Below are positions 1-64,000 of a stretch of 64,000 nt of DNA, in pieces. Position numbers and translations under genes: made by a program. The first letter of the stretch is position 1. The number at the start of each line of letters is the position of its first letter. The DNA is from a virus (lineage: Duplodnaviria; Caudoviricetes): positions 15,229 through 79,228 of IMG/VR virus record IMGVR_UViG_3300003962_000002; one strand, 5' to 3'. The notes below the pieces were generated by a model, which was not told where the DNA came from, ran no database searches, and saw only the letters and a program-made list of their open reading frames with translations.

Positions 1-84
1 ACAAAAGTCACCGTAAGAACTAAACGAACAAACAAAAACATAAATTACCAAATAACCAGAGAAACTATTTGCCAATTTCAATAG
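1..84 (+). CDS. 3' end of a CDS truncated by the window edge (TKVTVRTK...TICQFQ*)
   Basis: Frame 1 is open from base 1 to TAG at 82-84, directly before the GGAG RBS of the next gene. Confidence 0.3.
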   Translation, partial: TKVTVRTKRTNKNINYQITRETICQFQ

Positions 85-93
85 GAGTGTCGA

Positions 94-495
94 GTGTTTG
101 ACTATTTAGAAAAAAAGTTAATAGTTCTATTGAGAATTATCTTTTTCGATAAATGTTATAAATCTAGACGAGATATTAGGCAACTAAGAAAACAACACCC
201 ATACACAGTATATATGTGGGTGCGAGTAGCAGATCTAAAACTAGGACACCCAGTAAGTACTAGGTTTGATTGGAGATTAAGAAGAAGAATAAATCGACTG
301 ATTAACCTCAAAGGTAGTGATTGTCTTCCACCGCCGGATAGAATATACTCTTATACTTTGGATAAGGTGTGTCCGTCTAATGATAGTATTGAGGTGCTTG
401 ACGGCTTGGTATTAAATGGTAATGGTAGAGTATTTGCCTTACAACAAGCCGGATTTTACAATACGTTAATCTGTGTAAAAGCGAGGTTTAAATGA
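94..495 (+). CDS. ParB/Srx-like domain protein (putative)
   Basis: GTG start after GGAG; motif VLDGLVLNGNGRVFALQQAG resembles the ParB-N G-[HN]-x-R signature; ATGA overlap with ligase. Confidence 0.5.
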   Translation: MFDYLEKKLIVLLRIIFFDKCYKSRRDIRQLRKQHPYTVYMWVRVADLKLGHPVSTRFDWRLRRRINRLINLKGSDCLPPPDRIYSYTLDKVCPSNDSIEVLDGLVLNGNGRVFALQQAGFYNTLICVKARFK

Positions 496-1373
496 TTACT
501 AGACCTATGTTGGCGGTAGATGTAGAAGACCTCTCCAAGCTCAAATACCCCGTTATAGTGAGTCCTAAACTTGACGGCATACGTTGTGTCAAGGTCAACG
601 GAAAAGCCCTCTCCCGTTCGTTTAAACCAATCCCAAACCATCATATTCGTAATTGGATCGAAGCCAACGTTCCTGATGGAGCGGATGGCGAGATCCTTGC
701 TGGCAATTCCTTTCAGGATTGTCAGAGTATGGTCATGACTAGAGACGGTACTCCTGAGTTTACATTCAACGCTTTTGACTATGTGCGAGATGGCTTGCTA
801 ACCCCTTTTGAAGAGAGGTTTGGTCAGTTATTACTTATTAATGACTTAAAAGAAGATAACAGTTTTAAGGTGGTTGAGCATTTTAGGGTTCACAATGAAC
901 AAGAACTCTTAGAAGCTGAAGATAAATGGTTATCTGAAGGTTTTGAAGGGGTTATGATTCGTGATCCAAACGGACCTTATAAGTGTGGTAGGTCCACTCT
1001 GAGAGAAGGTTATCTCTTAAAACTTAAAAGATTCACAGACTCTGAAGCCGTCGTAACAGGTTTCGAAGAACTACTACACAACGATAATCCTAAGAAAAAG
1101 AATGAGTTGGGACTGACAAAAAGAAGCTCCCACAAAGATAATATGAAACCGGCAGGAACCTTAGGAGTAATCCTAGCAAAAGACTTGACAACAAACAAAG
1201 AAATACGTATAGGTAGTGGAGAAGGACTTACCAAAGCCTTCAGACAGTGTATCTGGGACAATCAAGAAACGTATCTAGGTCAGATTGTTAAGTATAAATG
1301 GTTTCAACCTGGAACATTAGATCTACCTCGTATTTTAACTTTTGTAGGTTTTAGAGATAAAGAGGATATGTGA
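492..1373 (+). CDS. lig: ATP-dependent DNA ligase
   Basis: Motif I SPKLDGIRC (adenylated Lys), DGEIL, FNAFD, EGVMIR, YKCGRST, LLKLKRFTDSEA; C-terminal OB fold with GSG. Confidence 0.95.
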   Translation: MITRPMLAVDVEDLSKLKYPVIVSPKLDGIRCVKVNGKALSRSFKPIPNHHIRNWIEANVPDGADGEILAGNSFQDCQSMVMTRDGTPEFTFNAFDYVRDGLLTPFEERFGQLLLINDLKEDNSFKVVEHFRVHNEQELLEAEDKWLSEGFEGVMIRDPNGPYKCGRSTLREGYLLKLKRFTDSEAVVTGFEELLHNDNPKKKNELGLTKRSSHKDNMKPAGTLGVILAKDLTTNKEIRIGSGEGLTKAFRQCIWDNQETYLGQIVKYKWFQPGTLDLPRILTFVGFRDKEDM

Positions 1374-2137
1374 TGTTGCTGCTTAACGACCAACCAATAA
1401 ACGTAACAATGTTTCCTGACAAGACCTCTCAGGTATGGAACATAAACATCCCACACCCAGAACACGATGAAGCTTGTATTATATGGAATTTTGAGCATGA
1501 AGGGGAGTTTCTACATCTAGCTCAATTGGTTGACTTATTACGTACTTCTGGAGTCGAACCCACACTCTCGATTACATATTTACCCTATGCTCGACAAGAC
1601 AAAAACATTAGCAATAATGCCACTTTTGCTTTAAGGAGTTTTGCAACTCTTTTAAATACTTTACGACTAACCTCTATAGCAATCCTAGATCCACATAATC
1701 CTACAATAGTACAACAATTAATCAATGATTGTTACTGTATGTATCCTAAAGTTGAAGTTAAAAAGGTATATAACGATCTAGGTTGTGATTTAGTTTGTTA
1801 TCCTGATAAAGGAGCTAAAGATAAGTATACAGATGTTTATAAGTTTAAAGATATTGTTTATTGTAATAAAGTAAGAAATCAAGCTACTGGAGTAATAGAA
1901 GGTCTTGAATTAGTTGGAGAAGTTAAAGATAAGAAAGTTTTGCTGGTGGACGACCTTGCAGATGGGGGTAGAACTTTTATAGAAGTAACAAAGAAACTAC
2001 TTGACGCAGAAGCAAAAGAAGTATATCTTTTTGTTACTCACGGCCTTTTTACAAAAGGTATTGAGTGTTTGCTCGATTCAGGAATTAAAAGAATATTTTC
2101 TATAAATAACCTACTCAACTTGACGGAGAACAAATGA
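1370..2137 (+). CDS. prs: Ribose-phosphate pyrophosphokinase-like protein (candidate Adps, ADPR-PP synthetase)
   Basis: YLPYARQDK, ILDPH, YPDKGA, KVRNQATG, PRPP-binding loop VLLVDDLADGGRTF, VTHGLF. Confidence 0.9.
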   Translation: MMLLLNDQPINVTMFPDKTSQVWNINIPHPEHDEACIIWNFEHEGEFLHLAQLVDLLRTSGVEPTLSITYLPYARQDKNISNNATFALRSFATLLNTLRLTSIAILDPHNPTIVQQLINDCYCMYPKVEVKKVYNDLGCDLVCYPDKGAKDKYTDVYKFKDIVYCNKVRNQATGVIEGLELVGEVKDKKVLLVDDLADGGRTFIEVTKKLLDAEAKEVYLFVTHGLFTKGIECLLDSGIKRIFSINNLLNLTENK

Positions 2138-3834
2138 AAAACTTTCTAAACCCAATGCTACTTGCAGATTTTTATAAACTAAGCCACAGGCTTATGTATC
2201 CCGAAGGAACTCAATCCGTATATAGTACTTGGACCCCTCGTACTAGTCGTATCGCCGAGATCGACGAAGTAGTGGTGTTTGGTATTAGAGCTTTTATTCA
2301 AGAGTATTTGATCGATTATTTCAACGAACAATTTTTCGATGTTCCTAAAAAGGACATTGTTGATGAATATAAACGAATTGTTTCTTCTACTCTAGGAGTA
2401 CAAGATCCAGACACATCTCACATCGAAGCTCTTCATGATCTGGGATATTTACCTTTGACTATCGAAGCTTTGCCCGAAGGCACAAAAGTACCTTTGAGAA
2501 CTCCCATCATGACTATTGAGAATACCCTACCTGAGTTTTTCTGGCTCACCAACTACATTGAAACTCTAGCTTCTTGTTCTTTGTGGCAAGCTAGTACCTC
2601 AGCTACCATCGCTGACAAGTATCGTCAAATTCTCGAAGAAGCTGCAATGAAGACGGTTGGTAATATTGACTTTGTTCCTTTTCAAGGTCACGACTTCTCT
2701 ATGCGAGGTATGAGTAGTTTGTCTTCTGCTGTAAGTAGTGGTATGGGGCATCTTCTCTCTTTCTGTGGTACTGATACCATCCCAGCTATTCAAGCTGCCG
2801 AACACTTTTACGATGCGGACGTAACAAAAGAGCTAGTAGGAACCTCTATCCCAGCCTCGGAACACAGTATCGAATGTTCGTATGGTGATGATATGAAATA
2901 TCTAGAAACACTCATTACTAAAATTCATCCAGAAGGATTTGTTTCTATTGTTAGTGATGGTTATGATTTCTGGGACGTTATTGGTCGAGTTATTCCAGAG
3001 CTAAAAGATAAAATTATGGCTCGTAATGGTAAAGTAGTCATTCGTCCAGATAGTGGAGACCCAGTTAAAATTGTGTGTGGAGAAGTCTTTCCAGAATTTA
3101 AAACGTTGGAAGAAGCTAAGGATAGAGCTTTAGATATCTTAGAAGAGCGAGCTTCGGAAGATTGTGAAGGTTCTTATAATGTGGGGAATGCTGAATATTC
3201 CTTAAACGTAAAAATACAAGATAAGTATTTTAAAATTACGTGTAAATTCGAATACAACCGTCATGACAAAACGTATTATTACGTAGACAAACGAGAACTA
3301 AAATCAATCGAAGAGTTTATTCCTACGTTAGAACAAAAAGGAGCCGTCGAAGCTCTGTGGGACATCTTCGGAGGTACGACAACCGAGAAAGGTTATAAAC
3401 TCCTAGACTCCCATATCGGATTAATCTACGGAGATGCGATCACCATCAACCGAGCCAAAGAGATCATCTCCAAACTTGAACAAAAAGGCTTTGCCTCAAT
3501 CAACGTAGTATTTGGGATTGGATCATACACTTACCAATACAACACTCGTGATACTTTTGGTTTTGCTTTAAAATCCACTCATTGCGTTATTAATGGTGAA
3601 GAGAAGATGATTTTTAAAGATCCAAAAACAGACAACGGAGTTAAGAAGTCTCAAAAAGGTCGAGTAGAGGTTTGTAAAGATGAGGCGGGAAAGATCGTAA
3701 CCTTAGACAGTCGTTCTAATATAGATTTAATCCCAAATGATTCTATATTTGAACTGGTGTTTCATGATGGAGTAGGCGACACTATGCCAGATAATTTCTC
3801 AACAATTCGTAAACGTTTAAGAGGCGAAGCATGA
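2134..3834 (+). CDS. nadV: Nicotinamide phosphoribosyltransferase-like protein (candidate Namat)
   Basis: LADFYKLSH, GHDFSMRG, GTDTIPA, SIPASEHS, SIVSDGYD, VIRPDSGDP, GLIYGDAIT, FGIGSYTYQYNTRDTFGFALK, KDPKTD..KKSQKG. Confidence 0.93.
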   Translation: MKNFLNPMLLADFYKLSHRLMYPEGTQSVYSTWTPRTSRIAEIDEVVVFGIRAFIQEYLIDYFNEQFFDVPKKDIVDEYKRIVSSTLGVQDPDTSHIEALHDLGYLPLTIEALPEGTKVPLRTPIMTIENTLPEFFWLTNYIETLASCSLWQASTSATIADKYRQILEEAAMKTVGNIDFVPFQGHDFSMRGMSSLSSAVSSGMGHLLSFCGTDTIPAIQAAEHFYDADVTKELVGTSIPASEHSIECSYGDDMKYLETLITKIHPEGFVSIVSDGYDFWDVIGRVIPELKDKIMARNGKVVIRPDSGDPVKIVCGEVFPEFKTLEEAKDRALDILEERASEDCEGSYNVGNAEYSLNVKIQDKYFKITCKFEYNRHDKTYYYVDKRELKSIEEFIPTLEQKGAVEALWDIFGGTTTEKGYKLLDSHIGLIYGDAITINRAKEIISKLEQKGFASINVVFGIGSYTYQYNTRDTFGFALKSTHCVINGEEKMIFKDPKTDNGVKKSQKGRVEVCKDEAGKIVTLDSRSNIDLIPNDSIFELVFHDGVGDTMPDNFSTIRKRLRGEA

Positions 3835-4196
3835 AACAGTATAAAACTTTTGAAGACTTGCCAATAGGAACGGTAATAAAATTAAAAAGTGGTGAAACTG
3901 TTCACGTTAGAAATAAGAATGATATTTTTGGAATCTACGTAGCAAATATAGAAGGTACTGTTCACGCAACCTTCTATCCTTCTGAAAAGTTGAAAGATGT
4001 TGGAGCAAAAGTATTAGGAAAACTAGACTTAAATAAACTAGAAGAGGCGGTTTTTCTAAGAACAGAAAAATTGTTTTATCACGAAGTTTTTGTACGTACT
4101 ACAGAAGAAAGATTGGACTTAGTCAATGAAATTGAGAGACTATTACTCGCCATACAAATTCTAGAACAACAAACCTCTCACAACCTAACTGTTTAA
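3831..4196 (+). CDS. Hypothetical protein
   Basis: 121-aa ORF, ATGA overlap with upstream stop. Confidence 0.75.
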   Translation: MKQYKTFEDLPIGTVIKLKSGETVHVRNKNDIFGIYVANIEGTVHATFYPSEKLKDVGAKVLGKLDLNKLEEAVFLRTEKLFYHEVFVRTTEERLDLVNEIERLLLAIQILEQQTSHNLTV

Positions 4197-4207
4197 GGAG
4201 TCGATAA

Positions 4208-4453
4208 ATGAATGGTCTTTTATTTTACGGGTTGATTGTTCTGTTGTTTATTGTGGTGTTTTCTGTCGGCATAGAATTGGACAAAAAGAAAAAGCCAGAG
4301 GATTATATTAATATATCAAACTCCGATTTACAATTTGCTGTTATTTTTGCGGCTGTGATTTGGCCAGCGGTAATCTTGATGAGTTTTGTCACTTCCTTAT
4401 ATACAATTGGACGTTGGGTAGGTAAAAAATTGGTAGAAGGGGGCTCACCGTGA
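4208..4453 (+). CDS. Hypothetical membrane protein (2 TM segments)
   Basis: AAGGAG RBS; two hydrophobic stretches. Confidence 0.75.
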   Translation: MNGLLFYGLIVLLFIVVFSVGIELDKKKKPEDYINISNSDLQFAVIFAAVIWPAVILMSFVTSLYTIGRWVGKKLVEGGSP

Positions 4454-4797
4454 GTATTGGTAATTCTGACGAGTCCTTTAAATATAGAGTATCACAAATA
4501 AAAGATCCTGTAGAAATGTTAGAGGTTTTACTGGAAAAAAGCGGCTTTTTTGGAGATCCTTATTATGGAGATTTAAACCTAGCTATGTGGGACCAAGCGC
4601 AGGTGATTATTTCTGCTAAAAAAGCTGAGGAGCGAAAGAAGAGGAAGGCGAAGGAGTACGCTTCCCGAATCAACGGCGAAGATAAAGATAAGATTCGAAC
4701 CTACAAAGGTCCTTCGAATGAAGTTATAATCCAAACTCTGATAGAAGCTGGATACTCTAAAGAAGAGGCAGAAGAAGCGGTAAGGAATACTATATGA
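4450..4797 (+). CDS. Hypothetical protein
   Basis: GTGA overlap; 115 aa. Confidence 0.7.
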   Translation: MSIGNSDESFKYRVSQIKDPVEMLEVLLEKSGFFGDPYYGDLNLAMWDQAQVIISAKKAEERKKRKAKEYASRINGEDKDKIRTYKGPSNEVIIQTLIEAGYSKEEAEEAVRNTI

Positions 4798-4988
4798 CTA
4801 AATATGGCTATGTTTGTAGAACCGACTTTGTTCATGAGTTTGGAGAGGACGGAGGCTCTATGCCTGTGTATCCATCTCTAGAAGAACTCAAGAAACATCG
4901 AAAATGTATTGCCGTTTGTGGTTGGGTTAAGGTAAGATTAGAAATGGAAGAAGAAGTATTAGGTGATGAGGGAGTATATGATCTTTAA
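4794..4988 (+). CDS. Hypothetical protein
   Basis: ATGA overlap; 64 aa. Confidence 0.65.
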   Translation: MTKYGYVCRTDFVHEFGEDGGSMPVYPSLEELKKHRKCIAVCGWVKVRLEMEEEVLGDEGVYDL

Positions 4989-5301
4989 AGTGGGAGATAA
5001 AGTAAGACGAGGCACTGGAGAAATCGGCACAGTGGTGTCTATCGCCCACCCATCCTTTTCTGGCAATTGTATTGCTGTGCAGTATGAGCGTCAGTGGGTT
5101 GAATATATGCCGGACGGCAGGTGGGGCAACTTTAACAAGAGAAGTAGTTACGACGTCGCTTCCATTATTCGTCCTGGTAAAACAGAACTTATTACAGAAG
5201 CTAACTACCATGAAATAGAAGCCGCCAGAAGCGATAAAGCCTTCGACGACCTACTAAACATGGATGTATTATATAAAGAGTTGGGAGGACAACGTGACTA
5301 A
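4978..5301 (+). CDS. Hypothetical protein, SH3-like N-terminus (FKVGDKV..G.IG.VV)
   Basis: ATG at 4978 preceded by GGGAG is preferred over the track start at 4963. Confidence 0.7.
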   Translation: MIFKVGDKVRRGTGEIGTVVSIAHPSFSGNCIAVQYERQWVEYMPDGRWGNFNKRSSYDVASIIRPGKTELITEANYHEIEAARSDKAFDDLLNMDVLYKELGGQRD

Positions 5302-5482
5302 AACTTGTGAAGAGTGGAGTAAGTCTAAAGACTTTGTGGGACTTGAGATCATCACAGAATTCAATAACGAAAACTACATTCATTCTCTAGGTTATTTGTG
5401 GAAATACGAACCAGTAGAGAAAGAAGAGTTTATTAGGCGTTTATCTTTTATACAACATAAATGGAGTTTTCCAAAACTATGA
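5294..5482 (+). CDS. Hypothetical protein
   Basis: GTG at 5294 after GGAGG; in frame with track ORF 5264..5482. Confidence 0.6.
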   Translation: MTKTCEEWSKSKDFVGLEIITEFNNENYIHSLGYLWKYEPVEKEEFIRRLSFIQHKWSFPKL

Positions 5483-6156
5483 TCATCACCGAAAAAGACG
5501 TAGGTAGAGAGGTCGTAACTTCTCACGGAGCAAAAGGAGTTATAGTTGCGGTAGAAGACCACGCTACTGTCAATATCTTCACGCCACACTCGGTCTACCC
5601 AGACGGTTATGTTTATGATTGTGGAACTTGGACTTATGCTCTTGATGGAACTTTCCCTTCAATGGGTAGAAAAGGTACAGATTGTATGAACCTTCATTTT
5701 GTCGACGAACAACCACAACCAGAAGAAGTTAAACAAGAACCAGAACGAGCTATGCGGTTTAATAGTAATAAATTTGGAATTAACCTTCTACCTTTGGACG
5801 GTATTATTGAATTAGTTCGAGTCTATACTGTAGGAGCTTTTAAATACAAACCTAACAATTGGCTTAAAGGTATGCCTTGGGAAGAGTGCGCAGCCTCTCT
5901 AGACAGACATTGGTTCAAGTGGAGGTGCGGCCACAACGTAGATCCTGATACGGGATGTCACCACCTAGCTCACGTAATGTGGAACGCATTGACTTTATTG
6001 GTATATCAACTTAGAGGTATTGGAAAAGACGACAGAACTAAAATAAACATTGACGACGACTTTAATTTAGTGCATAATCCATTAGGTATTGGACTCAGTC
6101 CAGAAAAACTGGAAGAGTTACAAAATAAGTATAAAAAACAACGAGGAGAAGAATGA
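5479..6156 (+). CDS. dATP/dGTP diphosphohydrolase domain protein (DUF5664-like) with N-terminal extension
   Basis: RFNSNK...LLP, VYTVGAFKY..NNW.KG, SLDRH...W..G...DPDTG.HHLAHVMWNAL; ATG 5479 overlaps the upstream TGA (track start 5461 also possible). Confidence 0.8.
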   Translation: MIITEKDVGREVVTSHGAKGVIVAVEDHATVNIFTPHSVYPDGYVYDCGTWTYALDGTFPSMGRKGTDCMNLHFVDEQPQPEEVKQEPERAMRFNSNKFGINLLPLDGIIELVRVYTVGAFKYKPNNWLKGMPWEECAASLDRHWFKWRCGHNVDPDTGCHHLAHVMWNALTLLVYQLRGIGKDDRTKINIDDDFNLVHNPLGIGLSPEKLEELQNKYKKQRGEE

Positions 6157-6392
6157 TGTTGACCGCTCAAGAACTAAGTGCTAAGTACGAAAAAGAACAG
6201 ACCAAACGTTTCCGAGCCATTAAAGGAGTAGCTACTCGTATCCTTAAGTGTGCAAAAGCTGGCCTAACTCGTACCGATCTAGAGGTGGCCTTGGTTTGTG
6301 TGGACGAGATCGAAGCTGAACTTAAAGCAGCAGGATACCAGACTTCAGTTGTAAAGACTAAGAAAGTCGCTAACTTGACAGTATCCTGGTAA
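6153..6392 (+). CDS. Hypothetical protein
   Basis: GGAG RBS, ATGA overlap. Confidence 0.7.
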   Translation: MMLTAQELSAKYEKEQTKRFRAIKGVATRILKCAKAGLTRTDLEVALVCVDEIEAELKAAGYQTSVVKTKKVANLTVSW

Positions 6393-6396
6393 TACA

Positions 6397-6726
6397 ATGT
6401 GGTCGGTCTACCTTCTATGGAATCCTGTATACAAAAGAACCTATATTGGTTGTACAACGGACGTAAATAGAAGGTTAAGACAGCACAATGGAGAGGTCAA
6501 AGGAGGAGCTAAAAGTACAAGGAAGTACTCTCCCTTTTGGAAGGTAGAAATGGTTATAGAAGGGTTCGATGGTAGGAGTTCAGCAATGAGGTGGGAAAAG
6601 ATCCTCAAATCTCGATCCAGAGGGCTTAAACAACGACGAGAATCGTTTATAATGGTCGGGGATAGAGGAGAGTGCCCTCCGGGTAAGAAATACGACGTAC
6701 CTTTAAATTTGAGGCTTAAACAGTGA
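6397..6726 (+). CDS. GIY-YIG endonuclease, SLX1-like
   Basis: VYLL...RTYIGCTTDVNRRLRQHNGEVKGGAK, later AMRWE. Confidence 0.88.
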   Translation: MWSVYLLWNPVYKRTYIGCTTDVNRRLRQHNGEVKGGAKSTRKYSPFWKVEMVIEGFDGRSSAMRWEKILKSRSRGLKQRRESFIMVGDRGECPPGKKYDVPLNLRLKQ

Positions 6727-7256
6727 CTACAGTAATTAATTTATATGGCGGTCCGGGTACTGGTAAAAGTACCTATGCCGCCTTTCTTTTTTCTTTGCTA
6801 AAGCAAAAAGGACTTGACGCAGAATTAGTAACGGAGTATGTTAAGCAGTGGGCGTGGGACGGCAAACAACCCGTAAACTACGACCAATTTTATTTGTTTG
6901 GCAAACAAGCTAAGAAAGAATATAGTTTGTTTGGTAAAGTAGATTACGTGGTCACGGATTCTCCAATGCTGGTTTGTGCTTATTATTCCGGGTTATATGG
7001 TACTCCAGAACAAGGGACATTGTTTAGGCATATGTACCAAACTTATATTAAAATGTGTGAAGCTAGTGGCGTGGAGATTAAACATTACTTCTTAAAGAGG
7101 TTGAAGCCTTATAATCCTAAAGGTAGGTTTCAAAATGAACAACAAGCCAAAGATATTGATTTAGAGTTGAAGATTTTTATGAAGTCGCTAGGGATTAAGT
7201 TTGAAGAGATTGACGGATCTAAAGAAGCTTTGGAACAATTGAGTGAGAGGTTTTAA
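6723..7256 (+). CDS. P-loop NTPase/kinase, NadR/AAA_28-like
   Basis: Walker A INLYGGPGTGKS; ELVTEYVK; VVTDSP; LKR.KPY...GR.Q. Confidence 0.8.
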   Translation: MTTVINLYGGPGTGKSTYAAFLFSLLKQKGLDAELVTEYVKQWAWDGKQPVNYDQFYLFGKQAKKEYSLFGKVDYVVTDSPMLVCAYYSGLYGTPEQGTLFRHMYQTYIKMCEASGVEIKHYFLKRLKPYNPKGRFQNEQQAKDIDLELKIFMKSLGIKFEEIDGSKEALEQLSERF

Positions 7257-7468
7257 TGAAATTTAAGGTCACAGAAATTACTGATGAAAAGGGTCGCAAG
7301 TTTTACAAAGCCAAAGTAAGACGCTATGGCATATGGTGTGATGTTTGTGATTTTCGAGGGAACAACCTTACAACTTCTGTGGAAGCTTTAGAGTATTTGT
7401 GTAAGGAATACCTTATTCGTAATAGAAAAAGGAAAGACAAATCTTACTGGATGGAGGTCAACCTATGA
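7256..7468 (+). CDS. Hypothetical protein
   Basis: TAATG overlap. Confidence 0.7.
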   Translation: MKFKVTEITDEKGRKFYKAKVRRYGIWCDVCDFRGNNLTTSVEALEYLCKEYLIRNRKRKDKSYWMEVNL

Positions 7469-7788
7469 GTTTAGATATATATTTCTATAATGAAAAAGAT
7501 GAGTATCTTGGTTCCAACAACGTAACTCATAATCTCAGCACTATGGCGGGCGTTGTGGGTTTGTATAAGTGTTTGTGGTATCCTGAGAAATTAAAGATCA
7601 CTAGAGCAAAAGAATTGTTACCTCGTTTGGTGTCAGGGCTAAGCAAACTTATTTATTGTAAAGATGAGTGCAAAATTCATGACTCGAATGATGGGTGGGG
7701 AAATTATGAGACCTTTGTTAGATTTGTAACTGAGATTATTGCTTTTTGTGTAGAAAATCCAAACGCAATTATAAAGGTTTCACGATGA
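7465..7788 (+). CDS. Hypothetical phage protein (MSLD...N.THNL..MA...GLY..LW type)
   Basis: GGAGG RBS, ATGA overlap. Confidence 0.75.
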   Translation: MSLDIYFYNEKDEYLGSNNVTHNLSTMAGVVGLYKCLWYPEKLKITRAKELLPRLVSGLSKLIYCKDECKIHDSNDGWGNYETFVRFVTEIIAFCVENPNAIIKVSR

Positions 7789-7862
7789 AAAAATGTATAG
7801 AGGATTTTAAAAAAAAGTTATTAGAAGATCAGTTTAGACGTGCTTTTAGGAGACCATTCTAA
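7785..7862 (+). CDS. Possible 25-aa coupling micro-ORF (MKKCIEDFKKKLLEDQFRRAFRRPF)
   Basis: Fills the gap exactly: ATGA overlap upstream, TAATG overlap with thyX. Confidence 0.35.
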   Translation: MKKCIEDFKKKLLEDQFRRAFRRPF

Positions 7863-8752
7863 TGACTATTTCCGCAAGAATAGAAAAAGATAGTATTAGT
7901 CCTAATGGAGATAGAATAACTACGTTTGTTCTTACTTATCCGAGATTCATTCATTCAGAATTTATGACGCACCGAATGTTTAGTCGAAATGCTTCTAGTT
8001 CTAGGGCCATTCCTTTTGAAAAACAAGTACAGATGATTTTGGATGATACGGCTATGCCTATATCTTTTTCTAAAAACAAAAAAGGTATGCAAGCCAACGA
8101 AGATATTGACGATCAAGAAGAAGCAAAACGAGTGTGGTTAGAAGCTAGAGATAAAGCGATAGAAGAGGCCACCAAACTTCACAGGTTAGGAGTCCATAAA
8201 CAACACGTAAACCGACTTCTAGAGCCTTTTATGCACATCACAGTAGTATGTACTGCGACCGAATATAATAACTTCTTCGCCCTAAGATATCATAGTATGG
8301 CTCAACCAGAACTACAAGAATTGGCTAGACAAATGTGGAAATTGTATAGAAGCCACAAACCTAGACCAACAAGGGAAGGAGAATGGCACTTACCTTTTAT
8401 TAAAAGAGAAGATATAATAAAAATACGAAAGGCTTTGGATTTGCGAGCAATTGAAATAAATAGTGAATATCCTAAAATAATTGAGCCACTATATACGATT
8501 TTGAGTAAATTGTCGGTAGCTCGATGCGCCAGAGTCAGTTATCTTAATCATGATGGTACTGCTCCAACTTTGGAACAAGACTTAGAGTTATACGAACGTC
8601 TTGTAGGAGGTAGTCCAAAACATAGTTCTCCAGCAGAACATCAAGCTACGCCACTACAAGGCATCTGGAGCGGTAATTTTTTTGGGTGGAAACAATATCG
8701 TAAAACGTTAATTGACGAATGTATCTACGAATTTGAAGGTCCATTAGGATAA
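7862..8752 (+). CDS. thyX: Flavin-dependent thymidylate synthase
   Basis: ThyX motif EFMTHRMFSRNASSSRAIP; HKQHVNRLLEPF; FFALR...AQPE; SVARCARVSY; H.SPAEHQA. Confidence 0.92.
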   Translation: MTISARIEKDSISPNGDRITTFVLTYPRFIHSEFMTHRMFSRNASSSRAIPFEKQVQMILDDTAMPISFSKNKKGMQANEDIDDQEEAKRVWLEARDKAIEEATKLHRLGVHKQHVNRLLEPFMHITVVCTATEYNNFFALRYHSMAQPELQELARQMWKLYRSHKPRPTREGEWHLPFIKREDIIKIRKALDLRAIEINSEYPKIIEPLYTILSKLSVARCARVSYLNHDGTAPTLEQDLELYERLVGGSPKHSSPAEHQATPLQGIWSGNFFGWKQYRKTLIDECIYEFEGPLG

Positions 8753-8755
8753 AAT

Positions 8756-9016
8756 ATGGCCGACATAATAGATCTACATGAAAAAAGACGTTCCAAGCTT
8801 CCCAAAGAAACACTTAGGCTGTATACTTTTGGAACCGAACTAGATAAACTGTTTATTCAACACCTAAGTGACGGAGCCAAACAATCTGACCTAGCGGTTG
8901 TTTGCGCTCATAGACTAGGAGAATTACTTAGAACTTTAGACGAAAATATCAAAGACGATATAATAGATTTGTCTGTTGACGTATTACTAAAACGATCAGG
9001 AGTAAACGATGTCTAG
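8756..9016 (+). CDS. Hypothetical protein
   Basis: 86-aa ORF in operon. Confidence 0.7.
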   Translation: MADIIDLHEKRRSKLPKETLRLYTFGTELDKLFIQHLSDGAKQSDLAVVCAHRLGELLRTLDENIKDDIIDLSVDVLLKRSGVNDV

Positions 9017-9206
9017 TCGAGTTACAAAATATCCTTATAAAATACATAAGACGATATTAATACCTTATGAGGCTGACGATAAACATATATTAGAATTGGT
9101 TGGTGAAAAATCCTCAACAATACTAGCTTCATATCCTATTGTCAATAAAGGCCGACAAGAAACAGCCTATATCATAGAGACCACAAAACACTACGAGGTA
9201 GACTAA
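9009..9206 (+). CDS. Hypothetical protein
   Basis: AGGAG RBS; 65 aa. Confidence 0.65.
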   Translation: MSSRVTKYPYKIHKTILIPYEADDKHILELVGEKSSTILASYPIVNKGRQETAYIIETTKHYEVD

Positions 9207-9637
9207 TGCCTAAGTTAGTCATAATGCGAGGTTTGCCAGCGTCAGGAAAGACTTTATACTCCTTTGGATTAGTCAAACAAGGATATAAACGAATTAACTT
9301 CGACGACTTACGGTTAATGATGGATAATGGAGAATACTCCAAAGCTAACGAAGCTTTTGTAGTTGATTGCGCTCAAACCATGACCGTACTAGCTTTGCAA
9401 TCAGGGCTTAATGTAGTTTATGATAATGTTAACTTTAATCCATATCATATTCAATGGGCAAGAGCCTTAACTAAACAACTCAATGCGGAGTTGGAGATAG
9501 TTGATATGACTACTTCTTTGGAAGAGTGTTTGGAGCGAGATTTAAACAGAACTAGTGGTAGAGTTGGTAAATCTGTTATTTTAAAACTTTATGATAAGTA
9601 TTTTGTTGACGGGAAGTATCCAGAGGTGATATTATGA
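9206..9637 (+). CDS. Polynucleotide-kinase-like P-loop kinase (PseT kinase domain / AAA_33)
   Basis: LVIMRGLPASGKT; RINFDDLR; VVYDNVN; LEECLERD..R. Confidence 0.85.
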   Translation: MPKLVIMRGLPASGKTLYSFGLVKQGYKRINFDDLRLMMDNGEYSKANEAFVVDCAQTMTVLALQSGLNVVYDNVNFNPYHIQWARALTKQLNAELEIVDMTTSLEECLERDLNRTSGRVGKSVILKLYDKYFVDGKYPEVIL

Positions 9638-9762
9638 TTTGGGTGTTAGGAACTATACTTTTTGTTATCGTTGTGGAATTTGTATCAGTGGTGTTGTTTT
9701 TGTACACGCTAAATAGAATGGAACAAGAGCTAACTGGGGAGTTCGATGAGGATGAAGAGTAA
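9634..9762 (+). CDS. 42-aa membrane peptide with acidic tail (not in ORF track)
   Basis: MIWVLGTILFVIVVEFVSVVLFLYTLNRMEQELTGEFDEDEE; GAGG RBS, ATGA overlap. Confidence 0.6.
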   Translation: MIWVLGTILFVIVVEFVSVVLFLYTLNRMEQELTGEFDEDEE

Positions 9763-9976
9763 TTCGACGATTGTTGAAGATTTAAAGTGTGTAAGCGTTA
9801 TATCTTTGTCGATATGGGCTTTCTTTATAGGGATGCACACCATTGCTAATTGTTTAGGTATGGTGGGCACTGGAGAAGAACTGAAGAAGGACATATGTAA
9901 CAAGCCTCCCCTTAGGATTGAGTATGTATTGCCGGGCCGTCAAATTTCTTGTTGGTTAATGAGGAGTCCAGAATGA
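9746..9976 (+). CDS. Hypothetical membrane/secreted protein
   Basis: Hydrophobic segment VSVISLSIWAFFIGM; start uncertain. Confidence 0.55.
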   Translation: MRMKSNSTIVEDLKCVSVISLSIWAFFIGMHTIANCLGMVGTGEELKKDICNKPPLRIEYVLPGRQISCWLMRSPE

Positions 9977-10245
9977 AGGTGCTTTTGTTGCTATCTTGTC
10001 TTATTAGTTGTGCCACTTCCTCCTACACTCTTAAATTCAAGATAGGAGAATGTGGTTATTTAGTGGACCCGGCCTCTGGACGAGGAAACAAAGACGATCT
10101 AGTAAGAGTTGACTCTATCTCTAAAACACATTATAATTATAGATGGATGACCTATCAGGGGGAGTGGGCTGTTGGAGTGGACAATAAAACTCATAAGAAG
10201 TTTGAACGACTATTCAAACCCATTGCATGTCCAACAGGTGAATAA
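9973..10245 (+). CDS. Putative lipoprotein
   Basis: ATG 9973 after GAGGAG; MKVLLLLSCLISC signal/lipobox; KIGEC motif. Confidence 0.7.
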   Translation: MKVLLLLSCLISCATSSYTLKFKIGECGYLVDPASGRGNKDDLVRVDSISKTHYNYRWMTYQGEWAVGVDNKTHKKFERLFKPIACPTGE

Positions 10246-10370
10246 TGTATAATGATTTGGTTATGTGGTGGCTACTGACAGATCCGTTTAACGAGTTTAA
10301 AGAGAACGAATATGACGACGAAGAAGAGAGGGAGGCCGAAGAAGACGATGACTACTTTGAAATCAAATAA
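10245..10370 (+). CDS. 41-aa highly acidic peptide (not in ORF track)
   Basis: MYNDLVMWWLLTDPFNEFKENEYDDEEEREAEEDDDYFEIK; TAATG overlap with upstream stop. Confidence 0.55.
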   Translation: MYNDLVMWWLLTDPFNEFKENEYDDEEEREAEEDDDYFEIK

Positions 10371-10767
10371 TCCATACAACCCTTCTGATGAAGGTAATTA
10401 TCTAGCTTGGGATCACGGCGCTAACTCTAAAAGTGATAGCGACTGCCCATATGAAGCGGACGACAAAGATAATCGACAATATCGAGACGCTTGGTTAAAA
10501 GGCTTCAGAACTAGTCCTCACTTCAAAGCCAAAAAGAAACCAGAAGCTTCAGTAGAACAAGAACTAGACGAGCAGATCAAAAGTCTAGAGGTCCAAATCA
10601 ACGAAGAACCATTAGCAGCGATATCAACTGAGTTATTGGAGTTGGAGCTTAGGAAACGTAAAACAAAAGAACTAGACGACCTGCTAATAACGGAACAAAA
10701 GATTGTACTGCAATTGCAACAGGTGCAAAAGCAGATTAAAAGATTACACATTTTAATGGGAGATTGA
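10312..10767 (+). CDS. Rmf/CrpP-like domain plus C-terminal coiled coil
   Basis: AWDHG.NSKSDSDCPYE.......YRDAWLKGFR resembles the RMF pattern G...G.....CPY.....R..WL.GW; start may be 10348. Confidence 0.65.
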   Translation: MTTKKRGRPKKTMTTLKSNNPYNPSDEGNYLAWDHGANSKSDSDCPYEADDKDNRQYRDAWLKGFRTSPHFKAKKKPEASVEQELDEQIKSLEVQINEEPLAAISTELLELELRKRKTKELDDLLITEQKIVLQLQQVQKQIKRLHILMGD

Positions 10768-10769
10768 GA

Positions 10770-11090
10770 ATGAAGGGTAAATTTCTAGGACTAATGCTTC
10801 TTGTGTTCGGATGTACTACCACAGGAACAACAGAAAAAACCTCTAACTTGGAGGTAGGTACTTGTCTCAAACTTACAGAAGCGCACCTTGCGACCATCAA
10901 GAACGAACAACAACGTAGTGTGAGTGGTTTCTATATTATTCAAATTAAAGACGTAGGATCTTCTTTTTATACTGCTGAAGTGACTATTTTTGGAAATCCT
11001 ATGGACGTAGTAGCCGTTCCAATTAAGAGTTTGGAAGAGATTACAGAAAAAACTAACTGTGAAACTTTTAATCCAACTCCAGTGCAGTAA
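10770..11090 (+). CDS. Putative lipoprotein
   Basis: MKGKFLGLMLLVFGC lipobox; EVGTC motif. Confidence 0.75.
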   Translation: MKGKFLGLMLLVFGCTTTGTTEKTSNLEVGTCLKLTEAHLATIKNEQQRSVSGFYIIQIKDVGSSFYTAEVTIFGNPMDVVAVPIKSLEEITEKTNCETFNPTPVQ

Positions 11091-11099
11091 AGAGACAAT

Positions 11100-11147
11100 A
11101 AAAAAAGAGATAGTCCAGCAAGCCGAGGAACAAGCTGATCTATCTCT
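11100..11147 (-). terminator. Intrinsic terminator for the minus-strand late block
   Basis: Stem AGAGATAG (11106-13)/CTATCTCT (11140-47) extended by CAGC/GCTG; A7 run 11100-06 gives U7 on the minus strand. Confidence 0.6.
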
Positions 11148-11152
11148 CTAAG

Positions 11153-11183
11153 GCCGGTAGGGGGTAATCTACCGGCTTTTCTT
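11153..11183 (+). terminator. Intrinsic terminator for the plus-strand block
   Basis: GCCGGTAG-ggggtaat-CTACCGGC followed by TTTTCTT. Confidence 0.8.
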
Positions 11184-11192
11184 ATATTTTAA

Positions 11193-11681
11193 TTAAACAA
11201 AAGCCTTTTTAACGCCGCTAAGAACCATACGAACTACTACATTGGATTCAGGACCAACATAAGTAGCTGCGTCGTCCAAACGAACGTGAGTAGCATCAAC
11301 AACCGATACTACTTGAAGCATTCGACCTTCCAACAAGCCTTCTTTAAATTGTACTAGGTCTCCAGGCTGTAGTCCTGAACCTGACAATACTGCTGCTGGC
11401 ATAGTCAAACGAATACCATAATCAAAGCCTGCGCCTGGATCAAAGTCAAACCTCTCTACCGCAGTCATAGAAGCTACGTATTCAAGAGCAGGTTCTTGAC
11501 CTAAGGAGTCATATCCAAAACTCTTATCCAGACGACGCTGAATACCTCTCATTACTTTCTGAGAGCCAGGAGAGTCCTGAAGTACTTCTTCCATTCGGTT
11601 CATTTTAACTACGTCTTGAGTGGCTTCTCGAACAGCCCTCTCTTTACGTTTAATCTTGTTAATCACTTTTTTAGCTGGCAT
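11193..11681 (-). CDS. Hypothetical protein (basic N-terminus, small beta-barrel C-terminus)
   Basis: AAGGA RBS; last gene of the minus-strand block. Confidence 0.75.
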   Translation of the reverse strand: MPAKKVINKIKRKERAVREATQDVVKMNRMEEVLQDSPGSQKVMRGIQRRLDKSFGYDSLGQEPALEYVASMTAVERFDFDPGAGFDYGIRLTMPAAVLSGSGLQPGDLVQFKEGLLEGRMLQVVSVVDATHVRLDDAATYVGPESNVVVRMVLSGVKKAFV

Positions 11682-11693
11682 TGTTTAAATTCC

Positions 11694-12263
11694 TTATACT
11701 TTGAAGTAACGACGGCCACCTGATTTACTAGCCGGATCTATGTCAGTATGTACCCAGTTGGTTCCGGGAGCATACTCCATACGTATGTTTAATTGCTCTA
11801 ATTTAGGCTCTAGAATCGCTCTGGATTGATCGCAGGTCTTACCCTTAGCACTCCAGTCCACCGCCTTAAAAGAACGATGTGCGCTCGTTTTAGACCCTTT
11901 TACGAAGGCGTTGTAGTCGGCTCCATGAAACTTGCTACCTGGACAATTAACAGAGGTAGGTCTTCCCCAACAGTGGACAGAAATAGGTAATCCGATTAAC
12001 TCCCTGATTTCATCCATCTTTTTGGCCATTTCCAATATATTCTTCTTTTCTTCTTCTGAAGGTATGTGTAATATTCCCCAAGAAGGTAGTAATAAAGCTT
12101 CTTTTACTTTAAAATATTTACTTATTTTAGCTTCTGGGTTATTCCAGTCTATTTCCATATTATTTTCTATCTTTTTTGGTTCCTCTTTTGGAAGTTCTTT
12201 TACTTCCTTTTTTTGAGGGTTTAGAAGAGCCTTTAAGATTGTGGCTAGAAAGTTTAGAAGCAT
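11694..12263 (-). CDS. Endolysin, peptidase M15-like
   Basis: SKYFK..E, R...N, SAH....AVD, WVHTD zinc-ligand pattern of M15 peptidases. Confidence 0.8.
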   Translation of the reverse strand: MLLNFLATILKALLNPQKKEVKELPKEEPKKIENNMEIDWNNPEAKISKYFKVKEALLLPSWGILHIPSEEEKKNILEMAKKMDEIRELIGLPISVHCWGRPTSVNCPGSKFHGADYNAFVKGSKTSAHRSFKAVDWSAKGKTCDQSRAILEPKLEQLNIRMEYAPGTNWVHTDIDPASKSGGRRYFKV

Positions 12264-12264
12264 C

Positions 12265-12714
12265 TTAATCTTCGTCCTCTTTTTCGACTTCTAGAAGGCG
12301 TTGTTGTATCTTGTATTTTCTTACTTCGGCGGATTCAGCTAAGTCTCCAATCATATTCTGCAAACCTAAAGATGCAGCTTTGTTCAATGATTCCAAGTCT
12401 TTATAGAATTCTGCTTCCAATTCTTGAGCAACTTCTAGCATCTCACAACAGCACATCTCTTCAACCTTATGCTCATTAAGAGTCTCGCAAACCACTGTAT
12501 TTACTGCTTTAGTTTCAAACTTACTTCTACCAAAAACTCCAATATAATTTTCTACTAAACGATCATACTGTCCTGTAAGATCTTCATAAGAACCGCCTAA
12601 GAATTCATGGTCAGCAAAGAAAGACTTACCGTGCGTTAGTTGGTGGCAATAATGATAGTATAGTTGTAGGATTCTAGCTGATATAATAGCTTTTATAAAA
12701 GTTACCTTGCTCAT
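12265..12714 (-). CDS. Ferritin/Dps-like four-helix protein (DUF5856-like)
   Basis: H.CHQLTHG.SFFADHEFLG..Y......DRLVE resembles the Dps motif HW.V.G..F...H..F...Y.......D..AE. Confidence 0.7.
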   Translation of the reverse strand: MSKVTFIKAIISARILQLYYHYCHQLTHGKSFFADHEFLGGSYEDLTGQYDRLVENYIGVFGRSKFETKAVNTVVCETLNEHKVEEMCCCEMLEVAQELEAEFYKDLESLNKAASLGLQNMIGDLAESAEVRKYKIQQRLLEVEKEDED

Positions 12715-12722
12715 ACTACCCC

Positions 12723-13529
12723 TTATAATAATTCACGTTTTACCACATTATACATAAAAATAAAGTCTGCTGGAGCTATTACTTTATTGTCGGTTCCTGA
12801 TACGTACTCCCTACAGTCTCTTTGCCATAAATATTCAGGTTTTCTGTCCATATGGTTTGGTAGTCTGTCTGGAGGAAAGTATCTCTCACTACTTAATATA
12901 GTATACACTTTTTCAAGGTCGCCGACAGCATATTGAAATAAAGCGTTATTTGGCTGCTCTTTACTGTGTTTTCTGAATAAATCTAGGTGTTTATCTTTTT
13001 TCTCTAGTTTATTTCTTATTAGTCCGTGGAGTACAGCTAAGTGGGTCTGGTAGCCTGAGGTGTGTTCTGATAGCCCTAGAGGGATCACACGTAGCCACCA
13101 CCTGCTTGGGCCTCCCAAACGATAACTAGCCCAGGCAAAGGTGCTTAGAAGGGCTGGAGTCATGATTGTGCGAGAGAGGTCGCCCTTCCCCATAATCAAG
13201 TTATGAGAAAGGGCGTATGAGATAACTTGCTCTAGAATATCTAACCTTTGTTTAAAGTAAGCATAGTACAAGATCCCAATGAACATATCCCTTGAAATCG
13301 TTGATTTACTGTGCGCAGGGTAACAAGGTTTAGAGCAAGGACGCCGGTGCCACATCCCAGTACTAGAATCGAAAGCAGCCTTTATATCAAATTTTACGTT
13401 AGGATCAATAGCCATTAGACAAGAAAAGAGAATACTATCACATTCGCCAGAGAATACAAATCCAGATTCGTCAATTACTTTAGGTAGTTGAGACAAGTAA
13501 AAGTTGTATTTATTATCTAAAGAATTCAT
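12723..13529 (-). CDS. Hypothetical alpha-helical protein
   Basis: 268-aa ORF; no family recognised. Confidence 0.75.
   Translation of the reverse strand: MNSLDNKYNFYLSQLPKVIDESGFVFSGECDSILFSCLMAIDPNVKFDIKAAFDSSTGMWHRRPCSKPCYPAHSKSTISRDMFIGILYYAYFKQRLDILEQVISYALSHNLIMGKGDLSRTIMTPALLSTFAWASYRLGGPSRWWLRVIPLGLSEHTSGYQTHLAVLHGLIRNKLEKKDKHLDLFRKHSKEQPNNALFQYAVGDLEKVYTILSSERYFPPDRLPNHMDRKPEYLWQRDCREYVSGTDNKVIAPADFIFMYNVVKRELL
12898..12916 (-). promoter_or_regulatory. Putative late promoter copy (TTGAAAAAGTGTATACTAT), inside a CDS
   Basis: Matches TTG-N5-G-KGTATACTAT, also seen at 35002, 49607 and 63182; lies upstream of the ferritin-like and endolysin genes. Confidence 0.55.
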
Positions 13530-13544
13530 ATAGTCATCTTTTTA

Positions 13545-13573
13545 TTGACAGTTATTTGAATATTGTATACAAA
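13545..13573 (+). promoter_or_regulatory. Possible sigma70-like promoter for the plus-strand island
   Basis: Perfect TTGACA at 13545-50; -10 only partial (TACAAA at 17 bp spacing). Confidence 0.35.
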
Positions 13574-13621
13574 GCTTATAGGAAGTGTTTGTGCGACATT
13601 TAACAAAAGGAGAATAAAACA

Positions 13622-13909
13622 ATGAAAACTAAAATTTTACTAACAGTTCTTGCAGGATGTATGTCAAACTTAGGATATGCAAGTGAGAAAGAAAATGCAA
13701 ATAAAAAACTAGATATTAAGTATGGTGATTGTGTAGAGTACACTGGCACCGCTCTATCTACTTATATGGACTTCTATCGGTGTAGTAAAACTGGTGAGGC
13801 TGTTGAAATCGATGAATCAGGATATAACGTTTTGTTTGTTTGTCAACCTATAGGCAAATATTTTTTTGTTGATGGAGAAAATCTTAAAAAATGTGAGAAG
13901 AAGAAATGA
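13622..13909 (+). CDS. Putative lipoprotein
   Basis: AAGGAG RBS; MKTKILLTVLAGC lipobox; KYGDC motif. Confidence 0.75.
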   Translation: MKTKILLTVLAGCMSNLGYASEKENANKKLDIKYGDCVEYTGTALSTYMDFYRCSKTGEAVEIDESGYNVLFVCQPIGKYFFVDGENLKKCEKKK

Positions 13910-14151
13910 GCATTTTCAATAAATTATGGAAAGAAGGTTGGTTCAATCCAAACCTAGATTTAGACCTCGATATAAAGGACATTAATCTCAATGAGCTTAA
14001 GGAAAAAGGTTCAACAATTGTCCAGAAACAGGCTCGGATTTATCGTATATCTATTCCAAAGGATAAAAGTCTAAACGATTTAAAGGAACAAGATGTTGAG
14101 ATAGAGGAATTGCCGGGAGTTTATATTAAAAAATGTGAGGGGAAGAAATGA
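13906..14151 (+). CDS. Hypothetical protein
   Basis: ATGA overlap. Confidence 0.7.
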   Translation: MSIFNKLWKEGWFNPNLDLDLDIKDINLNELKEKGSTIVQKQARIYRISIPKDKSLNDLKEQDVEIEELPGVYIKKCEGKK

Positions 14152-14516
14152 AATACCTAATCTTACTTATGTTATTAACTGGGTGTGCCTATCAATCAGA
14201 TTTTGACCGCTATGCGTCAGAAGTCAACAAAAGAATGGAGGAGTTAGAAACCAAAGTTGATAGAAATTTTGCTAATATTGAAAATTATCTAACTTGTGTT
14301 CATTACAATGGAATTACACTCTCGCATTATAAAGGAGAGCCTATGGTCATCTATACTTCCTTTGGAGCAGCTTATATACTATCGAAAGATGGAGACAAAC
14401 TCGTTTTGGTTCCGGTTGATCAAAATCTTAAAAAGAGAGTAATATCTCGTGAAGATCCAGAATGGGATAATCCTACTCTTTTCACAACAGGAGATTGCTA
14501 TCAGTATTTGAAGTAG
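14148..14516 (+). CDS. Putative lipoprotein
   Basis: MKYLILLMLLTGC lipobox followed by a short coiled coil. Confidence 0.75.
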   Translation: MKYLILLMLLTGCAYQSDFDRYASEVNKRMEELETKVDRNFANIENYLTCVHYNGITLSHYKGEPMVIYTSFGAAYILSKDGDKLVLVPVDQNLKKRVISREDPEWDNPTLFTTGDCYQYLK

Positions 14517-14536
14517 AGGGGATTGTGGCCCCTTTG
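14517..14536 (+). terminator. Possible weak terminator after the island
   Basis: AGGGG-attgtgg-CCCCT then TTG directly after the stop. Confidence 0.35.
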
Positions 14537-14600
14537 TATAGGTGCAAACACAGCCAGTAGTGATAGTAGAAATGGTGGGGTTTTTCGTTTAGAAACCTCA

Positions 14601-15092
14601 TTAGGCAATCCTCACTGCCCACAGACTATTTTCGTTATCTGGGTTAGTTAGCCCGCCAGTTATGGACGCACCTCTCAATGCTGCGTCTCCGCCTGCAGTT
14701 TTACGTACTCTAACTTTAAGAGTTTGGTCTGTGGTAGTCACTATTGGAATGCTACGTGCTACAGTAGTGAATGGAGTGCCTGTTGCACCGCCGACGAAAC
14801 CCGTAGAGCCTTCTATATTTCCATCGGTAGACAGGTTCATGACGGCGGAGGCATCGCCAGTCGATATGGACATACAAATGCCGTAACCGACCAACCAACA
14901 ACCTTTGGGTAGAGATATGGACATATCTGTGTCTGTATAACTGTCATTACCAATAGAGCCTGCCGCAAGTCCAGATGCCCCTACGCTTACAAACTTCTCC
15001 CCAATAATCCCACTAGGAACAGCCGTACCAGTAGTATCACCTACAATGTTTCTTGCTGACATATTCCGTATCTTAATATCCTGCTTAGCCAT
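14601..15092 (-). CDS. Tail fibre-associated protein
   Basis: TTGTAVPSGIIGE motif common in fibre accessory proteins; beta-rich; position at the end of the fibre cluster. Confidence 0.6.
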   Translation of the reverse strand: MAKQDIKIRNMSARNIVGDTTGTAVPSGIIGEKFVSVGASGLAAGSIGNDSYTDTDMSISLPKGCWLVGYGICMSISTGDASAVMNLSTDGNIEGSTGFVGGATGTPFTTVARSIPIVTTTDQTLKVRVRKTAGGDAALRGASITGGLTNPDNENSLWAVRIA

Positions 15093-15120
15093 ATTTCAAA
15101 TCCTTGTTTAGGAGTGTAGA

Positions 15121-15273
15121 TTATTCATCTGCTGGTTCTGGAACGTTTCCGTCCGCAAGCCAGAGAAGGTATTGTTGATAGTCGGAGTTAGCGGGGTCTG
15201 GAGGAACTGTATAAGTAATTCCATCTTTGGTCATCCAGATATTATCACTGCCATAAATTAATTTAAAAGTCAT
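15121..15273 (-). CDS. 50-aa tail fibre assembly-like small protein (not in ORF track)
   Basis: MTFKL...VPPDPANSDYQQYLLWLADGNVPEPADE; GAGG RBS; pattern typical of small proteins that follow fibre genes. Confidence 0.8.
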   Translation of the reverse strand: MTFKLIYGSDNIWMTKDGITYTVPPDPANSDYQQYLLWLADGNVPEPADE

Positions 15274-15283
15274 GTAATGCCTC

Positions 15284-16372
15284 TTACAATTCACTTAAAA
15301 GAAATATATCTTGGGATATAGTTAAAGTTGTATAACCTGCTGCCAAAGAAACATTGGCATTAAGCGCTCTGTCATATCCGATCCCAAAAGATGAGGGTTG
15401 TAATCTACTACCATAAAATATAAGAGTGGTTGTGCCTGAAGCATCACTCTTTTCACATAAAACATTGAAATTGGCGATTGTCGGAGAGGCTCGCATGGTA
15501 ACAGGTAGTAAAAAAGTTCCGCCCATCGTATTTGAAGTATTAATTAATACGGTATAACCAGAGGTAAAGTTAATAGTTGATGCGTTAAATTTCTGACAGT
15601 ACCTCTGACACAATTGTAATTCGTTGGCAATATTCTTTCCACATCTTGAAAACGGAACATTAGATACATCGTCATCAACTGATCCAATTTCAAATAATTG
15701 AACTCCGGTTAATTGAAATGTAGCTGCTGTGGTCCCGGCCCAGTTAGTGGCTCCCGAAAACGAATAGTATTGAGATCCTCCCACATTCCACTGATTTTGG
15801 GAAGTTTGCAAAGAAGATCCGGCAGATAATGACCAAAATATCTGCAAACCAATACCATCCCCTAAACCCCAAGTGGAGGCCGTGGTTGTATTTAGTTTAA
15901 CGGTTTTCTTTTCCCAAGTATTGGCTGAATTAATCACATAAGAAGTTACATAATTTGTGGTGTTCGCAGCATTTCCAAAAGATATTGGGAATGTTCCAGT
16001 TACCGATGATTTAACCCAGAAAGATACAGCTATGGCTTTTCCGTGTATTTCAGAATAATCATACCCTTCCATTCTGTATCCAATATAATACTGATCACTT
16101 GCTCCCGGAGAAGCTCCTGTGCCGTTTGTGATTAATAAAGATGAGGAGAATCCCCAGTCGCTTTCGGCGACAGTAGGCACATTCGTGGATCGAGCATAGG
16201 TGCTGGTGCCTGTAAAAACCGCAGTTTTGGCTGCGAAAAATCTATCCATGAGATATTGATTGGAAGCGCTAAGGTTTAGAGTAGAACCTCTTTGGTTAAA
16301 CTCCATTGCACCATTTATTATTAAATTTTTCTTTCCATCTAATCTATCTAAACGAGGTGTTAAGCTGCTCAT
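15284..16372 (-). CDS. Tail fibre protein with carbohydrate-binding-like beta-sandwich
   Basis: KNLIINGAMEFNQRG...SFWVKSS..GTF...WEKK...TGVQL...ELQLCQRY architecture widespread in phage fibres. Confidence 0.75.
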   Translation of the reverse strand: MSSLTPRLDRLDGKKNLIINGAMEFNQRGSTLNLSASNQYLMDRFFAAKTAVFTGTSTYARSTNVPTVAESDWGFSSSLLITNGTGASPGASDQYYIGYRMEGYDYSEIHGKAIAVSFWVKSSVTGTFPISFGNAANTTNYVTSYVINSANTWEKKTVKLNTTTASTWGLGDGIGLQIFWSLSAGSSLQTSQNQWNVGGSQYYSFSGATNWAGTTAATFQLTGVQLFEIGSVDDDVSNVPFSRCGKNIANELQLCQRYCQKFNASTINFTSGYTVLINTSNTMGGTFLLPVTMRASPTIANFNVLCEKSDASGTTTLIFYGSRLQPSSFGIGYDRALNANVSLAAGYTTLTISQDIFLLSEL

Positions 16373-16381
16373 ATTATTACC

Positions 16382-17086
16382 TTAATCTAACTTATAAGTT
16401 AAGTAAAAATGGAACCTTTGGGAGCCAGAGTTTGTAGTAAAAAAATTGAAAGTGCCTTTATTACTGTCACTAGTATAAGCGACTATTCGGTGTTGCTGAG
16501 GTGAGTTATTTTCCCAATGAGTGGTTCCGACAAGATTATTAGTATTTGTGAAGTTTGTGGCATTCCTGTCAATCGGAAGAGTAAGTCTACAAGCAGAATA
16601 GTTGCTGGGTGATGTTGCTGTGGCTAAAAAACTGCCCCACACTGTTACTGTGTTTCCGTCTCTCTTGTAATATGAAGTATCGCCAGATACTCCAGAGCAA
16701 TTGGTCTCTGAACCAACCTGAAGAACCGGAGTATAACTTCCTTCCTCAGATATTTCCAAAACCCTCCAATGAGCGGATGTTGTAGGAGTGGTTTGAAGAG
16801 ACATTAATAAAGCTTTGCCATTTTTGAAAAAAACCTTACTATTGCTATTTATAGTAGATCCATCAGAGGCTTTTACCGTACAACCCCAACTCGTAGACCT
16901 ATTATGGATCTCAAACACCTCACCAGCAATAACTCCTGCAGAGGGCAGGGTTACGTTCTTACTAGCTGTAAAGCCAGACCCAGTGATGATAAGTCTGGAT
17001 ACAGCGGGTAGGTTTCCAGATGTGAGATCTAGATTAGCATCTGCCGTGTGTATGTACGCTGTTTTAGGTTTTAATAGTTCAAGCAT
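16382..17086 (-). CDS. Tail fibre/receptor-binding protein
   Basis: S/T/G-rich, VTLPSA, EEGSYTP, SYYKRDGNTVTV. Confidence 0.65.
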   Translation of the reverse strand: MLELLKPKTAYIHTADANLDLTSGNLPAVSRLIITGSGFTASKNVTLPSAGVIAGEVFEIHNRSTSWGCTVKASDGSTINSNSKVFFKNGKALLMSLQTTPTTSAHWRVLEISEEGSYTPVLQVGSETNCSGVSGDTSYYKRDGNTVTVWGSFLATATSPSNYSACRLTLPIDRNATNFTNTNNLVGTTHWENNSPQQHRIVAYTSDSNKGTFNFFTTNSGSQRFHFYLTYKLD

Positions 17087-17098
17087 AGGTTTACCCTT

Positions 17099-18418
17099 TT
17101 AAGATACTTTAACGCATGTTAGCCACGATCCGCCTTCAATAGTCCAAGTTCCTGCACTAGTAGTATTCATTACAATAACCTCTAAATAATCAGAAGCGCC
17201 ATTAAAATCTACAACAATGCTTCCTGTGAAAGCCATGCGATCTCTGTATGCTGTTGTTGTGTGGTTCTCATAACCAAAAGCCTTATAAGCAGAACCATTT
17301 TTATTAAATTGAGCATATCCACCCCGAAGACTATTCAGCGAGTTCGAAAAGGTGTGTATATTACAAGTTATTAAATATTTTCCCGCAACAGTCGGCTGTA
17401 TTCTATATGTTCCAGAGTTATAAATACTACCAATATCAAACTCTTCAACGCTAAATGGAACAGTGTATAAAGCTTCGGATGTCTTGCCTGTTTGGTTGCT
17501 GGAAACATAAGCACTACAAGTTGGCTTATCGGGATAAGTTTTAACTCCATTAATTGTCATGTTCTCAGATTCAAGACTGATCAACCTATCCCCAAACTGA
17601 TTAAGCTGAGGTTGAGTAGGAGCAGCTTGAAAATCAGTTTCTGGAACACCTGCAACAACTGCCAATGTTTCTACTACTTTGTCGATAGTGGCCTGCTGCT
17701 TATTGATAGTTTCTACTACAGAACCATCTGGCTTAACCACTGAGAGCCAAGAAGAGACGACAGTGTAGGTACGAGCAGATACTGAAGAATTGTTCATCTC
17801 TAGAAGAGTGCAGTCCCCATATCCATTATCTACTTCTTCATAGTCACCATCGGCAGAAGGGTTAGCGGTAGCATTGCCTACGTTCCTAAGCATCTGCTGA
17901 CCATCAATAAATAGCATAACCGCACCAAGTTGTTTGGTAGGGTTCTGGTTCACTTTAAAGGATTGGCCTACGGCAATGCTGGTTGTGTTTGCAGCTAGAG
18001 TGCCCGTCTCGCAGATGAAGTTAGTATCGGCAACAAGATTACCAGTAGTAGCAACAGAATTAAGCGTACAGACAAAAATCTCGCCATCTAAAGCAGTTCC
18101 AAACAGATCGGTGAAAGAGATACCTGTGGAAGTTACTACATAATCATATTCTAGATTGAGTTGTCCCCTAGCTGAAGAGACGATTGAGAGGTTGTTTTTA
18201 TAGAATAGAAGGTTTGCTTTTGAAATATCATTGGCAGAAGGCTGGGAGAATCCAAGAGAGGTCATCTCAGTAGGGACATTGAGGGCATAGATGGAGAATC
18301 CAGGGTCTCCAGCAGAAGCTTTATGAGCAAAGCGAAAAGACTTAACTACCTGCAAAGACTTGTCATTTTGCAAATCGGTTTTTCGGTAACTCTTTGTACT
18401 TTTTCCTGTTACTGACAT
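17099..18418 (-). CDS. Tail fibre protein with C-terminal C1q-like domain
   Basis: VPF..E.FDIG..YNS..Y...PTVAGKYLIT, KNG, VDFNG.SDYLEV. Confidence 0.7.
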   Translation of the reverse strand: MSVTGKSTKSYRKTDLQNDKSLQVVKSFRFAHKASAGDPGFSIYALNVPTEMTSLGFSQPSANDISKANLLFYKNNLSIVSSARGQLNLEYDYVVTSTGISFTDLFGTALDGEIFVCTLNSVATTGNLVADTNFICETGTLAANTTSIAVGQSFKVNQNPTKQLGAVMLFIDGQQMLRNVGNATANPSADGDYEEVDNGYGDCTLLEMNNSSVSARTYTVVSSWLSVVKPDGSVVETINKQQATIDKVVETLAVVAGVPETDFQAAPTQPQLNQFGDRLISLESENMTINGVKTYPDKPTCSAYVSSNQTGKTSEALYTVPFSVEEFDIGSIYNSGTYRIQPTVAGKYLITCNIHTFSNSLNSLRGGYAQFNKNGSAYKAFGYENHTTTAYRDRMAFTGSIVVDFNGASDYLEVIVMNTTSAGTWTIEGGSWLTCVKVS

Positions 18419-18437
18419 ATATAAAACCTCTTAGGTA

Positions 18438-19271
18438 TTAAGTGAATAGTCCGGAGTATTCGGTGATGGGGGCACAGAATTTGATGGTTATGAAGTCGTC
18501 GTCAGCTATAACTACTGGTACGTTACTGCTCGGGTTGAGGGACGAATATGTGATGTATGTGCCGCTTGCTAAACCCAAATATAAATATAGCACATTAGCA
18601 TCCCATTGTCCTAAGATTTGGTATGAAGATCCGGTGTCATCACTAAAATATCCATTATTATCAATTCCGCTGTTGCCGTCCTGGCTAATGGTCTTCTTTG
18701 ACAAGTTAACAGTACCGATGCTGGCGGGGATTCCTAAGTTGGCGACTAAGTTCTGCGTATTAGTTCCGGTAAACTCACACGACATTTCGCCAATAATGTA
18801 TTCGCCGTCACGGTAGTAAAATCCAGTTAGTATTACATTGGTGGATAGGTTAGATTCTGGTGTAAACGCTATGACAGGGCCAACCTCTACCCCCTTCTCA
18901 CTAAAACTATTCCCCACAAACAACGGGTTCACATCTACTAATGATGTACTTCCAAAGAAGGTCTTCGTTTTCCCAATATATTTATATCTAGTAAATCCAG
19001 TGGGAGCAGAAGAACTTGTACTCATTACAAGTCCGGGGACATTACTTCCATTTACTACTAGGTAAACATAATACAAAGTATTGTTCGCTATACTACCAGT
19101 ATCTAGACCCCCAATACCAGAAGTTCCAGTATTGAGAGTAAGGGCCGACAGTCGATAAAACTGTCCACCAATCCGTGCAACAGAGGTTTGACCTAGATAG
19201 GTGCTGGCCAAGGTAATCTGTGTAGTAGATGCCTTGACGATAGGTGGTAAATTTTCAATATGTAGTGCCAT
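18438..19271 (-). CDS. Tail fibre-associated protein
   Basis: Start at 19271 (MALHIENL) from TAATG overlap; GGLDTGSIANNTLYYVYLV fibre motif. Confidence 0.7.
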   Translation of the reverse strand: MALHIENLPPIVKASTTQITLASTYLGQTSVARIGGQFYRLSALTLNTGTSGIGGLDTGSIANNTLYYVYLVVNGSNVPGLVMSTSSSAPTGFTRYKYIGKTKTFFGSTSLVDVNPLFVGNSFSEKGVEVGPVIAFTPESNLSTNVILTGFYYRDGEYIIGEMSCEFTGTNTQNLVANLGIPASIGTVNLSKKTISQDGNSGIDNNGYFSDDTGSSYQILGQWDANVLYLYLGLASGTYITYSSLNPSSNVPVVIADDDFITIKFCAPITEYSGLFT

Positions 19272-19756
19272 TAGTAACTCTCTTCTGTGACTTTTATAAT
19301 ATTGATCCAAGAAGCCGAGGCTCCACCTTCCCATCCCCAGTTTCCTGAGATAATTTTCATATGTGCAAAGATTTCTATGTAATCAGTGGTTCCATTGAAG
19401 TCCACAATTGCGCTCCCGCCTGCCGACATACGATCAAATTGTGCAGTGGTAGTGTGATTAGTATAATTAAATGTTTGATAGCTAGTTCCATTTTTTTTTA
19501 ATACGGCATAAGAGCCAGCTGCGTTGTTTGACGATTCGGAGAATAGATTTAAATTGAAAGTTATTAGATATTTACCTTTAACTAAGGGTAAATATCTATA
19601 ATTTGTCGTACTATCAAAATATCCACCAATATCCCATCTTTCGGTATTAAAGGAGATTTTATATTCGGTATTGGCTGTTTTGCCGATCTCGTCGGCAGAA
19701 ACATATGCCGCTGCCGTCACCATCTGCCCTATATTTTTTACTAATGCTCTTGCCAT
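19271..19756 (-). CDS. Stand-alone C1q-like domain protein
   Basis: FNTERWDIGGYFDS..YRY.PLVKGKYLITF; NHTTTA.FDRM; VDFNGTTDYIEIF; paralogue of the C-terminus of 17099..18418. Confidence 0.75.
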   Translation of the reverse strand: MARALVKNIGQMVTAAAYVSADEIGKTANTEYKISFNTERWDIGGYFDSTTNYRYLPLVKGKYLITFNLNLFSESSNNAAGSYAVLKKNGTSYQTFNYTNHTTTAQFDRMSAGGSAIVDFNGTTDYIEIFAHMKIISGNWGWEGGASASWINIIKVTEESY

Positions 19757-19765
19757 AATTCCCTC

Positions 19766-22072
19766 TTATACACTATAGACGACGATATTATCTGAATCAT
19801 CTATGCAAATTTCTCTCAACGTTCCGTCAGGTCTTCTAAGGAAAATTCCTCTACCTGCAATGCTTCTATCAATACTAGGATCAGTTGACCCTAAATGTGA
19901 GGCAGCTAACAGTGCAGAATTACTGTCACTATTGTCGAAACTGCTTCCCTCATTCTGCGTCGCAATCAAAGTTACAGTAGTTTCAATCCCACCATTATAG
20001 AAGGTATTCGCAGGGAATACTATCTTACTGCCCTGAAGGCTAAACGCACCATACTTAAATACCAGTCCAGATTCTACATGATAAACACTAAGAAGATCAG
20101 GATCTGCTACATAGTTAAGCTGGAACTCATTATCATTGTCAGCAACGGCCATAAACCTAAATTGCTGAGTCCTCTTAACTCCACCACTTACACCAAACAC
20201 TTCTTGGTCATACAGTACGGTGAAAGCGTCTAGATATTTATCAGAGGTAGAACTTGTAATTTTAAGGCGGAGGTCAAGTTCACGACCGTAAACCGAGAAA
20301 TATTGAGTAGTTCCCCCATCTGATAACCAGGTAAGATTGTAATTAAGTTCGTCAGCCTCATATACAGAGTCGCCTTCAAAATATAAACTGATAACTTCAT
20401 TTGCCTCCACAAAGAATCCAATATCAAGATCGTAGCTATTCGCAGGAGTGACATTCTGATCTATTAAGTCAGCAAGAGCTATCCAATCAGAAACAGCTAG
20501 GGTTTCTCCGCCCGCATTCTTCGCAACCATACGAACTTTACCCGCATAACTAGACGGAGGAGTTAACTCATACGCTCCAATCCGTGGAGAAATTCTCTTA
20601 ATTTTTGCAGGTTTTGTTAATGTAAATGTACTATAAAGTTGTGGAAGACTAGTAAATGCGGTTGTGCCCGTACCGGCTTCAGAATATACAGAAGTAAAAT
20701 CTTCTGCCGCCAAAACAATAGAATATCTCAGTCTAGATGTAGGACTTGAGTTGGCCCATGTTCCTGCGCCAGATCTGTTAGCAACCTCAGTTGATCCTCC
20801 AGAAGCAGTGGAGTCAATTGCTATATAGTTGCTAATATTGCTTCCAGATTCATAAGCGAGATCTTTTTCGATTACTAGATAATATTCACCAGTCAAATAG
20901 TCATTGAACAATCCGTCAAAACTAATAGGATAGTATGTAAAAGTTCCTGTGAGGCTCGCTATTGACTGCCACTCTGTTGCGTAAATTCTTGTATCTGGAA
21001 GTAAACCACTCCTATTCCAAATCGAATATCGCCAGTTTCCCGTTGGGGTTCCGGTTTTATTGATATAAAGTCCAGCCGTTAATATTCTCTGGCTAGATAG
21101 GGTTATTTTTTGACCGTACATAACATTAGAGGACGTTGCTCCGTATGCTTGTGATACTGTGGCTCCGCCAGTTAACTGTTGTATAGTGGCTTGATCTTCC
21201 TCTTCCCTCTCCCACTTATAATCGCCAACATAGAGTTCGGTGTTGCCAACTCTATCCATTGTTACTGGAAGGAAATGCAATCCGCCATTTCGAGAAATTT
21301 CATAAGTAGCGGCAGTATCAATTCCAGTAGATTTCCAATGAGCAAGAATTCTTGTATCCCAGATATCTTTACCTTGGTCATAGAATTCTGCAGAATCGAT
21401 TAGGTCAGTAGACAACAGTTCATCTGCACTATTGGTAAATTTATAGGCTTTATTGGCTGCGTCATAAGCAACGTCGCCAGCGCCATCAACTAGAACGTCT
21501 TTGTCTGTTTTAGCGATAGACGGAGTCATCAAGTTATAAGGACTATTAACTAGGTGATTTTTTAGTGTTTCTAAAATGCCAGTGGTATCTCCAGTACCGC
21601 TCCCAGTACCTCCACAAACTCTCCATCTAGAAGCTTGTACATCATAAACAAGACATATAGCGGCATTATTTTCTAGATCTATTGGGGCGGCGGTGCCAGT
21701 AAGAATTCTATTACTTGCCGTTACCACCGTATCTTCGTCGTTTATTTGTACGGTATTTCCAGTAGCATTAACTACAATTAAAAAACTATAATTAGTTTGT
21801 GCAGCGATGCCGCCAACACTAACTAAAGAAGCGTTTGTAAATTTTAAAAGGTGTTCTTTTAGGGGAGTGGAGTTAGCATTTGCTCCTGTAGAGGATGCGT
21901 CTATTTTGGCAGGGAGAGTATAGTCTAAGTTTACCCACAGTCCATTTTGGTATGCTCTTAGGCATCCTAAAGCGGAGTCGTAGTAGGTATCTCCATCCAC
22001 TGGGCTTAGCGGGGCGGTTGTTTGTCCGGTGTAAGTAACACCGTTATTAATTTTCCAAAAATTATTAGCCAT
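19766..22072 (-). CDS. Virion structural/fibre protein (768 aa)
   Basis: N-terminal P.SPVDGD.YYDS fibre-like motif; beta-rich; position in the fibre cluster. Confidence 0.7.
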   Translation of the reverse strand: MANNFWKINNGVTYTGQTTAPLSPVDGDTYYDSALGCLRAYQNGLWVNLDYTLPAKIDASSTGANANSTPLKEHLLKFTNASLVSVGGIAAQTNYSFLIVVNATGNTVQINDEDTVVTASNRILTGTAAPIDLENNAAICLVYDVQASRWRVCGGTGSGTGDTTGILETLKNHLVNSPYNLMTPSIAKTDKDVLVDGAGDVAYDAANKAYKFTNSADELLSTDLIDSAEFYDQGKDIWDTRILAHWKSTGIDTAATYEISRNGGLHFLPVTMDRVGNTELYVGDYKWEREEEDQATIQQLTGGATVSQAYGATSSNVMYGQKITLSSQRILTAGLYINKTGTPTGNWRYSIWNRSGLLPDTRIYATEWQSIASLTGTFTYYPISFDGLFNDYLTGEYYLVIEKDLAYESGSNISNYIAIDSTASGGSTEVANRSGAGTWANSSPTSRLRYSIVLAAEDFTSVYSEAGTGTTAFTSLPQLYSTFTLTKPAKIKRISPRIGAYELTPPSSYAGKVRMVAKNAGGETLAVSDWIALADLIDQNVTPANSYDLDIGFFVEANEVISLYFEGDSVYEADELNYNLTWLSDGGTTQYFSVYGRELDLRLKITSSTSDKYLDAFTVLYDQEVFGVSGGVKRTQQFRFMAVADNDNEFQLNYVADPDLLSVYHVESGLVFKYGAFSLQGSKIVFPANTFYNGGIETTVTLIATQNEGSSFDNSDSNSALLAASHLGSTDPSIDRSIAGRGIFLRRPDGTLREICIDDSDNIVVYSV

Positions 22073-22152
22073 ACGTCTTAACTTCCACTTTCCATTAAGA
22101 GTTTAGGTGTTGGGGAGGTTTAACTCCTCAGTAAGAGATGAGTCTCTCTATA

Positions 22153-23589
22153 TTAAGCTTTTATCTTCTTAGCTACAGCACGCATTACTTTGTTGTTTGC
22201 GGTGGTAGTATAACGAACTTCAGTAGTAGCTCCGTTGATGTTCAGGTTCCAAGTAACACCGACGTCGGCGGATTCAGTGCAATTGTCTACGATAGAGGTA
22301 TTAGTTCCGTCAGAGGTAATCATCAACACGCCAACTCTTAAACGGTTCGTAGTAGCTTCTTTGATTTTGTATTCTACGATAAGCCCTTCGTAGGCGGCGT
22401 GAGCAAAACTCAAACTAGATTCTACTGCGTTAGTAGAGGAGGCGGTGAGGGTTAGGGCGTGGAAATATTGGTCTACGTAGAAATCGGCTGCACTAGAACC
22501 AAAACGAATTCCGGTATCATCGTGTAGGGTCTTGCCGTTGATGTCCAAGTGGCCAGGAAGAGCGTCATCAGTGATGCCGTAGCCTGCAAGAGTGGTAGGG
22601 GTCCCAGTAACGCCTGACCAAGCAACAGAAGAAGCGGTACCAGCGGTATATATCTCATAACCAGCAGCACTGTCCAAATTGGCATCATCTTTTACAAAAT
22701 ACATCGCACCAGTATCAGTTTGTTTTACTGTATCGCCATTTTGTACTGTGGCGGTGGTAAGAGCAAAACGAGCGGCTTGGTCAGCTACGATAACAAGGCG
22801 TTCAAGGGCGGCAGGAGGAATTTGGCCGATGGGGATCAAACTATTAGCATCAAGAGAGGCTACGCCGTTCGCAGCACCTAATTGAGAGTCATCAAGTTTA
22901 TTATCGAGAGCAGTCTGAAGGCCCGTAACATCAGAAATAGCGTGACTGTGAGATACGGCAGCTTTACCGGCAAGAGCATCAAATACAGCATCATGAGTGG
23001 GAGCTTTTGTTACGGCATCTGTAATAGCTCCAGACTGAACAGCAGCCGCAAGAGCCGCAGAATCAAAGTCTGTAACGTCAGCTGCAACATGGGTGTGGCT
23101 AGAGTCCGCTTTAGTCTCTACTTCTGTTTCCAAAGCTTGTAAAGCAGCCTTAACAGTAGAACTATCAGGAATTGTAGCGCCAGTAAACGTACCGAGATTC
23201 GCAGAGTTCTCAGCTACACCAGAAAGAGAAATAAGATCATCTACGTTTGCGTCGATCTCAGTAACTACAGAAGAGTCAGCTTTGTTAGCGATATCACCTA
23301 AGTCTACGTTGGCATCAGGCATCGTAATAGTACGAGAAGTGCCTGTGGCAATACCAGAAGCTTGAAATACAATCTTCTTAGTACCATCGACGTTGTCGAC
23401 AATTTCAAATTCCGCATCAGAGAAAGAAGGACTACCACCAAGATCGGTAGTAGAACCGTTCTCATAACGTTTAAAAACATTACTAGTGGAGTTGTACCAA
23501 ATAAGACCATTCTCAGGACTTACTGGATCGGAGGTCAGTACTGGGATACGCAAACCACCAGCAGCATTAATTTTATGAATATTGGCCAT
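22153..23589 (-). CDS. Tail fibre protein
   Basis: GAANGVASLD, HSHAISDVTGLQTALD, VAWSGVTGTPTTLAGYGITD fibre repeats. Confidence 0.8.
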   Translation of the reverse strand: MANIHKINAAGGLRIPVLTSDPVSPENGLIWYNSTSNVFKRYENGSTTDLGGSPSFSDAEFEIVDNVDGTKKIVFQASGIATGTSRTITMPDANVDLGDIANKADSSVVTEIDANVDDLISLSGVAENSANLGTFTGATIPDSSTVKAALQALETEVETKADSSHTHVAADVTDFDSAALAAAVQSGAITDAVTKAPTHDAVFDALAGKAAVSHSHAISDVTGLQTALDNKLDDSQLGAANGVASLDANSLIPIGQIPPAALERLVIVADQAARFALTTATVQNGDTVKQTDTGAMYFVKDDANLDSAAGYEIYTAGTASSVAWSGVTGTPTTLAGYGITDDALPGHLDINGKTLHDDTGIRFGSSAADFYVDQYFHALTLTASSTNAVESSLSFAHAAYEGLIVEYKIKEATTNRLRVGVLMITSDGTNTSIVDNCTESADVGVTWNLNINGATTEVRYTTTANNKVMRAVAKKIKA

Positions 23590-23607
23590 CTATATTCTCC
23601 TTAGAGG

Positions 23608-26600
23608 TTATGCCCACCGTTTAACGGCATATTTAAAATTGGAGTTAAAACCTGTAGCGGTAGTAGAATATAACACTCTCATAGTCGCTCCAGAAATGTC
23701 TGCGCTAAATGTTACCCCTAAAGAAAGAACCGTACCTAAAGAACTATCACTAAGACTAGCTATAACGCCATTATTCGTTACAAATAACGTCCCTACTTGA
23801 GTATCTCCGTCTCTTTGTAAGGAGTAGTCCACCATCATCCATTTATAAGCTACCGGAACCGTAATTACGGCTACTGGAGAAGCTTGATTGTCTAACAACG
23901 TGTCTGATTGTTGAGCATAGATCTTATAACCATTTAGATTTATTGCTTTTTCAGCAGAATCCCATTTAAAATAAGGATCGGCATCTAAATCGCCACTAGA
24001 ACCTTTATATTGAACATCTCCAGTAACACCTGCGGCGGGAACAGAAGATACGTAGGCGGAATAATTGGGAATTCCTCCAGGTCCGCCTGCTGAATCTGAC
24101 CATCTCTGGGTATAGAATTTGAAAGAAGCGTCATTACCTGTATTAGTAATAGTATACCTTAAGTAAAGTAATCCAGCGGAAATAATTCCGTTAAAAGTTA
24201 CTCCAGAGGCTCCTAAATAAGCATTTGCCGTAACTACGCTAACGTTTGTGCCGTCGTGCGTTATATAGATCTGTCCAGCTTCTTTTATTCCTGCTCTATT
24301 TAAAGAATAATTAACTATCCAGTTTTCGCTAGCTGCCGCATTTACAGAGAATACGGTTCCGTTTACGGTATTGTTTACTAGGGTGGTCGTTTTTAAAGAG
24401 CTAAGTTCCCAATAGTCGGTTCCATTAGGACCGTCAAAAAATCTAGTTACGTCATTAATCGTACAGCTTCCAAAAGCATCTACATATACTACTTGGTTAG
24501 CAAAGGTATCCCCAGACTTAACTCTAACCACATCTCCTGGAAATGGAGTCTCGGAGGAGTTTTCAAATAACTTTTGAACTACCCAAACCACAGACGTAAG
24601 GACGTTAGTAGCTTTGTAAATTCTGTTGTTACCTGAGCTAAGGTTGGTAAAGAATACTAATTGATTCTCTGTTATTGTTTGGTTATCGATGGTCGGGGAT
24701 GCGCCGGTTGGCAAGGTCGTTGAAACTGGATCATAAAAATCTACCTTAACAAAACCAGATCCCGAGCCAGAGCCACTGCCTGCTTGAGAGAATCTGAGAA
24801 TGTTATGTATTTTTAGCGTTCCTGCATCATTGTAGATTTGCACAGCGCCAATCTTACGAGCGCCTATTACTAGGGGTAGTGGTGCAGATCCAGCAGAGAT
24901 GGCAGCAGAAGCAGCAGGAGTTACTTCCAACAATATCGTCATTTTATTGTCGGGAGTTGTGGTGTTGGAAAAGGCTCCAATACCATACCAGAAGTATTGT
25001 CCTGCTGGGATGGAGAACGGAGTAAAGTTGTTTCCTAAAACAGTTACTTCATCATCTTCGTATATAGTACCTGAAGCAAAATCAATTACGGCTCCAGTAA
25101 AATCTACAACATAAGAACTTAGTTCAGAAGCTTGAACAGCAGCATCTAACAGATTCTTGTCAGATCCTAAAACCAACGCCCTATCAGTTAGCGAACTGTG
25201 TTTTTCTATTTTAAATTGACTTAGGCGCAAATCTAAGTCTTCGACGAACTGATCTAACTCCCCAGCAGCTTCAGTGAGACTATCCCCGTCATTAATTACA
25301 AAATTAGAAGAGTAGTTAGGAAAGTCATCAAGTTCGCTAGGAGTTCCGATATAATCCAACAGTTGTTGGGGAATAGAAGAAGATGAGGAAGAAGATTCGC
25401 CAGAAGATAGATTACCCACCCCTTCGATTTGGACGGTTCCTGCTTTACAAACAGCAAGAACAAACATATCCAATTCAACAGGTAGAGTACCTTCGGCGTA
25501 AGTATCTAAGAAAATCTCTGCCGATCCCATAGAAGGTAAGGCAGGAGATACCACTAATATTTTATTAACGTCGTCAATAGCGATAATGGCAGAAGAGTCT
25601 TGTCCTACGAGAATAGTATTACCTATTTTAACTTTGGACAAATCTGCACTAGCCGACAAACTAACAGAAGTACCAGTAGAAGTTGTAGTAACGGCTACGG
25701 AGCCTTTTTGAATAGCTCCGCCATTAAACAGATCCATTTCAAAGGCTAAAGATCCACCGTCTTGTAATACCGCATCTCCGGCAGCGACAGTTTGCGCTAC
25801 GCCGTGAGGATTCACAACATTGAAACTACTATCCCATACCATCTCACCAGTTGTACCAGCGAGACCTCCAGTAAGAGTAGCTCCTGACAAAGTAAAGTTA
25901 TCAGTAGCTCCGTCAACCTCAGCTAAGGTAATAGAGTTTCCTGCAACTCCACCAACAACAGCAGTGATGGTAATGGTGCTGCCTACGGCTAAAGCCGTGA
26001 CTACGTTCTCGATTAACGGATCAGTACTATTATTGATTGCTGTGGCAATTGCTGCTGCCGTAAGAGCAGTGCTACCTCCAGCTAACCAATCAACATTGTA
26101 TATAAAAGACTTACCATTAATTACAACAGCGTCGCTGAGGTCAAACGAGTTATTAATTACTGTTATTGATCCAGAAGCTTTTGTTGGAGTTTCAAAAGAC
26201 ACAGATCCAGTGAATACTGTTTTAAGGTTCGACTTCTTAACAATATATTGCTCAAAGTCTACAGCTTCTTTTACTTGAGTACGAAGGTCTACTACAGAAG
26301 TTTCGTGAACAAAACCGTCAGTAGCATTCCAAGTAACATCTGCTACCCTCCAGAACAACTGTCCTTGAGGAGTTCCGTTAACGTCGTCAGTAACAAACAC
26401 GTCTCTCTTAACCAATCGGTAAGGCTGTCCTACAATAATAGTAGGATCTTCTTGGTCTACTTCTTTGTCGATACGAATTACTACTTGATTAGCTACGGTA
26501 TCGTTGTATATAATGTTTAAGTGATATTCTCTGCCTAAACTATCTATGAATTTACCGTTCGCAAATTCAGACTGTTCAGAAGTGCCTACGGGAATAGGAT

Positions 26601-27552
26601 TACCTACAGGAGATCCAGAATATAGCGGGTTAGCAGATGCGGCATTATTTCTAACAATAATTTCTAAATTGCGACCATCGATTTGTTCTGAACCAGACAA
26701 TACAGTACGACTTACTTCAGAACCGTTTCCTAAGTTCTGAGGTATTACTTCTATATAATTAGTTAGGTTGCCATCAACCGTAGTATCGTCATAAGGGATA
26801 GGTTTGTCATTTATCTTAGAGGTTGGTACTACATTTAGTCTGTAGGTTAGTCGGAGTTTTTGAGCGGTGGATTCGGGGATGTTGGCGTTTTTTAAGAAGG
26901 GATCGTCTACGTTTGTTATGACTTCTTCTCTAGCGCTGATTACGACGCTATAGCCTGAAGTTGGGGTTACGCCGCCATCACTAAAGGTTATAATTTTACC
27001 TCTAGCATCTGGGTCGTCTTGAGCGGTGATATATGGAGTTCCAAAGCCAGGAACCACTCTAAGTCCCATAGCCAAGTTAGAACCGGAAACTAAGTGGTCT
27101 TTACCTCCACGCATGAGGAACGGAATACCGTCATACCAGCCTTCCCCAGAATTAACTAGGAGGCTGTTGGAGGTTAAAACTTCAATATCATCACTTATAT
27201 TAATGCTGGTTGCATCAGTCACAGTAATGGTGCCAGAACCAGTACTAACTACGTCCGTAACCAAACTACCATTTTTAAATACTTTGTCCCCAGCTTGTAC
27301 TAAAGCTAGTAAAGAAGAGTCTACTGTTAGGAGGTTTCCTGCTTTGTTGGTTACTTGCGTTTGAACTCGATAAAGTTCTACCTTCCACGCAGAATCTATT
27401 GCGTGGTCGCCGATAGAAGCTTTAATAAAATTTCTGTGTAGATCTATGAGTTCTAGTTCGAGGTTGGTGCTTTCCGAAGCAAGCAAGTACCGCCCCTCTA
27501 CAAACCTAGATCTGATGTATCGTTTTGCACGATGAGTATTAAATTTCAACAT
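23608..27552 (-). CDS. Large baseplate-attached/fibre-anchor structural protein (1314 aa)
   Basis: Follows the wedge genes; N-terminal RF.EGRYLL.SE..NLE; two C-terminal repeats of a beta domain. Confidence 0.7.
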   Translation of the reverse strand: MLKFNTHRAKRYIRSRFVEGRYLLASESTNLELELIDLHRNFIKASIGDHAIDSAWKVELYRVQTQVTNKAGNLLTVDSSLLALVQAGDKVFKNGSLVTDVVSTGSGTITVTDATSINISDDIEVLTSNSLLVNSGEGWYDGIPFLMRGGKDHLVSGSNLAMGLRVVPGFGTPYITAQDDPDARGKIITFSDGGVTPTSGYSVVISAREEVITNVDDPFLKNANIPESTAQKLRLTYRLNVVPTSKINDKPIPYDDTTVDGNLTNYIEVIPQNLGNGSEVSRTVLSGSEQIDGRNLEIIVRNNAASANPLYSGSPVGNPIPVGTSEQSEFANGKFIDSLGREYHLNIIYNDTVANQVVIRIDKEVDQEDPTIIVGQPYRLVKRDVFVTDDVNGTPQGQLFWRVADVTWNATDGFVHETSVVDLRTQVKEAVDFEQYIVKKSNLKTVFTGSVSFETPTKASGSITVINNSFDLSDAVVINGKSFIYNVDWLAGGSTALTAAAIATAINNSTDPLIENVVTALAVGSTITITAVVGGVAGNSITLAEVDGATDNFTLSGATLTGGLAGTTGEMVWDSSFNVVNPHGVAQTVAAGDAVLQDGGSLAFEMDLFNGGAIQKGSVAVTTTSTGTSVSLSASADLSKVKIGNTILVGQDSSAIIAIDDVNKILVVSPALPSMGSAEIFLDTYAEGTLPVELDMFVLAVCKAGTVQIEGVGNLSSGESSSSSSSIPQQLLDYIGTPSELDDFPNYSSNFVINDGDSLTEAAGELDQFVEDLDLRLSQFKIEKHSSLTDRALVLGSDKNLLDAAVQASELSSYVVDFTGAVIDFASGTIYEDDEVTVLGNNFTPFSIPAGQYFWYGIGAFSNTTTPDNKMTILLEVTPAASAAISAGSAPLPLVIGARKIGAVQIYNDAGTLKIHNILRFSQAGSGSGSGSGFVKVDFYDPVSTTLPTGASPTIDNQTITENQLVFFTNLSSGNNRIYKATNVLTSVVWVVQKLFENSSETPFPGDVVRVKSGDTFANQVVYVDAFGSCTINDVTRFFDGPNGTDYWELSSLKTTTLVNNTVNGTVFSVNAAASENWIVNYSLNRAGIKEAGQIYITHDGTNVSVVTANAYLGASGVTFNGIISAGLLYLRYTITNTGNDASFKFYTQRWSDSAGGPGGIPNYSAYVSSVPAAGVTGDVQYKGSSGDLDADPYFKWDSAEKAINLNGYKIYAQQSDTLLDNQASPVAVITVPVAYKWMMVDYSLQRDGDTQVGTLFVTNNGVIASLSDSSLGTVLSLGVTFSADISGATMRVLYSTTATGFNSNFKYAVKRWA

Positions 27553-27564
27553 ATTATTTAAACC

Positions 27565-29319
27565 TTACGTAAATTCGTACCCAGGTTTACTACCAAAGGG
27601 AATATAAAACGGCATAAGCTTGTTAAGTATTATAAATCTGTTTGTGTTGAGAGGAGATAGTATTGCATAAAATCCTCCTGGATTCTTATTATTTATAATA
27701 CCTCTTACAGTGATACTTGTGGCTGTGTTAGAGACTATTTGAAAAATATCATTGTATTCTTCTTGGTTTGGTAGCAAAAAATTACCTACCAAGCTATTAT
27801 TGGCTCCAAAATTTGCGGAGGAGTTTATAACAGTCGTGGTGTCTGCTCCAAATACGAACGATTCGCTAGTTCCAATGTATAGAGCTACGTTTGGGATGTT
27901 TATAACGAACTCTCTAAAAGTGAAGAAGCCTGGAATAACTATACCTGGCAAGCTTCTTGCAAATCTACCGCCAGGAACTAACAATGGATCGGTTTCTGTA
28001 AGCCTTACGTTAGTGGAGCCTAGATTAGCATCAAAAAATCTTAGGGCGGAAACGTTAGGCAATATATCTTGAATGGCGGAAGATATATCTGCGGTCCCAT
28101 CGGTTATATCCCAAGTAGTTATCATTTTTATAAACTGATAAATACCTTCTTTACTTCCTTTTAAATGCCAACAACTTATTAGATCTTTAGCAATCCTTCT
28201 TAGAGTGTCCGCCCCTATAGAGAATCCTACTGACGGTAATCCAGTTTGTTCTGACAGAGGTAACAAAGCTGTAGTCAAAACTGTATGAGGATCTTGAAGT
28301 TTGTAAGTCTCTACAAGAGCATGAAGTTCATTAAAAAGGAACCCAAAAACGTGCATCAAATCTTCTAGATCTTCCGTCGTATCTAACGTGCGATATAGCT
28401 CTGGCCAATATCCGTACAGAATATCTCCAAAATCTCTATCTTTAGCAGAGATAGCATATCCTTGTGTGGACGAACCGCTATCTATAGTTGAGAATTCAGC
28501 TTGAGCTACGTTAGCTCCAGACTTAAGAGTAAACACGGTATAATAATAAAACTGATTGTCAAGTAAACCACTTCCACTCCTATTTGAAGCTTCCAAATCA
28601 GTTAAAAAAGTATCTATATATGGAGTAGGAATGCTATCATAAAAAGCTTCATAAACTCGCATATTTACGTTAATTACTGGAGTAGTATTCTCATAAAAAT
28701 ATATCGTAGTCTCGTCATTACTCTTTATAATAAACTTATTGTTGTTTCCGTCTTCGAATATTAGATTTTTTAGTTCGTCTTTTTCGTAAGTTTTAACAAC
28801 TAATTGAGAATTGTCAACAACCACTAGATTTGTAATAAATCCGTTCCCAGCCACAGTTCTTATGTCATACTCATAATTCTCTTGAATTCTAGATACTTCT
28901 GGAAAGTCTGGTAAAACTACGTACTTTCCGTTCGAAATAGAAGAAGATTCTACAGTAATAGTTGTTGAAGTATTGTTAACAATTTTGTGAACTTTGCTAG
29001 AAGAATCTCTTAACAATCTACCAGTTAAATTAGAGTTGCTGGGGAAGGTTGCTGCTGTGTCAGTTAAAGTACTTCCTAATACCGAAATAGTACCAGTATT
29101 CAATCCTACTATAGTTTTTCCTCTAAAGATTTCTATAGGACGAGAGTCCGTAGCTTTTGTTGGAAAAGAACTATTGTACAATTCAGAAGGAAAATGAGTA
29201 ATAGTTTTAGTTACTATTAATTCGTCACTAGTATCGTTAAAATACAGCGGAGCCAACCAATTGAGAGCAATTTGGTTAGGTTTATCAGTAGAAACTTTAA
29301 AGGATCTAGCTAATCCCAT
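27565..29319 (-). CDS. Baseplate wedge protein, gpI/T4 gp7-like
   Basis: LY..WPELYR.LD....L..L...FG, L.PL.EQ.G, LRR......W.LKGS.EGI typical of P2 gpI-like domains. Confidence 0.7.
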   Translation of the reverse strand: MGLARSFKVSTDKPNQIALNWLAPLYFNDTSDELIVTKTITHFPSELYNSSFPTKATDSRPIEIFRGKTIVGLNTGTISVLGSTLTDTAATFPSNSNLTGRLLRDSSSKVHKIVNNTSTTITVESSSISNGKYVVLPDFPEVSRIQENYEYDIRTVAGNGFITNLVVVDNSQLVVKTYEKDELKNLIFEDGNNNKFIIKSNDETTIYFYENTTPVINVNMRVYEAFYDSIPTPYIDTFLTDLEASNRSGSGLLDNQFYYYTVFTLKSGANVAQAEFSTIDSGSSTQGYAISAKDRDFGDILYGYWPELYRTLDTTEDLEDLMHVFGFLFNELHALVETYKLQDPHTVLTTALLPLSEQTGLPSVGFSIGADTLRRIAKDLISCWHLKGSKEGIYQFIKMITTWDITDGTADISSAIQDILPNVSALRFFDANLGSTNVRLTETDPLLVPGGRFARSLPGIVIPGFFTFREFVINIPNVALYIGTSESFVFGADTTTVINSSANFGANNSLVGNFLLPNQEEYNDIFQIVSNTATSITVRGIINNKNPGGFYAILSPLNTNRFIILNKLMPFYIPFGSKPGYEFT

Positions 29320-32300
29320 TAGTCGATTCCGTTGTAGATATTGATAACTAAATCATTAAGATCTAATTGAGGTATTTCCATTTTTCTTAGGTTTATTATG
29401 TCATCAGCTATTCTTGATGTTCTGAACGTAAATTGGTCCGTGTTAGTGTTTGGTATAGATCCTACTGTACCTTTGCCTGCTGCGTTGACGTCTGTGGCCG
29501 AGGTTATACTTCCTGCTGAGATGCCTAGAGCTAGAGAGATTTCATTCTCATCGTCGTAGTATCGGCTAGTAATGGTGGCTCCGGTTCCTAATACAGGCGT
29601 TAGGTTGCTGTCTATTTTTATGCTCTTTGGACCTTCTACAGAAAAGATGGCGTCGTAGGAGGATGGTAGTTGGTTTGGTCCTGTGGTGGAATTAGACCAC
29701 GCTGATCCATCAAAACGTGAGATCTCTCCGTCACTATATGTGGGAGATGAGTCGTCGATTGCTATGTGAATAGAGTCGTTAGCATATACGTGCCCATTAG
29801 AACCTACCACGACTGGTAATCCAGAATCTAAGGTCAAACTATCATTTAGATCGTCTACGGCTATAATTGGAAACAAAACTCCATCATTATCTTGGAAGAA
29901 GTTTCCAGGAACAACTGAGGCCAAGTTTACTACAGCACTATACTGAACAATTCCTGACAAAGAGTTATAAGTATATGCTGCTGCGTTGTTATAAACCAGT
30001 ACACTATCTTGTTGAAGATTGTTATAAGACACATCTCCAGATAGTACTATGTGATACTGAACTCCAGCAACCAAAGTAGGAGGGGAGGAGAAAGAGAATA
30101 CCACTCTCTCTGATAATTCAGAAACAGAGGTAACGTTTATCGCATTAGAAACCGCCACAACAGAGGTGATATCTGGTAGTCCTGCGCCGTCATCAGCTAC
30201 TATCCTTGCGGACAAACTGCCTAATATATTACCTTCTCTTCTCAAATTTAAAGTGACAACCGCATACGAATCCGTAGAAGTTACTTTGAAACCTTGCGAA
30301 TACTGACTACCTAAGCCAGATCCAGTAAGAATCAATTCACTACTAGTATTAGATTCCGCATAAGCTATTTGCGGTAACGCTCTATTGTCTACAGCTATGA
30401 TACTAAAGGCTTGACCGCTAGCGTCCATAAGAATGTTAGCAGAACTAATTCCTTCCAAATCAGGAGAACCATTAAGTCGTACTTGTTTATTAGACTGATT
30501 AAAAGAGATAAGATCTACGCTAACTCCGATATTACCTATATTATTTTGTAGGTCGCTAATTTGAAAACTATCGCCAATAGTACCTATTTGAGTAAATTGT
30601 GCGCCAATAGAATAGATAGTATTGTGACTGTTATATTGAATGTTAAAAATACTACCATTAAAAACTATCTGACTTCCTATCAACTTCTTGACTATTTTAT
30701 AACTACCCCCACTAACTACTGTCACAGACGCATCGTTAACAGCCGTGATAGAAGTGGTTATAGTATTGCTGTTGTTATCGACGATTTCCCATATATTTCC
30801 AGCGCCGTCCACTAAGTAGTAGTTTCCGTCGGCATATTCTTCAGGAACAAACACTTGAGAGTTGTCGATAAGAATATTAGCGTTGAGAGCAACGCCTGTT
30901 CCAGAAATAATAGACAAGTCAATACTAGAGTCGGTAATACTATCTACTGACAAGTTAGTTGCTGTAGAGTTGATCTTTTTAAAGCATTTGAAAGCTTGAA
31001 AAGCTGTATCACCATTTCTTATAGATCCGCCAGCATTAACTCCTGCTACTTCATTTACTGGTTGATTTGGTAATATGAATAGACTTGAGTTTTCGTTGTC
31101 TACAGAGAATATATAAAAATCTGTGTCGTCGTCGCAACCTTGGATCAGGGTTGTTAGAGTGAATCCGGAGTCGCCTTCGTTGGCGTCCGTTAAAATAGTC
31201 TTGTCGCTAGAAGTAACAATTACTACGTTTCCTACTGGAGCCGGGGCGGAGAATTTTGAGTCTCCATCCAAAACAGTTCTCAACAAAGAAGCCACAGTAT
31301 TAGCGTTGTCACCAGTAGTAATAACTACGGGTAATAATCTGCCGCCGCTAGGAGTAGCCGGTGCTACGTCTGCTCCACGGTCGAACCACACCCTCACTGC
31401 GCCGACGGTATCATATAGATCAAAATATTTTCCACCAATAGTAACTGCGGCTGCGCCTTGAGTAACTACTGTAAAAGTAAAGCTCGTAGGAACTAGGCCG
31501 TCAGTAGGATTGGCTCTAGGACCCACCGCAACGTTGGTTATGATTACTTGATTTCCTAGAACTGTGGCGGAATATTCGCTATCCCCATCCACTACTGTTT
31601 GCAGGGCAGAAGCTACGTCATTGGCAGGATCGTTAGCAGAGATATCAACCTCCAACAAACGTCCTCCCATAGGAACACTAGGAGCCGTAGAAGTATTATC
31701 TATGTCAAACCAAATACGAACAGGACCAGAACTATCTTCTATATCGAAATAAGCTCCAGCTAGAGAATCAGGATTAGTTCCTAATACTGTAGTGTTTATT
31801 GTGAAGCTTGTAGGAACAGATCCATCAGCCGTATCTGCTACATCCATTTCATTGTCGTGAGTAACAGTAACTACGTTAGTTAAAACTGTAGCTGTGAATT
31901 CGGAATCAGCATCAAGTGCTGTTTGTAGCGCCGTAGCTACGTCATCAGCAGTATCGTTCGTTGCTATAGACACTTCTATGTGTCTGTTAGCTCCGGTGGA
32001 TGGTTGAGTATTTCCGCTGGCAACATTAAACCACACGCCAACTGGCCCAGCTATATCATAAATAACAAAATAAGTACCACCCAAATCACCAGCTACGTCA
32101 GCCCTAGTGGTAATGGTGGTTTCTTCTTTGGTTCCTTGTTGGTCTGCTAAAGTAGTAACTTTTACTACTTCGTATTCGCCAATTCCGTCTCCGACAGTCT
32201 TAATTTCTATTTGTTCTTCTTGGCCTGGACCATTTCTAAATTTATCTCCAGGTCCCACTCCAGACAAATCCACAGGAAAATCATAAGTAATTTCACCTGT

Positions 32301-33926
32301 ATTAGAATCGTAAGAAAATCCTTCTGGTTTAGAGTTGTCAAAAATAACAATATCCTCAACTTCTTGAACTTCTCCAGAAGCAGCTAACAACCATTCAGCT
32401 TCAGATACTTTAGGGAATATAGTAACGTCATTGTGTTTATAGTCGGTTACCAAACCTTGTACGTTTTTTGCTACACGAGGTCTATAAGAAAGTCTTTTTA
32501 TTTCAAACCGACTAACACCATCAATAGCTTTTATTACTTCGTATACATCCTTTAATAATATTTGTTCAGCAAAGCCAATACCAGCTTCATCAGAACCTCC
32601 AGTAGTTAAGCTGAAGAAGTTCTCCATAGCGGTTTGAATTGATCTACGAACGGTCGTCTTGCTGGCGGTGTCATTCAAAAATACTTCTAAAGTAACCAAA
32701 GCATCAATGCTATAGGCGTCTAAGATTTGAAACTGTACAGTTACGGTTTTACGACGATCTACAAAATTGTTAATTTGTGTCAACAATAAAGTATTATTTG
32801 TAATGTTGGATATTCCGGCCCCTTGAGGGACTACGTAGATGTTCAAATCTATACCAGGATCTGTAGTATTCGCTTCTGTGGATGCTGCAAATACTTCGCT
32901 GAAGTTGGTAACGATTAGATCTGAATAGTCGGTTTCTGATACGGCTCTATTTAAGATTCTTAGGCTAGCTGGGATTAGTTGGCGAAGCTGTTCGATACTT
33001 TGTTCATCTGCTCCACCAGAAGCTGGTTCTGGATTAGTTACAGAGCTTACAAAAGGTAATGAATCTTGCAGAGTGATGGTGCTTGCGGCGATGTTACCTT
33101 GTGATCCGCCGCCAGTTCTATAGTTGATGGTGATGACCTCTCCGGACACCAGCTTACGACCAAAGATACCGTCTCCGAATCTAATAAAAGGGGTTCCGTC
33201 TGCTCGTTCATGTAAAGTAAAGACTCTACCGCCCCCACCAACAACGTTCCCAAGAGAATCTTCTACTACAGGGCTGTCTGTTCCGTTAAAACGAACAAAA
33301 CTCTCAACCAGAGTATACTCATTTCCTGAAATCTCAACGTAAGGAGTAATATCGGCTAAATTTATATTGTCTAGGTCTCGAATTACATTAGGGCCTATTA
33401 AGTTGAACTCTTCGTTTTGTAGACCTTGTGATACAAAAGTTTCAGACTTAATCTCGCCCTGTAAAGCCGTTCCTGTATATTGACCTGCGATTCCAGCTAC
33501 AACAGGAGATGTTAAGTAAAAAGGAACGCCGCTCGTAGACATCAACTTAAATCCACGAGGAATAGTACCGCCGGAAGTAGTGGTAAAGACTACGTCAACC
33601 GAAGCACTAGAAGCTGTAGCTGGAACGAATCCAAACTGAGCAGCAATATTTTTTACATTACTTCTTATGCGAGCGGTTTGTAAATAAGATTCAGTAGCTT
33701 GTACATCCTGATAAAACAACAATAGATCAGCTACATAAGCGACTAATTCAAGCCACGAACGAGAAAATGAATCAACATTAAAATTACTCCAGAGTCTATT
33801 TCTAGACGTACCTGGACCATAGTTAACCGTAGCAAAGGAAACCAAGGCGTCAGAAACGCTGTCGAAATCCTTTGATAGGTAGTCTATGCTTTTATTACTT
33901 GTGAGAGATGTAATTTCGTTCGCCAT
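29319..33926 (-). CDS. Baseplate wedge protein, J/T4 gp6-like, greatly extended (1535 aa)
   Basis: IDYLSKDFDS, LELVAYVAD, QATESYLQTAR.R..V..IA, FGDG.FG, SGGADEQSIE.LR, RAVSETDY. Confidence 0.85.
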   Translation of the reverse strand: MANEITSLTSNKSIDYLSKDFDSVSDALVSFATVNYGPGTSRNRLWSNFNVDSFSRSWLELVAYVADLLLFYQDVQATESYLQTARIRSNVKNIAAQFGFVPATASSASVDVVFTTTSGGTIPRGFKLMSTSGVPFYLTSPVVAGIAGQYTGTALQGEIKSETFVSQGLQNEEFNLIGPNVIRDLDNINLADITPYVEISGNEYTLVESFVRFNGTDSPVVEDSLGNVVGGGGRVFTLHERADGTPFIRFGDGIFGRKLVSGEVITINYRTGGGSQGNIAASTITLQDSLPFVSSVTNPEPASGGADEQSIEQLRQLIPASLRILNRAVSETDYSDLIVTNFSEVFAASTEANTTDPGIDLNIYVVPQGAGISNITNNTLLLTQINNFVDRRKTVTVQFQILDAYSIDALVTLEVFLNDTASKTTVRRSIQTAMENFFSLTTGGSDEAGIGFAEQILLKDVYEVIKAIDGVSRFEIKRLSYRPRVAKNVQGLVTDYKHNDVTIFPKVSEAEWLLAASGEVQEVEDIVIFDNSKPEGFSYDSNTGEITYDFPVDLSGVGPGDKFRNGPGQEEQIEIKTVGDGIGEYEVVKVTTLADQQGTKEETTITTRADVAGDLGGTYFVIYDIAGPVGVWFNVASGNTQPSTGANRHIEVSIATNDTADDVATALQTALDADSEFTATVLTNVVTVTHDNEMDVADTADGSVPTSFTINTTVLGTNPDSLAGAYFDIEDSSGPVRIWFDIDNTSTAPSVPMGGRLLEVDISANDPANDVASALQTVVDGDSEYSATVLGNQVIITNVAVGPRANPTDGLVPTSFTFTVVTQGAAAVTIGGKYFDLYDTVGAVRVWFDRGADVAPATPSGGRLLPVVITTGDNANTVASLLRTVLDGDSKFSAPAPVGNVVIVTSSDKTILTDANEGDSGFTLTTLIQGCDDDTDFYIFSVDNENSSLFILPNQPVNEVAGVNAGGSIRNGDTAFQAFKCFKKINSTATNLSVDSITDSSIDLSIISGTGVALNANILIDNSQVFVPEEYADGNYYLVDGAGNIWEIVDNNSNTITTSITAVNDASVTVVSGGSYKIVKKLIGSQIVFNGSIFNIQYNSHNTIYSIGAQFTQIGTIGDSFQISDLQNNIGNIGVSVDLISFNQSNKQVRLNGSPDLEGISSANILMDASGQAFSIIAVDNRALPQIAYAESNTSSELILTGSGLGSQYSQGFKVTSTDSYAVVTLNLRREGNILGSLSARIVADDGAGLPDITSVVAVSNAINVTSVSELSERVVFSFSSPPTLVAGVQYHIVLSGDVSYNNLQQDSVLVYNNAAAYTYNSLSGIVQYSAVVNLASVVPGNFFQDNDGVLFPIIAVDDLNDSLTLDSGLPVVVGSNGHVYANDSIHIAIDDSSPTYSDGEISRFDGSAWSNSTTGPNQLPSSYDAIFSVEGPKSIKIDSNLTPVLGTGATITSRYYDDENEISLALGISAGSITSATDVNAAGKGTVGSIPNTNTDQFTFRTSRIADDIINLRKMEIPQLDLNDLVINIYNGID

Positions 33927-33935
33927 CGTAAAACC

Positions 33936-34346
33936 TTATGCAGCCGAAATCTGATTAGAAGTTCTAAGAGGAAATATCAAATTAGCAGAAGTATCAGTAG
34001 CATTAACAATAAATCTGATACTAAATAAAATTAAACCTGTATTTCTATTAACTTGTCCTGTAACAGATGTAACAGTAATACGAGGTTCGAACTTACTCAA
34101 AGCTGCTCTAATTTCAGAAGCTCCGTTCAAATAAGCTTGATCTATATTTTCCCATATTTGGTTTCTTAGTGCGCAACCGTAAGTAGGTCTTCCTACTCGC
34201 TCTCCAGGAACAGTAAGAAGTAATTGTTGAATATCTTGGAGTAGAAGATCTAAACCTGATATCGGTTCAAAATTACCATTAATAGGAAATTTTAAATCGT
34301 GTCCTAAGCGCAAAGCAAGAGTGTCTGTTTTGGTAATAATAGCCAT
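33936..34346 (-). CDS. Baseplate wedge subunit gp25/GPW-like
   Basis: DLKFP, QDIQQLLLTVPGERVGRP.YGC, I..AL.KFEPRI; start 34346 from TAATG overlap. Confidence 0.9.
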   Translation of the reverse strand: MAIITKTDTLALRLGHDLKFPINGNFEPISGLDLLLQDIQQLLLTVPGERVGRPTYGCALRNQIWENIDQAYLNGASEIRAALSKFEPRITVTSVTGQVNRNTGLILFSIRFIVNATDTSANLIFPLRTSNQISAA

Positions 34347-34987
34347 TACGAGATCATTCCTCCTGTTGCTGCGCCTAACGTCATAGGACCTGCGGCGGCT
34401 GGACATGTTCCTATTACGGTATTTGGTAAATAGGTTACTTCTGCGTTCTTCTTTATGTATTTACAAATAGCTTTGTATACTTTTTCTGCTAGGGCTGGGT
34501 CTCCGGTTGGAGGGGAGGCTAATTGTGCCCAAGCTGATCCGTCTAACTCATCCACTGTGCCTTTTTGGCCTGCGCCCATAACTAAAGGTCCTGGTGATAC
34601 TGGAGTGGAAGTACAATTACCTGTAATGTTTCCGGGAGCGAAGTTTATTTTAGCTGCTCCAGTTATATAACCTGTTGAAACTGCTGCCTCTTTTGCTAAA
34701 GCTCCGGGATTTGCTGTAGGGAATCCTGACATCATTTCTCCAAGCCACGGCCCAGGAGTTAAGCCTAAGATTAAGCCGTTTGTTGCTTCTCCTCCAACTA
34801 AAGGCGCACCTGCTGCTGTAGTTCCTTTTACAGTTTCAGGTAAATGTGTTGTGGTGGCGGCGGTTATAGTGAGGATTGCTTTAGCGTAAGCCTCCATTTC
34901 TGGAGTAGTTTCAATGGGTTGCCCATCTTTATCCTTAACGTCCAAAGCTTTATTTATCTCTTTAGCTAACTCTTTATAATCTAACAT
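34346..34987 (-). CDS. Hypothetical structural protein with three internal G-x-(C/T)...G[AP]P...G repeats (possible spike tip)
   Basis: Between spike and gp25 genes; three similar segments. Confidence 0.6.
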   Translation of the reverse strand: MLDYKELAKEINKALDVKDKDGQPIETTPEMEAYAKAILTITAATTTHLPETVKGTTAAGAPLVGGEATNGLILGLTPGPWLGEMMSGFPTANPGALAKEAAVSTGYITGAAKINFAPGNITGNCTSTPVSPGPLVMGAGQKGTVDELDGSAWAQLASPPTGDPALAEKVYKAICKYIKKNAEVTYLPNTVIGTCPAAAGPMTLGAATGGMIS

Positions 34988-35001
34988 ATCTCACCTATAA
35001 T

Positions 35002-35020
35002 ATAGTATACACTTTGACAA
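35002..35020 (-). promoter_or_regulatory. Putative late promoter copy (TTGTCAAAGTGTATACTAT)
   Basis: Intergenic, 14 nt upstream of the ATG at 34987; matches the 4-copy motif. Confidence 0.65.
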
Positions 35021-35024
35021 AGAG

Positions 35025-35879
35025 TTAAGCTTTCATCAGTCCTAATTTTACGGCGATCTCAGCATATTTGGCTGCCTGTCCAGCTGGACTCCCGAACCCC
35101 GCAAATACATCGGTAGATAGTGTTTGAGCAAACTCTTGCATCAACTCTACCAAACCGGCTCCTACGCCCTTTAATTCCACTTTCCCTGCTGCCGTAATCT
35201 GCAACCCACCTACAGGACCCTTCAACTCTATGTCGCCTCCAGAAGCCAAATTTGCCTCTGCTGTAGGCCCTTTAACAGCTATATTACCTGTAGCATCAAT
35301 AGAAGCTGAAGCTGTTCCAGTATCTACAGTAAAACCGTCAGTAGTGCTTAAACTTAAACTACTACCTCCAGCTAAGTTAGCAGAAATACTATCATTTATA
35401 CCGTCAATAGTCAAAGATAGTCCGTTAGGAAACTCAATTAATATTTGTGATTCTGCTGGGTTACCTTCCAGCACATGTAATTTGATCCCTCCTGAGGTGG
35501 TAAGTCTAACTCCTTTTTCGAGTTTTGCTGGACCCTTACCATCATCAAATTCGAGAGTGTGTCCGTCTGGAGTATAAAAACCTCTATTAGTGGGATTTTT
35601 ACGTTTAAATACTTCTGGTAGATCTACGTCAGAATCTTCTCCTTTTGCAATATTTCCCCAAGCGATAGGGTGAGAAGAAAATCCACAATCACACTCTACA
35701 AAAACCACATCCCCTATTTTGGGAGGATCAAATAGTCCTGGAAGTTTGAGATAATCGACCCATACGGTTTCTCCTAGCATAGGATGCTTTACTCGCACTC
35801 TACCTCTAGCTAAAGGATCAACGTTGTCAATAACGACTCCTTTAGATCGACCTGCATATAAACCGTTTACTTCAAACAT
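35025..35879 (-). CDS. Baseplate central spike, gp5/VgrG/gpV-like
   Basis: N-terminal OB fold GVVIDNVDPL.RGRVRVK, PPKIGDVVFV...G....PI; C-terminal beta-helix-like repeats. Confidence 0.85.
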   Translation of the reverse strand: MFEVNGLYAGRSKGVVIDNVDPLARGRVRVKHPMLGETVWVDYLKLPGLFDPPKIGDVVFVECDCGFSSHPIAWGNIAKGEDSDVDLPEVFKRKNPTNRGFYTPDGHTLEFDDGKGPAKLEKGVRLTTSGGIKLHVLEGNPAESQILIEFPNGLSLTIDGINDSISANLAGGSSLSLSTTDGFTVDTGTASASIDATGNIAVKGPTAEANLASGGDIELKGPVGGLQITAAGKVELKGVGAGLVELMQEFAQTLSTDVFAGFGSPAGQAAKYAEIAVKLGLMKA

Positions 35880-35881
35880 TT

Positions 35882-37585
35882 TTACCCCAGAATAGTCTTA
35901 TTATACTCGTCCATAGCAGATCCTTCTGCTAAAGATTTAGGATTAAATCCTGCTCCTATTTTAGAAGGATCTTTGATAACATCTAGTGCGGAACTTTTAA
36001 ACAAATTCATATTAGTATCTGATTCTTGGCCTTTTGTTGCTTTTTGTATGTTTACTCCGGTGCCTCCGTAGGTGGCGTTTCCTAAAGCTAAACCACGACA
36101 GTCGTAACCATTAGAGTCTATGGTGTGCGTTATTGTTGTTATGTTGTATTGTCCGGTATATCTTTGTCCTAAACCGCTAAATTTAACTACTCCTGGTCGT
36201 AATCTAGGAAAACCCATGGCGGTGAAGTCGAGCATTATCAGTTTACCTTGACAACCAGCAACAGCTTTGCTGTTTTCCAACATAGTTTGTGGGTCGTCAG
36301 CTTGAGGAGAATTAATTACTTTTCCAGCAATATATCCGTCATTCTTAGCTACATTGTCGTTCAAAGCTTTGGCGGAAGGGATAACATTTCCACTAGCTGG
36401 ATTGGCATCGGCTTGCTGCGCTCCTTCAAAAAACACTGTGGACTCCTGCCCACTAGTACTACTAGCTGCGGTGCTTTGGCCATTAGCTCCAGTACCTGTT
36501 ATAGTAGTTCCTGTTGGCGAAGAGAAGTCTGCTTTTATGTTGGCTGTTTTTAAAATAGATCCAGGAGCTTTATAATACAACAAAGAATCATTAGGAATGA
36601 TCGGTTTTTGTTCCCATTCAGAGCGACTTATCATAGCAATAGTATCTTTATTAGTTTTGGGATCTATAAAAGCTATATAATAAGCTCCGCTACTTTTGGC
36701 CACTTCTTTGAAAAACTGATGAAAGCTCTTTCCAGCAGGAATAGTTTTTACGTGATATTTGTCCACTTTTGGAGACAATAGATTCTCACTTACTATACAA
36801 CTCATTCCAGCTTTATCACAAATTTGCTTAACAATGTCTTTTGTAGGCATATCTTCAAAAGTATAAACAGGAGTTCCTGTGGTTTCGTCTAAACCAGATA
36901 AAGACTGTTTGTAAAAAGTAATACCTTTTTTTGGAGTAATCTGATCCAAAAAAGAAGTAGAAGGTAAACAAGTAACCACCAGTTTAGGATGTCCAGACTC
37001 AGGAAACTGACTAGTAACTATTTGTATTCTTCCTGAAACTTTTCTAACATTCTCTAAATCTTCTCTATATCCCCAAGAAACTCGTACCATATTTTTTTCT
37101 TCAAACACATATTTCATAGCTCGTTTAGGAGCTACTTCTTTATCGCCTAATTGTTTTTCTGGAGCAGGAGAAGCAGATCCCAACACTCCAATAGAACTAA
37201 GAGTGTCAGATATTAAACCTATTGCCGCTCCAATAGCTTCTGGTATTTGCGGTAAAGAGATAGAGGGTGCGGCTACTATTTGAGAGAACAACAAATCACA
37301 CAACATGCCAGAAGAGTTCGGAACTTGAGCATCTGTGTACAAAGAGCTTGAAGAAACTCCATATTTCTGAGAAAACGGCTCCCTAGAGCCTTCTATAAAA
37401 GTTATAGTAATTTGCGTAGAGTGTAGACATTCGGCTAGCGTTTCAGTGATCTCTAACTTCTCTACTAACTTATGAAGTGTTGGAGGCAACAAAGTCATAT
37501 TATTGCCTGCGGCATCACCTACTTCTATTTGAAAGAAGTGAGTCTTAAACTTATCGTATTGAAAGTCTTTTTGACCTATCGCCAT
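35882..37585 (-). CDS. Baseplate hub, gpD/T4 gp27-like
   Basis: VRVSWGY, IVKQIC.KAG, G.P.LRPG.V..SGLG.RY.GQY.I..ITH.I...GY. Confidence 0.75.
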   Translation of the reverse strand: MAIGQKDFQYDKFKTHFFQIEVGDAAGNNMTLLPPTLHKLVEKLEITETLAECLHSTQITITFIEGSREPFSQKYGVSSSSLYTDAQVPNSSGMLCDLLFSQIVAAPSISLPQIPEAIGAAIGLISDTLSSIGVLGSASPAPEKQLGDKEVAPKRAMKYVFEEKNMVRVSWGYREDLENVRKVSGRIQIVTSQFPESGHPKLVVTCLPSTSFLDQITPKKGITFYKQSLSGLDETTGTPVYTFEDMPTKDIVKQICDKAGMSCIVSENLLSPKVDKYHVKTIPAGKSFHQFFKEVAKSSGAYYIAFIDPKTNKDTIAMISRSEWEQKPIIPNDSLLYYKAPGSILKTANIKADFSSPTGTTITGTGANGQSTAASSTSGQESTVFFEGAQQADANPASGNVIPSAKALNDNVAKNDGYIAGKVINSPQADDPQTMLENSKAVAGCQGKLIMLDFTAMGFPRLRPGVVKFSGLGQRYTGQYNITTITHTIDSNGYDCRGLALGNATYGGTGVNIQKATKGQESDTNMNLFKSSALDVIKDPSKIGAGFNPKSLAEGSAMDEYNKTILG

Positions 37586-37587
37586 TA

Positions 37588-37908
37588 TTACACTCTATTC
37601 ATTGTTGCTATAGCTTCTAATACTCTGTTTATTTTTGGTACTCTTAGGATTTGGTTTGTTTTTGGGCCGAATAATGGATCACTTATGTTGTTATATTCCA
37701 TCAATACCCACCATAACGCAGGGGTGTTGTATGCTAATTGCGATATCATATCTGGACGTTTGGTTAGATCTTGAGTAATGGTGATAAAAGTGTCTCCACT
37801 ATCCTCTTCTAGATTTAGAGGTTGGCGTAGAACGAGGAATTGTTGCTCTTCTCTGGTAAAAGTGATGATGCCGTTTGTATATCTATTTAAAGGTTTAAAA
37901 TTTGCCAT
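37588..37908 (-). CDS. Baseplate LysM-like protein (gpX/gp53-like)
   Basis: RPDMIS..AY..P.LWWVL...N.I.DPL......ILRVP. Confidence 0.8.
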   Translation of the reverse strand: MANFKPLNRYTNGIITFTREEQQFLVLRQPLNLEEDSGDTFITITQDLTKRPDMISQLAYNTPALWWVLMEYNNISDPLFGPKTNQILRVPKINRVLEAIATMNRV

Positions 37909-38705
37909 TAAAATAGTCCCTTTAACTTACTAGCTATATCTTGTCCAGAGATCGCCGTACTTACTGGATCGTATCCAAAATGTCCACGACTAAGAGGAAT
38001 AATGGGATATTGTAAAAACCTAAAACTACAAGTAGCTTCCATTGGAGTCAGGTTGGGTAGCCATTTTGTAAACCTTATCTTAAGATCCACCAACACCCAC
38101 ACGTCAGACTCTAGTCCTAATTGTCCTGTGGGAGTGCTTTCTTTATTTCCTAAAGTCTTACCGGCATAAATAACAACCAAAGGAGGACTAGTGTCTATAA
38201 TACCTTCAGCATAATTAGGGTAGCACAAAGAACGATAATAACTTAATTTATCCACAACACTAAGTTGTTCTCCTTCACCTTCATTAGAAAAACCACCAAA
38301 CAAATCTCCCAACGGAGGAACTTTGACTCCCATAAAACTTGAAGCAATACTACCTACCGCATTAACAGCAGTATCTATCACTGCGCTAATAGGATCTCTG
38401 TTTGCGGGTTTTAAGAAATCTCCGGTGTCTCTAGTAACTAGGGCATCAAAAGTTATTGCTCTAGGTCCGCCGTGTGCCCAAAATAATGGAGGAAGACTTT
38501 GTCCGGGTACAGCATTTGGAATCCAATTAGACACTATAGACTCTTCCATACTCTCTGGATTTAGAAGAAGTACGCCAGGCTCTACATATTCAGAAGCTAC
38601 TTTTCCATCAGCACCAACACGAACAATAGCTACCTTTTCCAACGCACCAGTGTTATTGGCTTTGGAAGGAAAGGCTAGTTGTCCTGGTTCTAACGGTCTA
38701 CGCAT
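37908..38705 (-). CDS. Tube initiator / CIS tube-like baseplate protein
   Basis: LLNPESMEE....NW....VPGQS.P...W..GGPR.I.F; position after the tape measure gene. Confidence 0.7.
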   Translation of the reverse strand: MRRPLEPGQLAFPSKANNTGALEKVAIVRVGADGKVASEYVEPGVLLLNPESMEESIVSNWIPNAVPGQSLPPLFWAHGGPRAITFDALVTRDTGDFLKPANRDPISAVIDTAVNAVGSIASSFMGVKVPPLGDLFGGFSNEGEGEQLSVVDKLSYYRSLCYPNYAEGIIDTSPPLVVIYAGKTLGNKESTPTGQLGLESDVWVLVDLKIRFTKWLPNLTPMEATCSFRFLQYPIIPLSRGHFGYDPVSTAISGQDIASKLKGLF

Positions 38706-38706
38706 A

Positions 38707-41064
38707 TTAACACCTGTGAGTTTTCGCTAGATTGGTTTGATCTGGTTTGTTCGCTGTCTTTTTAGTATTTTCATTTACTTGCGAGGCATTGAGGGCTTCG
38801 GTCATTATTGCTCTCCATTCCTCCGGCGTTATTACTTTCCCTCCAGCGGAGGTTCCAGATATAGCAGCGTTTATTGCTGATTGCATCTTTTTCTGGGCGT
38901 TTTGATCCAACGTAGACATAACCTCTTTAAGACGCTCCATCTTACCGAATTCTGTCATTTGCATTGGCATGGAAAATCTGTCTATTTTTGGCGCTGTGGC
39001 TTGGATTTGCATTTTATTCAAAGCTTCCGCAAAAGCCGCTTCTTTATTTTTAGGTGATACTTCAAGTTTATACTGTTCAGAATAGTCCGCTGCGTGTCCA
39101 GGCCCAAACTGTTTTAATGCTGCTATTCTCTGAGACTCTGAAACTAATTGCTCGGTCTTACTTATAGCCTCATCCGTAGAAATAGGCTTGCCTAGTTTAC
39201 GATAAGTATTAATTATGGCAGTATACTCTCTAGTCTTCATTAAATCATTAATGCGTTGTTGTTCAGCTTGAGAACCGGATAAGCTAAACATGTTGGCGGT
39301 GGCGTTTATAATCTTATCTAACAATCCTGCTACTGGGCCGCCGAAAGTAGCATCTAATTCATTTAGAGTCTGCCCTAATAAAATACCCGCACCAGCGGCA
39401 GCACCTACTGCCGAGACAAATAATCCTAAATTAGCCATCTTTCCCAAAGAACTTGGAACCGCTGTGGTAGGTATTTCAGGAGTTGTGGTTTTCGAAGAAC
39501 CAAAAAATCTTTCTATGCCTTTAGCGAACACTACGTACAATGGGTCTCTAGCAGAACCTTCTGGTCCTTTTCCCGCTCTACCTCCACCAAAGAAACTTCC
39601 TATTATCGGGAGTTTTCCTAAAATTCCCTTACCAATAGATAAAAGTTTGAACGCTGCATATAATCCAGTAGCAGCGGCTGTAATAGAAACTAAAGTATCT
39701 CTTATGGGGTTTCCTGCTTCGATCCAAGATCGTGACCAGCCTTTAGGATCACTGTCGCTGAAAAACTTAGAAAACAACTTTCCAACAGGAGACAATAAAT
39801 CTCCTAAGTCTTTAACCCACTTTATTAACGTACCGCCAGCATCATTTACAAAAGAGATAATGGTAGCTGCTACTCTAGCTATATTAGTAGTTAATTCTAA
39901 TAATCCTTGTTTCCTCAAGAACTCGTGTAAACCGGAGTCCATTTTTCCAATGCCTTTTTTGAAATTATCAGCATCTTGAAGGAACGAAGAAATGAGTTGA
40001 AAAACTCCAACCCCAATACCACCTATAGCTTTTAAACCTTTGGTAAAAGGTTCTATTGATTTTTCTACGTTTCCGAAGGCTGCGGCGAGGCCGAGCAAGC
40101 TGAATGCTAGGAAGGGGATACCGCCCATTCCTAAGGCTCCCAAAGCCTTGAACAGCAGTCTTCCGGTTCCTACAGTAGCTATGAGTCCTGCGAAAGCACT
40201 AGTAACTATTACTATGTTTTTCACAGTCTGTACCATAGTTTTGTCGGAAGTTTTTATTCTTTCCATGAAACTGGTAATTGCGTCTGACACTTGAGTGAAC
40301 TTTTCGAAAATGGGGGTTAGAGCCTTCCCGAGGAAAAGACTGCTCTCACCTTTTAAAAAAGCAAAAGATTGAGACAACTCTTGTATGGTGTCTGACAAAT
40401 CTTTTGTCTCATTTCCCATTCCACCAGTAGCAGCTTCTAAAGCTGCCATACCGATTCGTAATTTAGCTTGCGTAGACAATACGTTTCCGTATATGCCTCC
40501 AGCTTTCTGAAGCACTGCCATTTGAGCTTGTAGTTGTACGTTAGTTGGTGTCAAAACATTTAAGAAAGATAAAGAGGATACTGAACCCTCTTTCATAAAG
40601 TCTACGACTTTTTTTATACCTTCTGCTGAACTGAGTCCTGCTCGTTTTGCTGCTGTTCCTGCTCTAGCTACTATTTGAGCAATCTGTTTGACGTCGCCGC
40701 TAATTCCTGTAGCTTGTAAGGCTACTCCAGCCCTCATAGCTTCCATGCGATCAATAGTGTTATTTGTCAAACTGTTGATTTGGGAGAACAAATCTCCTCT
40801 AGGTCCTAATACTTTTTCAAATTGAGTAGACAATCGATCTAACTCTCCAGCCTTAACTAAAGAGTCTCCTAACATAGAAAATTGTCTAGTAAAAAACCCA
40901 ACAAAAGCAGTAGTAGAAAACATAATACGGTTAAATTCAGTTAAGTCTACTTTAGTTTGCTTAATTGATTTATTCGTATTATCGAATCCGTCTTTTATTT
41001 TTTTCAAAGAGGCAGAAGCTGCGTCTTTTACTTTTGCTATAACTGTTAGGGTCTTATTTGCCAT
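38707..41064 (-). CDS. Tape measure protein (785 aa)
   Basis: Ala/Gly-rich helical; N-terminal AKVKDAASASL; directly after tail chaperone genes. Confidence 0.85.
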   Translation of the reverse strand: MANKTLTVIAKVKDAASASLKKIKDGFDNTNKSIKQTKVDLTEFNRIMFSTTAFVGFFTRQFSMLGDSLVKAGELDRLSTQFEKVLGPRGDLFSQINSLTNNTIDRMEAMRAGVALQATGISGDVKQIAQIVARAGTAAKRAGLSSAEGIKKVVDFMKEGSVSSLSFLNVLTPTNVQLQAQMAVLQKAGGIYGNVLSTQAKLRIGMAALEAATGGMGNETKDLSDTIQELSQSFAFLKGESSLFLGKALTPIFEKFTQVSDAITSFMERIKTSDKTMVQTVKNIVIVTSAFAGLIATVGTGRLLFKALGALGMGGIPFLAFSLLGLAAAFGNVEKSIEPFTKGLKAIGGIGVGVFQLISSFLQDADNFKKGIGKMDSGLHEFLRKQGLLELTTNIARVAATIISFVNDAGGTLIKWVKDLGDLLSPVGKLFSKFFSDSDPKGWSRSWIEAGNPIRDTLVSITAAATGLYAAFKLLSIGKGILGKLPIIGSFFGGGRAGKGPEGSARDPLYVVFAKGIERFFGSSKTTTPEIPTTAVPSSLGKMANLGLFVSAVGAAAGAGILLGQTLNELDATFGGPVAGLLDKIINATANMFSLSGSQAEQQRINDLMKTREYTAIINTYRKLGKPISTDEAISKTEQLVSESQRIAALKQFGPGHAADYSEQYKLEVSPKNKEAAFAEALNKMQIQATAPKIDRFSMPMQMTEFGKMERLKEVMSTLDQNAQKKMQSAINAAISGTSAGGKVITPEEWRAIMTEALNASQVNENTKKTANKPDQTNLAKTHRC

Positions 41065-41243
41065 TAGTTCTTATCCGCTGAAGCGTCCAATACTACTTGG
41101 ACTAGTTCTTTTCTGTATGACCATTTTAAACCGTCTATATCACCGGGAGACCACCTGAAATACTTACCCAATATAACATAATCTGATAGCAGATCGTTTT
41201 TATGGTCTATATATTCAAGCTCAAAGATCCCCCGGTATGGGAG
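41064..41243 (-). CDS. -1 frame extension of the tail assembly chaperone (GT-type product, 303 aa total)
   Basis: Slippery T TTT TTC at 41243-41249; -1 frame open for 59 codons (LPYRG...WSPGDIDGLKWSYRKEL...) ending TAATG on the TMP start. Confidence 0.8.
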   Translation of the reverse strand, partial: LPYRGIFELEYIDHKNDLLSDYVILGKYFRWSPGDIDGLKWSYRKELVQVVLDASADKN

Positions 41244-41974
41244 AAAAAATCGGGACGATAAGGATTTAGTTTAACTCTGAAGTCCTTCCCACAATCAGGA
41301 TTACTACAAGTAATTTCTACAGTAGTATCTATTGTACCTTCTAATTTCAAGTCTTCCATTTGATCATTAAGATACATCAAATCCAATACAGGAATATCTT
41401 CCATATCTTTAGAAGTGGGGTCTTTTTGATCAATACTCTTAATTGCAATCTTTACTGATTCTGTAATAAGTTTGTCTTGTTTATCAGTGCTGATTTTTAA
41501 CATCTCGTAAATATCACGAAGATATGGAGGTTTTAACTCTACTACTTTACCAGACTTTGGTAATGTTATTTGTTTCTTTGTGAACAATTCCTCTTGAGTC
41601 ATCACGTCTAGTTCTAGTTTGTCTAGATCTAGCCGGAGGTTCTTGTGGTGGTGTGAGCAGTGGGAGCAGATTGCTTCGTGGAAGAATTTAGGACCAAAGG
41701 TGTTCTCTCTCAGTCTGATTAGGATGGTCTCTAAGTCTCCGTTGGGTAGTCGCCAAATACCATCCTTTGCTACGTCGCCTTTCCACGCCAAACCTTGTTC
41801 CGTTTCAAACGACAAGACCACATCCCCTAAAATCTTGGAGATGTGGCCTATATTATTCAATACAAGTTTTTGGTCAGCAAGGTAATTTTGTTGTTTACCT
41901 CGCAATTCATCGATATTACAATAATTAAATAAATCTAAACCATCAATAAACCCATTGGGTAGTTGAATACGCAT
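41207..41974 (-). CDS. Tail assembly chaperone (T4 gp51-like, CxxC motifs)
   Basis: DLE.IL..LR...FG, C..C, V.LK.P...D, I.C..P.CG; between tube and TMP genes. Confidence 0.8.
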   Translation of the reverse strand: MRIQLPNGFIDGLDLFNYCNIDELRGKQQNYLADQKLVLNNIGHISKILGDVVLSFETEQGLAWKGDVAKDGIWRLPNGDLETILIRLRENTFGPKFFHEAICSHCSHHHKNLRLDLDKLELDVMTQEELFTKKQITLPKSGKVVELKPPYLRDIYEMLKISTDKQDKLITESVKIAIKSIDQKDPTSKDMEDIPVLDLMYLNDQMEDLKLEGTIDTTVEITCSNPDCGKDFRVKLNPYRPDFFSHTGGSLSLNI

Positions 41975-42002
41975 AACTTCTCCTCGTAAAGTTATTTGTT
42001 AT

Positions 42003-42626
42003 TTAAAATAAACTAGATAAATTACCTGCTATTAAATTTCCTGCTAAACCTGCTGCACCAGTATACTTCACATCAAATCCCTCATACCCCAAAACTAGAG
42101 TTTCAATGCTTACTTCGTCATCAGCTTTTGCATCAAAGTCGGAAGCTGGTTGATAACCCAGTACTATGCAGTTATATAACACATATATTACTTCTACTTG
42201 GCCTGCCCTATTTGTGTGTTCTATCTTAACTTGTTTTCTATAGTTAAACGGATAGCTGGCACTACTTGGGACCGACGCTGCGCCGTTGTTTTGAAAGCTT
42301 TCTAATTGTTGACCAACAAAACTACTTCCATAAACAGAGTCAGAACTTTTTAGTGCGGCGTTGTTTTGAACAAGATCTATACACGAAGTAGCCCACTTGC
42401 TAAAACTTGTATCGTTGGTTACGCCTCTTGTAAACGTTACTGGAGCATAAGAGATTCTATCAACTATTAGTTTTGGATTTAAGTGTGCGCCGCCTTCAGC
42501 ATACTCTCTAGGGGTTATTACTGACCTAGGAACTCCACACTGAGTAAAGCCTAGTCTAGAAAAACCAGGAATATCAACTGTCCACCTAAACCTATCAAAT
42601 ACGTCCGCTACTCCACTTCTAGCCAT
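42003..42626 (-). CDS. Tail tube protein paralogue 3 (T4 gp19/Afp1-like)
   Basis: DRFRWTV, GF.....P, EYAEGG, YAPVTFTRGVT, IETLVL.YEG. Confidence 0.85.
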   Translation of the reverse strand: MARSGVADVFDRFRWTVDIPGFSRLGFTQCGVPRSVITPREYAEGGAHLNPKLIVDRISYAPVTFTRGVTNDTSFSKWATSCIDLVQNNAALKSSDSVYGSSFVGQQLESFQNNGAASVPSSASYPFNYRKQVKIEHTNRAGQVEVIYVLYNCIVLGYQPASDFDAKADDEVSIETLVLGYEGFDVKYTGAAGLAGNLIAGNLSSLF

Positions 42627-43309
42627 TAGAAAAGTCCTTTCAAAAAGCCAAGAGTGGATGCCGCTGCGCCTACAATTCCTGCTCTAGAAGCGGCTTGCTC
42701 TGCTGCAATAGTTATGTTGTGCAAAGCTTCTTGTACTGTTTTTCCTTCAGTTTCTATAGAATTTTCAAAAGTCAAAGACATTTCTTCTATAGCTATTTCT
42801 GAAGAAGAGGCATTAAAATCATTAACACCTTTATACTCACTTGGCCACGCATTATACAGTAACCAATGTTTTACGTATTGTCCATTGCGATCAACAGAAG
42901 ATATTAATACTTCTCTTCTAAAGTTTGGCTCTTGGAACGGTATTGCTGATAAGAAAGATAAAGACTCCTGAAACTTATTCAAAGTGGAGACTTCGTTATT
43001 AACCATTTCCCACCACGCATACAAACCGTTGTCATTGGTCATACCTCGTTTCAACACTACAGGCTCATAACGAGTTAGTCCTGGTTGTTTTGTGAGGGTT
43101 GAGCCGAAAGTATTTTCTCTATACTCTATTTCTTTAACTTTTCCACGAGGCGTAATTACTTCGCTAAATCCTGCTCGTTTTAGAATGGTGTTGTCCTTCT
43201 TAGTTCCTAGACTGGATGTACCAGAAGTAATAGTCCCAGATACATTGTCAAAAACAAGTACCTGGAACCTAAATTTTTCTATAGGATCATTAGAAGAACT
43301 TCTTGCCAT
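42626..43309 (-). CDS. Tail tube protein paralogue 2
   Basis: DPIEKFRF.V, AGFSEV, EYRE, PGL..YEPVVLKRG, W.LYNAWP, IEE.SL.FE. Confidence 0.88.
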   Translation of the reverse strand: MARSSSNDPIEKFRFQVLVFDNVSGTITSGTSSLGTKKDNTILKRAGFSEVITPRGKVKEIEYRENTFGSTLTKQPGLTRYEPVVLKRGMTNDNGLYAWWEMVNNEVSTLNKFQESLSFLSAIPFQEPNFRREVLISSVDRNGQYVKHWLLYNAWPSEYKGVNDFNASSSEIAIEEMSLTFENSIETEGKTVQEALHNITIAAEQAASRAGIVGAAASTLGFLKGLF

Positions 43310-43319
43310 TTAAAACTCA

Positions 43320-43901
43320 TTAAGCTGGATATTCGGCGGATACTGCTGCTGAGGTGCTTTGTAGTGTCAGTTCTTGGAAATCTTCGTAAGCTAGCGTTAA
43401 AGATTCCAAAGCTTTGTCTCCGTCTTCTCCTGCGTTTAGGTCGCTAGCAGGAACAAAGTTAACTGGCCACGCATTATATAGTTTATAAATACGTGCCACT
43501 GCTCCAGAACGGTCAAGAATCTTAATGGTCAAATCTTTACGATATTCATAAGCAGCTTGGTTTGGATCTCGTGTTGTGCCTGCGCCTCGAATTCCAGGAG
43601 CGCCGGGTTGGGGATTATGAACCGCACTCATCCACTTATAAAAAGCGTTTGAAGCTGCATCATGCTTAACCAAACCACGAGTGAGAGTAATATCTTCCAT
43701 AGAAGAAAGTCCAGCAGACAACATATTAATGTCTGGATCATGACCTTCTCGATATGAAATTTTATTGGTCGAACGTTTAGGCATACCTACTTCAAAAAAA
43801 CCGGCACGACCAATGCCAGTCGCTTCTGAATCGCCATCACTTGACCATTCCACGAGAAATCGAAACTTTTCTAGTGGATCAGTAGTAGAACTTCTTGCCA
43901 T
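43320..43901 (-). CDS. Tail tube protein paralogue 1 (probable major tube)
   Basis: DPLEKFRF.V, AGF.EV, YREG, AGL....DITLTRG, LYNAWP, ESLTLAYE; AGGAG RBS. Confidence 0.9.
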   Translation of the reverse strand: MARSSTTDPLEKFRFLVEWSSDGDSEATGIGRAGFFEVGMPKRSTNKISYREGHDPDINMLSAGLSSMEDITLTRGLVKHDAASNAFYKWMSAVHNPQPGAPGIRGAGTTRDPNQAAYEYRKDLTIKILDRSGAVARIYKLYNAWPVNFVPASDLNAGEDGDKALESLTLAYEDFQELTLQSTSAAVSAEYPA

Positions 43902-43918
43902 TTTCTAACTCCTATTAA

Positions 43919-43936
43919 GGCCCAACTTAATGGGCC
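43919..43936 (-). other. Intercistronic hairpin between sheath and tube
   Basis: GGCCCA-6nt-TGGGCC; short U tract, so weak terminator or mRNA stabiliser. Confidence 0.4.
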
Positions 43937-43951
43937 AGTTTGTAATTTTAA

Positions 43952-45736
43952 TTAAGCTGCTGGAAGCGGAAACTCAAGAGCGATTTCAATAAATCTCACA
44001 GCTTTGTTTGGACGTACTTGAATTCTTACTTTTAACAATCCTTGGTCCAATTCATTTTGAGTAGGCTCTACGGAGATTACTTTAAATTTACTAGATTCTG
44101 GAAGTCCGGCAGGGAAAAGGTGAATATTGTTTCTACAGAAAGCTTCAATAGCACCTTGTACTTGTCCTTGAGTGGCAGGGCTAAAGTTTTCCCAAAGGAA
44201 AGCTCTCAAACCTGGCTCAAGAGAAGCTTTGATATATTGAAGGGTTCTCATTACTTGGATCAGTTGTTCGTCCGCAGTGAATACTGCTGATACGCCTGAG
44301 TCTGCTGAGTAGCCGCCGAATACAACCGGACCAGAACCGAAAGAGGTGATTCGGTTGATGAAGTTGAGGCGAAGAGGTTCTGCGTCTTTGCGCTCAGATA
44401 GCGCCAACTGCAACCCGGATACACCAGCCAAGCCCGCATACTGAATACCTGCTGGAGCGTGCGAAGGACCTCCAATAGAGATATTAGCGTCGATACGAGC
44501 GATCATACCAGCTACGTGTCCGACAGGATCAACAATAACTAAGTCGCCAGGAAGAGCAGTAGAACTCTCATCAACAACCACTACAGCATTAAAGTACCAA
44601 GCAGCTACACGAGATACTGAGTTAGAAATAACTTCATTTTTGTAAGTTACTGCCGAAGGACGACAAATAAGTACGTCATCTCCGGGAGACAAGAACGTAG
44701 AAGGATCAGGAGTAACTGTTACTGAGTCCGCAGAATCATCAACAGCACTAATAACGCCTACATAAGTCTCGGCTTGATTTTTAACGATCATGCCCGGAGT
44801 AACGCTCGACAAAGTCAAGTTACCATCCGAACCGCCGGAAAGAGTTGCTCCAGAAACAGTCAAGTTTACCGCATCTTGAGTAAGAGTTGCAATTGAGTTT
44901 CCGGCAGCGCCAGCAGCGGCAGCAGTCACAGTCACCACAGCGCCGACGGCAGCCGCATTGACGGCAGCTAAGGCAGCGATTGCGGCGGCCAAAGAGGTGG
45001 CCGTAGCGTCGTTACTAGTAATAGCACTCCACTCAACACCTTCAGTCAAAACAGTACCATTTACGGTAACGGTCTTACCAGCAAGTTGAGTATAATCCAC
45101 GACAGTATAGGTTCCTGTAGCGGCTACAGAAGTGTTTTCGCTATAAATATCTAGTACCCAAGGACCGGCTCCAGTGATTGCTTGGAGTTGGCCGGTAAGT
45201 AAAGTAGTATCTACATCAGCACGATTGATTTCTTTAGGAATAGCGACCAAAGAAAATACGGTGGATAAGGTAGAGCCAAATTCTGCACGAATAGTCTCAG
45301 CATAATCAATAACTGCGGATTGAACCAAATAAGCCATAGACAAAGGAAGTCCGGGACACATTACGAGGCCGATATCATCAATACCGTCTAATGCACGAAG
45401 ACCAGTACCAGCCGCAGCATTTCCAATAAAGGAGGCAGCAGTAGGAGAAGTGCCTACGTTAACGATGATAGCTCGTGCGCCAGAACCAGCATTGTCATAA
45501 TAACCTTTTACAGCATAATAAGCCTCATACTCTACTTCGTCTGGTCCGCCAAAAGCGTCAACAAACTCTTCAAGAGAAGTTACTTCGGTAGGCGTGTTTA
45601 CTGGTGCGCCGCCCAAAGAAGTAGAAATCAGAATCGCAGCTACAGAAATACCAGCCCCTGGAATGGAAACATTACCTAGAGGTTGATCAAATACCTGTAC
45701 TCGTTCTGGCCCTACGTTAGTGTTCAAAAGTGCCAT
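43952..45736 (-). CDS. Contractile tail sheath protein
   Basis: GPERVQVF, TEVTSLEEFV..FG, GL.AL..IDDI, P.GHVAG..AR.D, APAG, L...INRI, FENFSP, V.I..RP.KAV.FI.I. Confidence 0.93.
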   Translation of the reverse strand: MALLNTNVGPERVQVFDQPLGNVSIPGAGISVAAILISTSLGGAPVNTPTEVTSLEEFVDAFGGPDEVEYEAYYAVKGYYDNAGSGARAIIVNVGTSPTAASFIGNAAAGTGLRALDGIDDIGLVMCPGLPLSMAYLVQSAVIDYAETIRAEFGSTLSTVFSLVAIPKEINRADVDTTLLTGQLQAITGAGPWVLDIYSENTSVAATGTYTVVDYTQLAGKTVTVNGTVLTEGVEWSAITSNDATATSLAAAIAALAAVNAAAVGAVVTVTAAAAGAAGNSIATLTQDAVNLTVSGATLSGGSDGNLTLSSVTPGMIVKNQAETYVGVISAVDDSADSVTVTPDPSTFLSPGDDVLICRPSAVTYKNEVISNSVSRVAAWYFNAVVVVDESSTALPGDLVIVDPVGHVAGMIARIDANISIGGPSHAPAGIQYAGLAGVSGLQLALSERKDAEPLRLNFINRITSFGSGPVVFGGYSADSGVSAVFTADEQLIQVMRTLQYIKASLEPGLRAFLWENFSPATQGQVQGAIEAFCRNNIHLFPAGLPESSKFKVISVEPTQNELDQGLLKVRIQVRPNKAVRFIEIALEFPLPAA

Positions 45737-45748
45737 CTAATTAATCTC

Positions 45749-47203
45749 CTAGTCTAAAATTTCAGGATCATCTATGTTTACGCCGATAAGTTTGATGTTT
45801 TGTACAACGCCATCATAATTGATAGCTTCGCCTTGACGATCAATCCAAACTTGTATCCAAAAAGTGAATTCGTGACTCCAGTATTGAGCGCCCTCAATGT
45901 CTTTAGTAACGTGATCTACGAAATGGAACATGAATGTTCTGTATTCAGCGTTTGTGACTACTTTAGTATTATTTGTTGTAACAAACGTATCAGGAACTAT
46001 ATCAGCTAATACTATCTGATTAGTGCCTATTTTATCTATGACTGTGGATTCAAATATGGCCATGAATCCATTGCCGTTTCTAGCTTTTGTAGGAACTAGA
46101 TCGTCGAACACAAACACTTTATCATTGATGTTTATATCCGCATTACTAGTGATTTGAAGTATGTTGCTTCCGCCCGTTGCTACGTTTGCGGTTAGTTTTT
46201 GATCTACACTCAATCTACTTCTAACTACCGTAGGTAGTGCTGTTCTTGGTGGGTTGAACTCTTCCCACATTCTAGTTGCTACGTCTACGTGAGTATTTCG
46301 TTCTTTTGAATCTATTCTAACTAAGTAATAAACGTCTATGGGCACTTGTGGGTCGGTTAGGGCCATGGACTCGTATATTTCGCAATCCGCTCCTAAACCT
46401 ACTCCACCTGTAATTGGTTTTGTTTGATCCATAGTAGTGAAAGTAACAAGACTTGGATCGGAGGTTTGGAATACGTTTCCCACACGAGTTATGGTTCCGT
46501 TTGCAGCGGTACTAGGGCTTCCGACTCCACCAATAACCACACTCTTAGTATTTACGTTCACTGAGGATATGGTCCACGGAACAGAAGAACTGTCTACAAA
46601 CTGATCCCCAACCTTCACAGTATTTAAATCTAGTGCAGTCAAAAACGTCACTGTTCTGGAGGTTGTGTTAAAAGAGATAGCAGGAGTATTACTAACTAAA
46701 TCCTGCGACACTTCTATTTCGTGAGGACTTGAGGAGTTTACAGTAACCGAAGCTACTTTATAAGTTCCTATATTATTTCCAGTACGAACTCTAAGAAGAT
46801 TGCCTACTTGTACTTTTCTTATTTTGTAGGTACTGGTAGTAATTATGTTTCCGGGAGAAGTAATAGCTCCGTCAGAAGCGAATAGAGTGGTTTCAAAAGC
46901 TTGTGGGGCGGTGGCTACTGGAGTTAATTGAGTCTTTCCGTATTGAGGTATTACTCGTCCTGTAGTCCTATCTTCTTTCATTTTAAGAAGTTTTACAAAG
47001 AAATGCGGATATTGTATAAAGCTTGCGTCCGCACTTGAATCGTAAAAATCAGCTTCTACAGGCAACTGAACCACTTCACCAGTAATAGGATCAAAAGTAT
47101 CTCGTAAAACTGTGTGACTAGGAGTACGATCTTCATGAAAGGTAATACGCCTTACCTCTCTAGAAATAGCTTCTTCAACATCTCGTAATATGCGTACAGT
47201 CAT
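45749..47203 (-). CDS. Tail completion/terminator-like protein with inserted beta domains
   Basis: Immediately upstream of sheath; N- and C-terminal halves (YP...V.L..., YYL.ID....., F...I.V) flank inserted modules. Confidence 0.55.
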   Translation of the reverse strand: MTVRILRDVEEAISREVRRITFHEDRTPSHTVLRDTFDPITGEVVQLPVEADFYDSSADASFIQYPHFFVKLLKMKEDRTTGRVIPQYGKTQLTPVATAPQAFETTLFASDGAITSPGNIITTSTYKIRKVQVGNLLRVRTGNNIGTYKVASVTVNSSSPHEIEVSQDLVSNTPAISFNTTSRTVTFLTALDLNTVKVGDQFVDSSSVPWTISSVNVNTKSVVIGGVGSPSTAANGTITRVGNVFQTSDPSLVTFTTMDQTKPITGGVGLGADCEIYESMALTDPQVPIDVYYLVRIDSKERNTHVDVATRMWEEFNPPRTALPTVVRSRLSVDQKLTANVATGGSNILQITSNADININDKVFVFDDLVPTKARNGNGFMAIFESTVIDKIGTNQIVLADIVPDTFVTTNNTKVVTNAEYRTFMFHFVDHVTKDIEGAQYWSHEFTFWIQVWIDRQGEAINYDGVVQNIKLIGVNIDDPEILD

Positions 47204-47204
47204 T

Positions 47205-48335
47205 TTACTCTCTAAAAGTAGTTTTTAAATTACTTGTATAATGTTGAATTAGTCGTTCAGTTCTAGCTACTAACTCTTTAAACCAATCATTTTCGTTTTC
47301 AGTAACCCATTTTCTTATGGACATTTCTAGTATTCTAGAGAAATCAGCATTGTTATTGTCTTCATAATCAGATACTAAAGAATAATAAGTGGTTCCGTCG
47401 TTTATTCGTTTTACTACTTGTAAGTTATTTATTAGCTCTATTATGTTTTTATGATCATCCATGGAAGTTGGAGACTTAGTGGAATTCTCTCTAAGCTTCT
47501 GCACTTGATCTGTCATGTCTTGTAGCTTCTCGGGATTAATTACTTTTTTGCTTTGAGCTTGTTTCTGTAACAATTTCTTAGCTCGATCATAATCCCCATC
47601 TTTAACAAGATTAACCACATCAGTAAGATTTATGTATTTACTTCTTATATCTTGAACAGCATCTTGTTTAAAAGTCCACTGAGCAAAACCTCTTCTGTGC
47701 GTATCTCTTTGAAACCTTCTTGAAGGAGACATACCAGTTTCGCCATCAGTATCATGAGTTCCAGTAAATACAGAACACTTTATTTTGAGGTGAGGAGTTA
47801 GATCTATCCCAGGATTCATGTAATAAGATATTCTTCCGGCATTGTCAGGTAGCGCAAATATCGCATTTTCAAAGAATACTTTAGCTTTTCTATACTGCTG
47901 TTCTACGGTCTCATCGGGTTGAATCTCTAATCTAAGTTCGATTCTATTAGCATTTTTTTGACCCGTACTATGATGGCCAAACACTATCCCAGTTTCATTA
48001 ATAGTAGTATAATCTTTACTTTTGTTGTATTTTGATAAATCTACTTTGCCGTCGGTTAAGAACTTTAGTACATCGTTGTCTGACTTGGGCGGATTTATAT
48101 AAGGTTGGCCTAGTTCGTTCTCTTCTCCGACTTTGTTCTGTATTTTTTGTTCTTCGGGAATGATTCTTATTTGTTCGTTTACTACGAATTTTAGGTCGGT
48201 TTTTAGCTGTTCAATAGAGGCGTCTAAAATATTGTCTAAGCCGTTTTCTACAATATTATCTTTAAAATCTTTTGTAAAATTTAAGATATCTTTATAGTCT
48301 TCGAAGTTGGAAATTAATTCTGCATATTTAGGCAT
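47205..48335 (-). CDS. Hypothetical protein (neck region)
   Basis: 376-aa ORF in the head-tail junction cluster. Confidence 0.7.
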   Translation of the reverse strand: MPKYAELISNFEDYKDILNFTKDFKDNIVENGLDNILDASIEQLKTDLKFVVNEQIRIIPEEQKIQNKVGEENELGQPYINPPKSDNDVLKFLTDGKVDLSKYNKSKDYTTINETGIVFGHHSTGQKNANRIELRLEIQPDETVEQQYRKAKVFFENAIFALPDNAGRISYYMNPGIDLTPHLKIKCSVFTGTHDTDGETGMSPSRRFQRDTHRRGFAQWTFKQDAVQDIRSKYINLTDVVNLVKDGDYDRAKKLLQKQAQSKKVINPEKLQDMTDQVQKLRENSTKSPTSMDDHKNIIELINNLQVVKRINDGTTYYSLVSDYEDNNNADFSRILEMSIRKWVTENENDWFKELVARTERLIQHYTSNLKTTFRE

Positions 48336-48338
48336 AAA

Positions 48339-48496
48339 CTATCTTCCGTAAGTTTTGTGCCATTTTTTATGACATATTTTACAGAGAGTAAGGCCGTAGA
48401 TACTTCTAAAAACTTAGCTACTTCTTCAGCAGGATATTTATTGTAATTCTGTTGTAAGTAAGTTATTTTTTCTTCTGTCCACTTAGTTCTTGTCAT
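48339..48496 (-). pseudogene. Internally deleted HNH homing endonuclease remnant
   Basis: N-terminal MTRTKWTEEKITYLQQNY...AEEVAKFL (HTH-like) then, in another frame, YGLTLCKICHKKWHKTYGR* (48339-48398), the typical end of an HNH domain. Confidence 0.65.
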
Positions 48497-48497
48497 A

Positions 48498-49253
48498 TCA
48501 GCCACGACCCAATCCTATAGCTTGCGGATTCGAGCGCCTTTTTTCCTGGTTTAAAATTCTTGTCCACTCACCACGATAATAATCTAAATTTTGATCAGAA
48601 ATAGAACTGCCGTCCTGTCCTCTAGCAGCCAACATAATAGACCAAATAGTATAATATGTGCAAAATAGTCTAAAGTTCTCAGTATTAGTTCTAGTTCTAT
48701 GTAAACTTAACTCTTCTCTCAATCTAACAGTAGCATTTCTTAAATGACCTTCAATGATATTATTTCTTGCGGTCAAGTCTTGTTTCGTAGAAGGAGGTAA
48801 GTAATCGTCAATATTAAACTTCATCATACGAACATCGGCGATAGTAGCGTAGCTAGGAATATTCATTCCAATAGCGCCTGCGCCTGCTAGAACAGTAAAA
48901 TACTCATCACCAAAACTAAAATTAATTCCACCAAGAATACCGCTATAAGTAATTACATATTCATCTAGCGGTTGCATGTTAACTGGAACGTCCCAGACAA
49001 ATTGGTATTCGAATTGTTGTCCTGGGACTAAGGAACCTTGAATGGTGGCTAGTACTATTGGGGTGGTCGATCCGCTCTTATTCAAGAATAGAGGCTCTAG
49101 TATTCTGGCTTCGGGGTACGTAGCTGTGTCTACGGTTACGGGTCTAGCTTCAGAAGTGAAAATAGTCTTAAAAGTAGCAGTAGTACCACGAATAAACTGG
49201 TAACTGTCTATAGGCTCTTTTCTAGTTCCTGTTACTGGACTTATTACAGACAT
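48498..49253 (-). CDS. Head-tail adaptor-like protein with N-terminal Ig-like domain
   Basis: RGTT.TFK..F, Y...WDVP..., YVITYSG; C-terminal YATIADVR...IE..L..A. Confidence 0.6.
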   Translation of the reverse strand: MSVISPVTGTRKEPIDSYQFIRGTTATFKTIFTSEARPVTVDTATYPEARILEPLFLNKSGSTTPIVLATIQGSLVPGQQFEYQFVWDVPVNMQPLDEYVITYSGILGGINFSFGDEYFTVLAGAGAIGMNIPSYATIADVRMMKFNIDDYLPPSTKQDLTARNNIIEGHLRNATVRLREELSLHRTRTNTENFRLFCTYYTIWSIMLAARGQDGSSISDQNLDYYRGEWTRILNQEKRRSNPQAIGLGRG

Positions 49254-49555
49254 TATTTAAACCCTAACCAAGCAAAAAAAGAAATTAAAGATGCTAACAA
49301 GGCTAATACGGCTGCTGGTAGTTTTACTGTATATAGCAGTTTGTCTCGTTTTGACTTCTGTTCTGCTTCCTGTTTAATTTGAAACTCTTCTACGGCTTTT
49401 TGGGCCATATAGTGTTTGTATACTGGTTCTACCATATCTTGAAGCATGTCTGTTCTTTGGATATGATGCTCTAAACTCTCTGTATTTCTAGCCAACGTCA
49501 CCTTTATTTCGGTTACGTCTTCTTGGATCTTATTTAACACTTCTTTGTCTGCCAT
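49253..49555 (-). CDS. Coiled-coil protein with C-terminal TM helix (possible holin/membrane protein)
   Basis: ATG 49555 after GGAG; AVLALLASLISFFAWLGFK tail. Confidence 0.65.
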   Translation of the reverse strand: MADKEVLNKIQEDVTEIKVTLARNTESLEHHIQRTDMLQDMVEPVYKHYMAQKAVEEFQIKQEAEQKSKRDKLLYTVKLPAAVLALLASLISFFAWLGFK

Positions 49556-49606
49556 GGTCCGTCTCCAAAACAACAATAGGCGGACATAGCTCCACCTACC
49601 TATTAT

Positions 49607-49625
49607 ATAGTATACCCGAAAACAA
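49607..49625 (-). promoter_or_regulatory. Putative late promoter copy (TTGTTTTCGGGTATACTAT)
   Basis: Intergenic; matches the 4-copy motif. Confidence 0.6.
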
Positions 49626-49728
49626 TTATTTAAGAAGAATATATAATACTACTAAATTTACCAATAAATTCAAATACATAAGAACTTTTATTTCTGTAGG
49701 CACTTTAAATCGTAAAGTCCTAATAACA

Positions 49729-50238
49729 TTATTGTTTCTGGACATTTTGGCCATTTTTCAACTCCTCGTATATGTCCTTAGGAGAAACGTTGTTTAAATC
49801 TTCAAATTCATAACCTAAATCCACTAACAAATTGGCCACCAACTCGGAACATATAAAAGCTTGGTCGCCGTCATAAAAGGGATTTTTTATTCGTTTTCCA
49901 AAAAAAGCACAACCTCTTACAAACCCCAAACCCATAAGCTGTTTTATTGAATATGGACGACCAGCATAATCTATGGCTTTTTGTAATAACTTTATCTTTT
50001 GTTCTTCAGTTATTTTTATCTTAAAACTATCTACTACTGTATTATGGCTTAAAAAACTATTAAAACCTATAAAATTGACTTTGAGTCCGCTGGCTTGGTA
50101 TATTAAGCTTCTGTTTAATGATTCTGAATATAAACGAATATATACGTGAGAGAAGTCGGTTCCGTCTAATTTTGTTATTAGGTATGATATTAGTTTGAGT
50201 TTGCTGGGCTTTGAGAAGCCTACGGTTAAATATACCAT
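49729..50238 (-). CDS. Permuted papain-like NlpC/P60 (YiiX/YebB-like) enzyme
   Basis: His-first FSHVYI, A..Y.G.PY, and Cys-last AFICSELV. Confidence 0.75.
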   Translation of the reverse strand: MVYLTVGFSKPSKLKLISYLITKLDGTDFSHVYIRLYSESLNRSLIYQASGLKVNFIGFNSFLSHNTVVDSFKIKITEEQKIKLLQKAIDYAGRPYSIKQLMGLGFVRGCAFFGKRIKNPFYDGDQAFICSELVANLLVDLGYEFEDLNNVSPKDIYEELKNGQNVQKQ

Positions 50239-50240
50239 GT

Positions 50241-51020
50241 TTATGCCTTATATACCTCAAAAGCTACCATGATGTCTTCTTTGTGGCCCGCAGGATGTTT
50301 AAGAACCACTTGTATCTTATTTGTATGATATGTGGCGCTGTAGGTCATATATTTACACACTCTGCCGTCAGCACTAATGCCGTTGTTTGGATCTATAAAT
50401 TTAAGATTAACACATTGGACCATTACCTTTGATCCGCCATATTGAGCCGAAACATCAGGTACTCCTATAACCCAAACCCGTACATTTTCAGTTACGTCAT
50501 TGTATGTCTTAATTGTACCACCAATAATCTCGTAGTCATAAGGAGGCTCCCACGTCATTACTGTTTTAACACAGTCGGTATCACACGATCCTTGAGCAGT
50601 AAGTTCAGTATTATTGCTATCATAATACTTAACAATCCAGCCATCAGTATCGTTCCCGTCTACATCCTTGTGATATATACTATCTATGGTTGATGTTTTA
50701 AAATCTGCGGCGGTCAGGTGGTAAGTCCACCCTGTTTTGGCCGCCTTAGGGCGAAAAATAAGAGCTGAGTCCGAGTCCTTGGGAGCATCAAGAGCAATTG
50801 TTTGTGGGTCGTAAGTTAATGGAATTCCAGTGTGATTGTTAACGAGCGTTCCTAGTGTTGCTTCTTCCGCCTCAGACAAGTCTGCTTTAAATAATATAGT
50901 TAATTGGTCGCCAAGGGTGGAAACGTGATCCAATGCCTTCGTAATAGAAGATTGCTGTATTTCTTGCGTAAGAGCATCAGCGGCAACGGGAGTTTTAGTG
51001 TAGGTGAATTGTGTTGTCAT
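50241..51020 (-). CDS. Hypothetical virion-associated protein
   Basis: 259 aa in the late cluster. Confidence 0.7.
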   Translation of the reverse strand: MTTQFTYTKTPVAADALTQEIQQSSITKALDHVSTLGDQLTILFKADLSEAEEATLGTLVNNHTGIPLTYDPQTIALDAPKDSDSALIFRPKAAKTGWTYHLTAADFKTSTIDSIYHKDVDGNDTDGWIVKYYDSNNTELTAQGSCDTDCVKTVMTWEPPYDYEIIGGTIKTYNDVTENVRVWVIGVPDVSAQYGGSKVMVQCVNLKFIDPNNGISADGRVCKYMTYSATYHTNKIQVVLKHPAGHKEDIMVAFEVYKA

Positions 51021-51835
51021 GTTCCGAGCCTTATCAATATTAAACTTCTATCATTAACAGTGAGTGTTCCTGTGTTATCGCACGAAACCTCAACCGCACA
51101 AGCTTGTGAGCCATCAAATGACGCAACAGTCATGGTGGAATCTACCATAGTCTGGTTTGAATGGGCCGTGTCTTGCCTTCTCAACGTATCAGCCAATGCT
51201 ACTCCTCCACGTGTAATTCGCCACCAATGGCCTTTTGGAGTTTTTGTGTAATAAACTGAAGCATTGTACCAAATTCCATAGGTCCCTGCTTGTGGAGTTA
51301 TGGAAAAACTAGTTATAGGAGTAAATGTTGGATTTCTTACTGAAGTGGAAAATGGAGTTGAGCTAATTAAATTATAATTAATAATTCCGGTAGCGACTGA
51401 AGACAAAAGAGCTTGGTAGTAAATCCAGGTGCCGGATGCGTCTGGATTTAGTCTGAGATACAAAAACCCAATGGATTGTTGTGCGAGCGTGAATAATAAC
51501 GAGCCAGCATTGTCTTTGATTGAAATAATTTCGTTTGTAGTGTTGACTATTGTGTAATACGAGCCGATCATAATTTGATTAGCTGGAGGCATTAAAACAG
51601 AATATCCAGCACCAGATCCAGTAAGATAGTGTAAGGTACTGGAGTCGGCTGGTAAATTTAATGTCCCTGCAGCCGATATTGCGTGAGTTTGAGAGTAGTA
51701 GATAGTGTGTTCTCGTAACTCTTCTAAAGCATCTTGAGTAGAGTTTACAGGATGTTGTACTCCAAAACCATATTGACCATTCTTCGTGTCAAATGGTGTG
51801 GAGGCTGCAACTTGTATTAAGTTATCTCTAGACAT
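51017..51835 (-). CDS. Hypothetical fibre-like virion protein
   Basis: TQDALEEL, VLMPPAN, beta-rich C-terminal domain. Confidence 0.65.
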   Translation of the reverse strand: MSRDNLIQVAASTPFDTKNGQYGFGVQHPVNSTQDALEELREHTIYYSQTHAISAAGTLNLPADSSTLHYLTGSGAGYSVLMPPANQIMIGSYYTIVNTTNEIISIKDNAGSLLFTLAQQSIGFLYLRLNPDASGTWIYYQALLSSVATGIINYNLISSTPFSTSVRNPTFTPITSFSITPQAGTYGIWYNASVYYTKTPKGHWWRITRGGVALADTLRRQDTAHSNQTMVDSTMTVASFDGSQACAVEVSCDNTGTLTVNDRSLILIRLGT

Positions 51836-52140
51836 TAAGCTCTCTCAGCTACACGAACGGTTATTGTGCCGGAATCTGACAATAAATATATCTTTTGTTT
51901 AGCTCCAGCTTCGTAAGTTTCTTTAGAGTCTTTAAAATGTATAAATCCTTTTGTATTTACGTCTGATACAGAAGGAGGACTTCCATCATCAGCAAAAAAT
52001 ACATATAATTTACCAGAAGGTTGAATAGTTATTACTTGTCTATCTGTGTAAGCTGAAGCTCCCACTTTAGCTTCCACTACTGCTCCAGTTCCTACAGAGA
52101 GAACTCCTTGTAAGGATGGTCCGTCTAAGGGTTGTAGCAT
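51835..52140 (-). CDS. Small beta-sandwich protein (putative head accessory)
   Basis: 101 aa, alternating beta pattern. Confidence 0.65.
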   Translation of the reverse strand: MLQPLDGPSLQGVLSVGTGAVVEAKVGASAYTDRQVITIQPSGKLYVFFADDGSPPSVSDVNTKGFIHFKDSKETYEAGAKQKIYLLSDSGTITVRVAERA

Positions 52141-52141
52141 A

Positions 52142-52351
52142 TTATGTTCCTTTTGAAGATTCGGTTATCTTTTTTATTTCTAGTACATTAGCGTCTATTT
52201 TAGGTAACAGAATCTGTTGCATAAATGAGAGAAGTTTGTAATACTGAATTAGCTCTACTGTGTTTAGTCGTAATTCGCTGTGTTTGGCCACCATGTTTAA
52301 GAACTCGGTTACTTTCTTTTTGTCTTCGTCCGTAAACTTCATTTCAAACAT
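52142..52351 (-). CDS. Hypothetical protein
   Basis: AGGAG RBS; 69 aa, helical. Confidence 0.7.
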   Translation of the reverse strand: MFEMKFTDEDKKKVTEFLNMVAKHSELRLNTVELIQYYKLLSFMQQILLPKIDANVLEIKKITESSKGT

Positions 52352-52371
52352 GGTGACTCCTAACTACAGTA

Positions 52372-52959
52372 TTAGCTTAGTTCTAAAGTTCTGATTTCTG
52401 GAGTTTTTCCAGATTGACCTACAAATTCAATATCTACGGCAGCTCCGGCCCTAAGTTCCATAAGAGATCCTGGAGAAATTGGAAATCCAGAAGCAGCAGT
52501 AACTCCGGAGGCCCCAATAAAAACTTTAGTATTATCATTATTATAAATGTACAAATACTTTCTATTGGACAAAGGAGAAGCAACTACGTCTTCTGCGGCG
52601 TCTGCTACTGCGAGGGGGTTTGCTGCGGTGGCTATAGCTGTGTTGGCTAAAGCGGCGTCACTGACAGTAAGTGATGCGTTTATGATGTTTACGTCTAAAC
52701 CAACATCGGCTCCAACGGTGGTAGAAGTGATGGCGTTGCCTGCTCCATCATTTGTCCAAGATTCTACGGAGTCGTCCGCAGCACTAAGATCCACTTCTAC
52801 GTTAATGCCTTCTGCTACACGAACGTCGAGTGCTTTTTTGCCGCCTACGTCTGTGTGAGTCAATAGCGTACCGTCAGACGCTCGTAAGAACGCTCCAACG
52901 CTGTCACTATCAAGAATACTCTGCGCATCCGAGGTGTCGAAAATTAAATGGTCTTTCAT
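52372..52959 (-). CDS. Putative head decoration/fibre protein
   Basis: ALDV repeats then RK.LYIYN....VFIG...VT...GFPI.PG..MEL beta-sandwich. Confidence 0.6.
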   Translation of the reverse strand: MKDHLIFDTSDAQSILDSDSVGAFLRASDGTLLTHTDVGGKKALDVRVAEGINVEVDLSAADDSVESWTNDGAGNAITSTTVGADVGLDVNIINASLTVSDAALANTAIATAANPLAVADAAEDVVASPLSNRKYLYIYNNDNTKVFIGASGVTAASGFPISPGSLMELRAGAAVDIEFVGQSGKTPEIRTLELS

Positions 52960-52979
52960 CTGTCAATCCTTCCTTATGG

Positions 52980-53630
52980 TTAATTCCAACTCCAAATCTC
53001 TACTATCTCCCCGGATTTGCTACTAGCAAAATAGATAGTAAAAGTTGTTATATTTATATCTTGTTCTTCGAATATAGCTCCTGGAGATACTGTTACAAAC
53101 GTGGTATTGGTTTGTCCAGAAGTTTTGGCTATTTGTAGTTTTGCATTACCTCTAGCTTTTATTTTAAATTTCTTGGTTCCCGTAGGAAAAGCATATGAGT
53201 ACTCCGTGTTTGCTAATATTGCAGTAATATTTGCTATGTTGAAGTTTGCTGCCGGATTAACTACTACGTTTATGGAACCGTCGGGATTTATAGCTAATTG
53301 GTCGCCTTGGGCGTCTTGGATGGCTACATTATCACCATCAGCAGCGTCTAATTCCACATTAGCATTAATGGAGCCGTCAGCCTCTACCTGCAAAGTAAAG
53401 CCTGTATCCGGATCGCCTATATGTACTCCGTCTTCAGCTACATCCAAATCTACCGTAGCTTGTACATTTTGGGCCACAAAGTTAGCATCTACTGCTAATC
53501 GCCTAGTACCATTACTATCGACAACTTCGTCTATAGGTAAGCCGCTACGAGGACCAACCAAAGTATTACCTTGAGTTACTCCTCGACTATTATGTTGAGT
53601 TCCTGACGATTTGTTAGATTTAGTGGCCAT
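52980..53630 (-). CDS. Putative head decoration/fibre protein
   Basis: Repeats LQVEADGSIN / LAINPDGSIN; C-terminal beta-sandwich. Confidence 0.6.
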   Translation of the reverse strand: MATKSNKSSGTQHNSRGVTQGNTLVGPRSGLPIDEVVDSNGTRRLAVDANFVAQNVQATVDLDVAEDGVHIGDPDTGFTLQVEADGSINANVELDAADGDNVAIQDAQGDQLAINPDGSINVVVNPAANFNIANITAILANTEYSYAFPTGTKKFKIKARGNAKLQIAKTSGQTNTTFVTVSPGAIFEEQDINITTFTIYFASSKSGEIVEIWSWN

Positions 53631-54196
53631 TATTGTCCAACTAACTTAGCTCGTTCTAATTTATTAATGACTTTAGTTTTCCACTTTGAACGCTCATCGA
53701 ACGTTAGTCTTTCAGGAACGTGGATACCGTATTTTTCTAACTCAGGATCGTGCAATATGTGCGCTCTACAGTAACCAGATGGACTTTTCTTCAAAGCTTC
53801 ATGCTTGCAAAGTTCTCCAGTTTTAGTTCTGAAGGCGCAACCTTTGTTCTCTACGTGATCTACTTCTTCTTCTACTTTTGATATTGCTTTTTCTTTTTCT
53901 ACGGCTTCTTGTAGTTGTTTATTATAGTAATAATAAACGTCTTGTCCATATATGATTTTTACGTCCATCGGTCTGGTGACGAACTGTAATTTTCTTAAGA
54001 ATATTAGGGGGTATTCTGGGGCGTCTTTTAGGAATGGTAACATCTTGAGTTGTTTATAAGCTTTACTGCCTACGACTACTACTCCGTACCCATTACGAAA
54101 TTTCACTCCACACAAAGAGCCGTTTAGGCCACTTAATCGGTGTTTTATAACTACGTAATTTCTATCTGTTTCTAGTTTTTTGGTTGTCCAAGTCAT
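53630..54196 (-). CDS. Hypothetical protein with C-terminal C3H zinc finger
   Basis: ATG 54196 after GAGG; CAFRTKTGELCK...YCRAH. Confidence 0.7.
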   Translation of the reverse strand: MTWTTKKLETDRNYVVIKHRLSGLNGSLCGVKFRNGYGVVVVGSKAYKQLKMLPFLKDAPEYPLIFLRKLQFVTRPMDVKIIYGQDVYYYYNKQLQEAVEKEKAISKVEEEVDHVENKGCAFRTKTGELCKHEALKKSPSGYCRAHILHDPELEKYGIHVPERLTFDERSKWKTKVINKLERAKLVGQ

Positions 54197-54217
54197 GTTA
54201 ATTCCTCGTTTTAACAT

Positions 54218-54250
54218 AAAAAGAAAGGAGTGGATTATACAATCCACCCC
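54218..54250 (-). terminator. Intrinsic terminator after the major capsid gene
   Basis: Minus strand GGGGTGGATT-GTAT-AATCCACTCC then TTTCTTTTT. Confidence 0.75.
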
Positions 54251-54291
54251 TAACAAAATCACTACCTATAGAAGTGCTTTAGAGGTAGCTA

Positions 54292-55611
54292 TTAAGCACC
54301 AAGAGGCAAACAAGCTCTCATACGAGCGAGTGCCAAACGGTTGTAAAGGTCGAAACCGCAATACCATTTCAAACGGTACTGGTATGCGTTCTCGTCTTCA
54401 CGAGGACCAACAAACTCAAGTTTCAAACCGGCGTTGTTGGAAGAGGTAAACCCTGCGATACCTTTGTACTCACCCCAGCAGCCGCAATAGATGCTAGAAC
54501 CGTCGAGACGATCAGCAAGAACTACGTCTTGAGCGTTTGTGAATACTGCGTCGTTAGGAGCTTTACGAGCTACCATTTTGTTTTGCTCTGGGTCAAAGAA
54601 AGAACCAGTAGAAGCAACGGTAAGGGTGGTAGTACCAGCACCTGCGCTAATATCCCAACGATAAAGAACGCCGTCAGAACCACGCATAAGGGCATGAGCT
54701 TCTTCACCGTCACCAGCAACACCTACTTCAAGAGTAGTGGCGTTGGAGAAGGCTTTTACAAGAGTAGAAGCTTGCTCATTAACCGCCTCATAACGACTTA
54801 CAAAGTCATTACGGAATACGGGGATATCTTGGTAATACAACATTGGTTTTTCGTTGCCGAGACCTTGACGTTGGATTTGAGCTGCGTCCGTACCACCACC
54901 AGTGTTACGCAAAAGTACACGGAGGGTACGAATTTCACGACTGTTCATCATCATGAAGTCTGGGGCCGCTGCCGTGATACGGTCAATAAGGGCGTCCAAA
55001 TCTTCGAGAGTAGGAACTCGACCTTCACGACCTACACGGGCGCTAGAAGGATCGTCTTCAAACAAAGCGAGAGTTTGGGTAGAAGCCCCTGCGTTGTAGA
55101 ACGGGTGGTTAACGTCGTCTGCGTTGCCGGCTTCGGCGTCCAAAATAGAAGCCATGCCTTTGAAACGGTCAGCCAAACCGATGGGGCCGTTGTTGGCGGT
55201 CATCAAAGCTGCACCACGATTAGCATTAACAATAGCATTCATATAAATACGAGCGATTTGTTTTGCTTTTGCGGAGATTTGCACTTGAAGTTGGTCGTTA
55301 GACTCTCCAAGTTGGTCTTCGATTTGACCGTCGATGATAATGTCAGCCAAAATAGCAGAGAGGTTTACGTTTACGTTTTCGAACGTAGCACCGCTTTGGA
55401 ATTTGGACTGGTTGAGGTTAGTTCCTGGAGAAGCCCAATCAGCTGCTGCAAGAGTTTTTTCACGAGTAAAGGTATAAGCAAGGCCTTCAAAAACTACGAA
55501 GGGAAGAAACTTAAACCATTCATCCACGGAAATGATGTCTGCAACAATACCTTCAACGAGTTCGTTGTTGGATAGTACCGCAGCATCCGACAGAGAAATA
55601 ACTTGTGCCAT
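54292..55611 (-). CDS. Major capsid protein (HK97-fold)
   Basis: LPF....G.AY.F.RE, L..LD.LID.I, LMMN, Y..IPV.RNDF, Y.YRLKWYCG; strongly biased codon usage; follows scaffold. Confidence 0.88.
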   Translation of the reverse strand: MAQVISLSDAAVLSNNELVEGIVADIISVDEWFKFLPFVVFEGLAYTFTREKTLAAADWASPGTNLNQSKFQSGATFENVNVNLSAILADIIIDGQIEDQLGESNDQLQVQISAKAKQIARIYMNAIVNANRGAALMTANNGPIGLADRFKGMASILDAEAGNADDVNHPFYNAGASTQTLALFEDDPSSARVGREGRVPTLEDLDALIDRITAAAPDFMMMNSREIRTLRVLLRNTGGGTDAAQIQRQGLGNEKPMLYYQDIPVFRNDFVSRYEAVNEQASTLVKAFSNATTLEVGVAGDGEEAHALMRGSDGVLYRWDISAGAGTTTLTVASTGSFFDPEQNKMVARKAPNDAVFTNAQDVVLADRLDGSSIYCGCWGEYKGIAGFTSSNNAGLKLEFVGPREDENAYQYRLKWYCGFDLYNRLALARMRACLPLGA

Positions 55612-55635
55612 GTTCGATTAACTCCTAAATAATTG

Positions 55636-56532
55636 TTATCGGCCTCTAAAGGCTGTGTTTGTACCCGTCTTAGCTTTCTCTAGTCCAGCTTTGATCAAGG
55701 CTCTTGAACCCATTTTCTTACGTGCTTCCCGTTCTTCTTCTTGGATTTTTGCAGAGTTTACTCGTGCGCCATCCGCAGCGCCTGGAACGGAATGATTAAC
55801 TACGATCTTCTTCTCGCCAAACAGACCTTTTTGTTTCGCTTCAGCAAGAGCCAGCCAACCTTCATGAGGATCTTCATAACCTTTTACCATTTTTTCAGCA
55901 AACTGTCTAAAATCTTCAGGAATACTGTCTATATCTTCTTTAATGCGATCCCTATACACTTGTTTACGGGCCTCTTGCTCCGCTTCATACTGTATAGCTT
56001 TGCTTTTGTAGCTCTCGACTTCTTTTTCTTTTTCTTCTAATTTTTGTTTGTAAGCGAGTTCTACTTCTGTTAGTCGAGCTTCACGATGAGCTAATTTATC
56101 TTCGATTGATCGCTTTTTATCCTCTTGTTCAGCTTTAAGAGCCTCTAGCTGCTTTTTAGCTTCCAAAGCGGATTCAGCTTCTTTCTTGATTTGCTCAATC
56201 TTTTCTTGAGTTTCTTTATTAATTTTGTCTAATTGATCTTGTACTTTAGTGCGAATTGCTTTATTTTCTTCTCGCAATTTAAGTACTTCTTTTAACGCAC
56301 TGTCTTTTGTCCAATCTTCTGGATTTTGTACAGTTTTGTCTGGGGTTGGTGCTGGTGTTGTTTCTTTTTGAACTTCTGTAACAGATCCAGTTTTTGCAAT
56401 AATGTCTTCGCCACGTTTTAGTTTATCTGACGTTGCATCCGACCCTACAATAGCCGTTTCTGTCGATGCGGTGATACTCGTCTCAGCCGCTTTACCTTCA
56501 CCTTTTTTACCCAATTGATTCAATAAATCCAT
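55636..56532 (-). CDS. Capsid scaffolding protein
   Basis: K/E-rich coiled coil (LREENKA.R); position between portal and MCP. Confidence 0.75.
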   Translation of the reverse strand: MDLLNQLGKKGEGKAAETSITASTETAIVGSDATSDKLKRGEDIIAKTGSVTEVQKETTPAPTPDKTVQNPEDWTKDSALKEVLKLREENKAIRTKVQDQLDKINKETQEKIEQIKKEAESALEAKKQLEALKAEQEDKKRSIEDKLAHREARLTEVELAYKQKLEEKEKEVESYKSKAIQYEAEQEARKQVYRDRIKEDIDSIPEDFRQFAEKMVKGYEDPHEGWLALAEAKQKGLFGEKKIVVNHSVPGAADGARVNSAKIQEEEREARKKMGSRALIKAGLEKAKTGTNTAFRGR

Positions 56533-56570
56533 TTTGTTCTCCTGGCTCTACCAGTAAAGTTAATAAAATC

Positions 56571-56921
56571 CTACCTATTTAGCAGATCTACTGCACCACT
56601 TGTAGGGAAAGTTTGTGAAAATCCATTAGTATTCATAGCATTATAATACGGATTATGAGACTTACTTACGTTTTGTTGTATGTTTGTTGGTAGTAATTTT
56701 ATCTCATATATCATGGACGGCGAGAATGCTGTTACTACTGGGGAAGTTAATTTAAAAGGTTGTTGTTCTTTTACTGAGGTTGTCCATGCTTCGTGTAACT
56801 TTTCCCATTCCGCATAACACACGTCGAAGTTCGGATTTTCCAAAACCACTACGTGTTGTCCGTCTGTTCTAAATACTATTACCCCGTAAACTACTTGCTC
56901 TTCTTTTTGTGCCTTGTTCAT
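56571..56921 (-). CDS. Hypothetical protein
   Basis: GAGG RBS; 116 aa. Confidence 0.7.
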   Translation of the reverse strand: MNKAQKEEQVVYGVIVFRTDGQHVVVLENPNFDVCYAEWEKLHEAWTTSVKEQQPFKLTSPVVTAFSPSMIYEIKLLPTNIQQNVSKSHNPYYNAMNTNGFSQTFPTSGAVDLLNR

Positions 56922-58720
56922 TTATTTTCCTCGTTGGTCCCCGTTTTTGTTCTTCTGCTTAGAACTGTCTTCCGCATGTTTAGCTCTGTTATCGATCTTA
57001 GCTCCTGATGCTTCAGGGCCAGTTTCTTTTTTAGGAGAGCCGTCACGTTGCAAACCAGCACTATCAAAAGTCTTAGCTATATCCAACTCAATCTCTCCTT
57101 GAAATTTAGCATTTTCGGCCATTTCTTGTTGAGTTTTCTTTACAGCTTTTTTAATCTCTTCCTCAGACATCCACGGATATAATTGTTTGTAAGCATAGGT
57201 GTCGCCTGTTTGACGAATCTTTTGCTCAATTATAATCGTTTCCATTTGAGTCTTTGGGTCCATAGGAAAACGAGGTTCTATGTAAGTAATCTCTAAGGCC
57301 GCATTTTCAGAAAACTTCTTGTCTCCTGTTTTTTCATAATGCTTATTCCAGAGAGTCTTAATAACTTGAAATAACTGTTGTTCTCTTTCGTTGAAGAGTT
57401 GGCCTCTACGACGATTTTGATCGATAACTCCGGCTTTTTCCATCCACAAAGCAAATCCAGAAGGAGACACTTTATCTCTGTATTTAGGCATCAATCCGTG
57501 ATTAACTCGGATCATATCCGTCATACTTTCAATAGACTTCAACAAACCAGTAATATCGGCTTTGGGATGCTCAAACTTGAAGTCGCCTTTTTCACCCACA
57601 GCAATGGCAGTATCTGGTCCTAGAGAAAAACCTAAAGCATTAGCGTCAGCATTTCCATCCCTAAATACACCAAAACCTGCGTCGTAGTTTCTAAAAGCTC
57701 CACCGGCTCCCAAACCAGAAGTACCAGTCAATCCACCAAATCGAGACTGGGCTGTGCCGCCTCTCAACTGATTAAAGTCGTCTACTGGTCTGCCTTGACG
57801 ATTGTTTACAGGACGCTCAACTCCAGTAAGAACGGGAACTCCAAATGATTGGAATTTAGCTATGTGGTTAAGGTCTGTAATCCTCATATTTACAGCATGA
57901 TTTGCATAGATAAGAGGTTCATTAATTGGTAGAAAATAGTAATGGGCTGGGTCGGAGTTAAAGAACGGTACGGCTGGTATAATTCCGTATGGATTCTGTA
58001 CTTCGATCTCGCTTCCATCTCCAGAGATCTGTCTGTGTGCGGAAGGACTCCAATAAATCATGTTTACTGAGCCTACTGCGGCTTTTTGCTTTTCGTACTT
58101 CTTACCCTTGTTTACGTTGATATCATTTAAACCATACGTCGAAGGGTTAGGGACGTTTGCTCCAGTAGGTGTTTGGCCAGAAATACTACGAAGTCCAGGC
58201 CCATGGTAGCTGTTAAAGCCGCCGAATTTACTACCAAATCCAATAAGTAATTCGGTGATATAGTATGGAGAAGCTCCATGACGTATATCATATACGCCTC
58301 CGTGCATTAAGTCTAATTGAACTTGTCCACCGTCGTTCTTCTCTACCATATGTCCTGTGTTTTCGTCGATAAAAGAAACTTTTACCAACACAGTACCTAG
58401 TAGTTTAGTCCAACGATCAAGCTTATCCATAGTCATCAAATAACGACTATGCTTCATCACCTCTTCCCAAAGCTTTTGATCTTTAGTTAGAGTTTTTCCT
58501 GTTTCTCTGTCATATACTCTGTAAATAGGTTTTTCTTTGTAAAGTATAGACGTATCATCTATAATTTCTTTAGTCAAATTTACAGGTAGGATTTGTTGCT
58601 TTTCTGGATTACGAAATTCTCGTACCAAATCCAACCACACGAATTCATCTTGGCGTCCTTCATAGAAAGCCAAAGCAATCTCAGTTATCCACTGACGATA
58701 GTACGCATCTTCATACAGGT
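56922..58720 (-). CDS. Portal protein, exon 2
   Basis: INLTKEIIDD.S.LY.E.P, G.V.VKV, IPAVPF, A..N..ITDL....KFQSFG, I.Y....P.D (SPP1-portal-like); frame extends upstream of the track start as YLYEDAYYRQWITEIA. Confidence 0.85.
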
Positions 58721-59018
58721 CGCTTATACTTTATGTTTCCACAAAGGCTAGACTATATCATCACCCTCGTCATAACACGTTAGGGGTCGGGCGCTCTCGG
58801 AACCGTTTATTGTTGGGACTCACGGCCTAGTCGTTGAACCTTTACAGCTACTTTTATTCCCGGCTGCACTTGGCTGCTGATTGCCCAATTTTCGATTTTT
58901 TCAAACTTTCACGATTGTCGTTGCCAACTGCGTTGTAGTAATCGAAACTCTAAGGGGTTTCCAGCAATTCACCCGATTTTACTATTTTCAACTTTCGTCG
59001 AAAAGGAATTCATAATTT
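58721..59018 (-). ncRNA. Group I self-splicing intron (298 nt, ORF-less, IA-like) in the portal gene
   Basis: P AATTGCTGGAAA (58958-69), Q AATCAGCAG (58874-82), R GTTCAACGACTA (58828-39), S GATATAGTC (58751-59); P1 GGAATTT/GAATTCC with U.G at the 5' splice site; P3 TCGGGTG/CGCCCGA; P9 CTTTGTG-GAAA-CATAAAG; terminal G; splicing restores the frame. Confidence 0.92.
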
Positions 59019-59088
59019 AAATTCCGATTGAAGCCAATCCACCTAATCTACTGGTTGGGTGGTTGGAAATTCCTAAATTAAAACTCAA
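59019..59088 (-). CDS. Portal protein, exon 1 (MSFNLGISNHPTSRLGGLASIGI + T)
   Basis: AAGGAGG RBS then TTG at 59088; 70 nt joins exon 2 in frame (ATT T|AC CTG = I Y L). Confidence 0.85.
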
Positions 59089-59090
59089 GG

Positions 59091-59508
59091 TTACCCTCCT
59101 TTTTGTCTTTTAGGACACCAATTACTTATATTATTAGCCATGCTCCTCTTTCTATCCAAAAATATTAAAGCATCATCGTACAGAAATTTTATAATATTTT
59201 TTGCGGGTTCGGCAGATTTTCTAAAATAGTACACATTGCTTTTACAATGTTTTGTTATTTTTGTAGTATTTAAATTTAAGGCTTTATTTATGAAATTAGA
59301 TACATACTCTACAACAAAAATATTTCCACACAAAGAGAATGTCGGTTTTCATAAACCTACAAAATTTATATAAATGTTCTACGTCTTTTTCAGCAAGACT
59401 AATTTGCAACAAATGCTGATAATTATTAACATTTCTATAAACATTGCCATCGGAAACGATAAACCCTAACCAATAAGCCTTTTCTTCAGTGTCTATTGTT
59501 TCCTCGGT
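59091..59508 (-). pseudogene. Degenerate free-standing LAGLIDADG homing endonuclease
   Basis: IDTEEKAYWLGFIVSDG (motif 1) in 59296-59508 with no valid start; C-terminal FLYDDALIFLDRK in another frame (59091-59333); second LAGLIDADG motif absent. Confidence 0.85.
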
Positions 59509-59513
59509 TTACA

Positions 59514-59546
59514 ACTCCTTAGGACACGATTAATATCCTAAGGAGT
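59514..59546. promoter_or_regulatory. Perfect 11-bp hairpin that buries the AAGGAG RBS of the endonuclease gene
   Basis: ACTCCTTAGGA-11nt-TCCTAAGGAGT. Confidence 0.65.
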
Positions 59547-59555
59547 GCTTGTGGA

Positions 59556-59768
59556 TTATGTGCGATCAGGGCCTTTGTGGGCTGATGCAGGCTTGCCTTT
59601 GGCTTTACCCGGCTTGTCGTTTGCTGCGCTATAGTCCGTTTCAGAACCGTCGCCCAGTTTCATTTCTTGAGGAACTCCAGGTTGCATGGAATTCATTTGA
59701 TCTACTTTTTTACCATGTGCGGGCAAATTAGCTGCCCCTTTTACTCGACGACCAGTACGCTGTGCCAT
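59556..59768 (-). CDS. Small basic, low-complexity protein
   Basis: AGGAG RBS; K/R/G/P-rich. Confidence 0.7.
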   Translation of the reverse strand: MAQRTGRRVKGAANLPAHGKKVDQMNSMQPGVPQEMKLGDGSETDYSAANDKPGKAKGKPASAHKGPDRT

Positions 59769-59787
59769 TTTAAACTCCTTGTGGCTC

Positions 59788-59994
59788 TTACTTTTTACCA
59801 GTAAGATTGTGGTTAAATTCTTTCACATCAATAGTTTCTTTAGGAACTCCAAGAAACCCTGTTTGACTACCTTTAATTGTTTCGCTTTGTTTTAAGATCT
59901 CTCCTACTGCAAAAGCAAAAGAATTTCCGACGCTTGTATCAGGGGGATTTCCTACCTGAGGACTCTTTCCTCTGTTTCTTTTTTTAGAAGCCAT
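59788..59994 (-). CDS. Small protein with basic N-terminus
   Basis: TAATG overlap; MASKKRNRGK. Confidence 0.65.
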   Translation of the reverse strand: MASKKRNRGKSPQVGNPPDTSVGNSFAFAVGEILKQSETIKGSQTGFLGVPKETIDVKEFNHNLTGKK

Positions 59995-60215
59995 TACTTA
60001 TATCCTTGTTTTTTAAGCCAATTTTCAGCAAAGTTATTAATCGCTTCCATGCGCTCAGTATAAGATTTTTTATTATACTTATCATTTTCTTCAGCGCCAC
60101 GAAATTCTAAAAACAAAGCTGCATACAAAGCATTCAAAGTTTCTGTATTTTTGGCTATCTCTGGCAATTCATTTAAGTTTATTTTAAATAAACGATTTTG
60201 CCTATACACTAACAT
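59994..60215 (-). CDS. Hypothetical protein
   Basis: 73 aa in operon. Confidence 0.65.
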   Translation of the reverse strand: MLVYRQNRLFKINLNELPEIAKNTETLNALYAALFLEFRGAEENDKYNKKSYTERMEAINNFAENWLKKQGYK

Positions 60216-60217
60216 AA

Positions 60218-60544
60218 TTATGCCGTCGCTGCAATAGCTAATCTTCCAGTACCGCCAGTTCTAGTAACCTTAATAGCATTAAAATTATGAGTACTATAAG
60301 TTACTGGAGTATTTGCTGTAAATGCTGTAGAACCAAAAAAATCTTGACCATTGACAGAAAACTCTACGGTGCCTGCTAAATCACCAGTAGACTGAACAGT
60401 AACTCTGGACATCCCACCAGCCATCTTAAGTACTTCTACAGTAACAGAAGCACTTAGCTCCTCAGTATACTCTCTTTGTCCAGATGCTATGTTTTGACGA
60501 ACTTGTTGTACGTCTTTTTTAGTATAACCTTTTTGTGCTGCCAT
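60218..60544 (-). CDS. Small beta-sandwich virion protein (putative)
   Basis: RVTVQSTGDLAGTVEFSVNGQDF. Confidence 0.65.
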   Translation of the reverse strand: MAAQKGYTKKDVQQVRQNIASGQREYTEELSASVTVEVLKMAGGMSRVTVQSTGDLAGTVEFSVNGQDFFGSTAFTANTPVTYSTHNFNAIKVTRTGGTGRLAIAATA

Positions 60545-60547
60545 ATA

Positions 60548-62164
60548 TTAAAATCCTCCTACGATCGAAACGTGTTGATTTCTGTCGTGGAAAAGCCATA
60601 CAAGTAAATATCGTAGGGCGTCGATTAATCCTTCGTAACCTTCTGGCGTTTCTTCGTAGTCTTCTTTTAGGCCGCCGTTTTTCGACTTTTGGAACTTGGC
60701 GGTACTTAAAGCATAAATTAAATTAGGACAGTTGCTAGAGATAAACAGTTTGGGTACAGTTTGTTGTGTACCGTCCTCTTTTATAATAGGTCTCCCATAA
60801 GCGTCAAATTCAGGAAACTGCAACCACTGCCTAATCATGTTGGAGCCTGTTTCTCTGTCTTGCTTTAACCCTACCGGGAATTTTCCAAAAGAAGCTTTCA
60901 TGTCGTCCCAGGCAGTTCTACCACTCAACTGTACCTGCTTACCGGAGATATCAGCAACTATATCTCTTATTTTGATCTCTCTAAAAAAAGATACTGGTTT
61001 CTGCTCTTGCTCCCAAACTTTCATTGCCAACCTACTTAACTCGTTCTGTTTATTAAGTATTTGTTGACCTTGCATCAGTGGGGTGGTTTTTGGAGTAAAC
61101 AATTCATCAAAAATGACCACATCATTAAATTTGTTTACTTGTGCAAATAGAGTTGATGCTGGTTTAGCGAAGTTAAAGTCGCAGGCTGCATAAACCGCAC
61201 CTTCGTCTGGATGCCACTTGTAGTTAATGACGGATGGAAATTTGTTTACGTCGTCTTTTTCCATAATAAATCCAGGAAAACACATATCAGAAACGGCTTC
61301 AAAATCAGCAAGATATTCTTGTTTAAACTGGACTACTTTTCCGTTATTTATCGCCTCTCTATAGCTTTTGTCAACTTCTTGTTTTGATAATTCTGGGGTT
61401 GCTGCTAAAAGAGGGTTGTCGTAACTGGTTTGTCTAAAAGAACTCCACTCGGTCATGTCGTCGTCGATACCTAGTTTTTCATCAACCATTATATCGATTT
61501 CGCCGGTTCTCTGTCTTGTTCCTTTTTGTCCCATTAGGAACAGTTTGTAGAAACCATTTCTACCACGAGGAGTACTAATAAATATGGCACTACCGCTCTT
61601 ATCCAAAAGAGTCGGCTTTAGCATCTGAGACCAAATATCGTATAAAGAAGGTTCGAGTGCCGCTTCGTCTACAATCAAAAGATCCAAGGCTTCACCAGCT
61701 AATGAATCCGGATTTTCCATGGACTTAGCTTCTAGTACCGATCCCCAGGGAGTCTCAAGATAATACTCCCCCTTCTGGTTTCTGGCTCTACCACCATTAG
61801 GTTTATTAGGTTTAATTATCTTTAATTGATGTACTAAGATGGTATATAACTCTCTAAAGACTTTTTCACACAAGGAGTAATCTTTAGAAACTATCCACAC
61901 TCGTCTTCTAGGTTGCATCAGTACTGCTAAAGCCACCAAAACAGTGATAAGTGTTTTTCCCCACCTTCGACCGCAAGCCAACACTTTATATCGGGCTGGA
62001 TCAGCAATAACTTCTAGATGCCCTTTGTGCAGGGGTTGTATTATTTTACCTTGTGAGGTTCTTATTTTCTTTTCGTGTAGAAAATTAGCCAAGGCTTCAA
62101 TATCTAATGTATGAATCCTTAGAGGTTTACCTTCTTGGTTATAATCTACGTCCTGTATACTCAT
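60548..62164 (-). CDS. terL: Terminase large subunit
   Basis: Walker A CGRRWGKT, LAGEALDLLIVDEAA (Walker B), ISTPRG.NGFY, FKQEYLADF, RuvC-like ACDFNF and DALRY. Confidence 0.95.
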   Translation of the reverse strand: MSIQDVDYNQEGKPLRIHTLDIEALANFLHEKKIRTSQGKIIQPLHKGHLEVIADPARYKVLACGRRWGKTLITVLVALAVLMQPRRRVWIVSKDYSLCEKVFRELYTILVHQLKIIKPNKPNGGRARNQKGEYYLETPWGSVLEAKSMENPDSLAGEALDLLIVDEAALEPSLYDIWSQMLKPTLLDKSGSAIFISTPRGRNGFYKLFLMGQKGTRQRTGEIDIMVDEKLGIDDDMTEWSSFRQTSYDNPLLAATPELSKQEVDKSYREAINNGKVVQFKQEYLADFEAVSDMCFPGFIMEKDDVNKFPSVINYKWHPDEGAVYAACDFNFAKPASTLFAQVNKFNDVVIFDELFTPKTTPLMQGQQILNKQNELSRLAMKVWEQEQKPVSFFREIKIRDIVADISGKQVQLSGRTAWDDMKASFGKFPVGLKQDRETGSNMIRQWLQFPEFDAYGRPIIKEDGTQQTVPKLFISSNCPNLIYALSTAKFQKSKNGGLKEDYEETPEGYEGLIDALRYLLVWLFHDRNQHVSIVGGF

Positions 62165-62167
62165 TAG

Positions 62168-62695
62168 TTACTTCTTGTTACCGTGAATAATACTATTAAT
62201 CTCTCTAAATTGATCAACAACTTCGCTGGTTTGATTCCCTTTTTCTTGGTAGTCTCCAGATAGGGTTAACCAGATTTTTGCTGCGTTTGTGTTTCCGTCT
62301 GTGGCTTGTTCGAACAAAGAGTCGATTATTCTTTGTCTTTTTTGTTGGGTGAATAGTCCTGTGGATCTTACCTTGCTCCACACCGCCTCTTCCCAACCTT
62401 TTTTCTTCCGCCACTTGCTGATGCTAACTCGTGATGGTAAAGCTTCATGTAAAAGGGATTTTAGCTCTAAGTCATCGAAATATTTAGCATTTATCTCTGC
62501 TGCCATCATCTCCACTAATTTTTCGTTGGATGGCGTCTTTTCTTTGCTAACTAAAAAAGTAGACTCGATCTCTTGTAGAATTTGTTCTAAGATATTCCAT
62601 TCAGAGTCTTCTTGAAGCTTTTCTAATCTCTTTCTAGCTAGGATCTTATCTTGAGATTTATCAAGCATTTCTTGGCGTTTAGAATCATCAACCAT
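62168..62695 (-). CDS. Terminase small subunit (putative)
   Basis: Directly upstream of terL; HTH-like ISKWRKK then L...A..GN..AAKIWL..SG. Confidence 0.65.
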   Translation of the reverse strand: MVDDSKRQEMLDKSQDKILARKRLEKLQEDSEWNILEQILQEIESTFLVSKEKTPSNEKLVEMMAAEINAKYFDDLELKSLLHEALPSRVSISKWRKKKGWEEAVWSKVRSTGLFTQQKRQRIIDSLFEQATDGNTNAAKIWLTLSGDYQEKGNQTSEVVDQFREINSIIHGNKK

Positions 62696-62943
62696 TATTT
62701 ACCTCGACGCCTAGACTTTCCTTCGTTGACTTGTTTTGGTTTGGTCTCTTTTGGAACTTCTAGATCAATATAAGTGATTTCCAACATCTCTGGATTGGTT
62801 CGGAAACTCTTCTTACCTTTTGATTTCTTTACAGAATACTCGCAAATAGAAGCCATACAAAACCTTGGTTTTTGGTCGGCCCACTCTGCTGGCAATTCTT
62901 TATTCCATCCACAACACTTGCAACGATATTTAATTTTTTTCAT
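62695..62943 (-). CDS. Small zinc-ribbon protein
   Basis: CKCCG...FC...C; AAGG RBS. Confidence 0.65.
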   Translation of the reverse strand: MKKIKYRCKCCGWNKELPAEWADQKPRFCMASICEYSVKKSKGKKSFRTNPEMLEITYIDLEVPKETKPKQVNEGKSRRRGK

Positions 62944-63004
62944 ACTGCCTTAATTGACTTTCTATATTTTTAGTTTAACATCTACCCCTAATGTCAAATA
63001 TCTA

Positions 63005-63178
63005 AAAATGAGGAGAGAAGAAGTGGTCGTTGGATCTGACCAGGACTTCTTCTCGGACTCTCACAGGGAAGGCTATATAGTAGGTTGCTACGTGCCAGTC
63101 AGAACTGAAGCTCTCATTTTACACATTCAAAGAGTGGGAGGCCATTTTCTACTGTAGAGATAGTTGCCCTACGCATTT
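63005..63178. ncRNA. Candidate structured RNA / structured leader
   Basis: GC-richer intergenic segment; AAAATGAG/CTCATTTT closing stem; GAGAAGAAGT/ACTTCTTCTC plus GGTC/GACC; GACT/AGTC, GGC/GCC, TAG/CTA; GTAGAG/CCCTAC. Confidence 0.45.
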
Positions 63179-63181
63179 AAA

Positions 63182-63200
63182 ATAGTATACACTATGTCAA
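63182..63200 (-). promoter_or_regulatory. Putative late promoter copy (TTGACATAGTGTATACTAT)
   Basis: Intergenic at the head of the packaging/head operon; matches the 4-copy motif. Confidence 0.65.
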
Positions 63201-63203
63201 TTT

Positions 63204-63464
63204 TTAACCGTATAATAAGCGCATAATTATGTGATTATTTTTTCCTATTTCCTTTGTTTCGAATTTCTCGAACGACGAAATATCTATGTATCTATTTGTA
63301 ATTACTTCGTTTTTTGGAGCCACACAGGTTATAGTTACTCCTGTTATCCTCTCTTCCACATTAGAAATAAAAAACTTAAAATCTTCAAATCTAGCCAAAT
63401 ACCAACTGTTGTCGACTAGTAGATAAAAGGTTGACTTTCTTCTTTTACCTTTCAAATCTATCAC
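63204..63464 (-). CDS. Hypothetical protein
   Basis: 86 aa, overlapping-stop coupling. Confidence 0.6.
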   Translation of the reverse strand: MIDLKGKRRKSTFYLLVDNSWYLARFEDFKFFISNVEERITGVTITCVAPKNEVITNRYIDISSFEKFETKEIGKNNHIIMRLLYG

Positions 63465-63649
63465 AAACTGATCCTATAAATCATAAACCCTATCAGGATC
63501 ACACAAAAAACCACACTAATCAAACTACAAGTAAAATTAAAAACATTAGACTTATCCATGTTTCTAAAAGACATCAGCCACCTTGGTTTTGTAATCTTAT
63601 GTTCTGGAAATTTAAGGAGTTTTCCTGGTTTCTTCATATCATCGCTCAT
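63461..63649 (-). CDS. Small membrane protein
   Basis: C-terminal hydrophobic helix. Confidence 0.6.
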   Translation of the reverse strand: MSDDMKKPGKLLKFPEHKITKPRWLMSFRNMDKSNVFNFTCSLISVVFCVILIGFMIYRISL

Positions 63650-63827
63650 AGTGTTTTAGGTTTATGATGCGAACTTTTGCGTAGATAAACTTGGGAACTT
63701 CTTCTGCAAAAAGGTCCACATCCTCGTCAATTAAACAAATCAAAGCTTCATCAGTATTAATATAACTATCGAAAAAGTATACTCTTTCTCGATATTTTAC
63801 TATGTCACCTGGAGAGAATTTATCCAT
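63639..63827 (-). CDS. Hypothetical protein (SH3-like FSPGDIV)
   Basis: GGAGG RBS. Confidence 0.7.
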   Translation of the reverse strand: MDKFSPGDIVKYRERVYFFDSYINTDEALICLIDEDVDLFAEEVPKFIYAKVRIINLKHYER

Positions 63828-63846
63828 ATCGACCTCCAGTTGGTAA

Positions 63847-63964
63847 TATATAACATCTTTTTATTATATGTCAATATCAATTAATGAATTATTTTGGTAT
63901 TATATAATATCATGATTTTGTTGATATTATATGATATTGACTTATTTATTAATAATGTTATATA
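63847..63964. promoter_or_regulatory. Divergent pair of sigma70-like promoters with nested inverted repeats
   Basis: Minus TGATATTGACA-13nt-TGTTATATA (63879 to 63847) mirrors plus TGATATTGACT-13nt-TGTTATATA (63932-63964); inner IR ATATAATATCA/TGATATTATAT (63902-12/63922-32). Confidence 0.6.
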
Positions 63965-64000
63965 AATATTATATTATAATTATATATAATATTATTAATT

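Follow-up and report, generated by a model that had tools for sequence, protein, structure and literature searches.

A predicted ORF-less group I intron interrupting the portal of an uncultured phage

Introduction

Where does the portal protein of this phage begin? In the window, by which we mean the whole stretch of 64,000 nucleotides analysed here (positions 15,229 to 79,228 of IMG/VR virus record IMGVR_UViG_3300003962_000002; Duplodnaviria, Caudoviricetes), gene callers place the start of the portal gene at a TTG at 58673 on the minus strand, giving a product of 583 aa. An earlier note on this DNA remarked that no ribosome-binding site (RBS) precedes this TTG, which is indeed the case, and proposed that the gene is split by a group I intron without an open reading frame (ORF), so that automated annotation would truncate the N-terminus of the protein. 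We ask here whether the intervening sequence is such an intron, between which positions it would be spliced, and how it relates to the introns that interrupt the portal genes of related phages.

Results

Identity and layout of the interrupted gene

The order of genes around the locus is terminase large subunit (phrog_2), portal, a 298-aa coiled-coil scaffold-like protein and major head protein (phrog_212). The portal of the window gave no match in Pfam or PHROGs, nothing useful in a profile search of PDB sequences, and no match, as DNA or as protein, in the phage isolate collection; the terminase and capsid proteins of the same phage share no more than 30% identity with those of isolates. SPP1_portal (PF05133) was matched by 6 of 39 homologues (best E 2e-4), and every top Foldseek match was a portal or a connector structure (best E 2.7e-4, TM about 0.3, with a poor model of pLDDT 49). 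On the gene order, the SPP1_portal matches of the homologues and the Foldseek result with this low-confidence model, we assign the gene as a phage portal of the SPP1 gp6-like fold. The gene is laid out as follows:

59095-59101, minus strand: portal RBS AAGGAGG, 6 nt 5' of the TTG start, read from the sequence
59019-59088, minus strand: portal exon 1, 70 nt, comprising the TTG start at 59088, 23 codons and the T that begins the Tyr24 codon
58721-59018, minus strand: predicted ORF-less group I intron, 298 nt, with a terminal G at 58721 and a match to RF00028
56922-58720, minus strand: portal exon 2, 1799 nt with its stop codon, opening with the AC of the Tyr24 codon and then LYEDAYYRQWITEIALAFYEGRQ

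The peptide that follows the start in exon 1 is SFNLGISNHPTSRLGGLASIGI. By tblastn, exon 1 aligned with residues 1-23 of a 625-aa homologue, P0002, at 87% identity, and exon 2 with its residues 25-625 at 82%. Removal of 59018-58721 fuses the two exons in frame to 622 codons plus a stop, as the earlier note had calculated from the 70-nt exon and its RBS.

A covariance-model search, which the earlier note had suggested as a check, was run with Rfam over 58300-59500 and then over the whole window. RF00028 (group I catalytic intron) matched 58729-59030 on the minus strand over the full model (positions 1-253) with 106.3 bits and E 2.6e-28, the gathering score being 50. There was no second Rfam match above threshold in the window and no other RF00028-type match in the 79,228-bp virus record, and 59018-58721 contains no minus-strand ORF that reaches 30 aa. 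The sequence contains the group I catalytic core, with the P3-P8 and P4-P6 domains and the P, Q, R and S elements. We consider 59018-58721 (minus strand) to be, with a probability of about 0.92, a genuine ORF-less group I intron that interrupts this phage's portal gene.

Secondary structure and covariation

The elements of the predicted ribozyme, all on the minus strand, are:

59005-59025: P1, exon GGAAUUU (59025-59019) paired with guide GAAUUCC (59011-59005), loop 59018-59012
58985-59004: P2 hairpin, 8 bp with a GAAA tetraloop, from the minimum-energy fold
58838-58976: 5' strand of P3 and the P4-P5-P5a-P6 domain, from the Rfam alignment, the fold and covariation (P3, P5, P5a, P6a)
58976-58970 with 58793-58787: P3, 7 bp, TCGGGTG with CGCCCGA
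58966-58961 with 58880-58875: P4
58947-58940 with 58897-58890: P5a
within 58874-58838: P6/P6a
58751-58832: the P7-P8 segment (P7, P7.1, P3', P8), from the Rfam alignment and coordinates
58832-58828 with 58755-58751: P7, GACUA with UAGUC, forming a pseudoknot with P3
58827-58822 with 58806-58801: P7.1, between P7 and P3'
58785-58764: P8, which covaries
58721-58748: P9, P9.0 and the terminal G, from the Rfam alignment, coordinates and covariation
58746-58740 with 58735-58729: P9, 7 bp with a GAAA loop
58748-58747 with 58723-58722: candidate P9.0, GC with GC, 2 bp only

The pair at the 5' splice site in P1 is the wobble U59019.G59011. The minimum-energy fold forms P1, P2, P3, P4, P5a, P6a, P7.1, P8 and P9; with a z-score of only -1.42 the folding energy as a whole adds no support by itself, such a value being usual for a pseudoknotted ribozyme in AT-rich sequence. 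For covariation, the window intron was aligned with six related portal-gene introns of relatives (seven in total), and in the RNAalifold prediction of 65 pairs compensatory changes on both sides were found at 36, including pairs in P3, P5, P5a, P6a, P7.1, P8 and P9. P7.1 covaries across all seven aligned introns, and its 15-nt loop is invariant. A hairpin between P7 and P3' is an IA-type trait, because of which the window intron looks IA-like by its sequence. No convincing P10 pairing with exon 2 was found for the window intron. The coordinates, P1, the 7-bp P3, the P9 with its GAAA loop and the terminal G of the earlier note, which had described the splice sites as fully resolvable, are all borne out.

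The N-terminus in homologues

A search with exon 2 returned 302 homologues at E <= 0.001, and the N-termini were counted in the best 120 of these. The motif [MV][SA]FN[LF]G opens 88 of the 120, and Y[LM]YED is unbroken in 87 of these 88, at the predicted residue 24 in 82 and one residue earlier in 5; the context of the junction reads ...G[VI]YLYED... with no break. The closest full-length homologue, P0002 (82% identity), opens MSFNLGISNHPTSRLGGLSSIGVYLYEDIYYRQW. The alignment with intron-less homologues is thus contiguous across the junction, as had been expected if the intron is real. Residues Y24, L25 and Y26, directly 3' of the junction, are invariant in an alignment of 39 sequences, as are R32 and W34, and the intron therefore sits in a conserved stretch, the kind of place that mobile introns usually occupy.

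These data bear directly on the best of the alternative explanations, namely that the intron is an inactive relic, that the portal is made as the 583-aa form from the internal TTG 58673, and that the 23 codons of exon 1 are a separate leader peptide or non-coding. It is the form that gene callers choose, and the AlphaFold model of a homologue has low confidence over its first 76 residues, so that an N-terminal truncation might seem tolerable. However, TTG 58673 is without an RBS, exon 1 and residues 24-39 are conserved in homologues (including the invariant Y24, L25, Y26, R32 and W34), all core elements are intact and covarying, and the junction is exactly in frame; we regard a relic as very unlikely. 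The predicted truncation by automated annotation is seen twice, in the 583-aa call here and in a 574-aa form (P0001) called in a near-identical phage.

Splice sites and predicted splicing

The predicted junction reads GGAATTT/ACCTGTATG (the slash marks the point of joining), and the codon of Tyr24 is split T/AC by the intron. The long frame really does extend 5' of TTG 58673, to 58720, and the earlier note was right that it continues upstream as far as a stop; its peptide needs correction, since the genome reads ...SISDLYEDAYY after a TAA, and YLYED, absent before splicing, arises only once the split Tyr codon is rejoined.

A group I intron that uses splice sites other than 59019/58720 might be suspected, since the Rfam alignment stops at G58729, not at G58721, and since P10 is weak. 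However, G58729 is 8 nt short of the 3' splice site and joining there would give UUA UAA, a stop; G58723 as the last intron base would put exon 2 out of frame; a P1 U at 59020 or 59021 would need a 3' site after a base that is not G; and the homologues place the junction between G[VI] and YLYED. Only 59019/58720 leaves an open frame across the junction, and G58721 is the sole G that gives an in-frame junction agreeing with the homologues, which makes other splice sites a most improbable choice. The ribozyme sequence and structure, the geometry of the splice sites and the agreement of the junction with the homologues are all shown by the analysis.

In the unspliced RNA a TAA is formed across the 5' splice site (ATT T/AA), and many bacterial and phage group I introns have an in-frame stop right at the intron start (PMC3984707). 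The following course of events is proposed. A late transcript would be translated from the RBS and TTG 59088, and translation of unspliced RNA would end immediately at the TAA. The intron RNA would fold into P1-P9, guanosine would attack 3' of U59019, held in P1 by the guide GAAUUCC, and the released exon 1 would then attack 3' of the terminal G58721. Ligation of ...GGA AUU U to AC CUG UAU... would yield the mRNA for the full-length 622-aa portal. A search of sequencing runs for this region listed no RNA run. Splicing in vivo is what we infer from the sequence, and it would follow that portal synthesis depends on this predicted splicing, because the unspliced RNA runs into the TAA across the 5' splice site.

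A near-identical sister phage

Contigs of a sister phage are present in four runs of one biofilm-metagenome study, with about 99% identity to 56500-58604 and about 97% to 59496-60300. The exon likeness of the sister breaks off precisely at 58604, where the Glu63 codon begins, and the bases 5' of this point translate as the odd N-terminus of P0001 (...VASRDARFLL/EKQQILP) and end in a terminal G; the sister insert therefore lies at codon 62/63, which is 39 codons downstream of the site in the window. Stretches of the sister insert that match window positions 58807-58887 and 58953-58979 have about 95% identity to the core of the window intron; to the 3' part of the window intron no sister sequence aligned. 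As far as these assemblies can be compared, the window and its sister represent a presence/absence and site polymorphism between very close genomes, and such polymorphism is a hallmark of mobility.

The whole arrangement, with the intron at the window's site, exon 1 and the remnant of an endonuclease gene described below, is found in one assembled record only, and the four public runs with related DNA have zero cover at 59040-59420 and 58659-58785. The window might on these grounds, and since the related contigs in the four runs are arranged differently, be taken for an assembly chimera of two co-occurring phage variants, which is hardly credible in view of the exon-complementary guide, the terminal G and the in-frame junction matching the homologues, none of which a chimera would yield.

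Introns across the portal clade

For a survey of portal residues 1-100, IMG/VR and JGI metagenomes supplied 77 distinct related loci, with this outcome:

Uninterrupted over residues 1-100: 65 of 77 loci
Intron at the window's site: 0 of 77 loci
Intron of about 880-920 nt at codon 45/46 (AFYEG/RQDEF): 4 of 77 loci
Intron of about 1 kb at codons 62-64 (FRNP..QQILP): 7 of 77 loci, 3 of which also have short inserts
Gap with a frame change near residue 87, no insert (L070): 1 of 77 loci

At codon 394/395 one more locus (L069) is interrupted by an insert of 836 nt, in which Rfam detected no ribozyme. The inserts of relatives at codons 45/46, 62-64 and 394/395 all encode mutually related LAGLIDADG_2 endonucleases. 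RF00028 matches the codon 62-64 introns at 58-92 bits; the codon 45/46 introns went undetected in the Rfam scan and were recognised by eye from their P, Q, R and S elements, with the ORF between P7 and P3' and the same core words. The mean column identity between the core of the window intron and those at codons 62-64 is 73%, and by this comparison they clearly belong to one lineage. The window intron ends 8 nt 3' of P9, where the ATG of the endonuclease stands in the relatives, and this position would fit an ORF that was lost or never gained. No fewer than 119 IMG/VR stretches contain the intron-core word GTGAGTCCCAACAATAA, almost all of them from outside the portal family of the window, and the ribozyme lineage is therefore widespread. 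Among the 118 loci with this word that were examined, 6 carry this portal family, all with the codon 62-64 intron, and the insertion site of the window is occupied in none. Across the clade the first 65 portal codons hold several insertion sites for related introns, one of them occupied in the window, and the portal gene is an intron hotspot in the clade to which the window phage belongs.

An endonuclease remnant upstream of the portal

One further feature adjoins the 5' end of the gene:

59091-59508, minus strand: decayed free-standing LAGLIDADG-type homing endonuclease gene with the motif AYWLGFIVSDGNV, matching phrog_4645

The remnant lacks a start codon 5' of the motif, its frame shifts near 59296-59348, and it is internally deleted when compared with the family profile. 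Of the 308 positions of phrog_4645 ('endonuclease'), 102-149 are matched in one frame (E 2.4e-13) and 232-304 in another (E 4.8e-7), so that profile positions 1-101 and 150-231 are missing; the match to Pfam LAGLIDADG_3 is weak. The end of its frame overlaps the portal RBS, and its stop is 70 nt from the insertion site of the intron. It is unrelated to the endonucleases inside the introns of the relatives, and no close relative of it was found in IMG/VR. We infer that the window intron represents a mobile element in its final, ORF-less state, and the decayed gene is possibly a former helper in 'collaborative homing', the link being one of position only.

Short inserts without a core in relatives

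In three lineages of relatives, short frame-breaking inserts were observed just 5' of the codon 62-64 intron; the window has none. They are:

L057: 35 nt at codon 45/46
L055 and L056: two inserts, of 43 nt at codon 45/46 and of 57 nt following codon 49
L258: one insert of 34 nt, following codon 35

The contigs L055 and L056 are identical over 1420 nt and come from two different samples. The inserts are 34-57 nt long, none has a catalytic core, and a full core always follows 60-150 nt downstream; of the 70 loci that lack a codon 62-64 intron, not one contains such an insert (P about 5e-4, hypergeometric). Each is preceded by an exon U able to wobble-pair with a guide G inside the insert, one exon/guide pair covaries (GAGGGU with GCCCUC vs GAAGGU with GCCUUC), 3-6 bp can form between the following exon and the bases just 5' of the guide (P10), and each insert has a terminal G and on removal restores the consensus protein. 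The inserts may be spliced by the neighbouring full core. Another possible reading is that of one large intron whose splicing skips mini-exons; it would also account for the 2-nt insert of L056 and the in-frame TGACGT of L258, but it would remove invariant residues. Ribosomal bypassing, as in T4 gene 60, was rejected because there are no matching take-off and landing codons.

Several of the codon 62-64 introns have no obvious guide near the 5' splice site, and in these same introns the sequence 3' of the ORF contains strands resembling P10 and P1, together with a GNRA hairpin. Covariation between L019 and L057 is seen in this region (AAUCCU with GGGAUU vs AACCCU with GGGGUU). The guide may thus be placed after the endonuclease ORF, an idea that is tentative because shuffle tests of the exon-to-tail pairing were significant for some loci only.

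Taken together, these observations permit a reading that we consider possible but rather doubtful: related introns at the portal N-terminus would form a swarm specific to this clade, with the window intron as its canonical and self-sufficient member and with non-autonomous members besides, the core-less inserts perhaps being spliced by a full core and the codon 62-64 guides perhaps lying after the endonuclease gene. On this view the sister would show that an intron has very recently changed its site within a single gene.

Discussion

The introns of T4 td, nrdB and nrdD (sunY) and of Staphylococcus phage Twort belong to subgroup IA2. They resemble the window intron in being group I ribozymes in phage protein-coding genes, with a U.G pair in P1, a GNRA loop on P2, an additional hairpin that separates P7 from P3', G as the last base and a stop codon in frame where the intron begins, and, as in the clade of the window phage, ORF-less and ORF-bearing versions coexist among relatives. 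Unlike them, the window intron lies in a portal gene, which is a late structural gene and not one of nucleotide metabolism or DNA replication. The earlier note had set such a location against the DNA-metabolism genes from which phage group I introns are best known, and in this it overstated the case, for phage group I introns in late genes are already published. They have been described in the terminase large subunit gene of Shewanella phage KASIA, where RT-PCR showed it (PMC8541194), of Bacillus phage Silence (PMC4599081) and of the Twort-like fRuSau02 (PMC5618024), in the capsid gene of crAss-like Delta/Zeta phages (PMC7886860) and in terminase genes of Jug phages, in which metatranscriptome reads support 37 of 76 predicted introns (PMC12880540). 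These share with the window an intron in an essential packaging or head gene, on whose splicing virion assembly would depend, and a gene that is split or truncated by gene callers. In the literature searched we found no published description of a group I intron in a portal gene.

In collaborative homing an ORF-less intron is assisted by a free-standing homing endonuclease, as with the psbA intron of cyanophage S-PM2 and F-CphI or the T4 nrdB intron and mobE (PMC3984707; PMC2790892; PMC6083498). The window resembles these systems in having an ORF-less intron and a free-standing homing endonuclease gene that adjoins the interrupted gene. It differs in that this gene is of the LAGLIDADG type and dead, having no start, a frameshift and an internal deletion, so that what stands beside the intron-bearing gene is a decayed and not a functional endonuclease.

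The window intron is another example of the well-known group I type and leaves the knowledge of group I introns unchanged. What changes is the gene model, in which the portal product is corrected to 622 aa, and annotation more widely, since gene callers truncate the portal of this clade wherever an intron lies in the first 65 codons; the clade is widespread and uncultured, with more than 300 homologues, none in cultured phages, and with no model for its portal in Pfam or PHROGs. The locus would be a clear case in which virion assembly depends on RNA self-splicing, as predicted here. It also offers a natural series for the gain and loss of intron endonucleases and for changes of site, comprising alleles that have no intron, introns with and without an ORF at different sites, and the decayed endonuclease gene beside the portal. 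The value of the finding thus lies in the correction of the gene model and in the comparative series around the intron.

Portal family and gene calls

More than 300 proteins from metagenomes, encoded on contigs as long as about 118 kb, make up the portal family of the window gene (56922-59088, minus strand) and its homologues P0001-P0120. Neither Pfam nor PHROGs has a model for this family, and it lacks cultured relatives. The capsid protein shares only about 30% identity with its counterparts in phages of about 61 kb, Pseudomonas and Stenotrophomonas phages among them. On long contigs, the called start of several homologues falls at or shortly past the window's splice junction (MYLYED in P0050, P0057 and P0105; MAFYEGRQ in P0022; MIYYRQW in P0028), and these genes may hide more interruptions at or close to the window's intron site.

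Introns at other sites of the portal gene

Related portal loci from IMG/VR and JGI metagenomes (L-numbers) are interrupted at further positions:

L046, 3636-4517: group I intron, codon 45/46
L048, 2584-3500: group I intron, codon 45/46
L238 and L263: group I introns, codon 45/46
L019, 2952-3981: intron, codons 62-64
L057, 3573-4545: intron, codons 62-64
L013, 3026-3999: intron, codons 62-64
L010, 2998-4003: intron, codons 62-64
L056, 2512-3500: intron, codons 62-64
L069, 4665-5500: 836-nt insert, codon 394/395

In the codon 45/46 introns the LAGLIDADG ORF is placed between P7 and P3', and only 11 nt lie beyond P7'. Because none of these four was detected by the Rfam search, even at E 0.1, covariance scans undercount introns of this type.

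The introns at codons 62-64 are laid out differently: a clear guide was not found near their 5' splice site. Strands resembling P10 and P1 are located 3' of the LAGLIDADG ORF, together with a GNRA hairpin that directly precedes the terminal G. In L019 and L057 this region covaries with the exon. These introns could represent a rearranged group I order (core, ORF, guide, P2), a reading that the statistics support only in part. The L069 insert codes for a related LAGLIDADG endonuclease, a ribozyme was not detectable in its 836 nt, and it may be a divergent intron or something else.

Short inserts next to full introns

Several relatives carry additional, much shorter portal inserts:

L057, 3487-3521: short insert
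L056, 2353-2395 and 2409-2465: short inserts, identical in L055
L258, 2605-2638: short insert
L056, near 2480: 2-nt insert, TTAG[AG]TAAGA
L258, near 2700: 6-nt insert with in-frame TGA, AAA TGA CGT CAA

The short inserts (34-57 nt) end in a terminal G and possess a group I guide, namely a P1 with U.G plus a P10; they lack a catalytic core, and a full group I core follows each of them 60-150 nt downstream. They may be mini-introns that use the neighbouring full core or, alternatively, pieces of one large exon-skipping intron. The 2-nt and 6-nt inserts both lie within the short exon separating the mini-insert from the full intron. They would break the portal frame unless this stretch is spliced out or recoded.

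A sister phage and the spread of the ribozyme

Window positions 58604-59496 were compared with contigs of a sister phage from four runs (X1-X4) of one biofilm-metagenome study. Its exon 2 is about 99% identical to the window's, aligned sequence is absent over the 3' part of the window intron, and an insert is present at codon 62/63, two stretches of which are about 95% identical to the window intron core. Flank differences between the two phages are clustered at 57519-57906 and 59529-59747, a pattern in the aligned sequences that suggests mosaic exchange.

At least 119 stretches of viral contigs in IMG/VR (loci L080-L197) contain GTGAGTCCCAACAATAA, the invariant word of the P7.1 loop. Nearly all of these stretches, among the matches listed, lie outside the window's portal family; the ribozyme lineage is therefore widespread in uncultured phages.
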